Assembly (NCBI GenBank): GCA_041641305.1
Contig: JBEPYN010000001.1
Coordinates: 608,001 to 672,000 of the forward strand
Direction of reading: 5' to 3'
Source: Nitrososphaerota archaeon
GTDB lineage: Archaea > Thermoproteota > Nitrososphaeria_A > Caldarchaeales > Caldarchaeaceae
Length of the DNA: 64,000 nucleotides
Shown: piece after piece, positions 1-64,000 of the stretch
Numbering within the stretch: the first letter of the stretch is position 1
Layout: every line of letters starts with the position of its first letter
Translations under genes and position numbers: made by a program
The notes under the pieces: generated by a model
Databases searched by the model: none
The model's input: the letters and a program-made list of their open reading frames with translations, nothing else
Told to the model about the DNA's origin: nothing

Positions 1-348
1 TGCTTTCTGGGCCACGTAGCGCGGGTCTCTGCTGAATCTTCCGCTTCCAAACCCTCTGTAGACGTCGCAGATCATCCGCGCTGTTTTGTTGGGGCCGTTG
101 CTCCACGGAAGAATTGCGAAGGTGCCTGGGTCGGGTTTTAGAACCATGTCGGATTCATGGATGTCGGCGAACCCTCTCAGCGACGAGCCGTCGAGCTTCG
201 CCACACCTTCTCGCAGAGTGTCTTCAGTGAGGTAAGCTGATGTGATTGTGACGTGGTGAAGCTTGCCGGGCAGGTCCGTCAGCTGTAGGTCTATGAATCG
301 GATGCCATTCTCCCTTACGCGCTCAACAATTTCTGTTAATTCCATCAT
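1..348 (-). CDS. glnA: Glutamine synthetase type I, N-terminal part (gene runs off the left edge)
   Basis: Manual translation MMELTEIVERVRENGIRFIDLQLTDLPGKLHHVTI...LDGSSLRGFADIHESDMVLKPDPGTFAILPW; DGSS/ESDM/PDP motifs of GS-I. Not in the ORF track. Confidence 0.93.
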   Translation of the reverse strand, partial: MMELTEIVERVRENGIRFIDLQLTDLPGKLHHVTITSAYLTEDTLREGVAKLDGSSLRGFADIHESDMVLKPDPGTFAILPWSNGPNKTARMICDVYRGFGSGRFSRDPRYVAQKA

Positions 349-408
349 CTTGTTCACCGCTCAACAAGTTTTATTTAACCAAAGAGCCAATATTTAATGC
401 TATTTTTT

Positions 409-442
409 GTCGGATAGCCGACGAATAATTTTTCTTTCGTCG
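409..442. promoter_or_regulatory. Overlapping inverted repeats between the divergent glnA and 499-ORF promoters; candidate operator
   Basis: GTCGG-ATAG-CCGAC (409-422) and CGACGAA-N10-TTCGTCG (419-442). Confidence 0.4.
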
Positions 443-498
443 TTTTGACCATTACATTGGCAAGTCACGTTTTTTAATCGGCGGAAGATGGCAAAAGC

Positions 499-852
499 AT
501 GAGACCCGCCGCTCTGTTACTTGTTTTGCTTCTTTCTCTTTGGCAGCTTGCTCAAGGTTTGGCGATGCGTTTCGAGATGGTTGAGCCTGAGATGGTTCGC
601 CCTATTCATATCGGGGTGGGCGTTTTGACAGCTCTCATACTGCTTGGCCTCGTCAGGTCTGCGAGAAGACAGGGTGAACGCATCGGCTCAGACCTCACTT
701 TCATTTTCCTGTTGATAGTTTTTCAGGGTTTGGCGGGGCTGTTCATCCTAGCCGAAATCACGTTAGCGGCTGTGATACACCTTGTTTTGTCGTTTTTTGT
801 CGTGGGAGCCGTGGCTGGTGCACTGGTTTTAGCCGCGTCTGAGCAGGGTTAG
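499..852 (+). CDS. 4-TM membrane protein resembling one half of heme A synthase (COX15/CtaA)
   Basis: Four hydrophobic helices with QxxxG / H / QGxxG / H pattern; TATA-like TTTTTAAT about 25 nt upstream. Confidence 0.5.
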   Translation: MRPAALLLVLLLSLWQLAQGLAMRFEMVEPEMVRPIHIGVGVLTALILLGLVRSARRQGERIGSDLTFIFLLIVFQGLAGLFILAEITLAAVIHLVLSFFVVGAVAGALVLAASEQG

Positions 853-1253
853 GCTTTAAACAGATAGAGAGACAACGCCGCCACCGTCACCGTCAAAACA
901 TGAGCGGCGGTACATAGGATGCAGACCGCTCCGATGAGACCGAGCTCAACATAGACGAGTAATGCCACAGCGGCCACGCCTACAACCGACCATCCCAACA
1001 CAAGCTTCTCAAACCGTTTACTGTTGTTGGCTAGCATGGATAATGACGCCGCAGCAGCAAACCATACAACACCGTAGAAGGCGGTCGGCACGCCGAGAAA
1101 CTTTGCATATGGGCTGGAAAGCACTGTATCACATGACAGAAAACTGGATATTTCACAGAACTGCGGCGGGGGCAGGAGAGTCAGGTAAATGCTTAGAAAA
1201 AGTCCCATGAGCGAGACTGCGAATATCAGATACGGAATCATCTCTTTTTTCAT
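849..1253 (-). CDS. Vitamin K epoxide reductase (VKOR) family protein
   Basis: Loop cysteines CEISSFLSC, VLSSPY, GVP, active-site CILC in last TM. Confidence 0.9.
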   Translation of the reverse strand: MKKEMIPYLIFAVSLMGLFLSIYLTLLPPPQFCEISSFLSCDTVLSSPYAKFLGVPTAFYGVVWFAAAASLSMLANNSKRFEKLVLGWSVVGVAAVALLVYVELGLIGAVCILCTAAHVLTVTVAALSLYLFKA

Positions 1254-1843
1254 CCGAGGAGCTTGTCGAGTTCGTTTGCCAAGGCTTCGTAGGTCTGCTC
1301 GCCCTCAAGTTTTGCGGATATTATGCCGTTTTTGTTCACGACTATGTATGTGGGTGTTCCGCGTACACCGTATTGGCGGAAGATTTCGAGCTGAGCGTCG
1401 AAGCCGACAGGCCATGTTACGCCATAGTTTTTGATGAACTGCGCCGTTTTCTGCGCATCAGTGTTGTATCCTCCAGCAACCGTGATGAAAACCACACCTT
1501 TTTCAGCGTAGTTTTGGTGAAGTCTCTCCACGATGGGCGCCATGTTCCGGCAGTGAACACACCATTCATGGATGAAGTCGATGAAGTATATTTGTCCCGT
1601 GTCTGGTCTAAAGGTGACCTTCTCCTGCTTCAGACCCGTCGCATCGATTAGGTCGAGGCTGAAAGGTGTGGCAACGTCGCCTGTGTTGACGGAGTTTCCC
1701 TGCCCTGTCGTGGCTATTGTGGAGAAGTTTCCTGAAGGCGGAGTAGCCACCAAGTAGGCGATGAATGCTACAAGCAGAGCGGCCGGTAGGACTGCCAAGT
1801 AGGTAGATAACTGACGCTTCTTCTTAGCCTTCTTGGGAGGCAT
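1250..1843 (-). CDS. Membrane-anchored thioredoxin-like (TlpA/DsbA-type) oxidoreductase
   Basis: Basic N-terminus plus TM, WCVHC, GTPT cis-Pro loop; start taken at MPPKK; overlaps VKOR start. Confidence 0.88.
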   Translation of the reverse strand: MPPKKAKKKRQLSTYLAVLPAALLVAFIAYLVATPPSGNFSTIATTGQGNSVNTGDVATPFSLDLIDATGLKQEKVTFRPDTGQIYFIDFIHEWCVHCRNMAPIVERLHQNYAEKGVVFITVAGGYNTDAQKTAQFIKNYGVTWPVGFDAQLEIFRQYGVRGTPTYIVVNKNGIISAKLEGEQTYEALANELDKLLG

Positions 1844-1935
1844 TTTGTCCCAACCGTCTCTCATCCACAGCCAGCTATTAATCATTTTTGAAAAACTCTT
1901 ACAGAGTTATATTGTTGGTCAAGAGTTTTCAGACA

Positions 1936-3339
1936 ATGGCTGTGCAGAGTAGGCTGCTTCTCCTCGGTCTTCTGGTTGGGATTTTTCTTGCGGCGATAGA
2001 CTCGACGGTGGTGGCGGTGGCCCTGCCGTCGATAGTTTCATCTCTTGCGGGGTTGGAAATTTACAGCTGGGCTTTCACGGCGTATATTCTCACTTCTACG
2101 GTGACGGGGCCGCTGTGGGGTAAGATCAGCGACATCTATGGCCGCCGCTACATCTACGGGGCCGGTGTCGCGATTTTTCTCGCCGGTAGTTTGCTCTGTG
2201 GGGTGGCGCAGGATATGGTTCAGCTGGTGCTGTTCCGCGGGATACAGGGCCTCGGCGGCGGTGCTCTGCTTGTTCTCACCTTCACCATAGTGGGTGAAAT
2301 CTTCACATTAAAGGAACGGGCTAAAGCCACGGCCTACACCTCCTCTGTCTGGGCCATAGCAAGCATCGTGGGCCCTCCTCTCGGCGGGTTCATAGTCGAC
2401 AGCGTTGGATGGCGGTGGATATTTTTGATAAATCTTCCAGTCGGGCTGCTCTGTCTCACCGCGGTTACACGTAGCCTCAAATCCACAGCACATGCAGAAT
2501 CCAAGATTGACTTCAGCGGCTCTATCCTGTTCCTAATCGCTGCTTCTGCGCTACTGCTTTACCTATCAGAGTTTCAAAACATCGGCGAGACAGCGCCACT
2601 CATCCTGTTAACATCTGGAGCGGCTTTCACGCTTTTCTTCTACAACGAACGCAGGTCACCCAGCCCCCTCATCCCGTTCCACCTCTTCCGAGAAAAGCTT
2701 CTCCGAACCGGGTTTATAGGCAACCTATTGGCAGGGTTTGTTTTCTTCGGCATAATAGCCTACATGCCTCTTTATCTCCAGACGGTCCTAGGCTACTCCG
2801 CCACCTTTTCCGGATTGCTGCTTCTCCCCCTCGTCCTCGGATGGGTTGTCAGCTCCAACGCCGCCGCACAGTTGGCAATCAGAGCTTCTCTAAAGATCCC
2901 AGCCATATTGAGCGGTGTCTTCCTCTTGATTGGAACGCTGTTTCTGATGCTTGCTTCGGGTAACATGCCTGTTTTGTTGACGGGGTTTGCTTTGACAGGT
3001 TTGGGCATGGGCTTCACCGTCTCCACTTTCCTCATCGCCACGCAGACCGTTGTTCCACGGGGGGTTCTCGGTGTCGCAACCTCCTTGCTCAGCTTCCTAA
3101 GGCTGATGGGTGGAGCTATCTCGGCCGCTGTGCTCTGGCTTCCCATAGGGGCGATGGTTAGAGACCTAGAGCTGCAGCAAAGCGTCGTCGTCACCCTTTC
3201 CGAAGCGGAGAAAGCGGCTTTCAGCGCAGGCTTCTCACAATCCCTCGCAATAGCAGTTGCAGCTTCTGCCGCGGCCCTCGCACTATACCTGTTCACACCC
3301 AGCATCAAGCTCGCCAAACTCGGCGACAAACCATCCTAA
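1936..3339 (+). CDS. MFS drug:H+ antiporter (DHA2, EmrB/QacA-like)
   Basis: DSTVVAVALP, GKISDIYGRR, GPPLGG, WRWIFLINLP. Confidence 0.9.
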   Translation: MAVQSRLLLLGLLVGIFLAAIDSTVVAVALPSIVSSLAGLEIYSWAFTAYILTSTVTGPLWGKISDIYGRRYIYGAGVAIFLAGSLLCGVAQDMVQLVLFRGIQGLGGGALLVLTFTIVGEIFTLKERAKATAYTSSVWAIASIVGPPLGGFIVDSVGWRWIFLINLPVGLLCLTAVTRSLKSTAHAESKIDFSGSILFLIAASALLLYLSEFQNIGETAPLILLTSGAAFTLFFYNERRSPSPLIPFHLFREKLLRTGFIGNLLAGFVFFGIIAYMPLYLQTVLGYSATFSGLLLLPLVLGWVVSSNAAAQLAIRASLKIPAILSGVFLLIGTLFLMLASGNMPVLLTGFALTGLGMGFTVSTFLIATQTVVPRGVLGVATSLLSFLRLMGGAISAAVLWLPIGAMVRDLELQQSVVVTLSEAEKAAFSAGFSQSLAIAVAASAAALALYLFTPSIKLAKLGDKPS

Positions 3340-3381
3340 ACCGCTCGAAAGGAATTTATCATCCCCCTGAAGCATAATCAT

Positions 3382-5007
3382 ATGCCGAAATACATCTTCG
3401 TAACAGGCGGCGTCGTCAGCAGCGTCGGCAAAGGAACTGTGGCCGCCTCTATTGGAAAAATCTTATCGGTACGTGGTGTGAAAACTGGGTTTCTGAAGAT
3501 AGACCCATACGTCAACGTCGACGCCGGAACACTAAACCCCTTCTCACATGGAGAAGTGTTTGTAACAGACGACGGCGCGGAAACAGACCTCGACCTCGGC
3601 TGGTATGAACGCTTTCTCGACGTTAGAACATCGAGGAAAAACAACATAACAACCGGGCAAATCTATGCAGAGGTCATCGCGAGAGAGAGGCGAGGCGACT
3701 ACCTTGGCCAGTGTGTCCAGATAGTTCCTCACGTGACTGATGAGATTAAGAGAAGGATTCGGGAGGCTGCGGATGGTGTGAATGTTCTGATTGTTGAGGT
3801 TGGTGGAACAGTTGGGGATATCGAGGGTCAGCCGTTTCTAGAGGCGGTTAGGCAGATGCGTCTCGAGGAGGGTGTGGAGAACACCTTGTTTGTCCACGTC
3901 GCGCTTGTGCTCACCCTCAAGGCGACGGGCGAGTTCAAGACAAAGGCGCTTCAACACAGCGTCAACACCCTCAGAGCACTTGGCATCCAGCCAGACATCA
4001 TCGTGGCGAGAAGCGACAAGCCGATAGACCAGGAGGCGCGGCGCAAGATTGCCCTCTTTGGCACAATCTCGGAGAAAGCCGTCTTTTCATCCCATGATGT
4101 CGACTGTGTATACAAGGTTCCGGTGGTTTTGGAGAAGCAGGGTATGGGTGATTTCTTGGTTACCCGTCTCGGACTATCGGCATCGACACCGGACTGGAGA
4201 GAGTGGAATCATGTGTTGGCGCTGTATGACAACGCGGCTTTCCCTGTCAAGATAGCTGTCTGCGGAAAATACACGAAGCTCGCCGACTCCTACGTAAGCG
4301 TTAAGGAGGCTCTGCAGCATGCGGGCGTGAACATAGGCGCCCGCGTGGAGATTGACTGGGTCAACACAGAGGAGTTTGAAAACGGTTCAAGGAGTTTGGA
4401 GACACTCCGCGGCTATGACGGTGTTTTGGTGCCTGGGGGCTTTGGGAAAAGAGGGACTGAGGGGATGATTGAATGCATAAAATTCAGCAGATTAAACGAC
4501 ATCCCATTCCTCGGAATATGTTTCGGCTTGCAGCTCTCTGTCATAGAGTTTGCGCGCAACGTCTGCGGCCTCGCTGGGGCGAACTCGACTGAGCTAAGCC
4601 CGGAGACACCTCATCCCGTCATCGACCTTATGCCTGAGCAGCGGCGGATAAAAGAGTTCGGCGGAACCATGAGGCTTGGCGCATTAACCGTGAAACTCGT
4701 CAAAGGCACCTTGGCGCATAGATTGTATGGAGCAGATGAGATTCGCCAGCGACATCGGCACAGGTATGAAGTTAACCAAACATACTGGGAGACGCTGCAG
4801 AGGAATGGCTTGGTCTTCTCCGGTTTTTCACCTGAGGGAGACCGCGTCGAGGTCGTCGAGTATCCCTTGAACCGGTTCTTCCTCGCGACACAGTTTCATC
4901 CCGAGTATCTCTCGCGACCAAACAGGCCCGACCCAGCGTATCATGGGTTTGTGAAAGCTGCGATGGAGAGGAGAAAGGCTCTCAGGACAGCTGAGGCCAT
5001 GGCCTAA
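3382..5007 (+). CDS. pyrG: CTP synthase
   Basis: GGVVSSVGKG, DLDLG, GICFG nucleophile, RHRHRYE, QFHPE. Confidence 0.98.
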   Translation: MPKYIFVTGGVVSSVGKGTVAASIGKILSVRGVKTGFLKIDPYVNVDAGTLNPFSHGEVFVTDDGAETDLDLGWYERFLDVRTSRKNNITTGQIYAEVIARERRGDYLGQCVQIVPHVTDEIKRRIREAADGVNVLIVEVGGTVGDIEGQPFLEAVRQMRLEEGVENTLFVHVALVLTLKATGEFKTKALQHSVNTLRALGIQPDIIVARSDKPIDQEARRKIALFGTISEKAVFSSHDVDCVYKVPVVLEKQGMGDFLVTRLGLSASTPDWREWNHVLALYDNAAFPVKIAVCGKYTKLADSYVSVKEALQHAGVNIGARVEIDWVNTEEFENGSRSLETLRGYDGVLVPGGFGKRGTEGMIECIKFSRLNDIPFLGICFGLQLSVIEFARNVCGLAGANSTELSPETPHPVIDLMPEQRRIKEFGGTMRLGALTVKLVKGTLAHRLYGADEIRQRHRHRYEVNQTYWETLQRNGLVFSGFSPEGDRVEVVEYPLNRFFLATQFHPEYLSRPNRPDPAYHGFVKAAMERRKALRTAEAMA

Positions 5008-6269
5008 ACCACGGGTTTTCTCCTGCCAAGCTTCACCCGCAGCGTAAGCAGTCTTTCACCTCTAAACAAAAACGCCGCCAACCCTATGATGGCAACCGTC
5101 CACGCAACCATTACCGCGACGTGCAGCAATATGTTGAGGTAGCTGGACTCGAGTATTGCCTGTGTAGCAAGCATGAGATGGGTGTAGGGGTTGACTAGGA
5201 TGATTGTTGCAAACGGTTGCTGTAGGGTGTGGATGCCTCCCATCAGAAAAAGTAGCAGGGGTAGCAGGATTAGAGGTATCTGTAGAAGGCTCGCCAATTG
5301 TTGACTGCCTCTCACGTCCCCGGCCAACACACCAGCCAAAACACCGATCCCAAGGGTCATAACCAAGGCGAAAAAAAGCACCATAGCAAGCAGAATGAGG
5401 TTGAGTGGAGAGAGGTCCAAACTTAAGCCGATGCCCGCGAAAGCCCTAATCCTGGAGAAGTAGAAGATGAACCCGGCCATCAGGGATGCTGTGCCCAGCA
5501 AAGCAACCACGGTAGAGCCCAGCAGCTTAGAGGCCAAAATGGTTGACCTGCTGATTGGATAGGTGAGGAGCATTTCTAGGGTTTTCGCCTCCTTCTCAAG
5601 ACCGATGCTGGTCGCCGCAACCGTTCCCGAAGTTGTGATAACAATTATTAGAACCATGGGTATCATGATGGTGGATGCGAAAAACTGTTGAAACAGTTGC
5701 CCGACCTCCGTCTCTGAAAGTGTTTGTTCACGGTAGAGAACCTCGCTTGACAGGGATATGGGCTGCCTGTAGAAAGAAACAGCCACACCCTCCTCCGATG
5801 CCAAGGCTTCACCCACCAAAGAAGCGGCCGCTAAGACTTTGTCACGCACATCTCCGACTTTGCCGAACTCTGTTACCGAGGATGAGCCGAGCTTCAAAAC
5901 AAGGCTCACCATCGGCCTATTTTTCCTCTCCAGCTGTGATGAGAAGCCGTCTGGAATGATGACCACGGCGAGTGCTCGGCTGTTTTTCAAAAGCTCGGAG
6001 ACATCATCGCCTACGTTCTGGACAATCTCTGGATTGAGGCCCGTTTTTTTCAGAGCTTCCAAAAAAAGTGAAGCATATCTGCCTCCGTCTTGGTCGACTA
6101 CTATAACCGAGGTCGTGGAAACGGCTCCGCCATCAGACTCGCCCACAGGCCCCATGGCTAACCCTAACAGCGGAAATATTACGAGGGGCATGAGCACAAC
6201 CCCTATCAAGATTGTTTTCTCACTTAGCAGCTCTCTCAGCTCCTTCATCAAAAGAGGTGACAGACTCAA
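5004..6269 (-). CDS. ABC-2 exporter permease (NatB-like)
   Basis: EKEAKTLEMLL motif, large extracellular loop, 6 TM. Confidence 0.88.
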   Translation of the reverse strand: MSLSPLLMKELRELLSEKTILIGVVLMPLVIFPLLGLAMGPVGESDGGAVSTTSVIVVDQDGGRYASLFLEALKKTGLNPEIVQNVGDDVSELLKNSRALAVVIIPDGFSSQLERKNRPMVSLVLKLGSSSVTEFGKVGDVRDKVLAAASLVGEALASEEGVAVSFYRQPISLSSEVLYREQTLSETEVGQLFQQFFASTIMIPMVLIIVITTSGTVAATSIGLEKEAKTLEMLLTYPISRSTILASKLLGSTVVALLGTASLMAGFIFYFSRIRAFAGIGLSLDLSPLNLILLAMVLFFALVMTLGIGVLAGVLAGDVRGSQQLASLLQIPLILLPLLLFLMGGIHTLQQPFATIILVNPYTHLMLATQAILESSYLNILLHVAVMVAWTVAIIGLAAFLFRGERLLTLRVKLGRRKPVV

Positions 6270-6982
6270 GATATTCCACCGACCTTTTTGACGAAGAGCT
6301 CCTCAAGGTTCTGGACGTGGTTGGACGCTGTCAATTCTCGTGGTTTTCCCTCGGCTATGACCTGTCCTCTGTGTATGAGTGCTATGCGGTCGCAGAGGTA
6401 GTCGACCTCGAGCATGTTGTGGCTCGAGACTATGAAGGTTGTTCCCCGCTCCGTGTATTGTCGGATGATTTTTCTCACGTATACGCTGTGCTCAACATCG
6501 AGGCCCGCGGTTGGCTCGTCGAGGATGGCGAGCCTCGGCTCCACCATCAAGCAGCTGGCAAGCAAAATTCTCCTCTTCATCCCCTTGCTGTATTCACCCA
6601 TCCTCCGGTCAACGGCATCGCCAAGCCCAGATATCTCAACACCTTGTTCAACAGCCGAGGAGCCGAGACCATACACCCTGCCAACCATTTTGAGGAAACT
6701 TCTGCCGGTGAGGTTTTTGTAAACACCTGCTTCTTCTGGCAGATATGTGATCATTTTCCTGACCTCAGAAGCTTCTTTCACCACGTCTTTCCCAAACACC
6801 TTGGCTGTGCCGCGGCTGGGGTGGAGTAGTGTCGCCAGTATTCTGAAAGTCGTTGTCTTTCCCGCGCCGTTGGGCCCAATAAGCCCGAAGACACCGCCCT
6901 CCTCCACAACCAAGTCAACACCCCTTAGCACCGGGTTGTCTCCGAAAAACCGCCAAACCCCATCGGCCACAACGGCATCCAT
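6266..6982 (-). CDS. ABC exporter ATP-binding subunit
   Basis: GPNGAGKTT, YSKGMKRR, LDEPT, SSH. Confidence 0.95.
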   Translation of the reverse strand: MDAVVADGVWRFFGDNPVLRGVDLVVEEGGVFGLIGPNGAGKTTTFRILATLLHPSRGTAKVFGKDVVKEASEVRKMITYLPEEAGVYKNLTGRSFLKMVGRVYGLGSSAVEQGVEISGLGDAVDRRMGEYSKGMKRRILLASCLMVEPRLAILDEPTAGLDVEHSVYVRKIIRQYTERGTTFIVSSHNMLEVDYLCDRIALIHRGQVIAEGKPRELTASNHVQNLEELFVKKVGGIS

Positions 6983-7026
6983 ACCATATCTTCCAAATAC
7001 ATCAATAAATTGTTGAACACGGTGTT

Positions 7027-7887
7027 TTGGCGACGTTGTGGGAGCAGCTTCCGGCTGTCTATGGTTTGGCGTCGGCGATTAGCTGGGGTGCTGGAGACTT
7101 TTACGGAGGATACGCATCCAAAAAAGCAAGCGTGCTCATGGTTGTGGCTGTTTCACAGGCCCTCGGCTGCGCCCTCCTTCTAACCCTCGCCACAATATCG
7201 GGAGAGAAGCCGCCGACAACCAACGACATCTACTGGTCAGCCGCGGCCGGCTTCTTCAGCGGCCTCGGAATAACGCTTTACTACGCCGCGCTCTCACGTG
7301 GGTTGATGGGCATCGCCGCCCCCGTCACAGGTGTTTTGACGGCTGCGGTGCCCGCTGTAGCTGGTGCTTTTCTCGAAGGCGCGCCTTCACCTCTTCAAGC
7401 CACAGGGTTCCTTCTAGCTTTCATCGGCATATTCCTCGTCACCGGCCCGGATGTGAACAGGCTTGACGTAACACGTCAGCTCGCTCCAGCAGCGGCCGCT
7501 GGCCTCGGCTTCGGCCTCTTCCTCGTAACCATCGGACAAGTCTCGACGGGCCACTACTACCCCCTCGCAATCTCGAGGATTGTCACGGTCTCGATGGTCC
7601 TCGCCGCATCCCTAGCAAAAGGCGGCACCTCTCTAAGCAACAGCCGTCTCCCAACCCTGGCAGCAGGCATCTTCGACACAGGAGGCAGCTTCTTCTACCT
7701 ACTGGCCCGTCAACAGGGAAGGCTCGACGTATCGGGCGTGCTCTCATCACTCTACCCCGTGTCAACCGTTCTCCTAGCAAAACTAATCCTCGGCGAAAAA
7801 CTCGGCAAACAAAAAACAGTGGGAATACTATGCGCCGCAGCAGCGACAACCCTAATACAAATAGCAAACATTTACACGAACGGCTGA
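7027..7887 (+). CDS. EamA/DMT family transporter
   Basis: Two 5-TM repeats, WGAGDF, LSSLYP, LGEKL. Confidence 0.85.
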   Translation: MATLWEQLPAVYGLASAISWGAGDFYGGYASKKASVLMVVAVSQALGCALLLTLATISGEKPPTTNDIYWSAAAGFFSGLGITLYYAALSRGLMGIAAPVTGVLTAAVPAVAGAFLEGAPSPLQATGFLLAFIGIFLVTGPDVNRLDVTRQLAPAAAAGLGFGLFLVTIGQVSTGHYYPLAISRIVTVSMVLAASLAKGGTSLSNSRLPTLAAGIFDTGGSFFYLLARQQGRLDVSGVLSSLYPVSTVLLAKLILGEKLGKQKTVGILCAAAATTLIQIANIYTNG

Positions 7888-7913
7888 GCTGATGTCGTTT
7901 CGTGTGTTAGTTG

Positions 7914-10900
7914 TTATGGTGGTGGAGGCGGTGGTGGAGGGGGACGTCTAAACCTTCGTATCAATACAAGGGTGACTGCTGCGGCTGCTAAGATGATTGC
8001 AGGAGTTATTAAGATGGGTTGAATTGATGTGGAGGTTTGGGTTTCTGTGTGTTGTGTTGTGGTGGTTTTTGTTGTCGTAGGCGTTGTGGCCATGGTTGTG
8101 GTGGCTCGTGTGGTGGCGATTGTTGTCGTAGCTATTGTCGTCGTTGTCCTTGTTTGGACTGGCTCCCAAACGGCTTTAAGGGTTACTGGTTTTTCTGCCG
8201 TGAATTTTAGCGGGTTTTGGTCAGAGGTTATGTCGCCTGTCCAGCCTTTGAATACATATCCCTGAGGCGCGGTTGCTTTCAGGGTCACTTTATCTCCCAG
8301 TTTATAGAAGCCCGCGCCGTCCACAAGGCCTATGTTTGTTTCTGCTTTTACCTGAACATATACAGTGTACAGTTCTTCAAGATTTAGAACAGCTTTGTCC
8401 TCAAGTCTAACTGTGACTAGGGGCTGGTTCGTTTCAAGTCTCCATCCCGTATTCTCGAGTGGCGACTGTATTGTGATTACATATGTTCCTGCAGGTAGCC
8501 TAAGAGTGGTTGTTGTGTTTTCTATTTTTAGCAATATTTGTTTTTGGCTGCCTGGCAGAGATATCTTAAGCGGCATCCCTTTGACGGCGTCAACTAGTTC
8601 CTTTTTCCCTGTAACCATTAAGTTGGCGTGAACTGCCAGGGGCATCATTTTGTATGCTGGTGCAAATCCTTCTTTTCCGGCTATGATGTGGACATAGTTT
8701 ATACCTGCTTTGGATGGCGTGAGTGTGTAGGAAAATGTCCCATCCTGTTCTGTTGTTATGTTAGCTATCCGTCTTATCTGTCCATTTGCCTCTATGATGG
8801 AAATTGAGACAGTAGCCCCGGGTACACCATTTGAACCAAACTGGTCAAAGACCTTCCCCTTTATCGTGGTTGGTTTATCTACGGTTGTCTTGTCGACTGT
8901 GAAGTTTAGCCGGAGACCCGGTAGGGGCTGTCCTATGCTTAGTTGGTATCGGTTGTCTATGATTACAGGGATTTTCAAAAGCTCCCCGTAGCTGATATTT
9001 AGATGTATCGGGATTGTTCGGATGCTTTTTGTATTACCCCAGTTATAGGTTATGTATAGGTATGCATCTACGCCTTTCTCGTCTGTTCCGTACACATTGA
9101 GGAAGTATATTCCCGGTGTCATCGCGAATGTTTCGAGCACTTTCGGGAACGAGCCGTAGCCACTATATCTTAGAGCATTTTCAGAGTATGAGGCGCCATG
9201 GTCTGGATGGTACCCTGCTATGTTGCCAAGAGAATCCTCCAAAGCTAGCTCCAAAAATGGTGGATCGACGAATATTGCTCCAGAAGCAATCCATCCTGCT
9301 GCAGATGTCGGAATGACCTCCGGAGGCGCGTTGATTTTTTGAGCATAACTATTAACTAGGTCGCTGACTGCTTTGCCGTTGTACTCCTGAGTTAACTTTA
9401 CCGCCTGTTCTACTGCCTTATCTATATCTGTGCCTGGTTTGACGTCTAATTCAAGCTTAGGTAGTTGTATTTCGGTCAACTTAGTGTCATAGTTGTCAAT
9501 CTTGAATGAGCCAAGGGACGCACCCGAAACGGTCTGCACTTCCACCTTGGTCGGAGTTAGCGGTGGAAGACCCTGTCCCGAATAAGTCGAGCCTACTTGA
9601 TAGTATACACGCATCACATATTCCTTTTCATCTATTTTTTTGTTAAACTCAACATAGCCCAGCGAGTATGCTTGAAGGTATTTTTGCTGGTTATCGAGAA
9701 TTTTCTCCTTCACGTCTTGAGGCAAATCCATCCCTGCGAGTAGATTGACAACTTGGCTGTATGTCATCAAGCTGCCGTCTGGGTTATAGTAAACAGGAAG
9801 ATTTCCTCCCACGAGTGCGAAAATGGTTTGTGCTTCTAAGAGATCCTTCTGTAGGTCTTTCAAAGATTGTTCGACCTTCTTGTTAGCTTCGGCAAGTGAT
9901 TCGGCGAATTTATCGGCGTCTCCTTTTTTGTAGGCGTCTATTGCCTGGTCTAGCAGCACATTTAATTCATTAGAGGCTTCAGAATTAAAATTGTTTAGCA
10001 ATTTTTGCGATGGATCTCTAGAAGTTTCATCAACATTTGTAGAATAAACTGTGTTTTCTGATAATACGTCCGCGGAGACTTCAGCGACCGCTTTGTTTGT
10101 CTCCGATATAGTGCCAGTACCGCCTCCAGCTACAACGTCGCTTGAACCCTGTATGATGGTTCCCCAGTACCATTCCCATGGGCTTTCATCCGGTATCATA
10201 TACAAGTATGCAAATTTATCCGATGCGACAACCGGCTGGGCAGGCTCTACGGCAGAGCTGTTAGTGGCAAACACACGGAAAACATCAAATGACGCTAGCG
10301 AGCTAGGTACATAAGCGTAAAACTCTGGGCTATCCGCCGCTAATCCCGTGAGTCGATTGTAAACAGTTTGTGGCACAACCCCCTGTAGCGCTGTAACGTT
10401 GTCTTTAGTAACGAAAAGCACCCTGCCTCCTTTGGTCAAGACATAATAAAATGAGTGACTTGTGGAGAAGGGGGATGACTGCTGCGACCTATGCACTGCA
10501 ACTCCCTCCATCAATGAATCATACACAAATCTCTTGAACATTATTTCCCGCGTCAGCTTTATCTCGCCCATAAACGGGTCAACAATCATAAAAGCTGCTA
10601 TCATGTCTTGAGCATGGATTCCGCCGTTAGAGATGTATACTTTTCTACCATCGTAGCCAACGATGTAAGCGCTTGACTGAGTAATAGTCAAAGGGTACAT
10701 GGCAAAGACATAAGAATGGTTGGTCAAGTCCTCCAACAAGTGCCACGACCCAATCTTGTATAGCCGGCCTTGAAGGTATGCGGATCTGCCTACTACTTCG
10801 TCGATATCCATGCCTTTGAGAAGCTCCGGAGAGGCTAGAGTTAGTGCAAAAATAGATGAGGAGTATGCCCCTAACTCACCATTGAACCGCGTCTTCACAA

Positions 10901-12458
10901 AACTGGGAACATAAGACATGTAGCCGTTTATCCATAAATTGCGTAGGGTCCATCTATAGGTGGAGTTATTAGGCCGCTGAACCTCGTGAGTAATGTAAAG
11001 TGGAGAAGAATATCCTGGATAAGCAGGGTCTCCAAGCGCTAGAACGACACCGTTAAGTAGAAACTGAATCCTAACTCTTGCCCTTCTAATATCTATCCCG
11101 GGGGTCAGGAGACCATTTGGAAGCGACGCGATATATGATGCAGCATACCTGTCAGCTGGCACGAACCTAGCTGTTATTCTATACCCCGCTGCTATAGGCA
11201 TGGTAAGCGTAAAACTATGATTACCGTTTACGAAATCGTATAACCTTGAATCGGACCACACCGGATACTCGAACTTCAGCCTCGACACATACTCAATAGG
11301 CGGAGTAGGCCCTACGTACAAAACTATCCTTTCGCCTACTGGTTCTTCCAACCCACTGGAAGGCACGATATAGACCCTTGGCTGGACATCAGTAAGGTCG
11401 AACATCTTTAGAGGTTCCATATATTCTTTGAACGCCTCCTCAAATTCGTCTTGTACAGAAATCACAGGCGGCAAGGTCACCCCCTCGATCGGTGAACTAG
11501 TTTTCCGGATCGTTTTCTTGAACGAGGGGTCCATATCGACCCATGAATTGTTTATGTAAGCCCTTACCCACAAATGTCTAAGCCAGACAACATCGTTATC
11601 CGGGTCATACTGGTCAAGGAGATAAGAGTAGGTCAGGATCTTTAACATTGACTCTTTGTTCCAGACACCTAACGTGTCCATGATGACTTTTGATTTGACA
11701 CCCACTAACCCGTAAACATAACGCGCTGGAGTACCTGTGGCTCTCAGCAAAGCCACCAATAAGCTCGATTGGTCAAAGGAGTTTCCATACAGATCATAAT
11801 ACGTTCTTATCGGCCCCCTCATTACTCCCCAGTAAGCATCAAACAAAACATTGTTTCTAACGAATTCATACAAGGCTACACTTGTGTTTCCTAATTCTTT
11901 TGCAAGAGCATAAAACATGAATGGAACAGGCGTGTACTCATCGGAGGCTAAGTCATGAACAGACTTGGGAGCATCCATTACATGAGCGACTTCACTTATT
12001 GAAACAACCATTTTGAGTGTCTTTGGTGTTTTTTGCTGATTAGCCCATACTCTCACCACTATCGTAACTTCTCCATCAAAAGTAGGTATGAAGACCATGC
12101 GCGGGTTTATTCTTCCTACTGCATCACTTCTAGAAACAACTTGTTCAAATGTTAATGACAAATTTCCCTTAAGCACTTGACCATCCTTAATCAATAATAC
12201 TTGGGCATAGTATTGAAGACCTGCTTCGACGTCTGTAGAGTTCACGGAAATTAGGTACTTTGCTCTTTTTACATGAGCGGCCGGGATAGAAAGAGTTTCA
12301 GCTGTAGCGAGAACTCCGTCAATTCTCAAACCTCCATCAAACTGTAGAACATATTCTTTGGTTGATGGGGTTATGCTGCCGTCGGATCCCCACGCAGAAC
12401 CCGGAATTGTAGAAATAACTAAAAGAACCACGAGACCAGCCACAAGTACCTTAAACAT
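7914..12458 (-). CDS. Large secreted, C-terminally membrane-anchored protein with transglutaminase-like domain and Ig/beta-sandwich domains
   Basis: Signal peptide; GNSFDQSSLLVALLRATGTPARYV, HLWVRAY, WVDMDPS; carboxypeptidase-regulatory-like and InlB B-repeat-like (GYVFKGWTGD) segments; Thr-rich linker, TM, RRFRR plus Pro9 tail. Confidence 0.85.
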   Translation of the reverse strand: MFKVLVAGLVVLLVISTIPGSAWGSDGSITPSTKEYVLQFDGGLRIDGVLATAETLSIPAAHVKRAKYLISVNSTDVEAGLQYYAQVLLIKDGQVLKGNLSLTFEQVVSRSDAVGRINPRMVFIPTFDGEVTIVVRVWANQQKTPKTLKMVVSISEVAHVMDAPKSVHDLASDEYTPVPFMFYALAKELGNTSVALYEFVRNNVLFDAYWGVMRGPIRTYYDLYGNSFDQSSLLVALLRATGTPARYVYGLVGVKSKVIMDTLGVWNKESMLKILTYSYLLDQYDPDNDVVWLRHLWVRAYINNSWVDMDPSFKKTIRKTSSPIEGVTLPPVISVQDEFEEAFKEYMEPLKMFDLTDVQPRVYIVPSSGLEEPVGERIVLYVGPTPPIEYVSRLKFEYPVWSDSRLYDFVNGNHSFTLTMPIAAGYRITARFVPADRYAASYIASLPNGLLTPGIDIRRARVRIQFLLNGVVLALGDPAYPGYSSPLYITHEVQRPNNSTYRWTLRNLWINGYMSYVPSFVKTRFNGELGAYSSSIFALTLASPELLKGMDIDEVVGRSAYLQGRLYKIGSWHLLEDLTNHSYVFAMYPLTITQSSAYIVGYDGRKVYISNGGIHAQDMIAAFMIVDPFMGEIKLTREIMFKRFVYDSLMEGVAVHRSQQSSPFSTSHSFYYVLTKGGRVLFVTKDNVTALQGVVPQTVYNRLTGLAADSPEFYAYVPSSLASFDVFRVFATNSSAVEPAQPVVASDKFAYLYMIPDESPWEWYWGTIIQGSSDVVAGGGTGTISETNKAVAEVSADVLSENTVYSTNVDETSRDPSQKLLNNFNSEASNELNVLLDQAIDAYKKGDADKFAESLAEANKKVEQSLKDLQKDLLEAQTIFALVGGNLPVYYNPDGSLMTYSQVVNLLAGMDLPQDVKEKILDNQQKYLQAYSLGYVEFNKKIDEKEYVMRVYYQVGSTYSGQGLPPLTPTKVEVQTVSGASLGSFKIDNYDTKLTEIQLPKLELDVKPGTDIDKAVEQAVKLTQEYNGKAVSDLVNSYAQKINAPPEVIPTSAAGWIASGAIFVDPPFLELALEDSLGNIAGYHPDHGASYSENALRYSGYGSFPKVLETFAMTPGIYFLNVYGTDEKGVDAYLYITYNWGNTKSIRTIPIHLNISYGELLKIPVIIDNRYQLSIGQPLPGLRLNFTVDKTTVDKPTTIKGKVFDQFGSNGVPGATVSISIIEANGQIRRIANITTEQDGTFSYTLTPSKAGINYVHIIAGKEGFAPAYKMMPLAVHANLMVTGKKELVDAVKGMPLKISLPGSQKQILLKIENTTTTLRLPAGTYVITIQSPLENTGWRLETNQPLVTVRLEDKAVLNLEELYTVYVQVKAETNIGLVDGAGFYKLGDKVTLKATAPQGYVFKGWTGDITSDQNPLKFTAEKPVTLKAVWEPVQTRTTTTIATTTIATTRATTTMATTPTTTKTTTTQHTETQTSTSIQPILITPAIILAAAAVTLVLIRRFRRPPPPPPPPP
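7917..8160 (-). repeat. Low-complexity coding repeats: poly-Pro tail and TTTxA Thr-rich linker
   Basis: Nine Pro codons at 7917-7943; TTTTIATTTIATTRATTTMATT. Confidence 0.8.
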
Positions 12459-12723
12459 TTAAAAAGATCAACGAAATGGCAGATAAAAAAATTTCGTAGC
12501 AGCCTTTATGGTACATCTCCACACGATGCTCTACCAGCTGTTCGTGTTCCATGAACACAATATCAAAAGGCTCGAGGGAACTGGCGTGTTATCACAAAAC
12601 TTGCTCTGCCTAAACGCCATATTCGCAACCAATTATACATAAATACATAAGGGAGGAACACTGTGTACCGCGCTAATACAAACAGCAAACATATAAAAAA
12701 CAACCTCGACACGAAAAAGCGTG

Positions 12724-12797
12724 GCCGGGGTAGCTCAGCCTGGTAGAGCGGCGGGCTGTTAACCCGTCGGTCAGCGGTTCAAATCCGCTCCCCGGCG
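12724..12797 (+). tRNA. tRNA-Asn(GUU), no intron, CCA not encoded
   Basis: GCCGGGG/CCCCGGC acceptor, anticodon arm GCGGG-CTGTTAA-CCCGT, GGTTCAAATCC T-arm; upstream TATAAA. Confidence 0.97.
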
Positions 12798-12899
12798 CAC
12801 GGTAAATATTCTTCATATCGGGCATCTCCGCGACGTCTCTATTGTACAGCTGCTGAACGAAAAAGACGCCTTTTTACAAGGCCCTCGGAGAAGAGTCTA

Positions 12900-13787
12900 T
12901 CAGCCACTCGTCAAAAACACTTCACGAGGACTGACACCGCTCAACTCAAGCAGCCTAACTGCATGTTTGACGATGTCTCGGATATTGTAATTCGTTTCGA
13001 CAAAAAGCTTTCCGACAGCCCTTTTCGACCGAAACGGTTCGCCATTCTCGTGTACTGGCCGGATGTTGACTAGATAGGTTGTACCTTCTCCTGTTTTGAT
13101 TGGTGGTTGGGGGAGTTTACCTGTTGAGTCGAGCCATTCGACAGCGGCTGTTAAGATGTCCCGCCACCACTTCAGTTGATAGGATTTTCCGTCGGGGAAA
13201 ATGATTTTTGTGTATTTCAGTCGGTCACCTAATTTCGGTGAAAAATCTGAGAGGGGTGTGCCTCCTGTTGGTTGGGTAATCTTCTCGGTTATGTCGGTTA
13301 TGATTGATTTTTGTGCTGGCCCGTTTATTCCTGCGTACCGCATTATGGCGAATGCTCTTCTCACGACCTCGACGGCGTCCATCGACTGAATATCCCAGTC
13401 AACTATCTTCTTCTCCTGGAGAGGTTTCTGAATGCTTGTATCATAAACCTCCCACCGGGAGCCGTCTGTCGCGATAAAGTATCTCACACCCTCGGAGACG
13501 CAGTAGGAAATTTGTTGAAGCAAATCCTCCTGCTTGCCCAATGGCTTCGCACCCACGAAAGCCAGCCTCTGGCCGTTCTGAAATAGGGCGTAGTCGGGGC
13601 GCCCCGCCTGTGTCGAGACCTCGGGCCTAACAAGCCTGGCGTCCTCAGTATCCCATCCAAGAGCTCTAAGCAAAGGGTCTATCAACACATACCTTGTCAA
13701 AGCCTCGCTGGACTGAAGATCCTTCTGATATGTGCGGATACGATTCTTAAGCTGTTCAATAAGTGAAACAAGCTCCTGAAGCGGCAT
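12900..13787 (-). CDS. HsdR_N-like PD-(D/E)xK nuclease domain fused to a SeqA-C-like domain
   Basis: EALTRYVLIDPLLRALGWD, VRPE, RPDYAL, FVGAK, ATDG.RW; C-terminal FVETNYN...LLELSGV. Confidence 0.75.
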   Translation of the reverse strand: MPLQELVSLIEQLKNRIRTYQKDLQSSEALTRYVLIDPLLRALGWDTEDARLVRPEVSTQAGRPDYALFQNGQRLAFVGAKPLGKQEDLLQQISYCVSEGVRYFIATDGSRWEVYDTSIQKPLQEKKIVDWDIQSMDAVEVVRRAFAIMRYAGINGPAQKSIITDITEKITQPTGGTPLSDFSPKLGDRLKYTKIIFPDGKSYQLKWWRDILTAAVEWLDSTGKLPQPPIKTGEGTTYLVNIRPVHENGEPFRSKRAVGKLFVETNYNIRDIVKHAVRLLELSGVSPREVFLTSG

Positions 13788-13865
13788 AGAAGAGGTTTTT
13801 CATCCACCGATATATGCGTATTGTCTGCGTAGATTTTGCTGATGGGTAGTTGTTGAAAGATTAAA

Positions 13866-14288
13866 TTGTTGTGGCTTATGATGGTTTTTGGTTTGGGCGA
13901 AGCACAGTTCGAGATCATACTTGACCATTACCGTAACCCGCGTAACTACGGCGAGCTCGGGGACGCTTCCGTGAAGGTGAAGGACTCGAACCCGCTGTGC
14001 GGGGATGTTGTGGAGGTTTTTCTCAAGATTAACAGCGAAGGTGTGGTTGAGAAGGCCACTTTCCGCGGACATGGATGCGCCATCAGCCAAGCATCGGCCT
14101 CCATGCTCATAGAGTCTATTCAGGGCAAGAAGCTCGAGGAACTCAAAACACTCGATAAACAGCATATCTTTGACATGCTGGGGATTGAGGTCGGCCCCGT
14201 GCGGGTGAAATGCGCCCTTCTTCCGCTCAAGGCTTTGAAGGCCGCTGTCTACAGCTACCTTGGGCTTAAGCTGGAGGATGAGGAGTAG
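13866..14288 (+). CDS. iscU: IscU/SufU Fe-S scaffold (NifU N-terminal family); true start probably slightly downstream
   Basis: DHYRNPRNYG, NPLCGD, GCAISQASAS, RVKCALL. Confidence 0.9.
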   Translation: MLWLMMVFGLGEAQFEIILDHYRNPRNYGELGDASVKVKDSNPLCGDVVEVFLKINSEGVVEKATFRGHGCAISQASASMLIESIQGKKLEELKTLDKQHIFDMLGIEVGPVRVKCALLPLKALKAAVYSYLGLKLEDEE

Positions 14289-14315
14289 CTTTTATCCCTC
14301 CATGACATCATCCAT

Positions 14316-15482
14316 TTGTTGAAGCTGGTCAAAGACCCTGTCCACGGCTACATCACCATATCGGATACGGAGAGAAAGCTCGTCGACACATCGGCAGTCC
14401 AAAGACTGCGGCGAATAAGCCAGCTGCCCCTCGTCTACCTCGTTTACCCCGGTGCGAGACACAGCCGCTTCGACCACTCCCTCGGCTGCATGCATCTTGC
14501 GGGAGAGTTCGCCGACCACCTCAACCTCGACAGCCATGAGAGAAACCTACTCAGAGCATCGGCGCTGCTACACGACATCGGCCACACACCCTTCTCACAC
14601 CTCTTCGAGCAGCTTCTAATGGAAAAGGGGATGAGCCACGAAGACATGAGTATGAAAATTGTGCAGGAGGATGACGAGGTTGCGTCGGCTCTCGAGTCCA
14701 TGGGCCTCGAGGTTAAAGAGGTTGTGGACGTTCTACATGGTAAGTCTCGGCTAAGCGGCCTCGTCTCGGGACCCCTTGACGTCGACCGTTTAGATTTCCT
14801 ACTCAGGGACGCCTACTTCACCGGCGCGACATACGGCATAGTAGATGTCAAACGAATCATAAGACTCACTCATCTTCTCGAGGACGGGCCAGCGGTCGAC
14901 AGCAGAGGAACGGGCGTCGTCGAGGAGCTCGCCATCGCCCGCTACCACTCCTTCATCAACATCTACTTCCACCACGCTGCAAGAGCGGCTCAGAACCTTC
15001 TCCTCAGAGCGGCTAAAATGCTCGGGGATGAGCTTGACTTCAGCTCGATGAGTGTCCAAGAATATCTCGAACACGACGACTACACAGCATGGTGTCTGAT
15101 GAAAAGCAGGGAGAAAAGCAGACCCTACATCAAAAAGCTTGAGAAAAGAATTCTGCCGAAAAGAGTTTTTGAGCAGAAGTTTCTAGGCGCAGATGGGCCG
15201 CGGATAAATTACTCGGATACATCTCTGCTGGAGTCGTTGATAGCGGAGAAAGCGGGAACAGAGCCTGCGAAAATCTACGTTGACTACAGCTACGCGCCTC
15301 CGCTGACAAAATACGGGCCCGGAGAAGTCAGAATACATCCATCACCTGAAACAGGTTCATGGATTATCCAGCAACTCTCGCAGCCCCTCAGGCTTGTGAG
15401 GGTCTACGCCGACCGGGATGTAACAGACCTTGAAAAAATTAGGAAAGCGGCGTATGAGGTTATTTCCTCAGAGATGGAATAA
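14316..15482 (+). CDS. HD-domain dNTP triphosphohydrolase (SAMHD1/dGTPase-like)
   Basis: DPVHGY, QRLRRISQL, HSRFDHSLG, HDIGHTPFSH, DVDRLD. Confidence 0.9.
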   Translation: MLKLVKDPVHGYITISDTERKLVDTSAVQRLRRISQLPLVYLVYPGARHSRFDHSLGCMHLAGEFADHLNLDSHERNLLRASALLHDIGHTPFSHLFEQLLMEKGMSHEDMSMKIVQEDDEVASALESMGLEVKEVVDVLHGKSRLSGLVSGPLDVDRLDFLLRDAYFTGATYGIVDVKRIIRLTHLLEDGPAVDSRGTGVVEELAIARYHSFINIYFHHAARAAQNLLLRAAKMLGDELDFSSMSVQEYLEHDDYTAWCLMKSREKSRPYIKKLEKRILPKRVFEQKFLGADGPRINYSDTSLLESLIAEKAGTEPAKIYVDYSYAPPLTKYGPGEVRIHPSPETGSWIIQQLSQPLRLVRVYADRDVTDLEKIRKAAYEVISSEME

Positions 15483-16065
15483 ACTGGGCCAAGCCCTCGA
15501 AAATCTGCTGTGAAACAGTTTCGACAGGCTTCTCGCCGTCGACGACCACAACTCTAGGAAACTTTCGCAGAACACGGCGGTAAGCCCTGCCAACCCTGGT
15601 GAGAAAAGTTTTCCTCTCATATCTCTGAAGGTTTTTGCCAAGACGTTTAACCGCTGTCTCAGGGCTGATGCTCAGATATACGACTATGTCGGGCTTTGCT
15701 GCGAAGCGGTTGACCTCATATACCCAACGGCTCCTCCCCACCGCCACAGACTGGTAAGCCAGCGACGACACCACCGAACGGTCTGAAACAACAAACACCC
15801 CCCTATCCCTAGCCGACATAATCTTCTCTCTGAGAACCAGCCTATCGGCTGCGAAGAGAAGAGCCAAAACCTCTTCAGACAATTTGACACGACCCCTAAG
15901 AGCATCTTTTATCAGCCTACCGATTTTCCCGTCGGTGGGCTCGTGGACAAGCATGACCCGCATACCTCGGCGTCTCAGCTTATCCGCAATAATCTTGGCC
16001 TGTGTTGTTTTCCCCGCACCATCAATTCCCTCAACGGCAATATAGAAAACCTGCTTCAACGCCAT
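15460..16065 (-). CDS. tmk: Thymidylate kinase
   Basis: EGIDGAGKTT, EPT, LLFAADR, DRS..SSLAYQ. Confidence 0.95.
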   Translation of the reverse strand: MALKQVFYIAVEGIDGAGKTTQAKIIADKLRRRGMRVMLVHEPTDGKIGRLIKDALRGRVKLSEEVLALLFAADRLVLREKIMSARDRGVFVVSDRSVVSSLAYQSVAVGRSRWVYEVNRFAAKPDIVVYLSISPETAVKRLGKNLQRYERKTFLTRVGRAYRRVLRKFPRVVVVDGEKPVETVSQQIFEGLAQFIPSLRK

Positions 16066-16098
16066 TTCTTTTTTGCGCAGGGATTTAAGATAGGGGGC

Positions 16099-16172
16099 TG
16101 GACCGGCGGGGATTTGAACCCCGGACCTTCCGCGTGCGAGGCGGACGATCTTCCAGACTGATCTACCGGCCC
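16099..16172 (-). tRNA. tRNA-Ala(CGC), no intron, CCA not encoded
   Basis: Reverse complement GGGCCGGTAGATCAG...TCCGC-CTCGCAC-GCGGA...GGTTCAAATCCCCGCCGGTCCA; G3:U70 pair present. Confidence 0.97.
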
Positions 16173-16202
16173 CATGTTACGTTGTTGGTTTTTGATTTAA
16201 GG

Positions 16203-16220
16203 TTTAGCTTCGCAGCTAAA
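16203..16220. other. Perfect inverted repeat between the moeA 3' end and the tRNA-Ala promoter (terminator or operator candidate)
   Basis: TTTAGCT-TCGC-AGCTAAA followed by a T-run. Confidence 0.3.
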
Positions 16221-16366
16221 TCATTTTTTAACCGGTTTGGGCATGAAGGCGGGTATGTGACTTGCTGTGAAACAGTCCAAACCCGCGGGAGGTTCTGACC
16301 TGTCTATTGTCTAAAAGCTTCTCCTCGATGGTTACGATGATGCGAAGCGGAGACCTGATGTCGTCT

Positions 16367-17635
16367 TCAGTCATGTAATAGCTCCACCTCCACTTCCTCC
16401 CCTTCCTCAAACCCTTCCACTCCTTCAGGCACCACCAGTAATCCGTCGGCCTTAGTTAATGTAGAGAGGAGACCTGAGCCCGTGGTCATCAGGGGTTCAA
16501 CCAAAACCCCTTCTGGAGTTCTCTTGATACACACCCTGACAAAAGTCCTTGTCAAGGCCGGGTTTGCAACACGTCTAGTCAATTTACCTCTCACTGTGCA
16601 TGTCATGAAGTTTTTTCTACCGTAGGTTTTCTCGAGCAGAGGTTTAACAAACAGCTTGAAACCCAAAGCGGCTGATACAGGATATCCCGAGAGCATGAAG
16701 ACCGGTTTACCTCTGACGACTGCGGCGCCTGTGGGCTTGGCTGGCCTAATCCTGACACCATGAAAAATGACTTCGGAGTCGCCGACCCTGTTCAAAGCTT
16801 CGGGCACAACATCCTTCGCACCGACGCTTGTTCCACCCGTTACAATGAGCATATCCAAAACATCTATGGATTCGGAAATCTTTGCAGCTATAAGTTCTGA
16901 ATCATCCTCCACCGTTCCCAAATCCACCGGATCAGCCCCATGCTCCTCCAGCATTGCTTTGAGCATCGGTTTTGAGCTGTTTATGACCTGGCCTTCTCTG
17001 GGCTGGGAGCCGGGTTCAACCAGCTCGCTTCCCGTGCTCAGGACACCTACCCGTATTTTCTTGTAGACAGGTATGGTTGTTATGTTTAGAGAAGCTAGTG
17101 CGCCTATGTGCCATGATCTTATCCGTGTTCCTCGTGCAACAACCAACTCATTCACTCTAAAATCCTCGCCAATTCTCGATACGTTTTGTAGAGGATGGAC
17201 TTGGCGGGTGACCTCCAAAACATGTTCGCCGATTTTTTTAGCATATTCAGCCATAACCACTGCATTAGCCCCTTCTGGAAGAGGCGCGCCGGTGTAGATT
17301 TCAACAGCCTCGCCACGCTCAACCTTAGGAACCTCCGATACTCTGCTCCCAGCCTGTGAGACACCCTTGACAACGAGATATACTGGGTTGTTCGGCGACG
17401 CGCCATAGGTGTCTTCAGCCAACACCGCATAACCATCCACAGCGCTCTTTTCAAAAGACGGCACATCAACAGGTGAAGAAATATCTTCGGCACAGTACCT
17501 GCCCAAACACTGTTCAAGAGAAACTTTCTCTACACCGGGAGAAGCGGTTGATATTTTTTCGGCGAGTAGTGATAATGCTTCTGAGAGGGTTGGTAGGGTG
17601 GCGAAGCCGGTCATCCTACGTGTTGACATGTTCAT
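16367..17635 (-). CDS. moeA: Molybdopterin molybdenumtransferase
   Basis: SAVDGYA, IYTGAPLP.GA.AV, STGSEL, TGGTSVG, GYPVSA. Confidence 0.95.
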   Translation of the reverse strand: MNMSTRRMTGFATLPTLSEALSLLAEKISTASPGVEKVSLEQCLGRYCAEDISSPVDVPSFEKSAVDGYAVLAEDTYGASPNNPVYLVVKGVSQAGSRVSEVPKVERGEAVEIYTGAPLPEGANAVVMAEYAKKIGEHVLEVTRQVHPLQNVSRIGEDFRVNELVVARGTRIRSWHIGALASLNITTIPVYKKIRVGVLSTGSELVEPGSQPREGQVINSSKPMLKAMLEEHGADPVDLGTVEDDSELIAAKISESIDVLDMLIVTGGTSVGAKDVVPEALNRVGDSEVIFHGVRIRPAKPTGAAVVRGKPVFMLSGYPVSAALGFKLFVKPLLEKTYGRKNFMTCTVRGKLTRRVANPALTRTFVRVCIKRTPEGVLVEPLMTTGSGLLSTLTKADGLLVVPEGVEGFEEGEEVEVELLHD

Positions 17636-17838
17636 CTACCTTTGTTTTGTTGGTTAGCTTTTTTAGCCGTGTTGCGTGTATGTCTGGTTCTTAGGGCTGC
17701 ACGGGATTTCTCTGCCACACCTCTTCTCCCCGTGTCTATTCTTAGAGAGGGCCTGGTTAATCTCGCAAGCTTATCCACCATTTTTCCAGTGTCCACGCAT
17801 ACTCTCCTGAGGTTGGGTGACTGGATTTGGCCATGCAT
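17632..17838 (-). CDS. Possible small basic protein coupled to moeA (or a long 5' leader)
   Basis: TTAAAAA box 24 nt upstream of ATG; stop overlaps moeA start (ATGA); no recognisable family. Confidence 0.3.
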   Translation of the reverse strand: MHGQIQSPNLRRVCVDTGKMVDKLARLTRPSLRIDTGRRGVAEKSRAALRTRHTRNTAKKANQQNKGR

Positions 17839-17903
17839 CTGGCTACAGAGTAAAGTTGATGTTTTTAAGCGTTAAAATAGCCGTTGAAGAGAGTTTGGGC
17901 TGG

Positions 17904-18830
17904 TTGTTGCCGACTGTTGAGAGGGGCGATGTCTGCAGCGTCTGCCGCGAGGGCAGGGTTGTCTACTTTAGGGTGTATTCGGGGGAGAGACTTTGCAGGT
18001 CATGTTTTGTCAAGACTTTTGATAAGCGGGTTGTCCGAACTATCGGGCGCTATAAGCTGTTCAACCCTGATGATAGAATAGCTGTGGCTGTCTCAGGCGG
18101 CAAAGACAGCCTATCTCTCCTCTATGTCTTGAAAAAGATTGAGAAAAGGTTTCCACGCGCCAGTTTGTTGGCGGTTACGGTGGATGAGGGGATTGAGGGC
18201 TACCGTGACGAGGCTCTGGATTATGTTGAGGAGGTGACACGGATGCTTGAGGTGCCTCTTTACAAGACGAGTTTCGAGGAGCTGTTTGGAAAAAGCTTGT
18301 CTGAGATAGTTGCCTCTAAACAGTTTAGAGCGAGTGGATTGGCTGCCTGCAGCGTCTGCGGCCCGTTGAGGCGGCGGGCGATAAACATCGCCGCAAAGAG
18401 GGCGGGAGCGACTGTGATAGCGACGGCTCATACTTTGGACGATGTTGTGCAGACCTATTTTCTCAAGGCTTTCCGCGGAGAACTGGGTACATCCGAGATA
18501 GGGCTGAGGCTTGAAGGGCCTTTCATACCACGTGTAGCACCCTTCAGGCTCACGCCTGAGCGGGAGGTGGTCTTCTACGCATACCTCCACAACATACCTT
18601 TCCAGAGCCAGGTCTGCCCCAACGCTGCGGACAGCATGCGAAACATGATACGCAGGTTTCTCGCAGAGTTTGAAGAGAGATATCCGGGCGCGCTCTTCGC
18701 CGCACTCAAAAGCTTCGAAAAAACAACACCCCTCGGAAAGAAGATGCAGCGTGTCTGCAGCAACTGCGGCGAGCCCAGCAGTAGAATGCTTTGCCGCGTC
18801 TGCGAGCTAACACATTCCCTCATACACTAA
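17904..18830 (+). CDS. ncsA: tRNA 2-thiolation protein (TtuA/NcsA/Ctu1 family)
   Basis: N- and C-terminal Zn fingers, PP-loop SGGKDS, central CSVC, later CP; start set at TTG downstream of TTAAAAT. Confidence 0.9.
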   Translation: MLPTVERGDVCSVCREGRVVYFRVYSGERLCRSCFVKTFDKRVVRTIGRYKLFNPDDRIAVAVSGGKDSLSLLYVLKKIEKRFPRASLLAVTVDEGIEGYRDEALDYVEEVTRMLEVPLYKTSFEELFGKSLSEIVASKQFRASGLAACSVCGPLRRRAINIAAKRAGATVIATAHTLDDVVQTYFLKAFRGELGTSEIGLRLEGPFIPRVAPFRLTPEREVVFYAYLHNIPFQSQVCPNAADSMRNMIRRFLAEFEERYPGALFAALKSFEKTTPLGKKMQRVCSNCGEPSSRMLCRVCELTHSLIH

Positions 18831-18831
18831 G

Positions 18832-20007
18832 TCATATCTGGAAGAACCCGAAGGTCGCGTAGGTGAAGGAAATGTTTGCTATGACGAGTGCTATACATAG
18901 TAGAGCTGCGGCGTTGGCGATTACTTTTGCATGTCGGCCGTCTTTCACAAACTTCTCCAAAACAGCTCTGAGGACAAGGTTGCCGTCGAGCATGTAGATT
19001 GGCAGCATGTTGAAGACGGCTACGCCTATGGAGACGAGCTGAAGCCAGTAAAGTGTTCTATAGAAGCTGTAGGCGGAAAGCGGGTCCAGCCAAGTGATGC
19101 GGGAGGGGAAATATGTGTCAACCTGTGTGACACCGAGGCCTCTCAGTACACTGCCCAGCGTGAACTCCTTGCCTCTCGCGTCTGGGTTGGTGTTGAAAAC
19201 ATACTCGTCTGTGAGGGTTTTGACGCGGATGGTCTCTTTTATGACTATGTTTGTGCCGAGTGTGCCTCGGTTGACGGGAACATCTTCTACGGAGACGATT
19301 ATGTCGTTGACTTTGATGCGGGAGTTAGGCTCTACCTGAACTGCGATCAAACCTGCTTCCTGAGGAGAGAAGGCTCCGAACATCAGCATAAGCGCCAGCA
19401 GCCCGACGGCTATGTTTGCGAAGGAGCCTACCGCGGCAACTCTCATACGTGCTCCGGGGCTGGCTGACTTGAAAGCCTCCTCATCGGGTTCGACGAAGCC
19501 GCCGGGCACTATGAAGATCATGAAGATGCCGGCGGATTTTACGGGCAGGCCTTCTCTTCTGGCCGCTATGCCGTGCAACCCCTCATGGGTAATCAAAACT
19601 ATGGCGAATGCGAGGAACAGGTAGGGCAGGTTCTCGAGACGTATTGTCACTCCGATTATCAGGGGTATTACGATGTTTTGTCCACCGACTTGCTCCGGCC
19701 TGAACAGATATGTTGATAGATTTGTTGAAAGTATGTAGACTGCGAGAGCCATCAAGCCGAAGCCTGTAGCCACCGCAGCTCGTGACAGCGCGTCCCAGAA
19801 CCTCGGCAATTTCTCAGCCAAGATATCGAGTGGCTTCGTGATGCTGCGGCTTTTGATTATCAGAAAAAGCGGGTAAAGCGTGACCGATAGATTCGAAGCT
19901 GCTTCTCCACTCCCCCGCCGTCTCAAAAAAACCCTGTACACCATGAATGCTGCTACCCATCCGACAGCCAGCACAGCGAGGGCCTCGTAGATCGAAACCA
20001 TCGTCAC
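18832..20007 (-). CDS. Site-2 protease (M50 intramembrane metalloprotease) with degenerate PDZ-like insert
   Basis: HEGLHG, GGFVEPD, NMLPIYMLDG. Confidence 0.92.
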   Translation of the reverse strand: MTMVSIYEALAVLAVGWVAAFMVYRVFLRRRGSGEAASNLSVTLYPLFLIIKSRSITKPLDILAEKLPRFWDALSRAAVATGFGLMALAVYILSTNLSTYLFRPEQVGGQNIVIPLIIGVTIRLENLPYLFLAFAIVLITHEGLHGIAARREGLPVKSAGIFMIFIVPGGFVEPDEEAFKSASPGARMRVAAVGSFANIAVGLLALMLMFGAFSPQEAGLIAVQVEPNSRIKVNDIIVSVEDVPVNRGTLGTNIVIKETIRVKTLTDEYVFNTNPDARGKEFTLGSVLRGLGVTQVDTYFPSRITWLDPLSAYSFYRTLYWLQLVSIGVAVFNMLPIYMLDGNLVLRAVLEKFVKDGRHAKVIANAAALLCIALVIANISFTYATFGFFQI

Positions 20008-20079
20008 CCATGCGAAACCCGATAAAATATAGGTTTACGGCTGACGCGTATTTTTATAGCACAACATAGTTTACCGCAC

Positions 20080-20700
20080 ATGCCCTCGTCAAATGAGCAG
20101 AATTTGGTGGCGAGGAAAACCGTTCGAGCCACACTGAAGCTTGTGATGTATGCGGTTCTCTACGTGGCTGCGACGGCTGTTTTTCAGCTGCTGCTCTATG
20201 ATGTGCTTCCGAGATATGGGATTGTTCTCGGTGACTATGCCGTTTATGGACAGGTTCTTTTGGCGCTGGGTTTTGGATACTTGATTGTATCAAGCGTCAG
20301 CGCATTTGTATACTGGACCATGAGAGTTCATTATGACCATCCCGTCGCAGCCGCAGTTAGAAACTTAACCAGGATACTTGGGTTAGGTGCTTTGTTGGCC
20401 GGCATAGCTGGAGGAGTCGGTGGAGCGGCATCGGGCGTGGCCCTGGGAGGCTTCATCGGCATAGTGATTGGTTTCGCGTCTCAGCAGATTCTCGGACAAG
20501 CTCTTGCAGGGCTTTTCGTTCTCATGACACGGCCTTTCAAGATAGGCGACACCGTCAACATCGCTGGCGAGGAAGGCATGGTCGAGGACATCACAACCCT
20601 CTTCACAATAGTCGCGAAACCCGATGGCACAAAAACACTCATACCCAACAACGCAATCATCGGCGGAAAAATCCACATCAAACAAGCTCAACAGTTATAG
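20080..20700 (+). CDS. mscS: Small-conductance mechanosensitive channel (short MscS form)
   Basis: GFASQQILGQALAG, RPFKIGD, G.VEDI, IPN. Confidence 0.88.
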   Translation: MPSSNEQNLVARKTVRATLKLVMYAVLYVAATAVFQLLLYDVLPRYGIVLGDYAVYGQVLLALGFGYLIVSSVSAFVYWTMRVHYDHPVAAAVRNLTRILGLGALLAGIAGGVGGAASGVALGGFIGIVIGFASQQILGQALAGLFVLMTRPFKIGDTVNIAGEEGMVEDITTLFTIVAKPDGTKTLIPNNAIIGGKIHIKQAQQL

Positions 20701-20724
20701 AAAAGGAAAACACCTCTTGTCCAA

Positions 20725-21147
20725 ATGCCCCACTACATCAGATGCATACAGGAGGAGACGTGGCTGACAGAGTCGAGGTCGCTTACCACTTGGCGTGCGT
20801 TGGAGAAGCTGGCTAAACAGCTTATGCCCGACACCGTTATCCAACTTCCTCTAAAGCCAAAAACCTATACCCGTGAAGAGGCGGTGGCTTGGACAAACTT
20901 TTTCTTCAAAGTGAGAGACTACAAACCCAAGCCGCCGGTCGACGTTTCTGGTTATTATGTCGCGCCGCATGTGATTGATTTTGAGAAACTTGCCACGGCC
21001 TTGGGCACCACGGCCGAGGAGGCTGCGATAATTGTTAAAACTCTTGACAAGACACTGATGCTTGCCGCGGCGGAGGAGGCTCTTCAAGCTGTTTTGCACA
21101 GCAGCCAGTTTGGTCATTCTGTCGAGCTTGTTAAAGGCAGGGTTTAG
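20725..21147 (+). CDS. Hypothetical protein
   Basis: Clean 140-aa ORF with TATA-like TTATAG about 25 nt upstream. Confidence 0.7.
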   Translation: MPHYIRCIQEETWLTESRSLTTWRALEKLAKQLMPDTVIQLPLKPKTYTREEAVAWTNFFFKVRDYKPKPPVDVSGYYVAPHVIDFEKLATALGTTAEEAAIIVKTLDKTLMLAAAEEALQAVLHSSQFGHSVELVKGRV

Positions 21148-21686
21148 TCGTCGCCTTTTCTGAAGAGTTCGCCGAGGTCGAGCAGCAGAATTATGCCTTT
21201 CTCGGATGGAAATGGTTTTCCCTGTCCAAGGTCTTCCAAAGCGTCTTCAGCCCTGTTGGTCAACTCCTCGAAATCCTGTTTCTCCACTGGGATTAGGAAC
21301 ACCGAGAAACGCGGCGACTCCTCAATCTCCTTGAGATCCGAGTCAGTCACGGGGAAAACAACCCAAGTCAGCCTCCGAAGCCTGTGCATGGGAACCGCGA
21401 TAACCCAGAGGTCGAAACCCTCCCCCCGAAGAGGCGCCATCAAAGTAAACGAGGCAGATTCCTTGAAACCGCTCCAAAGCTCCATGTAAAACTCCGCCGG
21501 AACACCCACCATCAACAAATTTTTCCCCGGAAGGCCCGAGAACTCCTCAGCATCTATCTCTCCCAGCGCCGTAATAGTCCCGGGCAGAACCCTGTTTTCA
21601 TAGCCCTCATAAATTTTGAAAACCTCTTTGTAAGACTCAATCTTTGACAGAGAATCGAGCAACCTCTCTTCTTCGCCGTTTTTCAA
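21144..21686 (-). CDS. Hypothetical acidic protein
   Basis: 180-aa ORF with typical composition; stop overlaps that of the convergent gene. Confidence 0.65.
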   Translation of the reverse strand: MKNGEEERLLDSLSKIESYKEVFKIYEGYENRVLPGTITALGEIDAEEFSGLPGKNLLMVGVPAEFYMELWSGFKESASFTLMAPLRGEGFDLWVIAVPMHRLRRLTWVVFPVTDSDLKEIEESPRFSVFLIPVEKQDFEELTNRAEDALEDLGQGKPFPSEKGIILLLDLGELFRKGDD

Positions 21687-21813
21687 CGGCTAATGACTGT
21701 TCACCGTGTTATGAAAAGGTTTTCTTCAAATCTCTCGGGGAGGCTTTAGCTGCGGTATTACGCTCAGCCGCCGACCCTCTGGCTGCAGAGAGTATGGATG
21801 TGGTAGTTGTTGC

Positions 21814-23229
21814 TTAGGTTGCTTGTGTACGGGTTTGTTTTCCCAGCTTATATTCGTCGTGGATTGCTTTGACGGCTTCTGGGCCGTCGTTTTCCTTGAC
21901 GACGAAGCTGATGTTTAGCTCCGAGCTTCCCTGCGCTATCATTCTGATGTTTATTCCGCGGGATGCCACGGCTCCGAAGACCTTGCTCGCCACCCCGGGT
22001 GTGCCCTTCATGCCTTCGCCGACCACGGCAACCACCACCACATCCTCCTCAGGCTCGACTGCTGCGACAATGCGGGTTCCCAGCAGCGACTTCTCGATGG
22101 CTGTGACCGCTTTGTCGAGATGCCGACGCTTGATTATGAGCGATATGCTGGACTCGGATATGCTCTGCGAAATCATCATCACGTTGATTCCCGCGTGGTA
22201 AAGTGTTTCGAGAATCTTCGCGGCTGTTCCAGGCTCACCCACCATGCTGGGGCCCTTGACCGTGAGCATCGCTGTGTCGTTGACCAACAGCACCGCTTTA
22301 ACGGGTGAGCCTGTTTTCTCCGAGGTGTCGCATATCAAAGTCCCTTCAGCCGAGGGGTTGAACGTATTTCTTATCCGCACAGGTATTTGTGCAGCCATTA
22401 CAGGCTCGAGGGCCCTTGGATGGAGTCCCTTGGCTCCGAACAAAGCCATCTCAATAGCCTCGTTGTATGAAATTTTTCTTATGACGACGGCGTCGGGGAT
22501 GAGCTTGGGGTTGGCCGTCATCAGGCCGTCGACGTCGCTCCAGAGCCAGACCTCGTCGGCTGGCAGGCTGCTCGCCAGAATTGTTGCTGTGTAGTCTGAG
22601 CCGCCTCTTCCAAGAGTTGTCGTAACTCCTTCCTCGTTGGTTGCGATAAAGCCTGTGACGACCGGTGTTACCCCCTCGTCAAGCATTCTCCCTATTCTTC
22701 GCCTGATGTTCAGCCTCGTCACCTCGAGCAGCGGAGCAGCTTCTCCGAAGTTGGAGTCTGTGACTATGCCTGCCTCGCCGCCGTCGAGATACTGTGCCTT
22801 CACTCCGAGTGAGTTGAGCGCCCCAGCCATCACAAGCGTAGAGAATTTTTCTCCAAATGAGAGGACGTAGTCAGTGCTGCGCGGTGTTGCTTCTCGTAGA
22901 TACAGTATTCCGAGAACGGCTCTTCGGAGCTCTCTGAGCCATTGTTTCAGGGTCTCCCCTGTTTCCTCTCTAACCCGCTCATCTGTTACTGCATCAAGCA
23001 GCCCAAGATGGTGTTCCTCAATAGCGGAGAGCCTTTGCTCAACCTCTTCACCACGTCCGCGGCGGGCGGTTTCGACAAGCTGCAGCAGGTCGTCGGTTGT
23101 GTCGCCTGAAGCCGAGCAAACAGCCACGACCTCGTTCTTGTCGGTGTGTTGTTTGACGAGGGTTGCGCAGTGTTTTATCAGGTCGGCTGTCGCGAGAGAT
23201 GAACCTCCGAATTTCATCACAATCCTCAA
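21814..23229 (-). CDS. lysC: Aspartate kinase
   Basis: VMKFGGSS, SFGE, TLGRGGSDYTA, DVDG, two ACT domains. Confidence 0.96.
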   Translation of the reverse strand: MRIVMKFGGSSLATADLIKHCATLVKQHTDKNEVVAVCSASGDTTDDLLQLVETARRGRGEEVEQRLSAIEEHHLGLLDAVTDERVREETGETLKQWLRELRRAVLGILYLREATPRSTDYVLSFGEKFSTLVMAGALNSLGVKAQYLDGGEAGIVTDSNFGEAAPLLEVTRLNIRRRIGRMLDEGVTPVVTGFIATNEEGVTTTLGRGGSDYTATILASSLPADEVWLWSDVDGLMTANPKLIPDAVVIRKISYNEAIEMALFGAKGLHPRALEPVMAAQIPVRIRNTFNPSAEGTLICDTSEKTGSPVKAVLLVNDTAMLTVKGPSMVGEPGTAAKILETLYHAGINVMMISQSISESSISLIIKRRHLDKAVTAIEKSLLGTRIVAAVEPEEDVVVVAVVGEGMKGTPGVASKVFGAVASRGINIRMIAQGSSELNISFVVKENDGPEAVKAIHDEYKLGKQTRTQAT

Positions 23230-24251
23230 GCCTTTTCACCAGCCTCCGAGCGATACATCTTAATTGAAATGATGTCGCGGATGACAGCGGTCGCGGTCTC
23301 CACACCCCCCGCACCCTTCCCCGATATCACGTGGCTTCCCGAGTAAGCGGTTTTGAACCTGACAGCGTTCATGGCCATCTTAACGGCCAGTGGGTCTTTG
23401 GCGTCGATTTCCCGAGGCTTGACCTCCAGCACGCCCTGCCCCGCGTAGCCTATCAGCCGCATCGCTTTCCCCGTCACACGGGCTCTATTTACCTCTTGAG
23501 AGGATAAAGTATCTATACCCTCGACCTTGACATCGTTAATTGTTGCCTTCATGCCGAGCACCTCGTTGGCGAGGATTGTGATTTTACAGGCAGTGTCGAG
23601 GCCCTTGATGTCGAGGGTTGGGTCGGCCTCCGCATATCCCAGACGCTGAGCCTCGGCAAGCGCCTGCTTAAACTCGAGACCCTCTTCCTCCATTCTCGTC
23701 AGGATGTAGTTCGTGGTCCCGTTTAGTATACCCTCTATATGTTCAACCCTGTCCGCCTTGCTGCATTCCCTAGCGAAGGCGAGGACAGGCATGCCTCCGC
23801 CCACGGTTCCGCTGAATTTGAGCAGTATCCGCCGTCTGCTCGCCATCTCCTTCAGAGCAGGCATGTAGAGAGCTAGGGCGCCTTTGCTGACTGTGACAAC
23901 ATCCATACCGTTGAGAATGGCTTTGCGGATAATGCTGTAGCTCGGCTCGCCGTCGACTATGTTTGTTGGGGTTGCGTCGACGAGCACATCTGCCTCAGCA
24001 TCCTCTAACGCGTCGAAAATGTTGTTGAAGGTTTTGGCGTCGGCGACATGTGTTACTCCCCCTTTCTTCTTCGCTTCCAGCAACTCTTCGGAGCTGAAGC
24101 CAGTTGGCCTATGCACCGCTCCGCTGCGGTCCGCCGCGTAAACCACTCTCACACCCAGCCCATACCGGGCGACCAGCTCATACCTGTTAGCCGCTATGAG
24201 TTTGAGAAGGCTTTGACCCACGACGCCCAAGCCAACCAGAGCTATCCTCAA
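23226..24251 (-). CDS. hom: Homoserine dehydrogenase
   Basis: GLGVVG, TVGGGMP, GILNGTTNYIL, GYAEADP, GAGG.ETA. Confidence 0.96.
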   Translation of the reverse strand: MRIALVGLGVVGQSLLKLIAANRYELVARYGLGVRVVYAADRSGAVHRPTGFSSEELLEAKKKGGVTHVADAKTFNNIFDALEDAEADVLVDATPTNIVDGEPSYSIIRKAILNGMDVVTVSKGALALYMPALKEMASRRRILLKFSGTVGGGMPVLAFARECSKADRVEHIEGILNGTTNYILTRMEEEGLEFKQALAEAQRLGYAEADPTLDIKGLDTACKITILANEVLGMKATINDVKVEGIDTLSSQEVNRARVTGKAMRLIGYAGQGVLEVKPREIDAKDPLAVKMAMNAVRFKTAYSGSHVISGKGAGGVETATAVIRDIISIKMYRSEAGEKA

Positions 24252-24416
24252 ACCATAGTCGAGCAGCTACGGGGCCTAAAATACCTCTCAACACTATACA
24301 TTTTCCACAGTTTAGCCGTAACTGGAAAAGGGTTGGGTTAGTGGATTGATGCGATACCCACCCGCCTTGTGGCTATTCTTGCAGAAACCTGCCTGTGTTG
24401 AGACGGGTAAACAGGG

Positions 24417-24821
24417 CTATACCTTCTTGAGGTTATTGACTAAGACAACCAGCCCTATTATCGCTATGATAAGGCCTGCCACTGTGGCGAATGTGATGCT
24501 GAGAAACGGGTAAACGGGGAAGAATATCGGCGCATTACCCATTAGACCCATGCCGATCAGAAGGAGAATAAGCCCAACAACAATCGGCCCCACTCTCGAC
24601 ATGTCAACCGTGGGTGAAACAAGCGAGACACCGCCACGGCGAGGAATCAACAGAGCGGCAAACGTGTAGAGAACAACCATCACGGGAGGCGAGACAATTA
24701 AGAGAATGACGCCGACAAGGCGGAGCAGGTTTGGGTCAACGTTGAGATACTCTCCCAAACCGCCGAAGACACCTGCCAAAACCCTCCTAGAATCGCTTCT
24801 CTCCAACGCTTTTGCGGACAA
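24417..24821 (-). CDS. pspC: PspC-domain membrane protein
   Basis: LERSDSRRVLAGVFGGLGEYLNVDPNLLRL followed by TMs. Confidence 0.9.
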   Translation of the reverse strand: MSAKALERSDSRRVLAGVFGGLGEYLNVDPNLLRLVGVILLIVSPPVMVVLYTFAALLIPRRGGVSLVSPTVDMSRVGPIVVGLILLLIGMGLMGNAPIFFPVYPFLSITFATVAGLIIAIIGLVVLVNNLKKV

Positions 24822-24899
24822 TCCTGCAAGTCATCGATGTTACCGTATTAAAGTGTTTAATTGCTTAAATATTCGGCCACAATTCTACGCAGCCGGGAT

Positions 24900-26621
24900 A
24901 TGGTGCAGGTGGTTCTGACCTTTGACCCCTCGCTGGGTCATAGGTTTCATGACTTTCCGCTGCTGAGCTTCCTGCCATGCGCCCCTGTCAAGTTCATCCC
25001 TTCACCTATTTACCACTATCTAAGCCTCCCAGATGTGCCGTTTGACGAGGCTGGACGCGCGCTGCTGGCACCATACGCCATCAGAAAAATAGAGGCCTGT
25101 CTGGTGAAGAAGTCGAAGCTACAGGTTGTCGTGGCTCATCCGAAGCTTGTCTCAAGGTTCATAGGCCCTGACACAAAAATCATCGGCGTCAACACCATGG
25201 ACCCCCTCGGCCTCGGTCCTCTAACCCTGATGTTCAACAACGCTGGACGTGAGAAGTCATGGGTCACGAAAGAGTTTGAGGACCTGATGCATCGTATACA
25301 TGTAGCGAAAAAGAACACGGGGAGCAGGGCTAAGGTTTTGGTCGGCGGCTCTGGCGAATGGGAGTTTGAGCACAGGCCCGAGATGATTGAGAAACTTGGA
25401 ATAGACCATGTGGTGCAGGGTGAGATGGATGACGTTGTTCATCTATTGTTTGAGCAGCTGATAGAGGATAGCCTCGACCACAGCATCTTCATGTATGGAC
25501 ATAAGACAACTACCTTCGACGCCCACGGCAGACCCTTCATACGCTACGTCAAAGACGATGCAGGCAGGTTCATCTGCAGAAACCCGGCGTCCCGATACCG
25601 TCTCCCAAAAATCGAGGACATCCCAACCATCGTTAACCCGGCGATAAGCGGCCAAGCGGAGATAATGCGCGGCTGCGGGATTGACTGCGACTTCTGCGAG
25701 GTCACTACAAGGCCTCTCCGCTACTATCCGCCTGAGAAGGTTGTTGAAGAGGTTTTGGTCAATCTACGGGGTGGGATAAACAACGCTTGGTTTGTGACGG
25801 ATAATCAGTGGGCCTACATGGTCCGCGACCCCATGTTCTGGCCCAACAAGGAGGCGATTTTCCGGCTCTACAGGGCTGTGATGCATCATGTCTCAAAGGC
25901 TAACCCTATGCATGCAACGCTCGCCCCCGTAGCAGCAGACCCTGAAGCAGCGATGGGAGTGGCTAAAATCGTTGGAGCGGGGCCGGACAAGCACATCGGT
26001 GTACAGATAGGGCTTGAGACAGGCAGCGACAAACTCGTTCTCAAACACATGGTCAACAAGGCTAAGCCCTTGAAGGTTGGTGTGGATGGAACATGGGCCG
26101 AAATCGTGGTCGAGGCCCAGAAGATATACAACGCCGCCTACTGGATACCGGCGTACACCATCATCCTGGGACAGGAGGGTGAAACGGATGAAGACAGCTG
26201 GGACACCATCGGCCTCATCAACTACATGGCTTCGCTGAACCTCTACTTCACCGTAACACCCATGGCTCTAGTCAACCTCGGAAGCCTCCGAGGCACAAAC
26301 GTTTTGACAGATGTTTACGCAAACCTCACACCGGCTCAGGCAGCACTAATCTACATCTGCTGGCGAAACACAAAACGTATGGCCCAGTCGGTCGCCTTCA
26401 AAATCGCCAAGGACAACTTCCTCTTCCGCATCCTAACAACAAGCATACTGAACGTGGGCGCAAACTTCTGGCTCGACAGGCTAGAAAAATATTTCGCAAG
26501 GCTGGGTAAAGAGTATGAAAGGGCTATTGACAAGGCGAAAAACTATGTACACATCAAGACCATGGGAACAGATTTCAACAAGCTGCGGCAGATGTATAAG
26601 GCTATGAAAGTCTCCGTCTGA
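24900..26621 (+). CDS. grs: B12-binding-like radical SAM enzyme of the GDGT ring synthase (GrsA/GrsB) family
   Basis: CGIDCDFC; GRALLAPYAIRKIEACL, DPLGLGP, KVLVGGSG.W, PKIEDIP.IVNPA, Q.GLETGS match recalled Grs blocks. Confidence 0.72.
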   Translation: MVQVVLTFDPSLGHRFHDFPLLSFLPCAPVKFIPSPIYHYLSLPDVPFDEAGRALLAPYAIRKIEACLVKKSKLQVVVAHPKLVSRFIGPDTKIIGVNTMDPLGLGPLTLMFNNAGREKSWVTKEFEDLMHRIHVAKKNTGSRAKVLVGGSGEWEFEHRPEMIEKLGIDHVVQGEMDDVVHLLFEQLIEDSLDHSIFMYGHKTTTFDAHGRPFIRYVKDDAGRFICRNPASRYRLPKIEDIPTIVNPAISGQAEIMRGCGIDCDFCEVTTRPLRYYPPEKVVEEVLVNLRGGINNAWFVTDNQWAYMVRDPMFWPNKEAIFRLYRAVMHHVSKANPMHATLAPVAADPEAAMGVAKIVGAGPDKHIGVQIGLETGSDKLVLKHMVNKAKPLKVGVDGTWAEIVVEAQKIYNAAYWIPAYTIILGQEGETDEDSWDTIGLINYMASLNLYFTVTPMALVNLGSLRGTNVLTDVYANLTPAQAALIYICWRNTKRMAQSVAFKIAKDNFLFRILTTSILNVGANFWLDRLEKYFARLGKEYERAIDKAKNYVHIKTMGTDFNKLRQMYKAMKVSV

Positions 26622-26853
26622 TGGCCAAGGACACAGCAGCAAACACGGCGAATGCGGTGACAAGGGAGCCTAACCCGATGTAGACAAACAGCTGCGCATC
26701 ACCCGTCTCAGCCCGCTGCACCCTTGCCTCAGGTGTCGCCGCCAAAGCCTGAACCTCATTCTTCAAAGAGGTTTCCGCGAGAAAGACCCCTGTAAACAGT
26801 GTCGCGGCGACTACAACCCCCAGGACCTGAGGCAGAAGCTTTCTCAACAACAT
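26602..26853 (-). CDS. Small two-TM membrane protein
   Basis: Hydrophobic N- and C-terminal helices, basic tail RRR. Confidence 0.65.
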   Translation of the reverse strand: MLLRKLLPQVLGVVVAATLFTGVFLAETSLKNEVQALAATPEARVQRAETGDAQLFVYIGLGSLVTAFAVFAAVSLAIRRRLS

Positions 26854-26886
26854 CCATACATCATCTCCTGTTCATAAGTCCAGAGA

Positions 26887-27312
26887 TTAGAACGGTTTTT
26901 TACGCCATGTTCGCAGGGCTTCGTAGAGGGATGTGGCGGATGCTGCTGCTCCGAGGGTCATGGCGTAGAGGTCCGGGGACTCGGGATGCGTCAAGATGTA
27001 GAGGAGTGTGAATGTTATGAAGAGTGTTGCATAGAAGGCCATGCGTGGGAGCAGCCTGCCGCCTACGAGTATGAATGACTGTAGAACGGAGATATCGACT
27101 TTTTCAACCGCCCGGTATGCGCCTTTTTCATCCTTTTCCAACACACCGAGGGCGTGAAGCTTCTCGAGATGGTGGAACGCAACACTGGGGCTTGACAACC
27201 CGAGTCCACGTTGAACATCCCTGACGCCAACAGGCCGACCAGCCTTCAATACATAGATGTAGATGTCAAACGTCCTACCTCTCAGCTCGGCTTCAACCCT
27301 TCTACGGTCCAT
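26887..27312 (-). CDS. Membrane-anchored winged-helix transcription regulator
   Basis: GVRDVQRGLGLSSPSVAFHHLEKL wHTH followed by two C-terminal TMs. Confidence 0.85.
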   Translation of the reverse strand: MDRRRVEAELRGRTFDIYIYVLKAGRPVGVRDVQRGLGLSSPSVAFHHLEKLHALGVLEKDEKGAYRAVEKVDISVLQSFILVGGRLLPRMAFYATLFITFTLLYILTHPESPDLYAMTLGAAASATSLYEALRTWRKKPF

Positions 27313-27372
27313 AAACAGCCTCCATCACACAACGTAACCACTATTAAAAAGGTGTTAGTTACCTGATGCGGG

Positions 27373-27591
27373 TTGAATATTGGGAAAATGCTCGGCTACC
27401 TGCTCATGTTTCTGGCCGTCGGCGGAGCTATATTATATGCTCTCTGGCTTCTCGGCGCTATTCCTTTTCTCGACCCAGAGGCCGCGGTCAAGACCACAGC
27501 CCTATTGGTCATGTTGTTTCTTTTCCTTGTCATAGGCTTCATAGGCTACGTCGCCGCCACAACAAAGCCGCCCAAGCCGATCAAACGTTAA
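27373..27591 (+). CDS. Small conserved archaeal two-TM protein (ATTxPPKPI tail)
   Basis: Two TMs then GFIGYVAATTKPPKPI. Confidence 0.7.
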   Translation: MNIGKMLGYLLMFLAVGGAILYALWLLGAIPFLDPEAAVKTTALLVMLFLFLVIGFIGYVAATTKPPKPIKR

Positions 27592-27624
27592 AATCAAAAG
27601 CAGGCATGCAGTTTAATTTGCTGG

Positions 27625-27696
27625 GCCGGGGTGGCCGAGCAGCGAGGCGGCGGCCTGCAGAGCCGCTCTACAGGGGTGCAAATCCCCTCCCCGGCT
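27625..27696 (+). tRNA. tRNA-Cys(GCA), no intron, CCA not encoded
   Basis: GCCGGGG/CCCCGGC acceptor, U73, anticodon arm GCGGC-CTGCAGA-GCCGC, T-arm AGGGG-TGCAAAT-CCCCT. Confidence 0.93.
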
Positions 27697-29354
27697 CATT
27701 TTCGCAGAGTTTCCACGATGTGTTTGGCCGCGATGTATGCGAAGGTGCAAGCTGGCCCGAGTGTGGAGCCTGGCCCTGGGTATGTTCCTCCGAAGACAGC
27801 TGCTGTCGTGTTTCCCGCTGCGTAGAGGCCGGGTATCGGGTGTCCGTCGATGTGCATTACGCGTGCTTGTTCGTCGGTTAGGAGGCCGCCGCATGTTCCG
27901 AGTTCGCCTGGGTAGATGGCAGTCGCGTAGAAGGGTGGTTTAGCGAGTGGGCCGAGGTTGGGGTTGGGCTTGACACGGGGGTCGGAGTAAAACCTGTCAT
28001 AAGCACTTTCTCCACGGCGAAAATCCTCATCCACACCCTTTACAGCCATCTCGTTAAACCGCTTAACAGTCCTCAGCAAACCTGTCTCATCCACACCAAT
28101 CTTCGAAGCGAGCTGCTCAAGCGTCTTGGCTCTAACAAGATACTGTGGGCCGGTTGCTTTTTCAGGTGTCTGGCCCGGCATAAGGGTTCCGAAGAGATAG
28201 TTGGACCTGTGCCTCTGGTCGATTATCAGCCACGCAGGTATGCAGGGTGTTGTTTTATGGTGTTTGTAGATGCTGTGCCAGCAGTCTACATAGGAGGCTG
28301 ACTCGTTCATGAACCGTTCACCGTTTGCGTCAACGATTATGCCGAAGGGGAGAGAGCGCTCTGCGAGGATGAAAACAGGTTTTCCGTCCGGTGTTATGGC
28401 TATGGGCCCGCCCCATGCCTTGTCCATCAGAGCCGTCGCAGCCCCTATTTTGACAGCGGCCTGTATCGCGTCGCCTGTGTTTCCCGGAGAGCCGACGGCC
28501 CACTCTGTTTTAGTCGGGTTGGGCAGATACTTTTCACGCATGGATTGGTTGTGTTCAAAGCCGCCTGATGTGAGTAGAACTCCGCCACGCGCAGAGACCA
28601 CTACATCCCGGCCCTCGTGATTGATCACGGCACCCGTAACACGTCCATTCTCAACAACCAGCTCTTTGAGCGACGACTCAAGCCAAAACCTGACACCCTG
28701 TCTCAGACAGAGGTAAAGAAGCTGCCCCACAAGCGAGCCGCCCAAGGTCAAGGGCTTGCGTCCCAGAAGACTGTGGCCGATTAAGCGTGCCCCCATTCTC
28801 AGAAAAGCGGCTATGCCTATTCTGCTTCGCGCCAGATACATTTTCCACGCCTCGTTTGTGTGTATGGGGATGGGGGGCGCACCGGGGTAGCGTCTCAGCT
28901 TCTTGGCCCAGGGCCCCAGTTTACGGGCGTCGAAGACCGCGCCTTCTATGCATCGGCCTTTTACCGAGCCGCCTGGAGCCTCGGGATAGTAGTCGGGGTA
29001 TCCGAGCGCCGGCCTCCATCTAAACCCCATGTCAGCGAGAAACTTCACCATCTCGGGGCCATGAGTCAGGTAGGCTCTCAGTTTCTCGGGAGAAGTTGCT
29101 TCACCGGCCTCGGGAACAACATGGCTTAGGTAAGTCCACGCCGCCTCAAACGAGTCCTCAACACCGGCCGCCCTCGAGACATGGTTATTAGGAATCCAGA
29201 GGCCTCCGCCAGACATCGCGCTGGAGCCTCCCACCAAATCGGTTTTCTCCACAACCAGAACCTCGCACCCTGCGCTTCTAGCGGTGAGGGCGCCCACAAG
29301 TCCCGCAGCCCCGCTTCCCACAACCAAAACATCTACAGCTAACCCGCTCAACAA
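27696..29354 (-). CDS. kstD: 3-ketosteroid delta-1-dehydrogenase-like flavoprotein
   Basis: GSGAAG, GGSSAMSGGGLWIPNN, YPDY, ESASY, GT.GGL.TD, TYPGPGSTLG. Confidence 0.8.
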   Translation of the reverse strand: MLSGLAVDVLVVGSGAAGLVGALTARSAGCEVLVVEKTDLVGGSSAMSGGGLWIPNNHVSRAAGVEDSFEAAWTYLSHVVPEAGEATSPEKLRAYLTHGPEMVKFLADMGFRWRPALGYPDYYPEAPGGSVKGRCIEGAVFDARKLGPWAKKLRRYPGAPPIPIHTNEAWKMYLARSRIGIAAFLRMGARLIGHSLLGRKPLTLGGSLVGQLLYLCLRQGVRFWLESSLKELVVENGRVTGAVINHEGRDVVVSARGGVLLTSGGFEHNQSMREKYLPNPTKTEWAVGSPGNTGDAIQAAVKIGAATALMDKAWGGPIAITPDGKPVFILAERSLPFGIIVDANGERFMNESASYVDCWHSIYKHHKTTPCIPAWLIIDQRHRSNYLFGTLMPGQTPEKATGPQYLVRAKTLEQLASKIGVDETGLLRTVKRFNEMAVKGVDEDFRRGESAYDRFYSDPRVKPNPNLGPLAKPPFYATAIYPGELGTCGGLLTDEQARVMHIDGHPIPGLYAAGNTTAAVFGGTYPGPGSTLGPACTFAYIAAKHIVETLRK

Positions 29355-29399
29355 ATAACAGATGTGGCCAAAGCATTTTAGCTTTTCAGAACAGAGGTT

Positions 29400-30062
29400 T
29401 TATCCGAAGGCTCTGTCTCCAGCGTCTCCCAGACCGGGCACGATAAAGCCCTTCTCATTCAGCTTCTCATCTATCGCGACGGTGAAAATCTCTATCTCCG
29501 GGTAAACCGAGTGAACACGGCGTATCCCCTGCCTCGTGGAAATCACCGTTGCGAACATCAGCCTCTTAGGCCTTCCGGCTTTGTAGACTTGTTCAACCAC
29601 TTTCAGCATGGTTGAGCCAGTGGCCAGCATGGGGTCTGCTACAACAACTATCTCGGAGCCGTTTAATCTGGGTATTCGCAGATATGTTAGCTCGATTTCG
29701 AAGTCCAAGCCACCTGCATATGTTTCCTCAACTCTTCTCGCACTGACTACGCCTTGCCGTGCTGTGGGGAAAATTTTCAGCAAACCCTCGGCAAGCGGCA
29801 TAGCAGCTCTCAAAACAGTTATGAGAACTATGTTGTCTATGTCAGGTATCTCGACGCCCTCCGCCTCAATCTCCAAAGGTGTCGTAACACGTCGCGGTGA
29901 AACGGGAAGGTGGCGGGCTATCTCAAACCCAATCAGCCTCCCCAGCTTAACAAGCCCTTTACGGAACTCAATCTGCCCCGTCGACTTGTCGCGAAGCCGT
30001 GTCAAAACCATCTGAGCATAGGGATGGTCGAGCACATAGACGTTGGGCAAGCTATTGACCAC
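29400..30062 (-). CDS. upp: Uracil phosphoribosyltransferase
   Basis: VLRAA, DPMLATGST, IVPGLGDAGDR. Confidence 0.97.
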   Translation of the reverse strand: MVNSLPNVYVLDHPYAQMVLTRLRDKSTGQIEFRKGLVKLGRLIGFEIARHLPVSPRRVTTPLEIEAEGVEIPDIDNIVLITVLRAAMPLAEGLLKIFPTARQGVVSARRVEETYAGGLDFEIELTYLRIPRLNGSEIVVVADPMLATGSTMLKVVEQVYKAGRPKRLMFATVISTRQGIRRVHSVYPEIEIFTVAIDEKLNEKGFIVPGLGDAGDRAFG

Positions 30063-30134
30063 AGAAAACCACCAACCATAAATGCAGAAGACTTGATTAG
30101 TTTTTCGGATAAATATCCGCTAAAGAGCATTAAA

Positions 30135-31520
30135 ATGATGGCGGAGCGTGGGGGATGTTTAATCGGCGTCGACGTGGGGACAACGGCTGTTAAGGCTGTT
30201 GCCGTCGACGAGTGCTGTGAGCTTCTCGCTGAGGCAAGGCTGCCGCTCAACCTCTTTTCACCATCCCGCGGCATCTTCATCCATGACGCCGGCGAAATCG
30301 GGGACAAGGTGTTTGAATCGCTTAAACGTTTGATGGATAAACTGGGTGGGGGAAGGGTTGAGGCCGTGGGTGTGACCGGGCAGAGTGTTTCTCTCGTTCT
30401 TCTCGACGAATCCGGTAACCCCGTTTACCCTGTCTTGAGCCATCTTGACAAAAGAGCTGAATTGGCTGCAGTGGAGATGAAGGGTTCTCTCGGTGAGATG
30501 GGATACATCGGGCGAAAACTTGTCGGCAACCTTCTCTGGCTCAAAAGAAATGAGCCTAGTGTGTTTGAGAAAGTGGCGAGGGTCTTGGATGTGAAAGAAT
30601 ATGTTGGATTTTTGTTGACGGGGCGGAGTTCTGTGGATGAGTTGTGGTTCATGGTTGAGGATGTGTGGCGGCTTTGCAGGGATGCGGAAATCAATCCGGA
30701 CCTGCTGGGCGAAGTCATGAGTTATAGAGATGTTTTAGGTTATGTGAGTGACGATGCCGCGAGGCGTGCCGGCTTGAGGCGAGGTGTTCCCGTTGTCGTT
30801 GCTTTGGGGGACAGTCTAGCGGCCATGATTGGCTCAGGCGTCGTCAACGAGGGGGAGATGGTGGATGTAGCAGGGGCCACAGAGGTCATGGCCATGCTGG
30901 TGAAAGAAAAAACACCCTCCTCCTATCCATCATACATCACCGGCCTAAACATGATGAGCATCTCTCCCCCGCTCGGCCTTATGCACAAATGGCTAGTCGA
31001 AACATTTTCTCCAAACCGTGACTACATGTCTTTTGAGAAGCTAGCCGAAAATGTTCCACCAGGCGCCGACGGCCTGATGTTTGTTGTCGACGGGTCTAAG
31101 ACGTCGAAGAATGTGGAGGCTTCGCTTGTCAATTTATCCTATTGCCATGGCTGGGGCCATGTTGCGCGCAGCTTTTTCGAAGCAGCCGCCTATGAGCTGC
31201 GTCGTGTAGTCGAGTTGTTTGAGCAAGTTACCGGGGTGCGGAGAATTGTATCGAGCGGGGGCGGCGCTACACGTTTTGTTACAAAGCTCAAGGCAACTGT
31301 AGTTGGAAAAACGTTCCAGGTACCTGAGATACGTGAGACATCGGCCTTGGGCGCAGCACTTACAGCAGGCACAGCTACAGGCCTCTACAAAAACCTTCGA
31401 GAAGCGGCATCACAAGTCAAAATCGCCGAAACCATTCATGGTGGAGAACAGACAACCTACGAAAACCATTACCGAAAATATCTCGACGCCAAAAACAGGT
31501 TGATACAGGACGGCCGATAG
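30135..31520 (+). CDS. FGGY-family carbohydrate kinase (xylulokinase-like)
   Basis: GVDVGTTAVKA, GVTGQ, GD, SGGGA, E.SALGAA; the ORF-track upstream extension overlaps upp and is spurious. Confidence 0.88.
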   Translation: MMAERGGCLIGVDVGTTAVKAVAVDECCELLAEARLPLNLFSPSRGIFIHDAGEIGDKVFESLKRLMDKLGGGRVEAVGVTGQSVSLVLLDESGNPVYPVLSHLDKRAELAAVEMKGSLGEMGYIGRKLVGNLLWLKRNEPSVFEKVARVLDVKEYVGFLLTGRSSVDELWFMVEDVWRLCRDAEINPDLLGEVMSYRDVLGYVSDDAARRAGLRRGVPVVVALGDSLAAMIGSGVVNEGEMVDVAGATEVMAMLVKEKTPSSYPSYITGLNMMSISPPLGLMHKWLVETFSPNRDYMSFEKLAENVPPGADGLMFVVDGSKTSKNVEASLVNLSYCHGWGHVARSFFEAAAYELRRVVELFEQVTGVRRIVSSGGGATRFVTKLKATVVGKTFQVPEIRETSALGAALTAGTATGLYKNLREAASQVKIAETIHGGEQTTYENHYRKYLDAKNRLIQDGR

Positions 31521-31568
31521 AGAAGTTTTCGTAACCCTTAATATCCTCTGATACCTTTTTGGCCCGGG

Positions 31569-32105
31569 TTGCAGGCTGAGGATGCGGAGGTTAAGCGGCT
31601 CGCCGAGCTCAAGACCTTTCTCGAGCAGCGGCTGAGTGACTTGGAGAAGGAGGCCGAGGCTGTCAGGTCTTTACTCGAATTGGTTGACCGTGAGCTGGTT
31701 GCTAAGAGTTTCAAGAGGGCACAGCCACCTCCCGAGCAGGCCGAGAAAGAGGTGGCGTCGCTGCGGATGATCAGAAGCAGGGCTGGCAGCCTACTCGCAA
31801 CCATGACCCTGAAGGAAAAGGAGGCACGCATAGTCTTCAACCCAGAAATCCGCGTAACACAGGACATGAGACCATTCTCCTCCTTCCTGCTGAGGAAAGT
31901 GCTCGACTCCATGAGAGAAACCGACTTGCAGAAGGTCGCAGAAGGGAAGCTCGACCAATCCGATGTGTTGACCTATGAGGTAGTCTATGACGGCGACGTC
32001 GCCCGCGAGATTGTGGTGAAGAACTACCGGGACGAGGCGAGGCTGCGGGAGATAGTCAACTCCGTTAAATGGACGCTGGACACCATAGCATCCTCATATA
32101 AGTAA
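31569..32105 (+). CDS. Conserved hypothetical protein with N-terminal coiled coil
   Basis: Heptad-rich N-terminus; C-terminal alpha/beta domain ending VKWTL. Confidence 0.75.
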   Translation: MQAEDAEVKRLAELKTFLEQRLSDLEKEAEAVRSLLELVDRELVAKSFKRAQPPPEQAEKEVASLRMIRSRAGSLLATMTLKEKEARIVFNPEIRVTQDMRPFSSFLLRKVLDSMRETDLQKVAEGKLDQSDVLTYEVVYDGDVAREIVVKNYRDEARLREIVNSVKWTLDTIASSYK

Positions 32106-32171
32106 AACCCATGGATATTTGAGAACCTTCGAAAAACATCAAAATATATGCTGGCTTGTAGGAAAGGGGCC

Positions 32172-34907
32172 ATGGCCAAACCAGGCCCTCTAAAGCCGAT
32201 TCTTCTGACAGCTGCGCTGCTAGCATCATCCATACTTTTCTTCGCCTCGTTACCCGAGGCTCATGCAGTTACGGGTGTAACCATCAGGGTTCTCACCATG
32301 GACACGAACCAGCCTCTGAGAGGGGCGCAGGTTAGTGTTAACGGCACATCCATAGGAACCACGAACTCAACGGGCCATGTTGATGTAAACGCTCTCAACA
32401 GAAAAGCAAACGCCACGGTTACAGTGTTTTTCCGCGGCGTCAAAGTATATCATCATCCTGTCTTCAACGCGTCGAAGCTTAACCCATCAAACCCAGCCCT
32501 AGTAACCATCAGAGTCAACGTCACGACCATGACGCTTTACGCGCGAACTCAGCTCGGCAACCCGGTCCCCAACGTCCGCCTCACCCTCACATACGGATCA
32601 TACACAAACGTTACAACTACGGGGTCTGATGGACGCGCGTCACTCCCACTAATGCCAAACACAACTTACACGATTTCGGCAAGTTATCGTGGATATGATG
32701 TGGGAACATTTACGCGTGACTATGGCGGCTCAGGGCTGACGATTGACCTCAACCTTTACAGCATAAGGGCTGTGGTCGAGGATCTGAACGGCAACCCCGT
32801 TCCCTCGGCGACCGTGAAGATATGGTATGGTGTGAGGCAGTCGGGCAACACAACGGGGTTCGAGTCAGCCACCACCGACTCGAACGGCGTGACAATACTT
32901 GACAGGCTGCCCGCGGGAAACTATCCCCTTGACGTCGAATATCGTGGGGAAAACGTTTACCAGACAACCTCAAACATAGCCGTCTCGAGCGGGCAGGTAG
33001 TCCACCGGGCTCGAACAGACCTCGTAAACTATCGTGTCCGCATCCTCGACTTCGACGGCGCCGATCAGATGACGGGGATAAGCCTCCAAGCCCAGCTTTT
33101 CCGCGACAGCAGCCCCTACGGCGACCCCGTGACAACCTCGACCGGTGAGTTCGCCTTCGGGTTGGTGAAGTCGAGGACCTACCGCCTCGTCGTCAAAATG
33201 GGTGATGCAGAGGTTTTCAACGGCGAAGTTAGAGCGCCGGACGATACATCTGTCGCAGGAAGGTTTTTCGATGTTTTCTTTAGGGTGGATGCGTCGGGAA
33301 CCCGTAGTGAGAGGCTTGTTTCAACGGTGGGGCTTAGGATACAGCTGGGGAGCTTTAGCAGCGAGAGGACAACGGTTAACGGGGCCACGGGTTTCCAAAA
33401 CATCCCAGCAGGCACATACAGATACGAGATTACCAGAGGACCATACCTTATCGGCACGGGAACAGTCACCATCAACGCGGACGAGCAGAGAATAACTCTT
33501 CAGCCAACCCTGTGGACGGTCAAGCTGCAGATAAACAACGACCAAGGCGAAGGCATAGCCGGCTCAGTCGAGCTCAAAACCTATGACGACGTATCTCTCG
33601 GAGTGTTTCAGGCCGAGGAAAACGGCGAGCTTACGGTCTCGGGGCTGCTCCCTATACTTTACCGAGGAGTGGTCAACTACCAAGGTGTAAAGGTGAATGA
33701 CGGCTTCGAGTTTACGCTTGACGCTGACCAGAAAGAAGTGGTTGTCGCGACAAGGGTTTTCAACGTTGTTTTCCGTGTCTTCGACGCCGACGGCGAAACA
33801 GCCCTTACCTCAGCACAGGTAAGGGTGTCCCTCGGAGAAATCTCCTCCGAAAACGTAACCGACACAAATGGCCGCGCACCGGTGAAAAACCTGCCAATCG
33901 GCAGCTACAGCATAGCCGTAAACTACCTCAACATAGGCGTGCATGAGGAAACCGTCAGGATTGACTCTAGCCGAGAAATCGTGGTGAAGGCGAAAAACGT
34001 GATAGATGTTACGGTTGAGGTGTTGGACGACGACGGCGTCCCCCTCGAGTCGGGTGATGTCGAGATTGTTCTCGGCGTGATACAGCGGTCCGGCGAGATT
34101 GAAAACGGTCAAGTAACCTTCAAAGATATTCCGGCGTCTGCCTACCGTCTCACCGCACGCTATAAAGGCGTAACGGTCTATGACCGTCAAACACTTTTCC
34201 GAGACGATGAAGAGCTCGTCCGTATTCAAGCAGCCGTTTACTACCTGAGGCTGACTGTTGATAGAATGGATAACACCGCGCTTCCAGCAGCGTATGTATC
34301 GGTTTTCCAGGGAGGCCGGAAAATCGGCGACGGCTTCACCGACCCCGCGGGCAGGCTGGAGCTTAAGCTTCCGAGAGGCGACTTCTTGGTGGAGGTAAAT
34401 TATCAGGACACGGTGGTTTTGTCGCAGTCCATCTCCCTCTCACAGACCACGGCCTTGACTTTACAGTCTAAGGTGTATCGTATAGATGTGCGTATCATAG
34501 ACCCGAGCGGTGAACCAGTTGCAGGGGCCGAGGTTTCCCTGAACCGCGGTGACAAGGTCGTAGAGAGGGCGGTTACAGATGACGAGGGAAAAGCAACCCT
34601 CTACGCTGCAGAGGGAGACTATACGTGGACGATGAAAATAGGGGAATACACCTATTCCTCCAGCTACTCTTCCCAAAGCAACAAGTCTCTCGCGATACTG
34701 CATGTTGTCGAGAACACTCAGATGCAGGGAGTTGTCTTAGCCGCGACAGCTGCTGTGTCAACTTCCTCGGTATTCGGTCTTCTGAGATGGGGAAAGCTGA
34801 GGCCCTCGGGTAGACAGCGAGGTGGGCAGAGGCCTCAGAGAGCGCCGCAGCCACGGGGAGTGGGAGAGGCTCAAACATTTAAGCGACTCAGGAGACCACG
34901 TGTTTAG
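32172..34907 (+). CDS. Large cell-surface protein of tandem carboxypeptidase-regulatory/transthyretin-like repeats
   Basis: Signal peptide (AHA), about 10 repeats V.D..G.P...A.V...TD..G...LP.G.Y, C-terminal hydrophobic helix and Arg-rich tail. Confidence 0.85.
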   Translation: MAKPGPLKPILLTAALLASSILFFASLPEAHAVTGVTIRVLTMDTNQPLRGAQVSVNGTSIGTTNSTGHVDVNALNRKANATVTVFFRGVKVYHHPVFNASKLNPSNPALVTIRVNVTTMTLYARTQLGNPVPNVRLTLTYGSYTNVTTTGSDGRASLPLMPNTTYTISASYRGYDVGTFTRDYGGSGLTIDLNLYSIRAVVEDLNGNPVPSATVKIWYGVRQSGNTTGFESATTDSNGVTILDRLPAGNYPLDVEYRGENVYQTTSNIAVSSGQVVHRARTDLVNYRVRILDFDGADQMTGISLQAQLFRDSSPYGDPVTTSTGEFAFGLVKSRTYRLVVKMGDAEVFNGEVRAPDDTSVAGRFFDVFFRVDASGTRSERLVSTVGLRIQLGSFSSERTTVNGATGFQNIPAGTYRYEITRGPYLIGTGTVTINADEQRITLQPTLWTVKLQINNDQGEGIAGSVELKTYDDVSLGVFQAEENGELTVSGLLPILYRGVVNYQGVKVNDGFEFTLDADQKEVVVATRVFNVVFRVFDADGETALTSAQVRVSLGEISSENVTDTNGRAPVKNLPIGSYSIAVNYLNIGVHEETVRIDSSREIVVKAKNVIDVTVEVLDDDGVPLESGDVEIVLGVIQRSGEIENGQVTFKDIPASAYRLTARYKGVTVYDRQTLFRDDEELVRIQAAVYYLRLTVDRMDNTALPAAYVSVFQGGRKIGDGFTDPAGRLELKLPRGDFLVEVNYQDTVVLSQSISLSQTTALTLQSKVYRIDVRIIDPSGEPVAGAEVSLNRGDKVVERAVTDDEGKATLYAAEGDYTWTMKIGEYTYSSSYSSQSNKSLAILHVVENTQMQGVVLAATAAVSTSSVFGLLRWGKLRPSGRQRGGQRPQRAPQPRGVGEAQTFKRLRRPRV

Positions 34908-34910
34908 AAG

Positions 34911-35489
34911 ATGAGGAAGATTTTCAGAAACGTCGCCTACGCGGTTGTGCTCGGACTTGTGGCAACGTTGCTGGCATTATCTCTTCTCCACACAGCGTTT
35001 GGAGTCACTTTTCCGCTTCTGGTGGTAAAAAGCGGAAGCATGCGTCCGGTCATCGAAGTAGGCGACATCATAATTGTTTTACCCGTTAACCCCAACGATG
35101 TCAGAGCCGACCCCGTCAACGGCGACGTCATAGTTTTCTATAGGCCGGGTGAGAAAGGTGTTCCTGGCTCCATCATAGTTCACAGGGCTGTGGCACGTGT
35201 TTCCGGAGGCTTCATCACAAAAGGCGACGCCAACTCTGTGGCGGATTACTGGGGCCCCGTGCCCTTCGACCACATACTTGGAAAGTGGACCGGGTTAAGC
35301 ATACCTTCCTGGACAGGCATCGGATACATCAGCCTCTTTCTCCGAGGAGAAATTTTCTACCCAGCGGGGCCCCTACTCGTCCTACTGCTCATAGCCGTCA
35401 ACATAGTGTTAATTGTCAAAGACTTTGCGCGGAATAGAGGAGGTGGTGACGGTGGAGGAGAGCCCTCCGCCGACGCCAGCCAATCATGA
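34911..35489 (+). CDS. sec11: Signal peptidase I, archaeal/ER type (S26B, Sec11/SipW-like)
   Basis: SGSMRP, GD, IVHR, TKGDAN..D. Confidence 0.93.
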   Translation: MRKIFRNVAYAVVLGLVATLLALSLLHTAFGVTFPLLVVKSGSMRPVIEVGDIIIVLPVNPNDVRADPVNGDVIVFYRPGEKGVPGSIIVHRAVARVSGGFITKGDANSVADYWGPVPFDHILGKWTGLSIPSWTGIGYISLFLRGEIFYPAGPLLVLLLIAVNIVLIVKDFARNRGGGDGGGEPSADASQS

Positions 35490-35820
35490 AAAACACCGCC
35501 GACAAAACCGCGGTAAATATCGAGGCTTGCCAGAAGCCGGTTAGAAGGGTGAATAATGTGGCTGCTGCAAGTGCTGCGGATGGATAGAAGACGGGGCGGG
35601 CCAGTTTCTTCGCTTCCTGAAGATATTGGGGATGTTTTTGTCGGAGATGGATGGGATGACGGACGGCGGGCACGCAGACGGTTAAACACGCGTAGAGGCC
35701 TGCCGTCTCCTCGGCCCAGCTGACCTCTTCTCCGCAGATAGGGCACCTACCCGCCACGGGAAAGAATCCCTCGACACCGTATAAGAGTGTTTGCGCACTA
35801 CAAGCCGATGTAGTCTCCAA
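35416..35820 (-). CDS. Hypothetical membrane protein with Zn-binding Cys/His motif
   Basis: CPIC...H...H followed by two TMs. Confidence 0.55.
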   Translation of the reverse strand: METTSACSAQTLLYGVEGFFPVAGRCPICGEEVSWAEETAGLYACLTVCVPAVRHPIHLRQKHPQYLQEAKKLARPVFYPSAALAAATLFTLLTGFWQASIFTAVLSAVFFMIGWRRRRALLHRHHLLYSAQSL

Positions 35821-35843
35821 ACGGTTAAATAAGCTTAACCCGG

Positions 35844-36758
35844 GTGGGGCCTCGGATGTTCAGGATTGACCCTGGCACATGTGTCGGATGGGTTGCTTTA
35901 ACTGTGTCAGACCTTAGCAAGTCCCTCGATTTCTACAAGAATGTGCTCGGGTTCGGTCAGGTTGGTGAATTGGATGGCGCCGTTGTTCTCGGCTCGGCTG
36001 ACAACGTTCCAATTCTGATTCTTCATGAGCAGAGGGGTGCAGAGCCACGTCCTCCCGATAGACGCGGACTCTACCACTACGCCATCCTTTATCCCTCGCG
36101 AAAAGACTTGGCCCGTGCCTTTACACGGGTTGCCCATAGCTGGAGCTTTGAAGGCTTCGCAGACCACATCGTCAGCGAGGCCCTTTACCTAAGCGACCCC
36201 GACGGCCACGGAATAGAACTCTACGCCGACAGGCCGAGAGAAAAATGGACACGCACCTCTTTAAACGAGCTAAAAATGGCTACCCTACCCCTAAACATCG
36301 ACTCGCTGCTTCAAGAGCTAAGGGGAGAAGGTTCTTCAAAGTCTCTCGACCCCGGCTACAGGCTGCCACCCGGCACACGTTTGGGACACATCCATCTCCA
36401 CGTCTCAAGCCTCGAGAAAGCCGAGCAATTCTACCACCACATACTCGGCTTCGACATCACCCTGAAAACCTATCCGGGCGCGTTGTTCCTGTCAGCGGGA
36501 GGATACCATCACCACATAGGAGCAAACATATGGGCAGGCTTGAACGCGCCACCGCCGTCGAACAACCATGTCCAGCTCAAATCTTTCTCACTCATTTTAC
36601 CGACGCGTAAAGCTTTCGAGATGCTGTTGACACAGCTCGCAGACCATAAAATAGAAATCGAACACAGCTTGATGCATAGGCTCGAGGGCTACGCGGGGTC
36701 TACGGTTACAGACTTTGACGGCAACCATGTGGAGCTGGCTGTGAGAGTAAATCATTAA
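35844..36758 (+). CDS. VOC-family dioxygenase, CatE-like (catechol 2,3-dioxygenase family)
   Basis: GLYHYAIL, DH.VSEALYLSDPDGHGIELYADRP, GHIHLHV, GGYHHHIGAN.W. Confidence 0.88.
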   Translation: MGPRMFRIDPGTCVGWVALTVSDLSKSLDFYKNVLGFGQVGELDGAVVLGSADNVPILILHEQRGAEPRPPDRRGLYHYAILYPSRKDLARAFTRVAHSWSFEGFADHIVSEALYLSDPDGHGIELYADRPREKWTRTSLNELKMATLPLNIDSLLQELRGEGSSKSLDPGYRLPPGTRLGHIHLHVSSLEKAEQFYHHILGFDITLKTYPGALFLSAGGYHHHIGANIWAGLNAPPPSNNHVQLKSFSLILPTRKAFEMLLTQLADHKIEIEHSLMHRLEGYAGSTVTDFDGNHVELAVRVNH

Positions 36759-36775
36759 ATTCCGTCTGCATAGAG

Positions 36776-37624
36776 ATGGTCATGCTTCTGGGGGCGCATG
36801 TTTCTATCTCTGGCGCTATTCATTATGCGGTTGACAGGGCTTCTGAGCTGGGTTGCACAACTTTCCAGATATTTACTCGTAATCCACGGGGCTGGGCATA
36901 CACGAAGCTCAAGCAATCCGAGGTTGAGGAGTTTAGGCGGAAGTTCCGCGAAGCAGGCTACAAGGTGGCGATGGCGCACATGCCTTATCTCCCCAACATC
37001 GCTTCACCTAAAAGGCTGATTTATGAGAAGTCGGTGAAATCGCTTATCTCGGAGGTTGAGAGATGCGGTCTTCTTGGGATAGATTTGTTGGTTGTTCACA
37101 TAGGGAGCCACCTCGGGGCAGGCGTAGAAAAAGGGATAGAAAACGTGGCGAAAGCCGTTAACACAGCCCTCGACAAAGTCGAGAACAACGTGAAGATTTT
37201 GTTGGAGAACATGGCTGGGCAGCGTAACTCATGCGGCTCACGCTTCGAAGACATCGCGCAGATACTTTCAAAGGTCAAGAACAAGTCGAGGGTTGGTGTT
37301 TGCCTCGACACATGTCACCTCTATGCAGCGGGCTACGACATCAAAAGCCGTGCAGCCGTTGAAGCAACCCTCTCCAAATTCGATGAGATAGTTGGCCTCG
37401 AGAAGCTTTACGCCATCCATCTAAACGACTCTAAAGGGGGGCTTGGAAGCGGCCTCGACCGCCATGAACACATCGGCCGAGGATACATCGGTGACGAGGG
37501 CTTCAAAGCATTCATAAACCATCTAAGCATAAGGGACAAGCCCATGGTTATCGAGACGCCTGAAGACGAGGCAGGCGACTACTCAACAGATCTCAAAAAG
37601 CTGCGAAGCCTCTACCAAGCCTAG
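36776..37624 (+). CDS. nfo: Endonuclease IV
   Basis: GAHVS, QIF, H.PY..N, ENMAG, CLDTCH, HLNDS, DRHEHIG, ETP. Confidence 0.96.
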   Translation: MVMLLGAHVSISGAIHYAVDRASELGCTTFQIFTRNPRGWAYTKLKQSEVEEFRRKFREAGYKVAMAHMPYLPNIASPKRLIYEKSVKSLISEVERCGLLGIDLLVVHIGSHLGAGVEKGIENVAKAVNTALDKVENNVKILLENMAGQRNSCGSRFEDIAQILSKVKNKSRVGVCLDTCHLYAAGYDIKSRAAVEATLSKFDEIVGLEKLYAIHLNDSKGGLGSGLDRHEHIGRGYIGDEGFKAFINHLSIRDKPMVIETPEDEAGDYSTDLKKLRSLYQA

Positions 37625-37634
37625 TAAAATTCAG

Positions 37635-38459
37635 GTGAAGTACTTGGGTTTCCGCGTAGCGGTCATACAGCCAAAGACGACAAACAGCTTTGAGAAAAAC
37701 CTCGAGAAGATCAAAGCTTTCTTGGAGAAAGTTTCCACGTTGGAGCCGGATCTTGTTGTGCTGCCTGAGGCATGGGAGCATTCTAACATTTTTTCAGCGG
37801 CTTATATGTTGGCTGAGCGTGAGAGGCATGTTATCGATGTTCTGGCCAAACATGCCGTGGAGATGGGTGCTGTGATTGTGGGCGGAGGATTGGTTGTTTA
37901 TAGACGTGATGGGCTGAGAATGGCCGCACCCATTATAGGGCCTGACGGCTCAGTCATGGGTTGGCAGGAGAAAATTCATCTTCACAGGTCTGAGCAGCAC
38001 TTGTTTAGAAGAGGGGAAAGGGTTGAAGTTTTTTGGCACAAGGGTATATGTTTCGGTGTCCAGATATGTGTTGACGTCGCTTTCCCCGAGCTTTCGCGGA
38101 TAATGGCGCTACGTGGTGCAGAGCTAATTGTAAATCCTTCACGTATGCCGTCCAGTGCTGTTAAACCATGGCATAACTACTTGCGTGCAAGGTGTCTCGA
38201 GAACCGTGTAGCCGCCGCTGGGGCGAATGTGTGGACGATTTCAGGCGGCTCGGTCATCATGGATCTCGTCAAAGTCGGTGGATCCATTTTCCATGTCAAG
38301 GAGCATGTTGCGCCAGATGGTGAAGTGGTTTTTGTGGAAGAATTGGAGCCGGAGAAACTTCGTACACCGCGTATGGAAAGGCTGTCTTCACGTATTCCCA
38401 CCCTCTACACAGAGCTTATTCATAGAGGGCAAACCATATTTTCCAGCGGAGAAGAGTGA
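37635..38459 (+). CDS. Carbon-nitrogen hydrolase (nitrilase/amidase family)
   Basis: E-K-C triad: LPE, KIHL, ICVD..FPE. Confidence 0.9.
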   Translation: MKYLGFRVAVIQPKTTNSFEKNLEKIKAFLEKVSTLEPDLVVLPEAWEHSNIFSAAYMLAERERHVIDVLAKHAVEMGAVIVGGGLVVYRRDGLRMAAPIIGPDGSVMGWQEKIHLHRSEQHLFRRGERVEVFWHKGICFGVQICVDVAFPELSRIMALRGAELIVNPSRMPSSAVKPWHNYLRARCLENRVAAAGANVWTISGGSVIMDLVKVGGSIFHVKEHVAPDGEVVFVEELEPEKLRTPRMERLSSRIPTLYTELIHRGQTIFSSGEE

Positions 38460-39490
38460 GCCTCGGCATGAAGGCGGTTGTTGTCGAGCGTCAGGGTGGT
38501 CCCGAGGTTCTCCGCGTCAAGGAAGTCGTGGAGAAAAGCCCGGGACGGGGCGAGGTTTTGGTGAAGCTTGAAGCCTCTGGGATGAATAGGATAGACATCT
38601 GGGTGCGGAGCGGTGTTTACAAGGTTCCGCTTCCGCGTATAATTGGAGTCGATGGAGCGGGTTTGGTGGAGGAGGTTGGGGAAGAGGTTACAGGAATTGC
38701 TAAAGGTGATAGAGTGTTGATCAATCCAGCCCTCACCTGCGGCACATGCCGTTTCTGCCAACGCGGATGGGACTCGCTATGCGAAAACCACAGATTCCTC
38801 GGACACGGAGCAGATGGTACCTACGCCGAGAAAATAACGCTGCCCGCGGGCAACCTCTACAAAATACCTGAAGAGCTGAGCACGACGCAGGCTGGATGCA
38901 TAATGGTCACCTATGCGACTGCTTGGCATGCCCTCGTGACAAGGTCCGGTGTACTACCGGGCTCAACGGTCCTGGTCATAGGCGGAGGTAGCGGCGTCGG
39001 AATATCCGCCATACAGATATGCAAGCTCCTCGGCTGCACGGTCATAACAACCGTGGGAGAGGATTGGAAGGTGGAAAAAGCCTACAGACTTGGCGCGGAC
39101 TACGTGGTTAACCGTCGTAAACAGAGTGTCAGCGGGGCTGTGATGGAGTTTACACGCGGCCTGGGTGTGGACGTGGTGCTGGAGCACGCGGGACAGGCTG
39201 TTTGGGAGGAGGCTGTTAAAAGCCTCGCACCGGGCGGGAAAATGGTTTACCTCGGCGCCACATCAGGCGAAAACGCGTCGGTCAACATACGCTACACATA
39301 CAGGCGGCAGATAAGCCTGCTCGGCAGCTACGGATGGAACAAACACGAAATACCCCAGGTTCTCCGGCTCTTCGAGACAGGGAAACTCCGGCCCGTGATA
39401 CATACAACCTTCCCCCTCACCGAAGCCCAGGAAGCCCACAAACTCATGGAATCAGACAACTTCTTCGGAAAAATAGTCCTACTACCTTGA
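38456..39490 (+). CDS. Zn-binding MDR alcohol dehydrogenase / quinone oxidoreductase
   Basis: N..D, structural Zn CGTCRFC...C, GGGSGVG. Confidence 0.88.
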   Translation: MSLGMKAVVVERQGGPEVLRVKEVVEKSPGRGEVLVKLEASGMNRIDIWVRSGVYKVPLPRIIGVDGAGLVEEVGEEVTGIAKGDRVLINPALTCGTCRFCQRGWDSLCENHRFLGHGADGTYAEKITLPAGNLYKIPEELSTTQAGCIMVTYATAWHALVTRSGVLPGSTVLVIGGGSGVGISAIQICKLLGCTVITTVGEDWKVEKAYRLGADYVVNRRKQSVSGAVMEFTRGLGVDVVLEHAGQAVWEEAVKSLAPGGKMVYLGATSGENASVNIRYTYRRQISLLGSYGWNKHEIPQVLRLFETGKLRPVIHTTFPLTEAQEAHKLMESDNFFGKIVLLP

Positions 39491-40311
39491 AGACATTAGA
39501 ACTCGTAGAAGCTCTGAAGAAGGAGAGACAGAAAGGCTCAACAGCCCTCGCAGAAACCGTCCTCAACATTTACAGAACACTCGCCAAAGAGAGCAGCAAC
39601 CTCTCCGAGGACCTTCCAAAATACGCGGCGATAATCGAGGCCGCGAGACCAGCCATGCCTCTCGTTAAACGGTTTAGCCGCGAAGTTCTCCGCAGGATAA
39701 GCAGCCCCTCCACAGACGAGGTTTTGAAAGCTGTTGAAGATGTTGAGAAAACCTATCGCGAAATGTTAAACAGTCTCGTCGAACAAGCTGTCAAAAAACT
39801 CTCAGACATAGGCTCGGTCACAACGATGAGCCACAGCGGAACCGTCCGCTCAATTTTGTCGAGGCTGGAGGGCCTGCGTAGGGTGAACGTGCTCGAGTCG
39901 AGGCCTCTCCGCGAAGGGGTTTTGATGGCTAAGGTTCTTGGAGAGGTTTGCGAGGTTCGGGTTTATGTCGACGCAGCGGCGGCGTATGCGCTTGAACGTT
40001 CTGATGCCGTGGTTGTGGGCGCCGACGCCCTGTACTCCGACGGCTCCTTCTCTGCGAAGGTTGGTGTGAAGCCGCTCGCCGCATCCGCCAAGCTCTTGGG
40101 AAAACCTTTCCATGTCGCAGCCGACTCGTGGAAGCTCGCCGAAGAGTTTGTCAACGAGGAAGGGCCCTCAGCCGACGTTGATGATCAGCTGCCTGCCGAA
40201 AACCCTATTTTCGAGAAAGTTCCGCCAGATCTTGTGGACACTTATCTGACAGACTTGGGTGTGCTCACGTCATCCGAGTTGGTGGAGTGCTTGTTGCAGT
40301 CTGGGAATTGA
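39487..40311 (+). CDS. eIF2B-family (IF-2B) protein lacking the catalytic Cys
   Basis: RPAM, TMSHSGTV, ESRP..EG, VGAD, K.G, NP.FE; TTG start overlapping the upstream stop. Confidence 0.85.
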   Translation: MKTLELVEALKKERQKGSTALAETVLNIYRTLAKESSNLSEDLPKYAAIIEAARPAMPLVKRFSREVLRRISSPSTDEVLKAVEDVEKTYREMLNSLVEQAVKKLSDIGSVTTMSHSGTVRSILSRLEGLRRVNVLESRPLREGVLMAKVLGEVCEVRVYVDAAAAYALERSDAVVVGADALYSDGSFSAKVGVKPLAASAKLLGKPFHVAADSWKLAEEFVNEEGPSADVDDQLPAENPIFEKVPPDLVDTYLTDLGVLTSSELVECLLQSGN

Positions 40312-40355
40312 TCGGGAAAACCATTAATAGGCCGCTAAAGTGGGTGAAAACAAGC

Positions 40356-41192
40356 ATGGCGGCTGTTGAGCATGAGGAACATCATCACGAGGGCAGTCTA
40401 TGGCCTGCGGTAATCGGCATCTCAACAATAATCCTGATCGCCGGCCTCGTCATTATCCTGAAGAACATCAACTTCGTGCTGGGGGCTGGGCTGGTACTGG
40501 TATTCATCGCTGTTTTAACCGCCTTCGTCGCGAAAGAGGTCAAGTCATGGCCCAACGTGATTGCGAGCTTTTTCGCAAGGCTCAGGGGCACGGCCATACC
40601 GGCTGAGCCTGAGAAAGTGGGCGGCGTCGGCTTCCCCACAGCCGTCTTCCTCTTCACAGAGGTCGCGCTATTCGCAGCAGGCTTCAGCAGCTACTTCGTC
40701 ATAAGACTATCGTTCCCGGTGTGGCCTCCGCCCGGCACCCCACATCTCGACGACTTCATACCACGTCTCCAAACCTTCATGCTCCTCTTCAGCAGCCTCG
40801 CCATCGAATACGCGGTCTACTCTGTTAAAAGAGACCGGCTCGGCGCTGTTCTCGGCGGAGTAGTGGCCACAGCCCTTTTCGGCTTAGGTTTTCTCGTGCT
40901 AAAGCTGGGTGTCGAGTGGCCACATCTACTGTTCGACGTAGGCTTTACACCTGACACAGGGATTTACGCGTCCATGTTCTACATTCTTCTCGGTGCACAT
41001 GGGGCACATGTGCTGGGCGGTGTTCTCGCCCTCGGCGTAGTGGCGTGGCGGGCCAAGCTCCGCCAATTCAGCTCCACAAGCTACGGTCTTCTCGAAAGCG
41101 TCAGCATCTATTGGCACTTCGTCCACCTCGTCTGGCTCCTACTCTTCGCATTCATATACGAGGGCGCCCTAACGTGGGCGGTGCATACATGA
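40356..41192 (+). CDS. coxC: Heme-copper oxidase subunit III
   Basis: HHH..SLWP, FLFTE..LF, WPP, LL.SS, HGAHV, YWHFV..VW. Confidence 0.92.
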   Translation: MAAVEHEEHHHEGSLWPAVIGISTIILIAGLVIILKNINFVLGAGLVLVFIAVLTAFVAKEVKSWPNVIASFFARLRGTAIPAEPEKVGGVGFPTAVFLFTEVALFAAGFSSYFVIRLSFPVWPPPGTPHLDDFIPRLQTFMLLFSSLAIEYAVYSVKRDRLGAVLGGVVATALFGLGFLVLKLGVEWPHLLFDVGFTPDTGIYASMFYILLGAHGAHVLGGVLALGVVAWRAKLRQFSSTSYGLLESVSIYWHFVHLVWLLLFAFIYEGALTWAVHT

Positions 41193-41201
41193 GGTGAGAG
41201 C

Positions 41202-41708
41202 ATGAGCCGGTTGACCTCAACACATTTCGGCGTCTTCGTTATCTTCGCAGCCATATACGCGGCGGGGACGCTTGCGTTGGGCAACCTCCCCCTCGGCCAG
41301 CTGCAGGTCAAGACCGGGGAGATCATGACACCCCTCGTGGCCTTGTTCGGCTTAGCCTCTGTGCTGGGCCTCGCCTTCGGACAATTCATCGCCAACATGG
41401 CCTCTCCACTCGGCCCCCTCGACCTAATCACCCCAGCCATATCACTCGGCGCCCTTCTCGTCCTCCGCACATTGGCTAAGAGGTCAATACTCCTCGGAGT
41501 AGCCGCCTACTACCTGATCTCATCCATCTGGCTGAGCCTACTCACCTCTATTGTCACGGGAAGAAGCGACGCATTCATCACATCTTTCGCGAGACAGGGC
41601 ATCGCCATGATCATCGGCCTCGCAATATACTACGTTGTCAGAAGCAGGATGCCGCCGCAGACAGCGAAGCTGGAGCAGGCTCAGACAACCGAGGCCTCCA
41701 GCAGCTAG
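41202..41708 (+). CDS. QueT-family membrane protein (putative preQ0/preQ1 transporter)
   Basis: AAIYAA, GQLQ.K.GE, G.FIAN..SPLG..D. Confidence 0.7.
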   Translation: MSRLTSTHFGVFVIFAAIYAAGTLALGNLPLGQLQVKTGEIMTPLVALFGLASVLGLAFGQFIANMASPLGPLDLITPAISLGALLVLRTLAKRSILLGVAAYYLISSIWLSLLTSIVTGRSDAFITSFARQGIAMIIGLAIYYVVRSRMPPQTAKLEQAQTTEASSS

Positions 41709-41747
41709 GGGACACAGCTTTATTATTCATCAGGTTCACCGGCCTGC

Positions 41748-42344
41748 ATGGAGGCCGAGGTCTTTCTGGAGCTTCTCAAGGCTATAGTGTCTCTGTTCAT
41801 CATAGTTGACCCGGTAGGTGTCCTGCCGTTTGTCGTCTCGCTGACCGGCGGCCTCTCAACCCATGAGAGGAGGAGGCTGGTCGACCGCTCTGTTGTCGCT
41901 GGAACTTTTCTGCTTCTGGTTTTCTCCATAGGGGGACAGGGTCTGCTCTGGGTTCTCGGCATAGAGTTGCCGAGCTTCACGGTGGCCGGCGGACTTTTGC
42001 TGCTTATTCTCGCTTTGCGCATTCTTGTTCAGGGTGGAGAGGGATGGGGTACACAGGGGAAGACATCGGGCGTGTTTCCGATCGCTTTCCCGCTTCTCGC
42101 GGGGCCCGGCGCCATAACTACGGTCATCTTCTCCATCAACTCCCTCGGCATCCTCTTCTCGGTAATAACCGTCCTCATCGTCATGGGACTGACCTGGCTA
42201 ATTCTCCGCAGCATAGAGCCAGTGCTCAGGGCGATTGGGGAAAGCGGCGCCGACGCCGTAGCCCGCATAATGTCCGTCTTCGTGGCGGCTATTGGTGTTC
42301 AGTACATCGTCTCAGGTCTCGCTGAGATGTCTTCACTCTTTTAG
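41748..42344 (+). CDS. MarC family membrane protein
   Basis: LF.IVDP.G, AGG.LL, FPIAFPLLAGPGAI, R.M. Confidence 0.92.
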   Translation: MEAEVFLELLKAIVSLFIIVDPVGVLPFVVSLTGGLSTHERRRLVDRSVVAGTFLLLVFSIGGQGLLWVLGIELPSFTVAGGLLLLILALRILVQGGEGWGTQGKTSGVFPIAFPLLAGPGAITTVIFSINSLGILFSVITVLIVMGLTWLILRSIEPVLRAIGESGADAVARIMSVFVAAIGVQYIVSGLAEMSSLF

Positions 42345-42809
42345 CAGCACGCAGAGTGCTTCTCCGCCTTTCTGAATTTTTTCAACGAGTTTGAACCCCT
42401 GTGTGGCCAGTAGTTTATCCAGCTCGGTTTCCTGAAGTCCTCGCCGCCTCAGGAAGCTTCTGACACGTGTGACCACCACGAGTTTTCCGCCCTGTCTGAG
42501 CAGCCGTCTCGCCTCGGTCATGAAAGCACGCTTGTTCAAAGCCTTCTCGAGACTGTGGAGAGCGAGGACCGTGTCAAAGCTTGTGGAGGGCAGCTCGACC
42601 AACCGCTCGATAACCCGTGTGTAAACAGGTGTGATTTTGACGCCGGCGCTGTTTGTCGCGAGTTTTTGGAGAGCTTGGCTGTCGTCATCCGCTACATGTG
42701 CCTCGGAAAGACCCAGCCATTTAACGAGGTCCGCGGCCATGCCTGCTCCGCCGATTATCAATACTTTTCCGCCGACACCTGTTTTTGCCAGAGCCTCGAC
42801 GAGGGTCAT
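42333..42809 (-). CDS. Class I SAM-methyltransferase-like protein, degenerate motif I
   Basis: SFDTV, E..RLLR.GG.LVV. Confidence 0.6.
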   Translation of the reverse strand: MTLVEALAKTGVGGKVLIIGGAGMAADLVKWLGLSEAHVADDDSQALQKLATNSAGVKITPVYTRVIERLVELPSTSFDTVLALHSLEKALNKRAFMTEARRLLRQGGKLVVVTRVRSFLRRRGLQETELDKLLATQGFKLVEKIQKGGEALCVLLKE

Positions 42810-44305
42810 TCTCCCAGCACCAGCCTATAATACGGCCTCATAGAGCCTTGCTGGGCGTCGACGTAAACGCCTTTGGGCTCGAGGTAGTGTTCTATGGCGA
42901 GGACCGTGTTGTTTCGTCCGATGCCCGACTGTTTGAACCCTCCCCAAGGCATTTCTGCGGGAAGAGTGTAGTAGGTGTTTATCCACACGGCGCCAGCCTT
43001 CACCCTAGATGCAACTCTCATAGCCCGGCCGGGGTCGCTGCTCCACACACCGGCCGCGAGACCGTAGATTGTGGCGTTGGCTTGTTCCACAGCCTCGTCC
43101 TCGTTACTGAACTCGGTCACCGTCAAAACTGGTCCGAAGATCTCCTCTTGAAAGAGCCTGCTCTCCGGCGGCGTGTCATCTATCACAGTCGGCTGCATAT
43201 AGTTTCCATTAGCGTAGAAGCCTTCGGCCAACCTTTCACCGCCGTGAACAATTTTCAGCCCCTCTGAAGCCGCTGCGCCAACGTATTCGAGAACAGTTTC
43301 GAGCTGGCCCCTGCTCACCAAGGGCCCCATGTCACTCCGCTCATCCAGCTGGTAGCCGACGCGCATCCGCTTCACACGTTCAACAACCATCTGCACAAAC
43401 TGTTTCTTAACCTTGCTGTGAACAAGTAGACGTGAACCCGCTGCACAAGACTCGCCGTTGTTGGCGTAAGCACCGTACACCACGGCGTTGGCAGCTCTCT
43501 CAAGGTCTGCGTCATCAAAAACTATGTTCGGGTTCTTTCCACCCAATTCTAGAACAACTCTCTTGAGATGAGAGGATGCTTTCTGCATAATGTTCTTTCC
43601 CACAGATGTTGAGCCGGTGAAGTTCACCAAGTCAACCTTCTCACTCTTCAAAAGCTTATCACCCACCGTCTCCCCTCCTCCGGTGACAACGTTGAAAACA
43701 CCTTTCGGTGCCCCGGCTTTGTCCAATATCTTGGCCAGCTCAAGGGCTGTGGCTGGTGTGAGAGATGATGGTTTCGCGACTACGGTGCAGCCTACGGCGA
43801 GTGCGGGCGCCACCTGCCTACACAGTATGACGAGTGGGAAGTTCCACGGCACGATTGCGGCGACGACTCCGACCGGTTGCTTAACTATGGAGACGATGTC
43901 CCCTGTTCTAAGTATCTGGCTTGTTCCGAGAACTTTGTCAGCCAATCCGGCGTAGTATTCGAGGAGCTCCGCGGCTCTCGGAATGTCGCTCATCCGGCTT
44001 GTGCGTATTGTTTTTCCGACGAAGAGGCTTTCCATCCTTGCGAGGTTGTCGAGGCTCTGACGTAGAAGCTCAGCCGCCTTCAACAGGACACGCATCCTCA
44101 TCCTATAGTCGGACACCCATCCTCCAACATCTCTGTCAAAGGCCCTACGAGCCGCGTCAACAGCCGCACCAACATCCTCAACCCCGTCGGCGACAAGCCC
44201 TATGACGTTAGACTCGTCACCCGGGTCACGTCGCTCCAAATATTTCCCCGAAGAGGGCGGCACCTCCTCACCGTCAACAAACAGGTTTATCTTCAAGACA
44301 AGCAT
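42806..44305 (-). CDS. NAD(P)-dependent aldehyde dehydrogenase
   Basis: PWNFP, FTGST, LELGGKNP, GESC.AGSR, EEIFGPV; start set at MLVLKIN. Confidence 0.95.
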   Translation of the reverse strand: MLVLKINLFVDGEEVPPSSGKYLERRDPGDESNVIGLVADGVEDVGAAVDAARRAFDRDVGGWVSDYRMRMRVLLKAAELLRQSLDNLARMESLFVGKTIRTSRMSDIPRAAELLEYYAGLADKVLGTSQILRTGDIVSIVKQPVGVVAAIVPWNFPLVILCRQVAPALAVGCTVVAKPSSLTPATALELAKILDKAGAPKGVFNVVTGGGETVGDKLLKSEKVDLVNFTGSTSVGKNIMQKASSHLKRVVLELGGKNPNIVFDDADLERAANAVVYGAYANNGESCAAGSRLLVHSKVKKQFVQMVVERVKRMRVGYQLDERSDMGPLVSRGQLETVLEYVGAAASEGLKIVHGGERLAEGFYANGNYMQPTVIDDTPPESRLFQEEIFGPVLTVTEFSNEDEAVEQANATIYGLAAGVWSSDPGRAMRVASRVKAGAVWINTYYTLPAEMPWGGFKQSGIGRNNTVLAIEHYLEPKGVYVDAQQGSMRPYYRLVLGE

Positions 44306-44350
44306 GAGAAGAGGACGGCGGGCTTTATGGTTTTTTAAAATGTGGGAAGC

Positions 44351-45565
44351 ATGTTTAACGGGATGGAGGCCGCCATCGTAATCCATCATTCTGAAATAGC
44401 TTTGAAGGGTAGGAAACGCGGATATTTTGAGACAAAGCTAGTGGATAACATCAAGTATGTGCTTGGACGGGGGACGCCTGTTTTCAGGGATGAGAATAGG
44501 CTCGTAATCATGCCTTTCACGGGAGACGGCGGAGAAACTGTTGAGAAGCTGCGGAAAATCTTCGGGATACACAACGTCGGAGTAGGTGTCAGGGTGGAGC
44601 CTACGGTGGATGAGATAGAGAAGGCTGTCCACCATGTTGTTGAGAAGGAGCAGCTGACATCGCTCTGGCTGGAGGTCAAAAGGTCATACAAAGGCCATCC
44701 CTTCACATCACAGGAACTGCACAAGACACTTGTCTCTAACTTGGTTCAGCACGGTCTTCAGATATCAAAGAACTCTGGACACATGATGCGGGTTGAGGTC
44801 ACCGAGAAAAACGCCTATGTCTATGCACATATCGTCAAGGGCTTCGGGGGCCTGCCTGTCGACAGCAGCGGCAGAGTGCTCGCTCTGCTGTCGGGCGGAG
44901 TGGATTCGGCGGTTGCCTCGCTTCTACTCATGAAACGCGGCTGCCGCGTCGATTTCCTCCACCTACACAGCTACAGAACATCAGATGAGGCGGTAAAAGA
45001 GAAGATAGGCGCGGTCGTTGAGAAACTCACGGAATACAACCTCAAATCCATCCTATACACAGCGAGCTTCACACCCTTCTACAAACATGTCTGGGATAAG
45101 AAGACAAGGCAGGAAATTGTTCTTTTCCGTCGCTATCTCCTAAGAGTCGCCGAAGAAATCGCGTTGTCCCATGGATACCGGGCGCTGGTGCTTGGCGATA
45201 GCCTCGCACAAGTGGCTTCACAAACCCTCCCAAACATATCCGCCGTCGGTCAGCCGCGAATACCGATATTCAGGCCACTCATAGGACTTGACAAGGCAGA
45301 GATAATCGAGTTGGCGGAGAAATATGGCATCTTCGAGACGGTGTCAAAACCATACAAGGACTGCTGCTCAATCATAGCACGTCATCCAGCCACCAAGACA
45401 GACAGCCGCCGCGTCGAAAAGGAGTGGCAGCTTTTTGGATTGGATGCGGCTGTTGAGCAGACCCTTCAAGAGATAGAGGTTTACAGATGCACATTAAGAG
45501 CAGGGCTTCACAAACTTTCTCCACAGCCCGTAAAGGATGTGGTTACGGAAAACCATAACCCATAA
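44351..45565 (+). CDS. thiI: tRNA 4-thiouridine synthase (THUMP plus PP-loop, no rhodanese domain)
   Basis: EIALKG, GGLP, LLSGGVDS, GDSLAQVASQT, RPL, DCC. Confidence 0.93.
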   Translation: MFNGMEAAIVIHHSEIALKGRKRGYFETKLVDNIKYVLGRGTPVFRDENRLVIMPFTGDGGETVEKLRKIFGIHNVGVGVRVEPTVDEIEKAVHHVVEKEQLTSLWLEVKRSYKGHPFTSQELHKTLVSNLVQHGLQISKNSGHMMRVEVTEKNAYVYAHIVKGFGGLPVDSSGRVLALLSGGVDSAVASLLLMKRGCRVDFLHLHSYRTSDEAVKEKIGAVVEKLTEYNLKSILYTASFTPFYKHVWDKKTRQEIVLFRRYLLRVAEEIALSHGYRALVLGDSLAQVASQTLPNISAVGQPRIPIFRPLIGLDKAEIIELAEKYGIFETVSKPYKDCCSIIARHPATKTDSRRVEKEWQLFGLDAAVEQTLQEIEVYRCTLRAGLHKLSPQPVKDVVTENHNP

Positions 45566-45589
45566 TTTTCCCCCATCGGTTTAGAGCCT

Positions 45590-47119
45590 GTGAAAAACAT
45601 CGAAATAACCGAGGCCATCAACTACCACGAATCCACGAAACACAGCTACGTCAGCGTCAGAACAGGCGGCCACGTGCTTGACTGGGACAACAAGCCCCAT
45701 TCCTTCAAAATCTATGAAGACCTTCCGAAAACACCTCTGCCCAAAGACATACCGTTGCCCATGAAACCCGTCTTCGCATCATACACATCTAAGCCGTCGT
45801 CGGAGAAAAGCCTCGACCTCAAAACCCTCGCCTCAATACTCTACTTCACAGGAGGCATTACACGGGTCGTCGAATACGGCTGGGAAACGGTCTACTTTCG
45901 AGCAGCCCCTGCCACGGGCGCCCTCTACCCAATTGAGCTATATCTCGTCGCCGGAGATGTTGAGGGGATTGAGCCGGGCGTATACCACTTTGACGCCCGA
46001 ACCTTTTGCCTCACAGAGCTGAGGCGAGGAGACTTCAGAGGATTCCTCGCAAAATACTCAGACCATTCCGTTGCTAATTGTTCGGCGGCGGTTGTCTTCA
46101 CATCGATTGGGTGGCGGAATGCATGGAAATATCGTGAAAGGTCTTACAGGCACTGGTTCTGGGACTCGGGCGTTATGGCGGCTAACGTGCTGCTTACATG
46201 TAATTCTTTCGACCTCCGTTGCAGGTTGCTGACTGGTTTTGTTGACAGTGAGGTGAATATGCTGCTTGGTGTAGATGGTGTGAGAGAGGCCGCTGTCATC
46301 GTGGCCCCTCTTGGCTACAGCGAAAAACCCCCTGGCGAAACGAGGCCGGATGTGATTGAGCCGAAGACAAGGCCCTTGTCAAGACATGAGAAACGCTATC
46401 CACTTATCGAGAGAATTCATGAGGCATCGTGCCTGCATAGCGTCGCGGAGCTTCGAGACTGGTTGGCGGCAGCAGCCGAGCCAACATCTCTTCCCAAGCC
46501 TCGTGAACATGGAAAAGAACTCAACCCATCGGCCGAGGATGGCCCCCCGCTGTGGGAGACCATTCTCCGACGCGGGTCAACGAGAAAATTCAGCAGAACA
46601 CCGATAATCTATGACGCGTTGTCAACAATTGTGAAGAAAGCCTCTGTCCAGGTTCCAACGGATTACCGCGGCCCGGTTGTCTCACTTTTCGCGATTATCA
46701 ACTCTGTTGAGGGGGTGGAGCCTGGGGCCTACATAGTTTCCGATGAAAAACTCGTCGTTGTCAAGAAGGGTGAGTTTAGGAGGGTGAGCGGCTACCTATG
46801 TCTTGAACAGAGGCTTGGCGAGGATGCGGCCGTTGTGTTCTTCCCCATGGCGCCTCTCATGAACCTTCTGCATAGGATGGGTAACCGAGGATACCGCGTC
46901 GCCCAGCTAGAAGGCGGGATAAGAGCTGGCCTCATATATCTCGCCTCATACGGACTTGGAATAGGCGCTACAGGCCTGACCTTCTACGACGACGACGTAA
47001 AACAATTCTTCACACCATTCTCCGAGGAACTCGAGAACATCATAGTGGTGGCCGCCGGAAACCCGGCGTACCGCGCCAAAAGCGGCAAACTCATCCTCGG
47101 TGTAGAAAATTGTCTATAA
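45590..47119 (+). CDS. SagB/ThcOx-family FMN dehydrogenase with two nitroreductase domains
   Basis: YHE.TKH, RAAPATGALYP, WKYRERSYR; second domain RGSTRKF...RGYR. Confidence 0.85.
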   Translation: MKNIEITEAINYHESTKHSYVSVRTGGHVLDWDNKPHSFKIYEDLPKTPLPKDIPLPMKPVFASYTSKPSSEKSLDLKTLASILYFTGGITRVVEYGWETVYFRAAPATGALYPIELYLVAGDVEGIEPGVYHFDARTFCLTELRRGDFRGFLAKYSDHSVANCSAAVVFTSIGWRNAWKYRERSYRHWFWDSGVMAANVLLTCNSFDLRCRLLTGFVDSEVNMLLGVDGVREAAVIVAPLGYSEKPPGETRPDVIEPKTRPLSRHEKRYPLIERIHEASCLHSVAELRDWLAAAAEPTSLPKPREHGKELNPSAEDGPPLWETILRRGSTRKFSRTPIIYDALSTIVKKASVQVPTDYRGPVVSLFAIINSVEGVEPGAYIVSDEKLVVVKKGEFRRVSGYLCLEQRLGEDAAVVFFPMAPLMNLLHRMGNRGYRVAQLEGGIRAGLIYLASYGLGIGATGLTFYDDDVKQFFTPFSEELENIIVVAAGNPAYRAKSGKLILGVENCL

Positions 47120-47212
47120 ACATGCTAATGCTCATTATTATAATTTACGTGTATGTATTTTCTTACGAAATGATGAAATATATTTATGATAGTGTTTTGA
47201 AAAAACCCTGAA

Positions 47213-48253
47213 ATGCCGTACGTAAGAAGAGTCCAGAGAGTTGGCTCGGGCACGCTGACGGTCTCGCTTCCACGAAAATGGGTGGAGAGGTCGGGGCTCA
47301 AGCCAGGTGACCCGGTGTCTATAATCGAGCTGTCCGACGCCGCACTGAAGCTGGAGACCAAGATTGAGCGCACGCCTCAGCACACCGTCTTCACCCTCGA
47401 CGCCTCAAAGATAAGAGACAAAGCTCTTCTAAGCAGGCTTGTGATAGGCGCTTATCTGCAGGGCTTCGAGGAGATAAACATCATCTCAGGTGAAGGGGTA
47501 TCCGAAGAGGTTCAAGCCGCCATAGCCTCGACAATCGATATGCTGCCGGGTGTGGAGATCGTTGAGCAGTCGACGAGAAGGGTTATCATACAGTCTTTCC
47601 TAGACCCCAGCAAGTTCCCGGTCCAGGGCATAATCAAGCGGATGCAGGTTATGCTTACCATGGGGATAAACAACTTGATAGAGGCGCTCAAGGAAGGTAA
47701 GAAGGATGCTTTAAGCGACATCGCAAAGATGGAGACCAAGGTGGATGAGCTCTATTTTCTCTGCATTAGACAGATTTTCTTCAGCGTGAAGAGGGAGGTG
47801 TGGGGTGAGGAGGTCTCAGACCCATACATAGCCGCCATAGGTGACAGGCTTGTGGTCCGCGCCCTCGAAGAAGTCGCTGACTCACTGAAGCTAACAGCTG
47901 CAGAAGTTCAGAAGCTCCTAAACACAAAGCTTTCTCCCTCGATGGTGAACAAGCTCGCCAAACTACTCGAATCCATTCAGGTGCTTTTTGGAAAAACGAT
48001 GAAGGCCTTTCTCTCCCTCGACATCAACCTCGCCAACGAAGTGATTGAGGTCACAACCAAGCAATACGGTGAAGAGATGGCGTTCAACGACATTTTTTCA
48101 CATGGTGTCAACGACTTGGCGACGGCTGTCAGCCTCCGCAACTTTGTGTATAACATCATCAGCATTGCGAGGAACTGTAAAATCATAGCCGAAGTGACGA
48201 TGAACAGGTTTGTGAGAACTCCGTCTAAGCTTGTGACGGTGGAGAGTGTTTAG
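47213..48253 (+). CDS. AbrB-PhoU fusion transcription regulator
   Basis: RRVQRVGSGT..VSLP.KW...LKPGD; G.EIVE; E..VD.LYF; E..AD. Confidence 0.9.
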   Translation: MPYVRRVQRVGSGTLTVSLPRKWVERSGLKPGDPVSIIELSDAALKLETKIERTPQHTVFTLDASKIRDKALLSRLVIGAYLQGFEEINIISGEGVSEEVQAAIASTIDMLPGVEIVEQSTRRVIIQSFLDPSKFPVQGIIKRMQVMLTMGINNLIEALKEGKKDALSDIAKMETKVDELYFLCIRQIFFSVKREVWGEEVSDPYIAAIGDRLVVRALEEVADSLKLTAAEVQKLLNTKLSPSMVNKLAKLLESIQVLFGKTMKAFLSLDINLANEVIEVTTKQYGEEMAFNDIFSHGVNDLATAVSLRNFVYNIISIARNCKIIAEVTMNRFVRTPSKLVTVESV

Positions 48254-49350
48254 GGTCTCTGAGCGAGAAAAGCACCTACCAGCATGGATAGAGTGAAGAA
48301 GAGAAGAACAGCTGGGAAGCCGTAGAAGTCGGCGAGGAAACCGGCTACCACCGGTCCGACGAGAAAACAACTTCCTATCAACGCCTCGAAAACACCTATC
48401 AGAAACACGGAGCTTGAGCTCTCTCCGCCGGAGACGAGGTAGAGGGTGTATACGTATGCGATTGAGACCGTCGCGCCGACGGGAATCATCAGAGGAGTGT
48501 AGGCAGCTGTCGATGGCGGAAGATAGATGAGTGCAAGTGCCCAGAGCGCTGTTACGACACTTAGAGCTGTGAGAAGAATCTTGACAGATGAGGGGTTGAG
48601 GCGTGATAAAAGATAGGACGTAAGAACCCGTGCACCAATCAAGATGAAAAAGAGAAACCCTACATCAAGCTCCGTCAACCCTTGGAGAACCAGGTATCCG
48701 GGCAAAACGGCGTATGTTGAGGCTAGAACTATGAAGTAGGGTGCTGAGTAGATTATTGGTGCGAAGCTTTTGAGTGGCTGTTTGTTGCTGGCGATGGTGA
48801 TCTCTGGTTTCGAGGGGTTTGCTTTGGCGAAAACAGCTGCAGAGGCTGCTGATACAGCCGCAGATATGAGGAAAAGGTTTCGCAGCCCGAGGATGTTTGC
48901 CAACGCGCCTGAGACGAGGGTGCCTACTAGGAAACCCATGCTAACCGCTGAAAGGAAGAGGCTGAATGCGCGAAGCCTCTCACCCTTTGGGAAGCTGTTC
49001 GCGACAATTGATTCGCCGCATGGAAAAAACAGAAACATCGCAACACCCATCACGAGCTGTGAGAAGAAGACCATGTCAAGGCCGTTAGCGAGCCACATCA
49101 ACAAGTTTGAAAGCATCATAAAAAGCGCTGAAAACGGCAGTAGAAGGCTCCACCTTACCCTGAGCAGCACAGACGCCGTAAACACGGAGATGAGGACGTA
49201 GGGAAGGTTTCTGATAAACCCCATCAGAAAACCTACTTCAGTAAAAGATGCCTCAAGTGCTACGGCGAAGATGGGCGCATTCTGCATCATCGCCATGAGA
49301 GCGAAACCCATCAGGAGAGAGCCTGTCCACAGCGCTCTTAGGTTCGGCAA
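48250..49350 (-). CDS. MFS transporter
   Basis: About 12 TMs, GP..AG.LAD..G. Confidence 0.8.
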   Translation of the reverse strand: MPNLRALWTGSLLMGFALMAMMQNAPIFAVALEASFTEVGFLMGFIRNLPYVLISVFTASVLLRVRWSLLLPFSALFMMLSNLLMWLANGLDMVFFSQLVMGVAMFLFFPCGESIVANSFPKGERLRAFSLFLSAVSMGFLVGTLVSGALANILGLRNLFLISAAVSAASAAVFAKANPSKPEITIASNKQPLKSFAPIIYSAPYFIVLASTYAVLPGYLVLQGLTELDVGFLFFILIGARVLTSYLLSRLNPSSVKILLTALSVVTALWALALIYLPPSTAAYTPLMIPVGATVSIAYVYTLYLVSGGESSSSVFLIGVFEALIGSCFLVGPVVAGFLADFYGFPAVLLFFTLSMLVGAFLAQRP

Positions 49351-50472
49351 CTACTGCACCAGCTTCATCTGCTCCATCGACTTGTGACCCAGCCCCGTGA
49401 GAATAACCAAGACTCTTTGCGGCGAAGACACTATCTCATCAAGCCGTTTTCTCACAGCTGCGTAGGCCGCGGCTGAGGAGAGCTCGGCGTAGAAACCCGC
49501 CCAAGCCAGCTGCTTATGTGCCTTGATTATGTCTTCGTCGGAGACAACCTCGACATCGCCGCCGAAAACCTCGAGCATGTCAACCATCTGCCGCAGCCTC
49601 GGAGGATTAGTTTGTGTCAGAGCATCTGCTATGCTTCCCCCAACCAAGTAAGGAGCGGGGTTCTGTTTTTTGTAAGCTGCGTAGAGTGGCGCGTTTAGCT
49701 GAGGCTGGACAGCTACAATTTGGGGGATTTTCTCGATGACACCTGCTTCAACCATGTCTCTGAAGCCTTTGTAGAGGCCGATCAAGAGTGTTCCCGCTGA
49801 AACTGGGAGATATATTATGTCGGGCGGGTTCCAGCCTGTTTGTTCAGCGACTTCGTAGGCGACGGTCTTCATGCCCTCTATGAAGTAGGGGTTCCACGTG
49901 TGCCCGACGTAGATGAGCCCGTTTTTCTCGGCATGTTTTACAGCTTCTTCCTCTACTTTCTGACGAGGGCCATCAACCAGCCTCAGATCGGCTCCATACA
50001 TCCTCACCTGCAGCACCTTCTCACTCACCATCGACCCGCCTCCAAATATTACACAGTTTAGGCCCAAGAACGCGCAGTAAGCTGCCACCGACGCTCCAGC
50101 GTTTCCCGACGAGTCTTCACACACCCCCTGCACGTTTCCCAAAATGTTTCTTAGGCTTGTCATCATAGCTGCTGTTCCACGGTCTTTGAACGAGCCTGTC
50201 GGGTTGAGGTACTCAAGTTTGAAGTAAATGTTTGGGGTTGGCGCTTGGACGAGCGGTGTGTATCCCTCGCCGAGCGTGACAGGGGTTTTGCGCATGCTCG
50301 GGGGGAGAAACTCTCTATACCTCCACATGTTTTTCTCATTTTGCCTGATTTTCGAGACCATGAATTCGCGGCCGTATGCGACGACGCCGGGTCCACCGCA
50401 CCGGCTGCACCTCCACTCGTCAAACGGCTTCAAAACCTCTCCACAGTTGTAGCAGACAATCTGCTCCTCCAA
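49351..50472 (-). CDS. thrC: Threonine synthase-like PLP enzyme
   Basis: N-terminal Zn ribbon, LGEG.TPL, NPTGSFKDRG, SSGNAG, G.KT.AYE, LTG.G.K. Confidence 0.85.
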   Translation of the reverse strand: MEEQIVCYNCGEVLKPFDEWRCSRCGGPGVVAYGREFMVSKIRQNEKNMWRYREFLPPSMRKTPVTLGEGYTPLVQAPTPNIYFKLEYLNPTGSFKDRGTAAMMTSLRNILGNVQGVCEDSSGNAGASVAAYCAFLGLNCVIFGGGSMVSEKVLQVRMYGADLRLVDGPRQKVEEEAVKHAEKNGLIYVGHTWNPYFIEGMKTVAYEVAEQTGWNPPDIIYLPVSAGTLLIGLYKGFRDMVEAGVIEKIPQIVAVQPQLNAPLYAAYKKQNPAPYLVGGSIADALTQTNPPRLRQMVDMLEVFGGDVEVVSDEDIIKAHKQLAWAGFYAELSSAAAYAAVRKRLDEIVSSPQRVLVILTGLGHKSMEQMKLVQ

Positions 50473-50559
50473 CTTATCCCCGGAAAAAGATGTAAACCAT
50501 TATTTTTCCTATTCCATCGCCTGTTTTGGTTTAAATCGCCGTGGGAACGCATCACTTGT

Positions 50560-51636
50560 ATGAAGAGGCCCTCGGCCACACAGTTGGCCGTCGCGGCAGC
50601 AGTTATCTCATGGCTGATAAGCTTCTACATTCATCACCCCCTGGTCGAGGGCAGCATATACAGCGATGTTGCATCGTTCTGGTGGCGTGAGGAAAACCTG
50701 CAGCGTGGAGAGGCTCCATGCATACAGTATTTCTTCGAGTACCCGCCGACGGCCTGCCTCATGATATACGCCTCGCGTCTGCTGGGCGGCGCCTCTCAAA
50801 CAGGATACTATGTTGTGTATTCGCTGCTCAGCTTACCCGCTTTCATAGTCTTAGCAGTTTGCCTGTCGAGGTTAGCTGGGCTGCCCGGCTCTTTTTTCAT
50901 CCTTGCACCGAGCATGGTCGTCTACGGTGTATACAATTTTGACCATTTTTTCACCGCGTTTCTGGCTGCGGCGTTGCTTATGCAGGCCAGGGGTAGATGG
51001 CGTGCAGCTGCGGTGTTGCTTGGCGTAAGTTTCTCGGTCAAGCTTTTCACGGTTCTTCTTCTTCCACTGTTGATGTTGGAGGCCGGTGGCAGGAGAAAGG
51101 CTGCTGCGACTGTGTTGTTTTTCGCGGTTGGAGCTTTACCGACTTGGGTGCCGGTGGTTTTACTTAATCCCGGCTGGCTGTCCGAGTTCATTCGTTTTCA
51201 TTCTTTATGGGGGCTTGAGAATTCATGGCTCGTCTGGCTTTCCAACGACCCCTTCTCGCAGTCCGCCAAACTCGTCGCCTACCTCACAGCCCTCCTGCTC
51301 ATCATCCGCGCCTACACATTAACAGCGTCCTTCGCCGCGAGAGGCTTCCTCACACTCGCAGGTTTTCTGATTGGTTCGCCGACCTTCACACCTCAGATGA
51401 CGCTTTGGCTTCTCCCATTCACAGCCGCTTTCACAAAACTGTGGATATGGCTGCCCCTGTTTGAGTCAGCAAATGTCGCAATCATATTCACATGGTTTCT
51501 AACGGACACTCCTACTCTGCCGTGGACCCCTCCCCAGACGATGGCTCTCCTCCGCGTTACCGCGCTCGCAGCTATGTGGGCAACAGTATATAGAGCGCCC
51601 GCGTTAGCCGACTTTAGGAAAGTGAACAGCAGTTGA
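50560..51636 (+). CDS. GT-C fold membrane glycosyltransferase (GT87/DUF2029-like)
   Basis: YSD, FEYPP, N.D, K, PQ..LW; start set at MKRP (the upstream extension overlaps thrC). Confidence 0.78.
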   Translation: MKRPSATQLAVAAAVISWLISFYIHHPLVEGSIYSDVASFWWREENLQRGEAPCIQYFFEYPPTACLMIYASRLLGGASQTGYYVVYSLLSLPAFIVLAVCLSRLAGLPGSFFILAPSMVVYGVYNFDHFFTAFLAAALLMQARGRWRAAAVLLGVSFSVKLFTVLLLPLLMLEAGGRRKAAATVLFFAVGALPTWVPVVLLNPGWLSEFIRFHSLWGLENSWLVWLSNDPFSQSAKLVAYLTALLLIIRAYTLTASFAARGFLTLAGFLIGSPTFTPQMTLWLLPFTAAFTKLWIWLPLFESANVAIIFTWFLTDTPTLPWTPPQTMALLRVTALAAMWATVYRAPALADFRKVNSS

Positions 51637-52799
51637 TCAACAGAGACAAGCCGCTTCTGTGGACAGCCATTTTTACCTCCATGTTTTCGGCGCAGATGGT
51701 GCTTCCTGTCATCGGTCTCTACGCTGCAATCGAGCTGGGGGCTGACGCGTTGACTGTTGGCGCCATATATGGAACATCTGCTTTGACAGCTTTTGTGTTG
51801 AGGATACCGGCGGCGATGCTAAGCCCGAGAATTGGCACCCGTGAGATAATGGTGTGCGGTATGGCGGCTTCGGCCGCTGGCTCTATTCTTTATGGGTTTG
51901 CCGCGGAGCCTCTGCACATGATCGTGGGAAGTCTTCTTAGAGGCCTTGGGTCGGCTTTCTTCTTCCCAGCGGCTTTGACATCCTTGTATGAAGAGGCTGG
52001 AAACGGTGAAGGAGACCCCAGAAGCCTCGGCTACATGTTAACGGGCCCAGCACTCGGCATGGCCCTCGGCCCAGTATTTGGAGCCGCTTCACTCACCCTT
52101 CTCGGATACCGGCCAACATTCTACACCGCTGGCGCGATATCGGTTGTCGGCCTCGCAGCCATATCCGCCACAAGAATTCATATGCCGGAGGGGCAGACCG
52201 CGTCGCTCAAGTCACTTCTCGAGAAAAGGTTCACGAGCCTTCTCATATCACGGTTTCTCGTCAACTACGTAACAGGCACAATCGCCGCTTTCCTACCCTT
52301 GATGGCGAATCTTCTCCTCGGCTACGACGAGGCCGTGGTATTGCTGTTGTTTACAGCAGCTGCTTTCACAAACCTTTTCTCACGCGTTTTCATGGGCACC
52401 GCAGCCAAGAAACTCGGTGCACAAAATTATGTTGCGTTGGGTTCTTTGACCGTGGCCTTGTCTTCTCTCATGTTTGCTCTGGGCCTCGACATCAGCATCT
52501 GGCTGGGTGCGTTTGTCTACGGCCTTGGTATGGGGATTTTTGTCCTCGGCAGCGTTTACATGACGGGGCTGCTTGTCCCACCTGCTCTGCGGACGATGGG
52601 CTTCGCTTTGATGACGCTTATGATAGACATGGGCAACTCCGTCGGCAACTTTGTTTCAGGTGTGTTGCTGAGTGTGGGAGGGTTTGTGGAGGTTTTCGCC
52701 GTAGCATCTGCGGTTGGTGCGACAGGGCTTTTCGTGGACCTTATGAGCAGACGATGGCCCTTGCCCTATGAAAAACAGAGTCAATCATCCGCTGAGTGA
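51633..52799 (+). CDS. MFS transporter
   Basis: About 12 TMs, G.ALGP..G. Confidence 0.82.
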   Translation: MINRDKPLLWTAIFTSMFSAQMVLPVIGLYAAIELGADALTVGAIYGTSALTAFVLRIPAAMLSPRIGTREIMVCGMAASAAGSILYGFAAEPLHMIVGSLLRGLGSAFFFPAALTSLYEEAGNGEGDPRSLGYMLTGPALGMALGPVFGAASLTLLGYRPTFYTAGAISVVGLAAISATRIHMPEGQTASLKSLLEKRFTSLLISRFLVNYVTGTIAAFLPLMANLLLGYDEAVVLLLFTAAAFTNLFSRVFMGTAAKKLGAQNYVALGSLTVALSSLMFALGLDISIWLGAFVYGLGMGIFVLGSVYMTGLLVPPALRTMGFALMTLMIDMGNSVGNFVSGVLLSVGGFVEVFAVASAVGATGLFVDLMSRRWPLPYEKQSQSSAE

Positions 52800-53436
52800 G
52801 ACGACCTGTGTTCGTGTTCTGTCTCGAGGGATGGTAGGAGGCTATGACCGTGGGCAAGGGCCTGCCGTTGAATGAGCCCTTTAGACGGTATACGGCGCCG
52901 TGGCGGAAACGCGGCATACGTCCTGTGTAGGCGTTCATGCGGCGCATCAGTCGGAAAAACGTCTCAAACGCAATTCTTCCCAAAGCCACAACCACCACAA
53001 CGTTCTCCAGCATTCTCAGCTCTTCGATGAGATAGGGTAAACAGTTCTCCACCTCCTGTTTGGCTGGCTTGTTATCCGGAGGCGCGCAGCGAACAACAGC
53101 GGTTACATAGACATCTTTCAGCACAAGTCCATCATCCCTCGAGACACTTCGGTCCATGTTGGCGAAACCGGCTCTGTGCAGTGCCTTGACTAGGGTGTCG
53201 CCGCTCGAATCACCCGTAAACATTCTACCCGTCCTGTTTCCGCCGTGAGCGGCTGGAGCCAAACCCAGAACAAGCACACGCCCCTTAACATCCCCGAACC
53301 CCGGCAAAGGCTTGGCCCAATAAGCCTGGCCCCTGAAACGCTTGGGCGGGTTCCGTGCAACCGCTTCCCTATACTTTGCAAGCCGTGGACAGAGTTTGCA
53401 GGAGATGATGCGGTAGTTCAGCTCCTCTATGCTCAT
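52741..53436 (-). CDS. udgB: Uracil-DNA glycosylase family 5
   Basis: C..CPRL, GLAPAAHGGNRTGRMFTGD, CAPPDNKP, HPSRQN. Confidence 0.92.
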   Translation of the reverse strand: MSIEELNYRIISCKLCPRLAKYREAVARNPPKRFRGQAYWAKPLPGFGDVKGRVLVLGLAPAAHGGNRTGRMFTGDSSGDTLVKALHRAGFANMDRSVSRDDGLVLKDVYVTAVVRCAPPDNKPAKQEVENCLPYLIEELRMLENVVVVVALGRIAFETFFRLMRRMNAYTGRMPRFRHGAVYRLKGSFNGRPLPTVIASYHPSRQNTNTGRLTQRMIDSVFHRARAIVCS

Positions 53437-54089
53437 CGTCTGCGGCGCAGAATGCCTTCTTCACCCACGAACGGATTATGTTTTTTCTCCCACCCTATCG
53501 TTGTCTCGGGGCCGTGGCCGGGATACACTTTGACATCATCGGGTAGTTTGAAGACTTTTTCGAGGATGGAGTGGGTTAGCTGTTCTGCGCTTCCGCCTGG
53601 GGCGTCTGTGCGGCCCACGCTTCCCATAAACAGGAGGTCGCCGCTGAACAGCATCCCTCCCCCGTAAAAGCAGACGCTTCCCGGCGAATGGCCCGGTGTG
53701 TGGATCACCCTAAGTGTTTCGCCGCCTACCTGTATTGTCTGCCCGTCCTCGAGGTAGCCGTCGGGCGAGGGCGGATCTCCTACATCGATGCCGAGAAACC
53801 TTCTCGTCATCTCCCGCGCCATGGAGAGAACCTCGAGGTCGAGCCGATGTATGTAGAACGGGATTTTCAGGGCTTGCTTAAGGTCGTCAACCGCCATCAC
53901 ATGGTCAAAGTGCCCATGGGTCGCGTAGACGGCGTTAAGCTTCAGCCTTCTCTCCTGCAACGTCTCGAGTATAAGCCATGCATCATCCCCCGCGTCTATG
54001 ACAACCGCCTCACGAGTCCCATCGTCGTAAACTATGTATGAGTTGCTCCTGAGCGGACCTACTTCATGTGCAACGACTCTCAGCGTCAA
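53433..54089 (-). CDS. MBL-fold metallohydrolase (glyoxalase II-like)
   Basis: THGHFDH, TPGHSPG, GD, PGHG. Confidence 0.92.
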   Translation of the reverse strand: MTLRVVAHEVGPLRSNSYIVYDDGTREAVVIDAGDDAWLILETLQERRLKLNAVYATHGHFDHVMAVDDLKQALKIPFYIHRLDLEVLSMAREMTRRFLGIDVGDPPSPDGYLEDGQTIQVGGETLRVIHTPGHSPGSVCFYGGGMLFSGDLLFMGSVGRTDAPGGSAEQLTHSILEKVFKLPDDVKVYPGHGPETTIGWEKKHNPFVGEEGILRRRR

Positions 54090-54179
54090 CCGAGATAGTT
54101 TATGAGATATAGCTCTATATATGTTGAGACGGCGCTTAACTGCTTATATACAGGCGATGAACCGTTATAGCGAGGAGAA

Positions 54180-54413
54180 ATGCCTTCTGCGTTTGTGTTG
54201 ATTAACACAGAGATTGGCGCCGAGGAGGAGGTTGTTAATGAGCTGAAGAAGATTTCCTACATCAAGGAGGCCTATGTCGTCTACGGTGTCTATGACATCG
54301 TGGCTAAGGTTGAGGCGGACACGATGGAGAAGCTTAAGGAAGTCGTTTCATGGAGCATCCGCCGACTTGAAAAGGTGCGGTCCACCCTGACGATGCTCGT
54401 CGTCGGCTCATAA
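54180..54413 (+). CDS. Stand-alone Lrp/AsnC ligand-binding (RAM) domain protein
   Basis: AFVLIN...VYGVYDIVAKV...IR....V..T.T; no HTH. Confidence 0.9.
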   Translation: MPSAFVLINTEIGAEEEVVNELKKISYIKEAYVVYGVYDIVAKVEADTMEKLKEVVSWSIRRLEKVRSTLTMLVVGS

Positions 54414-54418
54414 AAAAA
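54412..54418 (-). terminator. Oligo-T terminator immediately after the proteasome alpha stop
   Basis: T7 on the minus strand directly after TAA. Confidence 0.45.
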
Positions 54419-55105
54419 TTAAGTGGACTTGTTTTTGCCGTTGAGGGTTTCTCTTCTGAAGAAGGGGCTGTCCAGCGAGACGTAGCCAACCTGTATGGTT
54501 GGCTCAGGGTTACCTGTTCTCTCCACAACCGATGTAATCAGGTTCAGGGCTTCGCCGAGGCTCATGTCGGGCCTGTACTCGTTCTCCAACATGTCGATGG
54601 CTTTGTCTGAGTTGACTCCAAGGGCGAAGGCGTCGCCGTTGAAGGCTGTTCCGCTTGGATCCACTTGGTAAAGCTGCACTCCGAGCTTGTCGACACCTGC
54701 TATGATGACCGCCACGCCTTGGGGCCTCACAGGGTAGAGGGTGTAGCCGTGGAAGTAGCCGCTCACCGAGTCCACCAAAGTCCCCACATCTACGGCGGCG
54801 TCGAAGAGCAGCCTATGCCGCTGCGCCTCTATACGCATGTGGTCCACTATTCGGTAAAGGTCGCTGATGTATCCCGAACCCGTTACGCCCACATGGTCGT
54901 CGACGACGAAGACTTTGTCGCTTGGCTTCATCAGTTTACGGGTTGGCTTAACCATGCTCGCGAGCACGGCGTAGCGTGGGAACCGTAGTCCGATGCTTAT
55001 CGCACCCCTCATCACAGCCTCGAGAGCCCGGTCGACGAGCGTCATCCGACCCTCGGGGCCATAGAACATCTGGAAACGCGAAGGATCCATCGCCAATTTA
55101 TCCAC
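54419..55105 (-). CDS. psmA: Divergent 20S proteasome alpha subunit
   Basis: P.GR...V..A.EAV..G, K.F..DDH, G...D, RP.GV....AG.D..G..L...DPSG; start may be TTG 55096 or ATG 55090. Confidence 0.85.
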   Translation of the reverse strand: MDKLAMDPSRFQMFYGPEGRMTLVDRALEAVMRGAISIGLRFPRYAVLASMVKPTRKLMKPSDKVFVVDDHVGVTGSGYISDLYRIVDHMRIEAQRHRLLFDAAVDVGTLVDSVSGYFHGYTLYPVRPQGVAVIIAGVDKLGVQLYQVDPSGTAFNGDAFALGVNSDKAIDMLENEYRPDMSLGEALNLITSVVERTGNPEPTIQVGYVSLDSPFFRRETLNGKNKST

Positions 55106-55661
55106 CTCTCACAGGAATTGCTAAAACGTCTACGCCGTTTCCCGAGCCGGGGTCACGCTGCATAGCCGCTTCAACAGCCTTCACCGCAATAGCTCTTGCC
55201 TCCTCCAGCTTAAGGCCTGGTGAATAGAGGCTCTCTAAGACGCCGTAGGCGACTGGGGACCCGGAGCCTGATGAGACAAACTCTTCAGCCACCATGGAGC
55301 CGCTCATGTCGCTGCTGAACACATGCGGGCCCTCGTCGTCTACCCCAGCCACTATCAGCTCCGCGTAGTATGGTATGTAGCTGCGTAGGCCGCTGTAGAA
55401 GAGGTTGGATATCAGCTTGCTTGACTCGGCGACCGACAACGGGTAGCCGCGTCTCAGGGCGATTAGTTTGCGCTCGGCTCTCACTACGTTGACGAGATAC
55501 ACGGCGTCGGATAATAGGCCTGCGACCGCAATAGCCAGGCTGTCGTCGACTTTCATTATTTTCTGCGTGGTTTTCGAAGCGATGAAGAAGCCTTTGCTCG
55601 CTCTTCTGTCGGATGCAAGGACAACTCCGTCAACCGCTTTCAAACCAACTATTGTTGTCAC
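55098..55661 (-). CDS. psmB: 20S proteasome beta subunit without propeptide
   Basis: (M)TTIVG, ASDRRAS, QKI, AG..SD, SGSGS..AYG.LE, RD.GSG. Confidence 0.95.
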   Translation of the reverse strand: MTTIVGLKAVDGVVLASDRRASKGFFIASKTTQKIMKVDDSLAIAVAGLLSDAVYLVNVVRAERKLIALRRGYPLSVAESSKLISNLFYSGLRSYIPYYAELIVAGVDDEGPHVFSSDMSGSMVAEEFVSSGSGSPVAYGVLESLYSPGLKLEEARAIAVKAVEAAMQRDPGSGNGVDVLAIPVRGG

Positions 55662-55727
55662 GTTTCCTCGGAAGATAATGTGTTTGAGAGATGTTTAGCG
55701 ACTATGTTGCCTCGCAGTTGGTCACGG

Positions 55728-56333
55728 CTACGCCGCTATGCTGAATATTCCTGTTGGCAGGGTTTTGAGGTTGGAGAAGTCGTCTATCAAGGCGAGTTCG
55801 TAGGCTTTGTGTAGTATGGCTAGGGCGGCGCGGACGGCGCGGCGCTCGTTTCGGTTGCTCATGATGGTTAGGCGTCCATTTTTTAGGCGGAGGGTTATCT
55901 GCATTTCTCCGTCCTGGGATATCCAGCGGAGAACCTGTGCATCGTTTTCGACGCTGTAGCCGAGCCACCTCATCTCATCGACCCATCTCCCATGCAGGGC
56001 TGTGACACCGGCTAAAACCAGCCCCATATCCTCAACCCTCGTGTCAACAATCACGTAACCGTCTACATGCCCGTGTTCGCCCACCAGCTTCCGCGCCTTA
56101 CGGCTCAGCCTGTATCCCCTATCCCCTCTATCCACAAGCCCATGTTTCTCAAGCCTCCGAAGGATGCGGGAAAGTTTCTCCTGATGCATGCCAAGAGCCC
56201 TACGCATTCCCGCGAAGCTGACCTCGCCATCGGAGGCCGTTGATAAAGCCTTCAAAACAGCCTCCTCATCCTCCCTGAAGTCAAACCCTCCTTCATGAGC
56301 CATATGAACCCTGTCTTTGTTCGAGGCATCCAT
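55728..56333 (-). CDS. Winged-helix (MarR-like) domain protein with unknown C-terminal domain
   Basis: SFAGMRRALGMHQEKLSRILRRLEKHGLV...GYRL. Confidence 0.75.
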   Translation of the reverse strand: MDASNKDRVHMAHEGGFDFREDEEAVLKALSTASDGEVSFAGMRRALGMHQEKLSRILRRLEKHGLVDRGDRGYRLSRKARKLVGEHGHVDGYVIVDTRVEDMGLVLAGVTALHGRWVDEMRWLGYSVENDAQVLRWISQDGEMQITLRLKNGRLTIMSNRNERRAVRAALAILHKAYELALIDDFSNLKTLPTGIFSIAA

Positions 56334-56404
56334 GTTTTAAGGGTGTTCTCTATACACGTGGCTGGCATGTTCTTAAATTTAGGCAGGCTCTAAAATTTGT
56401 TTGC

Positions 56405-56953
56405 ATGGAGAGTGTCCGGTTTCTACGGTTTTCGGCGCTTGTGCTGGGGATACCGTTCATAGTATTGGCAGGTTCGTTTCTGCATTTTACCTATGAGTTA
56501 TCAGGTGGCAACATGGCTGTGGCCCTCTTTTCCGCGGTCAACGAAAGCGTGTGGGAGCATCTCAAACTCGCGTTTTTCCCCGATCTCTTCCTATCCGTGC
56601 CACAATACATGCTCCTCCGCAGACATTATCCAAACTTCTTTCTCGGAAAAATGGTTGGCATGCTTGTCACACCTCTCACAATAGTCGCAGGTTTCTACGG
56701 CTATGAACTGGTTTTCCACAGCTCCAACATTGTCTACGACATCGGCCTCTTCATAGCCGCTGTGATAATGGGCCAGCTTGTCAGCTATAACCTCATCCAG
56801 AAACATGGAGGCAACCGGTTTAACCCGCTTCCTCCCACGATACTTTTTCTCTTCGCAGCGGCGTTCTTCGTCTTTACCTATATGCCGCCGGAGTTGGAGT
56901 TGTTCAGAGACCCTGTGACAGGTGGATATGGGCTGACCTCACACACGCTCTGA
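56405..56953 (+). CDS. DUF6512-like membrane protein
   Basis: G..LHFTYE.SG, VNESVWEHLKL, PP...LF.DP..G.YG. Confidence 0.7.
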   Translation: MESVRFLRFSALVLGIPFIVLAGSFLHFTYELSGGNMAVALFSAVNESVWEHLKLAFFPDLFLSVPQYMLLRRHYPNFFLGKMVGMLVTPLTIVAGFYGYELVFHSSNIVYDIGLFIAAVIMGQLVSYNLIQKHGGNRFNPLPPTILFLFAAAFFVFTYMPPELELFRDPVTGGYGLTSHTL

Positions 56954-58072
56954 GTGGAAGACGTAGCTGCTCAGGTCTCCCAGCAAAACCTTTCTGAAGC
57001 ATAGCGGTGTGTAGCCTGATTTTTCGAGGGCGCGGAGAACCGTGACAGGCTTGTTCACTATGACTGTTAGTGATGCGTTTGGGCAGGCTTGCGCGATTGC
57101 TGCGAAGGCTTCTGTGTAGAATTTTTCAGGCTCTCTCAGCCGCAGTCTTACGCCGAAGGGCGGGTTGCAGACGACCTTGTCAACCTCTCGGTCGACATGT
57201 TCCACGAGTCTGAAGACATCGCCTTGGACAAACCTCACACCCTTTTCTCTGCCGAGCGCCTCAAGGCTGTCGAAAGCAAGTTTGAGTGATTTGGGGGATA
57301 TGTCTATTCCGATGACCTCCACCGTGCCGGGGTCCTCTGCCTCCATCAATTCTTCACGTATTCTATCGGTGTCGATTCCTCTGAAGACCGGTATTTTCTC
57401 GAGGCTGAGGTGTTGCCTCCGTGCTCCGGGGCTGATTCTGAGGCCATAAAGAGCTGTTTCGAGTGGGATGGTGCCGCTTCCGGTGAATGGGTCGAGGAGG
57501 ACCATGTTTCTTCTCCACCCAGAGAAACGCACTAGGGTGTTTGCGACGGCCGGGGACAAGGCTGCTCTGTGAAACCCTCTTCGGTAAAAGCGTCTGTGCA
57601 GCGACTCGCCCGTGGTGTTGAGGCCGAGCAGAAGCTCCGAGTTTCTCAAAATAGCGTAAACCTCTACGTCGGGGTTGTTGAGGTCAACCCTCAGCCTCAC
57701 CCCGGTTCCGGCCTTGTAGGAGTCTATCACCGCCTTTCCAACCGCCGCCGCTATGTCGAGGCTCGTGAAGCCATGCACACCGACTCTCTCAGCCCTTACC
57801 GCGAAACTCTGCTCCCTGCCGATGAATTCTCGGTAGTCAACCGAGGCACATAGACGCTCTACATCCGTCAACGTCTCCGCATGCTCTCTCAATAGAAGTA
57901 GGAAGACCCTGTTTACTGTTTGCGCGGCGTAGTTGACTTTAACACATTCCTCGAGCGAGGCTGTGAAGAGGACTTTACCCACATCGGCTTCTGCTTCGCC
58001 GCTTAGGAGGCTTGACAGCTCCGCGGCCGCTATGTCCTCGAGCCCCGAGAATGTTGTTGCGAAAAATCTCAT
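56939..58072 (-). CDS. trm14: tRNA m2G6 methyltransferase (THUMP plus Rossmann MTase)
   Basis: GLE..A..E, G.SLHRR.YR, DPFTGSGTI..E, NPPFG. Confidence 0.85.
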   Translation of the reverse strand: MRFFATTFSGLEDIAAAELSSLLSGEAEADVGKVLFTASLEECVKVNYAAQTVNRVFLLLLREHAETLTDVERLCASVDYREFIGREQSFAVRAERVGVHGFTSLDIAAAVGKAVIDSYKAGTGVRLRVDLNNPDVEVYAILRNSELLLGLNTTGESLHRRFYRRGFHRAALSPAVANTLVRFSGWRRNMVLLDPFTGSGTIPLETALYGLRISPGARRQHLSLEKIPVFRGIDTDRIREELMEAEDPGTVEVIGIDISPKSLKLAFDSLEALGREKGVRFVQGDVFRLVEHVDREVDKVVCNPPFGVRLRLREPEKFYTEAFAAIAQACPNASLTVIVNKPVTVLRALEKSGYTPLCFRKVLLGDLSSYVFHSERV

Positions 58073-58106
58073 CCAAACAAGGATTTAGATGTGGGTTGGT
58101 AAAAAT

Positions 58107-59678
58107 CTACTGAAGATATTCGTAGGCGATTGGGGGTGTGAACTCGATGAACTCGGGGGCGAGAACTGTTTTGCGAAGTATCTCGGCTGCCTGCTCAAAC
58201 TTTGTCTCTTGGTAGGCTGGCCCTGTTTCTTCACGGAGTTTCTGCAACACTTTCCCCAATTCCTCCTCGAATACCTGCGGCGTCACCACACGGCCGTCGG
58301 CGAGTCTCGCTCCATGCCGTATCCACTGCCATATCAGGGCCCGTGCTATCTCGAATGTCGCCGCATCCTCCATCAGGAAGTTTATCGCCACGCATCCGTT
58401 TCCGCGGAGCCATGACTCGAGGTAACGTAGCCCGACCTCCATGTTGGCCCTCATCCCCTCCGCGGTCCGCTCTCCTTCGGGGACTTTGAGCAGGTCCTCG
58501 GCTGTGATGATGAGGTTTTCATGCTTTACGTGGAGCTGGTTGGGGGTCTTGAGGTTCTCCACGAATAGGCTCTTCACCAGCGGCACGAGGTCCGGATGCG
58601 CCACCCACGCGCCGTCAAATCCCTGCGAAATCTCCCGCAGCTTATCCTCCCGGACCTTGGCGAAGGCACGTTGCTGAGCCTCGGGATTGCCTCTAATCGG
58701 CACCTGAGCCGCCATGCCTCCGATGGCGTATGCACCGCGTCGGTGACAGGTTTTCACCATAAGCAGCGCCGCTGACTTGAGGAAATGCTTGTCCATGGTT
58801 AGGAGACTTCTGTCGGGCATGAGATAACGTGGGTCATGTCCAAGTCTCTTGATGAAGCTGAAGATGTAGTCCCAGCGGCCGAGGTTCAACGCCGTCACAT
58901 AGTCACGCAGCTCATAGAGGATCTCATCCATCTGGAAAGCCGCGGTAATGGTCTCTATCAAGACGCTGCACTTTATCGTCCCATGTGGAAGGTTGAGGGT
59001 TTTCTCTGCGTCGGCGAAAACGTTTGCCCACCATCTTGCCTCGAGGTAGTGCTCGAGCTTGGGGATGTAGAAGTATGGTCCGGTGCCTCTCCGCCTCAGC
59101 TCAGAAGAGTTGTGGAAAAGGTATAGCCCGAAGTCGAAAAGCGCCGCCGGGACAGGGGACCCGTTTATCCGCATGTTTTTCTCAACAAGGTGGAGACCGC
59201 GGGGCCGCACCACGAGCGTCGCGGTCTTTTCTGCGAGAGTGTAAAGTTTTCCGTCGGGGCTTCTGTATTCGATGGTTTTTCTAACAGCATCCATGAGGTT
59301 GACCTGCCCCGCAAGAGTTTGCTGCCACACAGGCGAAAAAGAGTCCTCGAAATCAGCCATGTAAACATCCGCGCCCGAGTTCAACGCATTAATCATCATC
59401 TTCCTGTCCACAGGACCAGTAATCTCAACATGTCTAACGGAGAGATCGGCCGGAATATCTGAAACACTCCAGCCAGAGGATCTTATGTCAGCCGTCTCCG
59501 GGGGAAAATCAAGCTTGGCGCCCCTCCTAAGCGCTGCGGCTGTCTCCTCCCTTTTAGCAAGCAGTCGCCGTAGCCCGGGGCCATGGTTCTCGACGAGATG
59601 CTGCAGAAAATCAACAGCTTCCTTGTCTAATACGGTGAGAAGTTGTTTGTCAACTTCCTTGATCTGTATTGATGACAG
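58107..59678 (-). CDS. aceB: Malate synthase A; probable CTG start
   Basis: VEITGP, ADFED, VRPRG, PKLE, GRWDY, GGM, MEDAAT.EI; frame open to 59684 with conserved N-terminus but no ATG/GTG/TTG; GGTGA 6 nt before CTG. Confidence 0.95.
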   Translation of the reverse strand: MSSIQIKEVDKQLLTVLDKEAVDFLQHLVENHGPGLRRLLAKREETAAALRRGAKLDFPPETADIRSSGWSVSDIPADLSVRHVEITGPVDRKMMINALNSGADVYMADFEDSFSPVWQQTLAGQVNLMDAVRKTIEYRSPDGKLYTLAEKTATLVVRPRGLHLVEKNMRINGSPVPAALFDFGLYLFHNSSELRRRGTGPYFYIPKLEHYLEARWWANVFADAEKTLNLPHGTIKCSVLIETITAAFQMDEILYELRDYVTALNLGRWDYIFSFIKRLGHDPRYLMPDRSLLTMDKHFLKSAALLMVKTCHRRGAYAIGGMAAQVPIRGNPEAQQRAFAKVREDKLREISQGFDGAWVAHPDLVPLVKSLFVENLKTPNQLHVKHENLIITAEDLLKVPEGERTAEGMRANMEVGLRYLESWLRGNGCVAINFLMEDAATFEIARALIWQWIRHGARLADGRVVTPQVFEEELGKVLQKLREETGPAYQETKFEQAAEILRKTVLAPEFIEFTPPIAYEYLQ

Positions 59679-59691
59679 GCTTATTCACCGT

Positions 59692-60981
59692 TTACTTGAA
59701 CTGGTGGTTCTCGGTTGATTCGGCGAGGGCGGAGACCGCTTCCTTTCCCTCTATAGCCATCAAGACCTCGTCGTAGTAGTGGACGCCGACGAAGCGTTGA
59801 TGCTTGAAGGCTCTGTATCCCGTTTTCTCCAGCTCCGTCTCATGTGCCTGGAAGTTGGCGTAGGCCACCATGCCTTCTTCGGCGAGCTTCTTCGCCAGCT
59901 CATACATCGATGCGTTAAGCGTGTGGAAACCGGCAAGGGTTATGAACTGGAACTTGTAGCCCATCTGGCCGAGCTTTTTGTTGAACTCACGCAGCGTGTC
60001 GCCGTCGACAACCTTTAGCCAGTTGAACGAGGGGGACATGTTGTAGGCGAGGAGTTTGCCGGGATATTTTCGGTGAATTGCGTCAGCGAATTTTTTAGCT
60101 TCTTCTAGAGAGGGCTTCGATGTCTCGAACCACAGCATGTCGGCGTAGGGTGCGTAGGCGAGGCCACGCTGTATAGCCATGTCTAGGGCCGTGCCTGGCT
60201 TGAGCTCGAAGTATCCTTCGCTGGTGCGGCTGCCTGTCAGAAACTCTCTGTCAACTGGGTCTGCGTCGCTTGTGATAAACTGTGCGCCTATCGAGTCGGT
60301 TCTCGCTATAATGATTGATGGAACTCCTAAGACGTCGGCCGCCAGACGCGCTGCCGAGAGAATACTTATGAAGCGTTTGGTGGGGATGAGGACTTTTCCG
60401 CCTAGGTGTCCGCATCTCCTCTCGCTGGGGGACTGGTCCTCGAAATGTACTCCTGCTGCGCCGGCCTCTATCATGGCTTTCATCAGCTCGTAGGCGTGGA
60501 GTGGCCCTCCGAACCCTGCTTCTCCGTCGGCGACTATAGGTGCCATGTAGTCGATTTTGCTGGGCCTGTTTTCGAGATGCTGTATTTGGTCCGCCCTCTG
60601 TAGTGCTTTGACGATTTTTCTGACGAGGTCGGGTGTGCTGCTGGAGGGGTAGAGGCCGAGGTCTGGATACATGTTGCCGCTCTGGTTGTTGTCCGCCGCG
60701 ACCTGCCAGCCGCTGACATAGATGGCTTTGATGCCTGCTTCAACCAGCTGTATGGCTTGGTTGCCTGTCAGAGCTCCGGCGGTGAAGATGTAGTCTGAGG
60801 TGTGCAGCATTTGCCAAAACTTTTCCGACGTGACACGGGCATAGGTGCAGTCGAGTTTCCATGTTCCACGCAGCTTCAACACATCCTCCGCGGAGTATTT
60901 CCGCGTCACACCGCTCCATCGCTGGGTCCTCCAAACCTTCTCCAGCTCCTCAGGTGTATCAGCCATCAGTAACGGGTTCAT
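59692..60981 (-). CDS. aceA: Isocitrate lyase
   Basis: SGWQVA, YPD..LYP, ADGEAGFGG, HFEDQ, RRCGH.GGKVL, ARTD, W.ET, AYN.SPSFNW, QFITLAGFH. Confidence 0.95.
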   Translation of the reverse strand: MNPLLMADTPEELEKVWRTQRWSGVTRKYSAEDVLKLRGTWKLDCTYARVTSEKFWQMLHTSDYIFTAGALTGNQAIQLVEAGIKAIYVSGWQVAADNNQSGNMYPDLGLYPSSSTPDLVRKIVKALQRADQIQHLENRPSKIDYMAPIVADGEAGFGGPLHAYELMKAMIEAGAAGVHFEDQSPSERRCGHLGGKVLIPTKRFISILSAARLAADVLGVPSIIIARTDSIGAQFITSDADPVDREFLTGSRTSEGYFELKPGTALDMAIQRGLAYAPYADMLWFETSKPSLEEAKKFADAIHRKYPGKLLAYNMSPSFNWLKVVDGDTLREFNKKLGQMGYKFQFITLAGFHTLNASMYELAKKLAEEGMVAYANFQAHETELEKTGYRAFKHQRFVGVHYYDEVLMAIEGKEAVSALAESTENHQFK

Positions 60982-61089
60982 GTCTGGGTTTGTTTTAGCA
61001 GCATGTGGGTTATTTATACATATCTCACGTAAAAAGCGGTTAGATAACTATACATAATGCATAAATTACGAAGGATATGTTTACTATGC

Positions 61090-62082
61090 ATGTTTATGCG
61101 TACGATTCAGAAGACGGCCGGGGGGACTTACACTGTCTCTCTTCCTAAGCAGATGGTCAAGTCTCTTGGGTTGGATAAGAAGCATGTTGTGCGGGTTACG
61201 GTTGAGGATGATAGGATTGTTTTGACGCCTGCCACTATCCGGCAGACTGTTCAGAGTAGGAGGATTAATACGGAGGAGCTGCGGGACCCGAAGCTGCTGG
61301 GCCTCGCTATAGTCAACAGCTACATCATGGGCCATGATGTTGCAGAGGTTGTGTCGGAGGGGAAGATGCACCCCCTCATGAAGAAAGCTGTCCGCGAGGC
61401 TGTGGAGAACATGATTGGGGTTGAGATTGTGGAGGATTATGCAGACCGTGTGGTGCTTCAGACTTTCCTAGATCCCACCAAGTTCGAGCTGGATAAGCTT
61501 CTGGATAAGTTTACACAGTTTTCACGTGCGGTTATGCGTGATGCGGCCAAAGCCCTCAGCCTCGGCGACAAAACATTAGCCCATGACGCGTATGAGCGTG
61601 GTGTTGAGTTGACGAAGCATTATAGGCTGTTGATGCGTGTGTGTTTTCAGGCGCTGCATAGCACGGTTGTCCGCGAGGCTGTTAAGGTCCGTGACACATC
61701 GAGCCTCGTGGTCAGGATTATTGCTGTGAGGGAGCTGGGGCGTGTGGCATATTACTGTATGCGGATGGCTGAGAGGGTTGAGGAGATTGGAAGGGTTGAG
61801 GGCGAGTTGGCGGCGACGGTTGAGGAGATGGTTGCGCTGGTGGATAAGATGCTCGACGATGCTTTGACAGCTTTGCTGAGGCATGACCTAACACTCGCAA
61901 GCGAGGTCATCGACAGAATGGAGAACGTCCGCACACTATACACAAAAGCATTCAAGCAAATCATTAGAAAACCCGAGAAAGAGGCCAACATCCTCGGCCT
62001 CATTATAAGGGCCGTGAGAGCGATAGCCGGATACGGCGTAGCTTTGGCGGATGACGCCATCCTTGAAATCTTCTCCCGCTGA
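61090..62082 (+). CDS. AbrB-PhoU fusion transcription regulator (second paralog)
   Basis: RTIQKTAGGTYTVSLPK, G.EIVE, LDP.KF, PhoU helical bundles. Confidence 0.88.
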   Translation: MFMRTIQKTAGGTYTVSLPKQMVKSLGLDKKHVVRVTVEDDRIVLTPATIRQTVQSRRINTEELRDPKLLGLAIVNSYIMGHDVAEVVSEGKMHPLMKKAVREAVENMIGVEIVEDYADRVVLQTFLDPTKFELDKLLDKFTQFSRAVMRDAAKALSLGDKTLAHDAYERGVELTKHYRLLMRVCFQALHSTVVREAVKVRDTSSLVVRIIAVRELGRVAYYCMRMAERVEEIGRVEGELAATVEEMVALVDKMLDDALTALLRHDLTLASEVIDRMENVRTLYTKAFKQIIRKPEKEANILGLIIRAVRAIAGYGVALADDAILEIFSR

Positions 62083-62131
62083 AGTATCATGAGAAAGCTT
62101 ATTTGCAAGTCAACGCCTATTTGATCAAGAA

Positions 62132-62938
62132 TTGACCCAGACAATTGTACAAAAGCCATTTGATTCGCCGCGTGTAATATACTGCGGCGACCGCGAGCTC
62201 TACCTTTTCTCGGTTGAGCTCGTGGACAGGCCCGGCGCGTTGGCTGAAGCTGTGGCGATTTTCTCCACATACGGCATAAACATAGTAAGCGTATACACCA
62301 CTGAAACCAATTATCGGGAGGATCGTCCAACAGTTGAGGTGAATATAGTGGTGGATCTTACCGGGAAAAACGTTTCCGCTGAGCAGCTGGCCAAAAGCCT
62401 CAACTTGCTAACCTCAGTTAAACGAGTGACCATAGTTTCCAAGCAGCTTCCCAACATTTTGGTGGATGAGCTTCATTTTCCGCTCCATGTTGCGGGGGAC
62501 AGAGCCGTCATCTACAGGGATGGCGCATATGGGGAAATGATCCAAGCCCTTCGCCGCCAGCTTGGTGCGGCGGGTGAAGCGCTACTATACCACGTGGGGT
62601 TAAACATAGGAAAAGGCGCTTGGAAGAAAATCAAGGAAATCTGCGGAGAAAAACTGCATCTCCTACCCAAATATATTCAGTATTGGAATCTCATTCACAG
62701 CGCCGCACGCATAACACATATCGAAATCGACTTTGAGAAAAAAGATTTCCTCATACGGGCTGAGTCTGTTTACGAGTGTGAGATTGGACGGGGCCATGGC
62801 AAACCGTTTAGCAACATTTTCCGCGGCAGCCTCGCGGGCATGCTACAGGAGACTCTGGGCGTAGAGACTGTTGTGGAGACCAAGTGTATCGCGGCGGGCG
62901 ACCCCTACTGCGAGTTTGTTCCGGCGAAGAAATCTTAG
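62132..62938 (+). CDS. ACT plus V4R domain small-molecule sensor
   Basis: DRPGALA....FS..GINI ACT motif; YEC, RG.L.G, ETKCIAAGDPYCEF V4R motif. Confidence 0.88.
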   Translation: MTQTIVQKPFDSPRVIYCGDRELYLFSVELVDRPGALAEAVAIFSTYGINIVSVYTTETNYREDRPTVEVNIVVDLTGKNVSAEQLAKSLNLLTSVKRVTIVSKQLPNILVDELHFPLHVAGDRAVIYRDGAYGEMIQALRRQLGAAGEALLYHVGLNIGKGAWKKIKEICGEKLHLLPKYIQYWNLIHSAARITHIEIDFEKKDFLIRAESVYECEIGRGHGKPFSNIFRGSLAGMLQETLGVETVVETKCIAAGDPYCEFVPAKKS

Positions 62939-64000
62939 CTGCGGAGGCTGAGCGGCCTGGTCAAGTGTCGCCTGGCTGATACAGCGGCCTCGTAGACGCC
63001 TACGGAGAGCCGGCGGGGGACAACAGTTTTTACACTGGCCTCTGGAGGAAGCTTCTCACCACATCTCTCACATCTATAGCCCTTGTTCCTCCCCAGCGAC
63101 TCCATTCTCCTGCCACATCTTGGACAATTCGGCGGCCTCGTGACCATTTGTTCTGCGAGGCTTCTCACCTCTATTTTCTCGATGTTAAGCGTCAGCCCCT
63201 CCGGCTTCTCCTTCACAGCCCCCATAACCCTCACAACATCACCTTCGACAAGCTGCTGAACAACTTGTCTAAGCCCGCCTGTTGGCCGGTAAGCCGCGCA
63301 AACGATTTCACCACCCTCGTCAGCAACTCTGAAGAAAACATGCCCACCCTGTTTCACAAACGGCCTCCCCACAACCGTCCCCTCAACAACCACGTTTTGA
63401 TACGGCTTGAGCAACGGTATCCGCGACGGTATGTAATGCATGTCAGTGGCCTGGTTGGTCGCGAAGACCGTGAAAAACTCGATTTCCTCGTGGAACCTCA
63501 CCATCGAGAGACCTTTCAAAGCGTTTTCTGGAACGGTGGCCCTGACGCCTGCAAGGACAGGGCATGGTGTATGGGGAGTTATCCTGATTTCACCTGTCTC
63601 CGGGTCGTAGCTGTCGAAGGTGAGGCCGCTTCGGTGGAGCTCGATGACCGATGATGGGTCGAGGCGTCGCATGGTTCCCCAGTTGCTTGGAACACGGTAA
63701 GCGATGGCTTCGTAGGTCGGGTTCTCGAGCGGTAGGCCGATGGCTGCCAAGGCACCGATAACTCCCCTCCCGCCGTTGAACCTGTAAACCTCTGCTCCAT
63801 GTTTCTCGGCGAGCTCAACCGCTTCATCCAACCCAACAATCTCCCGCACAGCCCTCATCCCAAACATTTTCCACTCCTCAGGAACCTCCACACCTCTGTA
63901 AACAACCACACCCGGCTGCGTCTCCGCAAACCCCTTCTCATAAAACTCCTCAACAGTCTGGAGAACGGTTTCCACAGCCTTGTCCACCATGGTTTCGGAG
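62935..64000 (-). CDS. tiaS: tRNA(Ile2) agmatidine synthetase, C-terminal part (start lies beyond the window)
   Basis: PG.V, GRG.IGALAA, PH.P.PVL.G.R, TNQ.TD.H, GGHV, AY.PTG OB fold, CPRC...S.G...GYRC..C, RRHL..P. Confidence 0.93.
   Translation of the reverse strand, partial: SETMVDKAVETVLQTVEEFYEKGFAETQPGVVVYRGVEVPEEWKMFGMRAVREIVGLDEAVELAEKHGAEVYRFNGGRGVIGALAAIGLPLENPTYEAIAYRVPSNWGTMRRLDPSSVIELHRSGLTFDSYDPETGEIRITPHTPCPVLAGVRATVPENALKGLSMVRFHEEIEFFTVFATNQATDMHYIPSRIPLLKPYQNVVVEGTVVGRPFVKQGGHVFFRVADEGGEIVCAAYRPTGGLRQVVQQLVEGDVVRVMGAVKEKPEGLTLNIEKIEVRSLAEQMVTRPPNCPRCGRRMESLGRNKGYRCERCGEKLPPEASVKTVVPRRLSVGVYEAAVSARRHLTRPLSLRS

Follow-up and report, generated by a model that had tools for sequence, protein, structure and literature searches.

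The locus analyzed here lies on the minus strand of a 64,000-nucleotide stretch of DNA from a Nitrososphaerota archaeon (the window) and is best read as a second, separately regulated 20S proteasome module that belongs to a proteolysis regulon, a reading to which we assign a probability of roughly 0.55 from sequence comparison. The unit is larger than a pair of proteasome genes and consists of three genes and an inverted-repeat box, in the order wHTH protein, box, beta3 and alpha2. The wHTH protein (55728..56333, minus strand; 201 aa) is a homolog of CSUB_C1146 and the predicted regulator. The box, GTGAC-N18-GTC (55700..55725, minus strand), is located 38 nt 5' of the beta3 start and is the predicted operator for the wHTH protein; a GAGGA ribosome-binding-like site (55665..55669, minus strand) lies immediately 5' of the beta3 GTG. 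beta3 (55098..55661, minus strand) is a third beta paralog of 187 aa that begins with Met-Thr-Thr and lacks a propeptide, with an in-frame stop 12 codons upstream of its GTG and no intervening ATG, GTG or TTG. alpha2 (54419..55096, minus strand) is a divergent 20S alpha paralog of 225 aa when started from TTG 55096 or 223 aa from ATG 55090, and both the alpha2 and beta3 ORFs match PF00227. A preliminary description of this DNA was right that psmB and the alpha gene are co-oriented; it mentioned neither the missing propeptide of beta3 nor the wHTH gene or the box. The 8-nt overlap that it reported between the two genes is unlikely, as it would require initiation at GTG 55105 and relatives favour other starts. 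In six relatives the alpha start sits two or three codons ahead of Asp-Pro or Asp-Gln, which makes TTG 55096 or ATG 55090 the likelier alpha2 start, so the two genes more likely abut (1-nt gap). Further along the window (58107-60981), adjoining minus-strand ORFs resemble, by translation only, isocitrate lyase and malate synthase of the glyoxylate shunt.

The host is a Caldarchaeum, near-identical proteins being named from Ca. Caldarchaeum subterraneum, and its genome (99% complete) contains five proteasome genes, two alpha and three beta. Its housekeeping set has the usual TACK form of one alpha and two betas: the alpha is canonical and its YDR gate intact, one beta is active and has a propeptide, and the other is inactive and carries Ala at position 1. 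The canonical alpha gene is located elsewhere in the genome, between SBDS-like and Rrp4-like genes; alpha2 is thus not the sole psmA of the genome, a possibility that would have counted against its specialization. With PRK03996/TIGR03633, alpha2 scored 162 bits, compared to 294 for the host alpha and a cut-off of 219, and it lacks the YDR motif, Tyr8, Asp9 and Tyr26 of housekeeping archaeal alphas, which agrees with the initial view that it is not the housekeeping subunit. No match was obtained for alpha2 to PF10584. It nevertheless has what defines a 20S alpha, i.e., a PF00227 match (3.7e-36), helix H0 and no catalytic Thr1, and its structure model, although weak over the N-terminal 24 residues (pLDDT <50), contained a helix at 11-26 and gave alpha chains as the best Foldseek matches (TM ~0.7). 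alpha2 is a 20S family member that falls outside the housekeeping alpha group.

The beta3-alpha2 pair was present in 30 of 400 sampled Thermoproteota genomes, namely eight Caldarchaeaceae, 13 of 17 Methanomethylicaceae and nine Nitrososphaerales, with Nitrosotalea devaniterrae, N. okcheonensis and Nitrosocosmicus franklandus among the named carriers. Many ammonia oxidisers of soil and relatives of methanogens are thereby included. Within Caldarchaeales it was confined to a single family (9/54 genomes). beta3 was followed directly by alpha2, with intact frames, in 30/30 genomes, beta3 was present in every alpha2-positive genome, and the three canonical housekeeping genes also occurred in 10/10 distant carriers checked. 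In the tree, alpha2 formed one clade (100/98) and beta3 another (SH-aLRT 100), both on long branches and separate from the canonical clades, and a search of 1.84 billion representatives recovered a compact family, set apart from canonical alphas by a clear gap in score. The paralog count, tree and synteny comparison proposed at the outset returned two alphas and three betas, distinct clades and a pair that is syntenic throughout. AU tests rejected none of three placements of alpha2, next to the canonical alphas of Nitrososphaerales (p 0.47), Caldarchaeales (0.19) or Methanomethylicaceae (0.45), so an old duplication with losses and lateral transfer are both compatible with the data. No relative was found on viral contigs. 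In one Caldarchaeum MAG the alpha2 match was a short terminal piece at a contig end (L024:5556-5717), probably an assembly break, and the N. franklandus genome (G338; L116, L117) holds two more weak proteasome-family matches (E 7e-11 and 2e-4) besides its five subunits.

The box was found before beta3 in 34/34 distinct loci, which are kin, though from three lineages, and in which the surrounding DNA is otherwise unalike; shuffles produced a mean of 0.1 matches and a maximum of 2. Its spacer measured 18 in 32 loci, 17 in one and 19 in one, and its distance to the beta3 start was 29-45 nt in 33/34. The half-sites (TGACY and RGTC) are about two helical turns apart, and the right half adjoins an AT-rich, TATA-like element. 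In the host genome the box before beta3 was the best site and the sole strong one (27.8 bits, compared to 14.3), and no box preceded canonical subunit genes (0/97 upstream regions). Within the window by itself, the box is not above chance (one found, 0.46 expected), and its weight consequently rests on conservation across genomes. A sigma-70 promoter scan gave nothing, the sigma-70 model being unsuited to archaea.

The wHTH protein was modeled (pLDDT 80.6) as a MarR-like winged helix at about residues 20-85 (fold match over residues 7-87, Z ~7.5, rmsd 1.9 over 71 residues) followed by a C-terminal alpha/beta domain of no known family, which matched a COR subdomain moderately (Z 6.9) and gave no usable match in an atlas search. 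It resembles MarR-family regulators in its winged-helix fold match and in a predicted inverted-repeat operator, and differs from them in scoring below the Pfam cut-offs (26.8 bits against 27 for the MarR family), in its extra C-terminal domain and in having half-sites 16 bp apart. Complex prediction of a homodimer was discordant between three runs (0.58, 0.01 and 0.03) and was given no weight. The wHTH gene lies directly upstream of beta3 in 23/30 carriers and elsewhere in the genome in 7/30; in Nitrosotalea the box has remained with beta3 although the wHTH gene has relocated, and in some loci a box also precedes the wHTH gene itself. Altogether, the wHTH family occurs in 52 genomes, i.e., all 30 carriers and 22 genomes without the pair (mostly Bathyarchaeia). 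In Bathyarchaeia the gene is often beside a trypsin-PDZ (HtrA-type) protease, and where the regulator is present and the pair is absent, the box (spacer 19) stands before the HtrA-type protease. It likewise precedes an HtrA gene in two Nitrososphaerales loci and, in two genomes (G299 and G351), HtrA genes on contigs other than that of the regulator. A strict box pattern matched 17/400 genomes, all within the 52 having the wHTH gene, with 11 sites before a trypsin-PDZ protease and four before beta3, while its reversed control matched one genome. As this pattern was composed after the sites had been seen, what is informative is that none of the remaining genomes matched (0/348); loose whole-genome patterns matched mostly in coding DNA.

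From these patterns, it is likely that the wHTH protein binds box DNA. It would contact both half-sites beside the TATA-like element and thereby switch beta3-alpha2, with activation slightly likelier than repression. The module may then be part of a proteolysis stress response in which other lineages use HtrA; stress as the signal is suggested by one observation, that HtrA is the other box target. Further copies of the box mark candidate members of the regulon (L027:2017, L052:10788, L053:3811, L058:8044, L292:3141-7967 and L341). They precede the gene for an FMN reductase, that for a small Cys-rich protein, which shares the orientation of the regulator in Nitrosotalea, and several small genes without known function. 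In Bathyarchaeia, the neighbourhood of the wHTH gene also includes NfeD/SPFH genes and a fusion of an AN1 zinc finger with an M50 peptidase, which add other functions in proteolysis (L283:5651-6457, L290:5858-7164 and L280).

alpha2 and beta3 would form their own alpha7-beta7-beta7-alpha7 particle alongside the housekeeping one. We regard such a dedicated particle as reasonably probable, and the strict coupling of alpha2 to its own beta favours it over mixed rings. The main competing explanation is a subunit swap, whereby alpha2 and beta3, once induced, would join the housekeeping particle in mixed rings or hybrid halves and alter its gating and specificity, much as in the alpha1/alpha2 particles of Haloferax or the immunoproteasome. 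Mixed alpha1/alpha2 particles are known from Haloferax, the canonical subunits are at hand in every carrier checked and beta3 is about 41-42% identical to each of the two host betas, all of which would suit an exchange. However, identity between alpha2 and the host alpha is only about 36%, alpha2 was never found apart from beta3, and both the deletion of Gly128 and the change of Tyr132 to Gln at a ring-contact loop are fixed in the clade, which together leave the swap rather improbable.

Gate residues were assigned in T. acidophilum numbering, with the register verified on chain 8f66_A and on A. fulgidus, and tallied for 108 alpha2 sequences (Caldarchaeum and Nitrososphaerales) and 34 canonical alphas. 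Tyr8, Tyr26 and Gly128 were each 100% conserved in the canonical alphas. In contrast, Tyr8 was found in 0/108 alpha2 sequences, position 26 was Ser or Arg in 98% (Tyr in 2%), the annulus Gly128 was deleted in all 108, residue 132 was Gln in 98% and the Ile12/Thr13 (IT) switch was lost. Arg10, Gly19, Arg20, Val24 and Lys66 were invariant and Pro17 was kept at 97%; the activator pocket (Lys66, Gly19, Arg20 and Val24) is thus fully retained, in agreement with the earlier recognition of a Lys66 equivalent. A new N-terminal motif was conserved (R 100%, Y 100%, G 98%). The alpha N-terminus and annulus loop (YTLYPVRPQG) quoted in the preliminary description proved exact, whereas the canonical loop used for comparison (YTQYGG) reads YTQHAG in the canonical alpha of the host. 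Its statement that Pro17 alone had survived from the gating cluster holds in that Tyr8, Asp9 and Tyr26 are replaced and Pro17 is kept, but overlooks the Arg of YDR, also kept in 108/108. The alpha2 of Methanomethylicaceae (n=13) is intermediate, with Tyr26 present, no deletion at 128 and a partly eroded YDR, and the gate was therefore remodelled stepwise after the module arose.

Without the network of YDR, IT switch and Tyr26, and with one annulus glycine fewer, the gate may admit unfolded or damaged protein with less need for an ATPase. This would suit the host, as no PAN was found in its 99% complete genome and its Cdc48 tails are non-canonical. The tails read AYIG and MMIG rather than canonical HbYX (G000 C1:566772-568994 and C2:219270-221450), in contrast to the statement that one canonical tail is present in all archaea (PMC3493965). 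In T. acidophilum, basal activity rose 2- to 6-fold with changes at I12 or T13, and L81Y opened the gate in part (PMC10349882, PMC10349142). alpha2 naturally resembles the T20S mutants (L81Y, I12T/A/F and T13A/I) in having Tyr81 (108/108) and lacking Ile12 and Thr13. Those mutants are single engineered changes on an intact YDR, whereas alpha2 also lacks Tyr8, Asp9 and Tyr26, and the net gating effect is consequently not transferable. All eight canonical Nitrososphaerales alphas likewise have Tyr at the Leu81 position (L119, L095, L096, L099 and related), which weakens Tyr81 as a unique mark of an open gate; alone, it is no such mark. Moreover, Tyr8 and Tyr26 serve the open state and their loss might equally hinder opening, and the invariant Lys66, Gly19, Arg20 and Val24 fit ongoing use of the activator pocket, which counts against an ATPase-independent gate, although Lys66 stabilises the open state even without an activator (PMC12352868). 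Given the canonical Tyr81 and the open-state role of Tyr8 and Tyr26, an alpha2 gate looser than the canonical one is something we infer at close to, and slightly below, even odds.

The same residues permit the opposite proposal, a dedicated particle with a tighter gate that would yield only to one particular activator or substrate tail, for which the wHTH protein or one of the Cdc48 paralogs might be a candidate. The invariant pocket and the conserved new N-terminal motif would fit such a private opener, as would the wHTH proteins of three Nitrosotalea, which end in an HbYX-like Leu-Tyr-Asn (L051:8013-8759, L052:9652-10392 and L053:4164-4901). This tail was not seen in the other lineages, where the wHTH C-terminus is unconserved; the wHTH family also occurs without the pair and no conserved ATPase or activator gene lies near the cassette, making a private opener distinctly unlikely.

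Equivalents of Thr1, Asp17, Lys33, Ser129, Asp166 and Ser169 were intact in 13/13 beta3 sequences and invariant in the alignment, and beta3 thus carries the residues of a catalytic 20S beta. It lacks the Gly-Thr site of propeptide autolysis: at every locus the start codon directly precedes Thr1, and the sequence upstream is unconserved or contains stops. Removal of Met before Thr is an established specificity of methionine aminopeptidase, and such removal would expose Thr1 and render beta3 active, no autolysis step being needed. A propeptide-less start is also typical of HslV, and beta3 might conceivably form a double ring of beta subunits alone or a small complex, in the manner of HslV, BPH or Connectase, with alpha2 in a side role. 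Proteasome homologs with other architectures do exist (PMC7980362). Nonetheless, beta3, which is 57-98% identical between lineages, reached 212 bits with the archaeal beta model, compared to about 20 with HslV (cut-offs 137-158), its partner gene is an alpha that appears from its model to retain helix H0 and the alpha fold, and a Met-Thr-Thr start also occurs in one ordinary active beta (family f12), so that an assembly other than a 20S barrel is very improbable. The fullest form of the second-module reading, a complete proteasome that would dispense both with propeptide processing and with an ATPase to open its gate and would be switched together with HtrA through the wHTH protein and box, is put forward tentatively.

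Purifying selection acts on the pair, which represents an old clade of paralogs. Within-family dN/dS was 0.05-0.15 for alpha2, 0.025-0.11 for beta3 and 0.04-0.055 for the canonical alpha, with dS close to saturation in distant pairs; the relaxed selection considered beforehand is not seen, all values being far below 1. Patchy distribution and the somewhat lesser constraint on alpha2 than on the canonical alpha might evoke a decaying duplicate without function, an explanation that these ratios, the intact frames in 30/30, the invariant active site and the conserved box leave with next to no probability. The suggested connection to the ubiquitin system of Caldarchaeum is not supported, as the distributions of E2 and the pair do not track: E2 was detected in 54/54 Caldarchaeales, which served as the positive control for the search, 45 of them lacking the pair, and no E2 match was found in five pair carriers outside Caldarchaeales (Nitrososphaerales and Methanomethylicaceae; 92-99% complete).

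The general view is that archaea possess a single 20S core and diversify it through ATPases or mixed paralogs. With the archaeal 20S (T. acidophilum, A. fulgidus and the TACK form of one alpha and two betas) the pair shares its folds, Thr1/Asp17/Lys33, the Pro17 turn and the Lys66 pocket. It differs in being additional to a full housekeeping set, in the absent propeptide, in having its own regulator and box and, in Caldarchaeum and Nitrososphaerales, in an alpha2 without the YDR Tyr and Asp, IT switch, Tyr26 and Gly128. Haloferax volcanii also has a second alpha paralog, differently expressed, but its alpha1 and alpha2 share a single beta, whereas the alpha2 described here is paired, in one operon, with a beta of its own and belongs to a clade spanning three classes, in a tree where haloarchaeal sequences were not placed. 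In eukaryotes, the immunoproteasome and control through Rpn4/PACE or Nrf1, and in actinobacteria PafBC, work in a similar way, with alternative subunits governed by a dedicated transcription factor and its DNA element. The likeness is one of working and no homology is claimed; in the archaeal module the replacement extends to alpha as well as beta, and the predicted factor is a winged-helix protein of archaea. In databases the module genes are annotated as proteasome subunits or hypothetical proteins. A literature search, which covered subscription journals only in small part, yielded no paper that describes the pair, its regulator or the box, and papers on Caldarchaeum do not describe them either.

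A second core that is self-contained and whose gate has been rewired in nature would put the gating model based on YDR, IT switch and HbYX directly to the test, with a natural series running from near-canonical (Methanomethylicaceae) to fully remodelled (Caldarchaeum and Nitrososphaerales). The box and regulator likewise offer a testable route to archaeal control of proteasome and HtrA genes. If correct, this reading describes a proteolysis regulon of archaea to which an inducible, alternative 20S particle belongs, including in widespread soil ammonia oxidisers; two of the carriers, Nitrosotalea devaniterrae and Nitrosocosmicus franklandus, are in culture. Altered gates were also seen in recent, independent duplicates of canonical alphas (YDM and YDY for YDR), one in a genome of the Nitrosopumilaceae group (L220, G067) and the other in a Bathyarchaeia genome (L307, G299), where about 5 kb separate the duplicate from the wHTH gene.
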